This document shows positions 1 through 6,996 of a DNA stretch of 6,996 bases, in pieces. Source of the DNA: a virus (taxonomy: Duplodnaviria > Heunggongvirae > Uroviricota > Caudoviricetes); IMG/VR virus record IMGVR_UViG_2531839468_000016; one strand, 5' to 3'. Positions within the stretch are counted from its first letter, which is position 1; every line of letters starts with the position of its first letter. A model generated the notes under the pieces. The model had not been told where the DNA came from. It did no database searches and saw only the letters and a list, made by a program, of their open reading frames with translations. The position numbers and the translations under genes are program-made.

Positions 1-2
1 TG

Positions 3-1152
3 GGATGTGATGTGTCAGAGCAACTGGAGCTTATCAGCAGCGCCTTTAAGGTTATCGAAACACAACGTCCGAAACAGGCCTGTTGCCGGTGCGACCATAT
101 CGTGCAGGCACCAGTACCTTCAAAACCCATTGCACGCAGTTATGCCGGAGCGGGGCTTCTGGCCCATGTTGTCACCGGGAAATTATGCAGACCATCTGCC
201 GTTATACCGCCAGTCAGAAATATACCGTCGTCAGGGAGTGGAGCTGAGCCGTGCCACACTGGGGCGCTGGACAGGAGCTGTTGCTGAACTGCTGGAGCCG
301 CTGTATGACGTCCTGCGCCAGTATGTGCTGATGCCCGGTAAAGTCCATGCTGATGATATCCCCGTCCCGGTCCAGGAGCCGGGCAGCGGTAAAACCCGGA
401 CAGCCCGGCTGTGGGTCTACGTCCGTGATGACCGTAACGCCGGTTCACAGATGCCCCCGGCGGTCTGGTTCGCGTACAGTCCGGACCGGAAAGGTATCCA
501 TCCACAAAATCACCTGGCCGGTTACAGCGGTGTGCTTCAGGCCGATGCTTACGGTGGTTACCGGGCGTTATACGAATCCGGCAGAATAACGGAAGCCGCG
601 TGTATGGCTCATGCCCGGAGAAAAATCCACGATGTGCATGCAAGAGCGCCCACCTACATCACCACGGAAGCCCTGCAGCGTATCGGTGAACTGTATGCCA
701 TCGAGGCAGAGGTCCGGGGCTGTTCAGCAGAACAGCGTCTGGCGGCAAGAAAAGCCAGAGCCGCGCCACTGATGCAGTCACTGTATGACTGGATACAGCA
801 ACAGATGAAAACACTGTCGCGTCACTCAGATACGGCAAAAGCGTTCGCATACCTGCTGAAACAGTGGGATGCTCTGAACGTGTACTGCAGTAATGGCTGG
901 GTGGAAATCGACAACAACATCGCAGAGAACGCCTTACGGGGAGTGGCCGTAGGCCGGAAAAACTGGATGTTCGCGGGTTCCGACAGCGGTGGTGAACATG
1001 CGGCGGTGTTGTACTCGCTGATCGGCACATGCCGTCTGAACAATGTGGAGCCAGAAAAGTGGCTGCGTTACGTCATTGAACATATCCAGGACTGGCCGGC
1101 AAACCGGGTACGCGATCTGTTGCCCTGGAAAGTTGATCTGAGCTCTCAGTAA
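3..1152 (+). pseudogene. IS66-family transposase (TnpC/orf3-type), 5'-truncated by the window edge and frameshifted near nt 183
   Basis: Frame +3 (3..287) encodes ...[56 protein letters not shown], then runs into junk and a stop. Frame +1 carries the continuation [31 protein letters not shown]... through to the stop at 1150-1152. The switch maps to GGGAAATTATGCAGACC (177-193), consistent with a 1-nt insertion in an A/T run. The frame-1 text before about 184 is non-homologous. Confidence 0.7.
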
Positions 1153-1155
1153 ATA

Positions 1156-1182
1156 TCAATACGGTTCTGACGAGTCGCTTAC
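1156..1182. repeat. Putative right terminal inverted repeat of the IS66-family element
   Basis: Reverse complement of 1156..1182 reads 5'-GTAAGCGACTCGTCAGAACCGTATTGA; IS66-family ends typically begin GTAA(GCG). The left IR is not in the window, so the pairing cannot be checked. Confidence 0.45.
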
Positions 1183-1334
1183 CCCTTTCTAGCACAGCGA
1201 AAAAATGTAAATCCTGATAGCAATATGATTGAAAATTAATAACTTTTCGTTAGGCAGTTTTGGGTGTGAGTTGCAAGAGGGGAGACTACTGAATAACTCA
1301 AGTTTTATAATCGAGGGGAAAATGGTGATGGCGT

Positions 1335-1373
1335 TCATAGCAAAACGCCCTCAACCATAAAGGTCGAGGGCGC
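1335..1373 (-). terminator. Putative intrinsic terminator downstream of tRNA-Asn
   Basis: GC-rich inverted repeat cgccctc (1346-1352) / gagggcg (1366-1372), extendable by acc/ggt inside the loop. On the minus strand it is followed by TTTTG. It lies about 90 nt past the tRNA 3' end. Confidence 0.35.
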
Positions 1374-1461
1374 TTAAGATGTTAAAAAACCGCTATCCGT
1401 TAAAAAGCAATGTTCAACTAAGGTCAGTGACATTGCGCTAAAAAAGCGAATTTTTAGAATT

Positions 1462-1537
1462 TGGCTCCTCTGACTGGACTCGAACCAGTGACATACGGAT
1501 TAACAGTCCGCCGTTCTACCGACTGAACTACAGAGGA
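1462..1537 (-). tRNA. asnT: tRNA-Asn (anticodon GUU)
   Basis: Reverse complement of 1462..1537 is TCCTCTGTAGTTCAGTCGGTAGAACGGCGGACTGTTAATCCGTATGTCACTGGTTCGAGTCCAGTCAGAGGAGCCA: 76 nt, cloverleaf-compatible, anticodon loop CU-GUU-AA, encoded CCA. It matches E. coli tRNA-Asn as I remember it. The symbol asnT is inferred from adjacency to mtfA, because E. coli has several identical asn tRNA genes. Confidence 0.93.
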
Positions 1538-1548
1538 ATCGTGTGAAC

Positions 1549-1584
1549 GGGGCGCATATTACTTAGCGGTACCTTGTCTGTCAA
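1549..1584 (-). promoter_or_regulatory. Sigma70 promoter for the tRNA-Asn gene
   Basis: On the minus strand: -35 TTGACA (1579-1584), 17-bp spacer, -10 TAATAT (1556-1561), then a GC-rich discriminator GCGCCCC (1549-1555) about 10 nt upstream of the mature tRNA 5' end. An AT-rich TTAATTAAT repeat block at about 1610-1640 lies further upstream (possible UP element or Fis-type site). Confidence 0.55.
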
Positions 1585-1637
1585 CACTAAATTTCATAAG
1601 TCATTTCAATTGGTTAATTAATCTGCAAAGTTGTTAA

Positions 1638-2435
1638 TTAATGAACATTCGTCGCCGAAAACGAGTCTGTATCATTAGTGCGATGCAGTCTCTGCAAAGG
1701 ATCTTGTTGATAAAATTGGCAGAAACGTTGCCACAATGAAGGGAAACGAGGAGCAAAAAGTTCTGGGGCGCTAAAGAAATATTCAGAAAGTACGGCAAAA
1801 CATTCAGCAGGATCACTGGCAGCATAAGCATCAATGCTCGCCGCATTCTCGCCAACCAATTCGATTTCTTCCTGAATGTTGTTCATTGCAGCATGAAGAT
1901 CGTGTTCCCAGCCAGCAACCTCACGCAACGGAATAAAGGGAACTCCGCTGGCGCGATCGCCGTTACGGGTGTCCAGCTTATGAGCGACTTCATGAATAAT
2001 CAGGTTAAAACCAGAAGCATCAAAAGAATCTTGTATATCCAACCAGTTCAAAACGATAGGCCCTTGCTGCCAGCTCTGACCTGACTGAACAATACGTTGG
2101 TTATGCACCAGACCGATATCGTCTTCCCATTCATCATCGACCACAAATGGCGCAGGATAAATTAAGACTTCATGAAAACCATCCAGCCATTCCAGTCCTA
2201 ACTCCAGAACGGGTAGGCAAAATAGAAGTGCTATCCGGCAGCTTCTTAATGAATCCAGTTCAAAGCCCTGTAAAGGAACAAGCCGCTTTTGCTGTAAAAA
2301 ACGTTCGGCAAGAGTGACTAATTTGCTTTGTTCCTGTTCCGTCAGACACGTTAAAAGGGGGATCGATAGTGCTTCCTGCCAGGGAAGGGCAGTTTGATGT
2401 GCTGATTCTTGTACTTTCCAGGGCCACTTAATCAT
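1638..2435 (-). CDS. mtfA: MtfA (Mlc titration factor A; zinc-dependent peptidase family), 265 aa
   Basis: Translation [28 protein letters not shown]...[10 protein letters not shown]...SFSATNVH matches E. coli MtfA/YeeI as I remember it, including the HEVAH metalloprotease motif. The start is set at ATG 2433-2435 (MIKWPWK) rather than the track's upstream in-frame start at 2474. Confidence 0.9.
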
Positions 2436-2484
2436 CGTTTTGCTCGCAAACTCGTCACTTGAACAAAATTGCACGGACAGGGAC

Positions 2485-2493
2485 TGTTAAAAT
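2485..2493 (+). promoter_or_regulatory. Possible extended -10 element (TGtTAAAAT) of a tRNA-Ser promoter
   Basis: TGTTAAAAT at 2485-2493, about 36 nt upstream of the tRNA 5' end. No well-spaced -35 is present: TTGCAC at 2469-2474 gives a 13-bp spacer and TTGAAC at 2459-2464 gives 23 bp. Weak call. Confidence 0.25.
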
Positions 2494-2528
2494 GCCAAAT
2501 TTCCTGGCATCATGGCAACCATCTGAAC

Positions 2529-2618
2529 GGAGAGATGCCGGAGCGGCTGAACGGACCGGTCTCGAAAACCGGAGTGGGGGCAACTCCACCGGGGGTTCAA
2601 ATCCCCCTCTCTCCGCCA
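2529..2618 (+). tRNA. serU: tRNA-Ser (anticodon CGA)
   Basis: GGAGAGATGCCGGAGCGGCTGAACGGACCGGTCTCGAAAACCGGAGTGGGGGCAACTCCACCGGGGGTTCAAATCCCCCTCTCTCCGCCA: 90 nt with the long variable arm typical of tRNA-Ser, anticodon loop CU-CGA-AA, encoded CCA. Matches E. coli serU as remembered; serU lies next to mtfA in E. coli K-12. Confidence 0.93.
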
Positions 2619-2700
2619 AAATTCAATCACTTATACATCATTAAGTCAGTGACAAAAATCACACTTGGAATTACTTGGAATATTTTCTTGGAATATTTTC
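2590..2700. other. Predicted prophage attL (core overlapping the tRNA-Ser 3' end, plus P'-arm region)
   Basis: Lambda-family integrase gene whose 3' end points at the tRNA 3' end, with tandem arm-type repeats 45-80 bp from the tRNA 3' end. This is the lambda attL (B-O-P') geometry, where P' arm sites lie about +55 to +85 from the core and overlap the int 3' end. Exact core limits need the attR end, which is not in the window. Confidence 0.4.
2664..2699. repeat. Direct repeats CTTGGAAT(ATTTT) x3, candidate integrase arm-type binding sites
   Basis: Perfect tandem 13-mers cttggaatatttt at 2674-2686 and 2687-2699, plus a partial copy cttggaatta at 2664-2673. They overlap the last codons and stop codon of int (...NIPRKYSK*). 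Confidence 0.5.
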
Positions 2701-3696
2701 AGGTAACGGGACATCAAGTGTCGGTGAAACTTTAACCTTCCTGTCATAGATTAGCACTTGCCCCTCGGTTTTGTGACCAGAGAAAAGTTGCTTATCCCGA
2801 CTGCTTCCTTCATAGTCTGAAATTCCTTTCGCCTTCAGATCATGAAAGGTGAAGTCGGTTAAAATACCTGAAATTTTGCCTGCGCGATTTCTTGCTTCTA
2901 CCCACATTTCGTTAAAGCCTTTGTACATATATCGGTTGCCGTATTGATTGCTGATTACATAGGCGGATGTTGGTAACTGTTTTGCTTTTTCGATCGCCGC
3001 CTGTAATCGTGGACTCCATGCTTTTATCTGTTTTTTTCCTGTTTTCCCTTGCTGGATAAAGATCCCGTCGTTTCCAATCTGCTCCCATTTCAGCGATAAC
3101 ACATCGGAAACCCTCGCTGCACACAGATAGGCAATTTCCATTGCGATAAAAACAGGAAGAGGTGCAACGCTTAATACTGCCTGGTATTCTTTGTCGGTTA
3201 CATATCGTTCGCGGTTTTTGGCCTTGAATTTACTTACACCTGCACATGGGTTACCCTTCACGTACCCTCGCTCATACCCCCAACTGTAAACGCGGGACAT
3301 ACTGCTTTTTTCATGGTTGGCTTGCGTTTTACTCTGCTCCCCTCTCTTGTCCATGTATCGACGGATGTGTTCTGGTTTTATGGAATCTGCCGGCACCTTA
3401 CCGAATACGGCAAGCAACTTTTTTTGATGTTGCAGATAATCTTTTTGTGTTCTTGGACTGAGGTCACTGTAATAGGCGCTGGCGAGGAATTTTTCCCACA
3501 AGCGACCGAATGTCATTGCACGATCGCGATTATTTACAGTTTCCTCATACTTTTTCCATAAAGCAGCTAAACCATCCTTGATGGCGGTTAGTGTTACAGA
3601 TTCTCTGGATGTTGGTTTCCATACATAACTATATTTATTTGGGTATACATTTGGAGGTAATTTTTCGTGTTCAGGATTTTTCCTTCGTCTTCCCAT
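2671..3696 (-). CDS. int: Phage integrase, lambda-family tyrosine recombinase, 341 aa
   Basis: N-terminus MGRRRKNPEHEKLPPNVY resembles the lambda Int arm-binding N-terminus (MGRRRSHERRDLPPNLY). C-terminal catalytic region aligns to lambda Int: ARVSDV (Arg I), GKTGKK (Lys), TFHDLK (HxxR box, with Lys in place of Arg), GHK (His), LIY (catalytic Tyr at 2746-2748). Confidence 0.9.
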   Translation of the reverse strand: MGRRRKNPEHEKLPPNVYPNKYSYVWKPTSRESVTLTAIKDGLAALWKKYEETVNNRDRAMTFGRLWEKFLASAYYSDLSPRTQKDYLQHQKKLLAVFGKVPADSIKPEHIRRYMDKRGEQSKTQANHEKSSMSRVYSWGYERGYVKGNPCAGVSKFKAKNRERYVTDKEYQAVLSVAPLPVFIAMEIAYLCAARVSDVLSLKWEQIGNDGIFIQQGKTGKKQIKAWSPRLQAAIEKAKQLPTSAYVISNQYGNRYMYKGFNEMWVEARNRAGKISGILTDFTFHDLKAKGISDYEGSSRDKQLFSGHKTEGQVLIYDRKVKVSPTLDVPLPENIPRKYSK

Positions 3697-3899
3697 CAGA
3701 TCGCACCAAAATTCGGCTCTACCTCGCGTGGTGGTAAAGTTTTATTGCAGGTAAATAGCTCCCGGCTGACAATCGGTTTGCCACTACGATTGGTATAGAA
3801 CGGAAGCCCGTTTTCCATTAACCATTTTCGCTGGTGGCTTGCATATTTGCAGCCCGTTAATATTAGCAATTCATCTTCGGTTAAAAATAAGCTGCTCAT
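3696..3899 (-). CDS. xis: Putative excisionase (Xis-like small DNA-binding protein), 67 aa
   Basis: A 67-aa ORF immediately upstream of int on the same strand. Its stop overlaps the int start by 1 nt (minus strand TGATG at 3694-3698), the classic translationally coupled xis-int arrangement. The sequence itself is not confidently recognised. Confidence 0.6.
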   Translation of the reverse strand: MSSLFLTEDELLILTGCKYASHQRKWLMENGLPFYTNRSGKPIVSRELFTCNKTLPPREVEPNFGAI

Positions 3900-3916
3900 A
3901 GCTATATCTCATAACC

Positions 3917-3942
3917 GCCGCTAACTATATACGGTTAGCGGC
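3917..3942 (-). other. Perfect 9-bp inverted repeat (stem-loop) in the 58-bp gap between the large gene and xis
   Basis: gccgctaac (3917-3925) and gttagcggc (3934-3942) with an 8-nt loop tatatacg. On the transcribed (minus) strand it ends about 17 nt upstream of the xis ATG and has no U-tract, so it is not a canonical intrinsic terminator. Confidence 0.3.
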
Positions 3943-3957
3943 AATTAGGGTTGAACA

Positions 3958-6429
3958 TTAAAAATCAGCCTGACTCGGGATCAGTTTTTGCCAGATAGCT
4001 GAAACGTATTTTGCCTGGTAACGGGCGTCATCAAGTGCATTATGGCGCTCACCTTCGAATGGAATAGCCGTTCTGGCATCGAAGTCTATGGCTTTCCCCA
4101 GCTCAACGATTGTGCGTACATCGCGATCGTTGTAGTAACGCCACGGGCAGGGGATCCCCTGCCGTTCGTATGAACGGCGCAAAATCGTGTTGTCGAAGTT
4201 GGCTCCATTTCCCCAGACATGAACAAAAAATTCACCGGAGTTTTCGTCGATAAATTCCCGCAATTGTAACAGTGCATCATCTAACGGGATTTCATCGGCC
4301 ATAATGGCAGATTGCGCTTCGCGTGATTGTTTAAGCCACCATTTAATGGTGTCCCGATCAATGACTCCGCCAGCAGTTTCCAGATCGATAGTCTTACTAA
4401 ATTCCGGTCCCATATCTCCGGTTTGCGGATCGAAAAATATTGCACCTATTGAGATAATCGGGGCATCGGGATTTTTTCCCATGGTTTCAAGGTCGATCAT
4501 CAGATGAATCCCCGCTCTGCTGGTGGATGTGAGATTATGATGACCGTTCGCCTTAATTAAGGGATCTGACGCCTCGCCAGTTTCACTATCGCTGGCATGA
4601 TGCTGATTGCCGCCAGTGTTCTCCTTGTGCTGATGCGCAGTGCCTTCCATTTCCTCCGGATCATTTTCCTGAACTTCAGGCTGATTCTCTCCATCGAATA
4701 TTTCCTGGTATGTTGCGTCACCCATCACCGCACCACAATCAGGGCAGTTGCCGCCACCGCTCTGACCGCAGGCGGTGCAGATCTTTTCCGGTTCCTGTTG
4801 CACTACTGGTTCAGGTTGTTTCGTTTCTGGCTCGTTTTGTAACGCATTTGGGCTGTTTTGTTCCGCTTTTTGGTAGTTCCGTTCCGATTCATGCTGGTTC
4901 TGGTTTACAGAATCGCGGGTCTGGATCCCCTTAACCCATTTCGGATCATTCGGGTCGCTGATCCCTGCAACAAATTCTCCGCGAGAGGCAGCAAGCAACT
5001 TATCGGCGTCAGGCTGGCTGATATTGGCTGCCTGCATAATTTTGTTTACTTCGTCAGCGGTAACTTTTACCGGCTCTGGTTGTGCGGTCGTGTCAGATGC
5101 ACCAGTATTTTGTTGTGAACCTGAGTATGTACCGTTTTTGCGGGCGAAATATTCTTCTTTCGTGATTTCAGTAGCCCCGGCAGCCAGTGCCTTATCCAGA
5201 CCAGAAAGTTTGTTTGCGCGACCGTATTTTTCGCCATCCTTGTCGGTGAAGAGGAAGTAGAACGGCCCCTCACGCTCTACAGATGGTTCGACTTCCACTT
5301 TGCATTCGGTTTTTTCGTTGTCCGGAATTGCCGTTTCCACTGCATCAGTTTCTGGTACTGGCGACGAGAGAGTATCAGTTGCGCTCTGATTTGTTCCTTC
5401 ATCTTCAAACACGCCCTTTGTAGTCAGGTATTCAGTAATGTATTTGTTCAGTGCCACAGGGTCTTTGTGAATGTCGATCGGACGTTCACGGACAAGGCCA
5501 AAAATAGTCTGGCGGTCGTAGCGAAGGGCATCAGGCTGTTTGCGCATTGATGCCGAGATACGCTTCCAGTCTTCGCGGTAGTTGTCGATAACTTCATTTT
5601 TTGCCCAGCGATGGATGCTGCCGTCAATGTTTCCGGCATCCACATCACCAGGCCAGAGAGCGTAGGCCAGTTCGTCATCCAGTGTTTTCCATGTCTGCTT
5701 GTATTCGCGATGAATGGCAGCAATGACCAGGCTGATTTTTCCTGTTGAATTTTCAGTGTGCTGTTGATTGACTCTGGCGCGGGCGAGATCAACAACAGAC
5801 GTGTATTTTCCGGTTTCCTTGCGTTCACCTTCGCGACGTTTTTTCCAGATGCGCATCTCTGCCTGAATTTCGGGCCATTTGGCACCAGGCTTACATTTAT
5901 GCTTAACCCACCCGATGGCATGCAGCTTAAGCTCCGGATACATGGCGTTAACTTCTGGCATTTTCATCAACGCTTCAACGATATGTCCGTCGAATGTTGC
6001 CATGTCTTCCTGCAACAATTCCTGTGCGCTAATCACCATATCAACGGTGATGTTTTCACATGTGTCGAACTTAACCATGACAGCGTTCTGTACTTCAGGG
6101 GCCAGCTTGTCAAAAGTGACGTTCATCGGATCGGATTCAGTCTCAACCGGGACAAAAGAAGCAGAATCCTCATCCCAGCGGTTTTCCTGCATATATTCAG
6201 CATCCCATGAATCGAGGGCAGGGCGGGGTATGCCAGGTTTATCCTCGCAGACAATAAATTTATAAGCGCAGTCCTGAGCAGCCGGATAATGTTCCAGGAA
6301 TTGCCAGTGAAATTTTGCTCGAGCACGGCGTTCGTCGCCAGCTTCAATGGCTGTGGCTACAGCCACAGCGCCTTCTTCCCTTGTTGCCAGTTCGTCAGGA
6401 ATAGCGGCGCAAATAAAGACTTTACTCAT
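3958..6429 (-). CDS. Prophage large exonuclease, 823 aa: RecE (exonuclease VIII)-like N-terminal/linker region fused to a C-terminal DEDDh (DnaQ-like) 3'-5' exonuclease domain
   Basis: Single uninterrupted 2472-nt ORF with an SD-like GAGG upstream of the ATG at 6427-6429. The C-terminal about 185 aa (3961..4515) carry Exo I MIDLETMG, Exo II GNGANFDNTIL and Exo III HNALDDARYQ motifs. The central region has a C-x2-C-x7-C-x2-C knuckle (ICTACGQSGGGNCPDCG, 4735..4779) inside an acidic Q/E/P-rich linker, plus a block DADKLLAASRGEFVAGISDPNDPKWVKGIQTRD that I recall as characteristic of the RecE non-catalytic region. The RecE resemblance is from memory and unverified. Confidence 0.85.
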   Translation of the reverse strand: MSKVFICAAIPDELATREEGAVAVATAIEAGDERRARAKFHWQFLEHYPAAQDCAYKFIVCEDKPGIPRPALDSWDAEYMQENRWDEDSASFVPVETESDPMNVTFDKLAPEVQNAVMVKFDTCENITVDMVISAQELLQEDMATFDGHIVEALMKMPEVNAMYPELKLHAIGWVKHKCKPGAKWPEIQAEMRIWKKRREGERKETGKYTSVVDLARARVNQQHTENSTGKISLVIAAIHREYKQTWKTLDDELAYALWPGDVDAGNIDGSIHRWAKNEVIDNYREDWKRISASMRKQPDALRYDRQTIFGLVRERPIDIHKDPVALNKYITEYLTTKGVFEDEGTNQSATDTLSSPVPETDAVETAIPDNEKTECKVEVEPSVEREGPFYFLFTDKDGEKYGRANKLSGLDKALAAGATEITKEEYFARKNGTYSGSQQNTGASDTTAQPEPVKVTADEVNKIMQAANISQPDADKLLAASRGEFVAGISDPNDPKWVKGIQTRDSVNQNQHESERNYQKAEQNSPNALQNEPETKQPEPVVQQEPEKICTACGQSGGGNCPDCGAVMGDATYQEIFDGENQPEVQENDPEEMEGTAHQHKENTGGNQHHASDSETGEASDPLIKANGHHNLTSTSRAGIHLMIDLETMGKNPDAPIISIGAIFFDPQTGDMGPEFSKTIDLETAGGVIDRDTIKWWLKQSREAQSAIMADEIPLDDALLQLREFIDENSGEFFVHVWGNGANFDNTILRRSYERQGIPCPWRYYNDRDVRTIVELGKAIDFDARTAIPFEGERHNALDDARYQAKYVSAIWQKLIPSQADF

Positions 6430-6492
6430 TTTGTTTTAACCTCATGACAGATTTAAGGATGAACAAATCCCTGCCATTGCTGGCATATAAGA

Positions 6493-6708
6493 ATGAAACC
6501 GGATATTTATTACGGAACTGTTTTAAAGACCTGCCGGGATTTCGATATTATCCTGGTGAATAACTTTATCGATCGGGTAACAGTTACCGGGAATTTTCTG
6601 TTCGGTTGCTGCAGTCATACACTACTGCATTGTCCTGTGAACACTGACTGCAATATCAACTGGCTCTCCGGAAACAAGAAAAACTGTCAGAACAAGCGCA
6701 AATGCTGA
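6493..6708 (+). CDS. Questionable small Cys-rich ORF (71 aa) antisense to the phage early-left operon
   Basis: ATG at 6493 with weak SD; 7 Cys in 71 aa; AT-rich; fills the long intergenic gap between the 823-aa gene and the upstream small ORF. No recognisable homology. Could equally be non-coding. Confidence 0.15.
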   Translation: MKPDIYYGTVLKTCRDFDIILVNNFIDRVTVTGNFLFGCCSHTLLHCPVNTDCNINWLSGNKKNCQNKRKC

Positions 6709-6710
6709 AT

Positions 6711-6899
6711 TCATTGTGCACATCCTTTTGGCATCAGACGTAAACGAGCCAGCATTGAAACAATGCATATTTTATTTAATAGCTCCCGTTCTTGTTTTCT
6801 CTTGTTAATGGCATCTTCAGTAAATACTGGGTTACTGATAGTGACACCAATTTCAAAACAACCTTCAGACGTATTAACGTTTGGTAATAACGTTTTCAT
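6711..6899 (-). CDS. Hypothetical small phage protein, 62 aa (MKTLLPNVNTSEGCFEIGVTISNPVFTEDAINKRKQERELLNKICIVSMLARLRLMPKGCAQ)
   Basis: ATG at 6897-6899 preceded by a good SD (GAGGA, 7-nt spacing). Same strand as the large exonuclease, int and xis. The frame stays open upstream to the window edge (6995), so a longer product starting outside the window cannot be excluded. No recognised family. Confidence 0.4.
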   Translation of the reverse strand: MKTLLPNVNTSEGCFEIGVTISNPVFTEDAINKRKQERELLNKICIVSMLARLRLMPKGCAQ

Positions 6900-6996
6900 T
6901 ATCGCGTCCTCAACAATGAATTTTGTGATGCAGTGCCTGGTGCCTCCAGGTGACGTTAACCAGTTAACAATTAACGCCGGATACAGAGAATCCACC

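Follow-up and report, generated by a model that had tools for sequence, protein, structure and literature searches.

The integrase gene at the left end of a lambdoid prophage raises the question of what a lysine means when it stands at the position of the second catalytic arginine (Arg II) of a tyrosine recombinase. The gene lies in a stretch of viral DNA of 6,996 nucleotides (IMG/VR record IMGVR_UViG_2531839468_000016), which is referred to here in its full length as the window. A preliminary description of this DNA had offered three readings: the prophage might be impaired in excision, the integrase lineage might tolerate lysine, or the codon might be a sequencing error. The analysis upholds the tolerance of lysine in the lineage and speaks against both the impaired prophage and the error. 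Taken as a whole, the evidence makes it very probable that the window encodes a functional integrase with lysine at Arg II (a Lys-II integrase) and that Lys288 is not a lesion.

The window begins with a frameshifted remnant of an IS66-family transposase, which is spread over two plus-strand frames. The zf-IS66 domain is found in the ORF at 12–287, the DDE_Tnp_IS66 and C-terminal domains are found in the ORF at 7–1152, and the 5' end of the transposase is truncated by the window edge. This remnant occupies the spot where K-12 and Sakai have yeeJ beside asnT. The chromosomal genes asnT (1462–1537, minus strand) and mtfA (1638–2474, minus strand) follow, and serU, the gene for tRNA-Ser(CGA), was located with ARAGORN at 2529–2618 on the plus strand. 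The left end of the prophage starts after serU, and its genes all lie on the minus strand. The first is int (2671–3696), which is tail-to-tail with serU and encodes a tyrosine integrase of 341 residues with arm-binding, core-binding, and catalytic domains. Next come the genes for a 67-residue DUF4224 protein (3696–3899) and for an 823-residue protein that ends in an Rv2179c-like 3'-5' exonuclease domain (3958–6429), and then a dicB homologue (6711–6995). The same layout is seen in prophage Sp14 of E. coli O157:H7 Sakai, which lies between yodB and serU-mtfA-asnT. K-12 has the same chromosomal genes, and its site is empty. The prophage in the window is a lambdoid genome different from Sp14 that uses the same integration module. 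The recognizable part of the exonuclease is confined to its C-terminal ~180 residues, which correspond to the Rv2179c-like 3'-5' exoribonuclease domain (E = 1.4e-66); the ~640 N-terminal residues gave no Pfam match. Its gene is intact in the window and in Sakai Sp14 and is split in one GenBank "phage" record.

The integrase belongs to the tyrosine recombinase superfamily by homology (Pfam PF00589, 43.8 bits with a cut-off of 27.1). Matches to PF22022 and PF14659 cover its central domain, and PHROG 1 ("integrase") was matched with E = 1.6e-53. In NCBIfam, all matches were of the Xer type and below threshold, and none supplied the name of a specific family. Among PDB chains, phmmer related residues 1–313 to lambda Int (1z1b_A, E = 1.4e-12). 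An AlphaFold2 model built with 61 homologues had a mean pLDDT of 96, and its best PDB match was the full-length lambda Int in the same chain (E = 1.6e-16, TM 0.68, ~350 columns). The model includes an N-terminal three-strand-plus-helix element at residues 17–57. All three domains of a lambda-Int-like enzyme, namely the arm-binding, core-binding, and catalytic domains, are found in the protein.

The catalytic residues, all encoded on the minus strand, were placed by alignment with lambda Int and with homologues (phmmer, MAFFT). Arg I is R195 (AGG, 3112–3114; lambda R212), which does not vary among the homologues, and three residues past it stands D198 (Asp I; lambda D215). The lysine of the catalytic beta-hairpin is K218 (3043–3045; lambda K235), which lies between strands 211–215 and 222–226 of the AlphaFold2 model. 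Box II, usually HxxR, is H285-D286-L287-K288 (2833–2844). His III is H308 (2773–2775; lambda H333), and the nucleophile Y317 (2746–2748; lambda Y342), nine residues past His III, is a tyrosine in all 122 aligned sequences. R195, K218, H285, and K288 are 100% conserved in the Lys-clade alignments. The preliminary description had listed Arg I, the lysine, both histidines, and the tyrosine as present, and all of them proved to be in register with lambda Int. Of the superfamily's catalytic residues, Arg II is the one that is replaced. By homology and fold, the protein stands as a tyrosine recombinase of the lambda-Int heterobivalent type, in the form of a Lys-II variant; Arg II is near-invariant in this family and not strictly defining.

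The placement of the lysine is simple to follow in the codons. On the minus strand, cat (2844–2842) encodes H285, gat D286, ctg L287, and aag (2835–2833) K288, which confirms the substitution of the second catalytic arginine that had been described, with its codon AAG at exactly 2833–2835. The phmmer alignment pairs FTFHDLKAKG with PTFHELRSLS of lambda Int, so that K288 corresponds to lambda R311 and H285 to lambda H308. When the protein was aligned by MAFFT with relatives that carry arginine (HD[LI]RAK...), K and R shared one gap-free column. There is no arginine within 11 residues of K288. The nearest one, R300, is not conserved, and its position is occupied by Lys in ST64B and by His in mEp390. 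Because R300 varies and no arginine lies nearer, a shift of register that would recover HxxR is excluded. In the whole family, such a lysine is rare: among more than 12,000 tyrosine recombinases, the Arg II position is R in 99.1% and K in 0.5% (Gibb et al. 2010, PMC2943603, Table 1), and the preliminary description was right that the residue stands out.

The rarity in the family is accompanied by constancy in the lineage. All 120 nearest homologues (55–99% identity, MAFFT) have lysine at this position, including those from Escherichia, Salmonella, Klebsiella, Citrobacter, Dickeya, Pectobacterium, Sodalis, Hamiltonella, Gilliamella, and other genera, and in alignment A1 it is found in 61 of 61 sequences. 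An exhaustive HMMER search reached further. Among the top 150 representatives of 50%-identity clusters, at 30–62% identity to the query, the residue is K in 95 and R in 41. The consensus is HD[LI]KAKG[IV]SD in the Lys group and HD[LI]RAK[AS]xxD in the Arg group, and the two align with each other without gaps. On a neighbour-joining tree of 119 tips, computed with the K/R column left out, two K/R changes are needed, and one pure clade takes 71 of the 81 Lys sequences. Two changes of state imply one or two old substitutions followed by stable retention. The peptide pattern HD[LI]KAK[GAS][IV][ST], scanned over a collection with one genome per species, gave 401 matching stretches, 346 of which were confirmed as relatives; they span Enterobacterales, Aeromonadales, Alteromonadales, Vibrionales, Orbales, and one Pseudomonas. 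In 80 kept loci from different species, the lysine codon is AAA in 43 and AAG in 37, and the use of both means that the codon has drifted under a constant amino acid. Between the integrases of the window and Sakai Sp14, dS is 0.21 and dN is 0.011 (dN/dS 0.053).

The lysine is thus clade-wide, nearly monophyletic, and under purifying selection, and members of the clade sit at tRNA integration junctions. The multiple alignment proposed in the preliminary description finds it lineage-typical, and its suggestion that the lineage tolerates lysine is strongly supported. K288 is therefore best read, with high though not complete confidence, as a conserved signature of a large and old lineage of phage integrases, neither a defect nor a read error. 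One locus outside the usual hosts was seen in this survey: a contig attributed to the alphaproteobacterium Martelella alba (NZ_SZPQ01000070.1) has a Lys-clade int beside tRNA-Ser(CGA) and tRNA-Asn(GTT). Its arrangement is the enterobacterial serU-mtfA-asnT order, and the contig is probably enterobacterial contamination of the assembly.

Several lines of evidence indicate that integrases of this clade work. Of the 60 related loci scanned, 36 have a tRNA gene tail-to-tail with int and no more than ~200 bp from its stop codon, and the target varies by sub-lineage: Ser-CGA, Ser-TGA, Leu-TAA (in the leuZ-cysT-glyW cluster), Leu-CAA, and Cys. Insertion that recurs at several different tRNA genes implies that the enzymes are competent in catalysis. 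The Lys motif is shared by the temperate phages ST64B, mEp390, and ZF40. The mEp390 integrase, known from a deposited phage genome with an annotated attP, is 48% identical to that of the window and has HDLKAKG, as does the ZF40 integrase (50% identical), whose deposited genome comes from an "induced lysogen". ST64B excision has been measured with qPCR directed at attP (PMC12455584). For Sp14, attP PCR revealed circular DNA in a weak signal that appeared only after mitomycin C treatment and that the authors attributed to amplification by the neighbouring Sp15 (PMC2669165). A natural Lys-II integrase from another source, Pal_Y-Int_1, gave integration in 18.7% of plasmid-receiving P. putida cells; Pal_Y-Int_2, another natural variant with lysine, was unsuccessful in the IOD assay (PMC12884075).

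Two further records were considered as evidence of activity and rejected. vB_EcoM-606R7 and vB_EcoS-689R5 are records with 99% identity, and both hold the host genes mtfA, asnT, and serU. A literature search for the two names found no paper that mentions them. The records, deposited as "Escherichia phage" (ON470580.1 and ON470583.1), appear to be prophage predictions that overran the att site and not packaged genomes; one of them also has a salicylate synthetase gene.

The explanations that would take the lysine out of the active site, or make it an accident, can be weighed against these observations. One of them is a misalignment, with the true box II and its arginine elsewhere. Three independent alignments agree (phmmer with lambda Int, MAFFT with the 120 homologues, and MAFFT with the 150 representatives), none yielded the better register with a true arginine that the preliminary description had named as a possible refutation, and the spacing also fits: H-x-x-K is followed by +20 to H308 and +9 to Y317, which is close to lambda Int, where H308-R311 is followed by +22 to H333 and +9 to Y342. 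No support for such a misalignment was found, and it is highly improbable. An error of sequencing or assembly that hides a true AGG codon has the even smaller probability of a negligible case. AAG and AGG are only one transition apart, which makes the error conceivable, but at least 26 complete E. coli genomes, each sequenced independently, share the 1511-bp int region with 100% identity, and of 5426 complete E. coli genomes 1092 contain it with a coverage of at least 80%. Sakai also has AAG, and K stands in the representatives of two protein clusters, one at 99% identity with 1013 members and one at 97% with 2068. With at least 26 independent genomes identical across the codon, the error that had been suspected is excluded.

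A recent mutation that inactivated or attenuated the enzyme and locked a decaying prophage in place has more to recommend it, since Arg II is 99.1% conserved, Sp14 circles are scarce, and engineered Arg-to-Lys mutants have impaired ligation. In Cre, XerCD, and vaccinia TopIB with lysine engineered at Arg II, ligation is slow and the covalent intermediate builds up (PMC2943603). [quoted passage not shown] A recent lesion would be private to one prophage lineage, whereas the lysine is clade-wide, which refutes it as a recent mutation. It does not vary in homologues down to about 35% identity, across orders of Gammaproteobacteria; it is encoded by AAA and by AAG under a dN/dS of 0.05; and deposited phage genomes carry the same motif. 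The preliminary description had accepted that close homologues from active prophages with the same lysine would refute its view, and Sp14 and ST64B are such homologues. Excised circles of both have been detected by PCR. The proposed impairment of excision is unsupported, and a recent lesion is a very improbable account of K288.

It could also be asked whether K288 is a passive residue, with the function of Arg II supplied by an arginine relocated elsewhere, as IntDOT does for Arg I. The CTnDOT-type integrases offer the precedent (PMC8138268), and three arginines are more frequent in the Lys clade than among its Arg sisters: R112 (80% vs 16%), R143 (81% vs 22%), and R230 (83% vs 22%). None of the three is invariant, in contrast to R195, K218, H285, and K288, which are conserved at 100%, and R112 and R143 belong to the core-binding domain. 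The invariance of K288 would not be expected of a passive residue. Moreover, modelling placed a lysine at Arg II within reach of the non-bridging oxygen O1P (PMC2943603). The relocated arginine was rejected as the main explanation because the enriched arginines are not invariant; it is improbable, if somewhat less so than a recent lesion.

With a functional Lys-II integrase as the preferred reading, the history of the site can be followed in serU itself. The window serU differs from the K-12 serU at two positions, 2576 (G instead of A) and 2587 (C instead of T), which together form a compensatory G-C pair in place of an A-U pair in the stem of the variable arm. The copy of serU beside int in Sakai has exactly the same sequence as that of the window. 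Similarity to K-12 ends at the tRNA's 3' end, 2618, by direct comparison; the extension to 2634 reported by blastn was rejected as alignment overhang. At the far (yodB) end of Sakai Sp14, the 61 nucleotides from the anticodon stem to CCA, corresponding to 2558–2618 on the plus strand of the window, are repeated with the K-12-type A/T pair. As the far-end copy, the displaced host sequence, keeps this pair, the phage must have brought its own 3' part of serU (2558–2618), a functional variant that takes the place of the host's, and these 61 nucleotides form the phage-supplied core homology of the att site. We infer a crossover between 2558 and 2575, in the anticodon stem-loop region and upstream of 2576. 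By this comparison of copies, the window serU is a phage/host hybrid and the footprint of a site-specific integration. The window supplies the int-proximal junction with the hybrid serU, and the far end of its own prophage lies outside it; the 61-nt far-end duplicate is seen in Sakai Sp14.

Further elements of the module may be recognized near the junction. Two exact direct repeats, AATATTCCAAG, lie on the minus strand at 2674–2684 and 2687–2697 (pattern count; 2 matches vs 0.17 expected), and a partial third repeat, read on the plus strand as CTTGGAAT, lies at 2664–2671. Written as CTTGGAAT(A/T), the three direct repeats occupy 2664–2697 with spacings of 10 and 13 bp and overlap the end of int, both its final codons and its stop codon. 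In the window, the AATATTCCAAG repeats are 56–79 bp away from the core; the same 11-mer is found ~100 bp from the far-end copy of the core in Sakai Sp14. It is plausible that these repeats in the 3' end of int are candidate arm-type binding sites for the integrase. At the other end of the gene, the stop codon of the DUF4224 gene overlaps the start of int (ATGA). The small protein matches PF13986 (E = 1.7e-15) and PHROG 1266, "excisionase" (E = 4e-21), and a homologous small ORF stands directly upstream of Lys-clade int in 57 of 84 related loci. Asadulghani et al. considered that the Xis copy of Sp14 lacks a DNA-binding motif and is probably non-functional; the Sp14 integrase was rated intact, and its Xis doubtful (PMC2669165). 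The DUF4224 protein is a candidate excisionase, or a candidate directionality factor of an uncharacterised type.

The proposed mechanism can be put together as follows. The window encodes the intact integrase of a serU-inserted lambdoid prophage, of the type found in O157 Sakai Sp14 and EDL933 CP-933U and related to ST64B Int. Recombination would take place between the serU gene of the chromosome and a phage attP in which the 3'-terminal 61 nt of serU are copied, and the crossover would fall in the region of the anticodon stem-loop. K288 would be the ancestral, unvarying residue of a gammaproteobacterial clade, HD[LI]KAKG[IV]SD, in which it replaces Arg II. The chemistry would follow that of lambda Int: Y317 would attack the scissile phosphate, R195 and residue 288 would stabilise the transition state, and K218 would act as the general acid. 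The ammonium group of K288 is expected to give its positive charge to a non-bridging oxygen of the scissile phosphate by direct contact. Its neighbourhood (C192, G291, I/V292, and S306) may be co-adapted, in such a way that cleavage and religation remain adequate for the phage life cycle.

The residues of this neighbourhood set the Lys clade apart from its Arg-bearing relatives. At C192, three residues before Arg I, Thr is found in 35 of 37 Arg-group sequences and in lambda Int. G291 of the Lys clade stands against Ala or Ser in the Arg group, I/V292 against mostly Ala, and S306, two residues before His III, against mostly Leu. I/V292 and S306 fit an alternative packing described by Gibb et al., in which a small residue two positions ahead of His III goes together with a large hydrophobic one at the fourth position past Arg II (PMC2943603). 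These co-varying changes could be compensation for the shorter side chain, or they could be mere clade markers carried by phylogenetic hitch-hiking. A search of the literature found no discussion of co-varying residues of the Lys clade. A wider proposal, that HD[LI]KAKG[IV]SD marks an ancient, widespread, and unnamed lambda-like subfamily with a permanent Arg II-to-Lys swap and a re-packed active site, is offered tentatively and has less than an even chance of being correct.

Part of this finding is already known. The protein is the annotated integrase of Sp14 and CP-933U, and the substitution has been catalogued; what is new is the picture at the level of the clade. A literature search for a named clade of Lys-II integrases found none, only the 0.5% of Gibb 2010 and the two Pseudomonas integrases of the IOD study of 2026. 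Smyshlyaev 2021 described the catalytic pentad as "otherwise strictly preserved" and did not mention the lysine variant. In STEC, serU is a recognised prophage site, also for stx2d and stx2k phages, and the lambdoid prophages integrated at serU in E. coli include stx2d/stx2k and effector-carrying phages. Of the serU prophages, the one that was examined, Sakai Sp14, has the Lys-clade type of integrase. For annotation, this means that lysine at Arg II in this type of integrase is neither a pseudogene mark nor a sign of a grounded prophage, and calling serU prophages immobile because of it would misjudge their mobility. A clade in which the lysine is under purifying selection and has correlated neighbours is a natural counterpart to the R-to-K mutants of Cre, Flp, and TopIB. 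If the subfamily proposal is true, it would provide a natural system in which lysine replaces an arginine "as conserved as the tyrosine" without a religation defect.

The closest known system is the Sakai Sp14 integrase (ECs_2773; the same as the CP-933U integrase of EDL933), which is identical at 332 of 341 positions (97%) and keeps HDLK. It is inserted at the same site, serU, with the same order of dicB, exonuclease, DUF4224, int, serU, and mtfA, and with an identical hybrid serU. The two integrases differ by nine substitutions and a deletion of one residue, and the flanking prophage DNA is ~92% identical. The integrase of ST64B from Salmonella (Sb28) is 59% identical and carries the motif HDLKAKGISDYEG, and a small ORF likewise abuts int upstream; it differs in the other host genus and in its diverged arm-binding N-terminus. 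Lambda Int (PDB 1Z1B, 1Z1G, 1P7D, and 5J0N) shares the three domains, the N-terminal MGRRR start of the arm-binding domain, and R, D, K, H, H, and Y in register. It is only ~21% identical and has Arg311 where Lys288 stands here, and its T209, S314, A315, and L331 correspond to C192, G291, I/V292, and S306 of the Lys clade. Lambda integrates between gal and bio and not into a tRNA gene.

The other systems are similar in the residue itself. Pal_Y-Int_1 from Pseudomonas ("Y-BPP1Arm"; Integrase-On-Demand study) is a natural Lys-II integrase that is site-specific by experiment; it is assigned to another integrase class and is likened here by description only. Cre R292K, vaccinia TopIB R223K, and the XerC/D mutants have the same substitution at the same catalytic position and demonstrate that lysine there supports phosphoryl transfer. 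These engineered enzymes carry a single substitution in an active site adapted to arginine, and they have a ligation defect, whereas the lysine of the window integrase would be ancestral and is surrounded by clade-specific neighbours.
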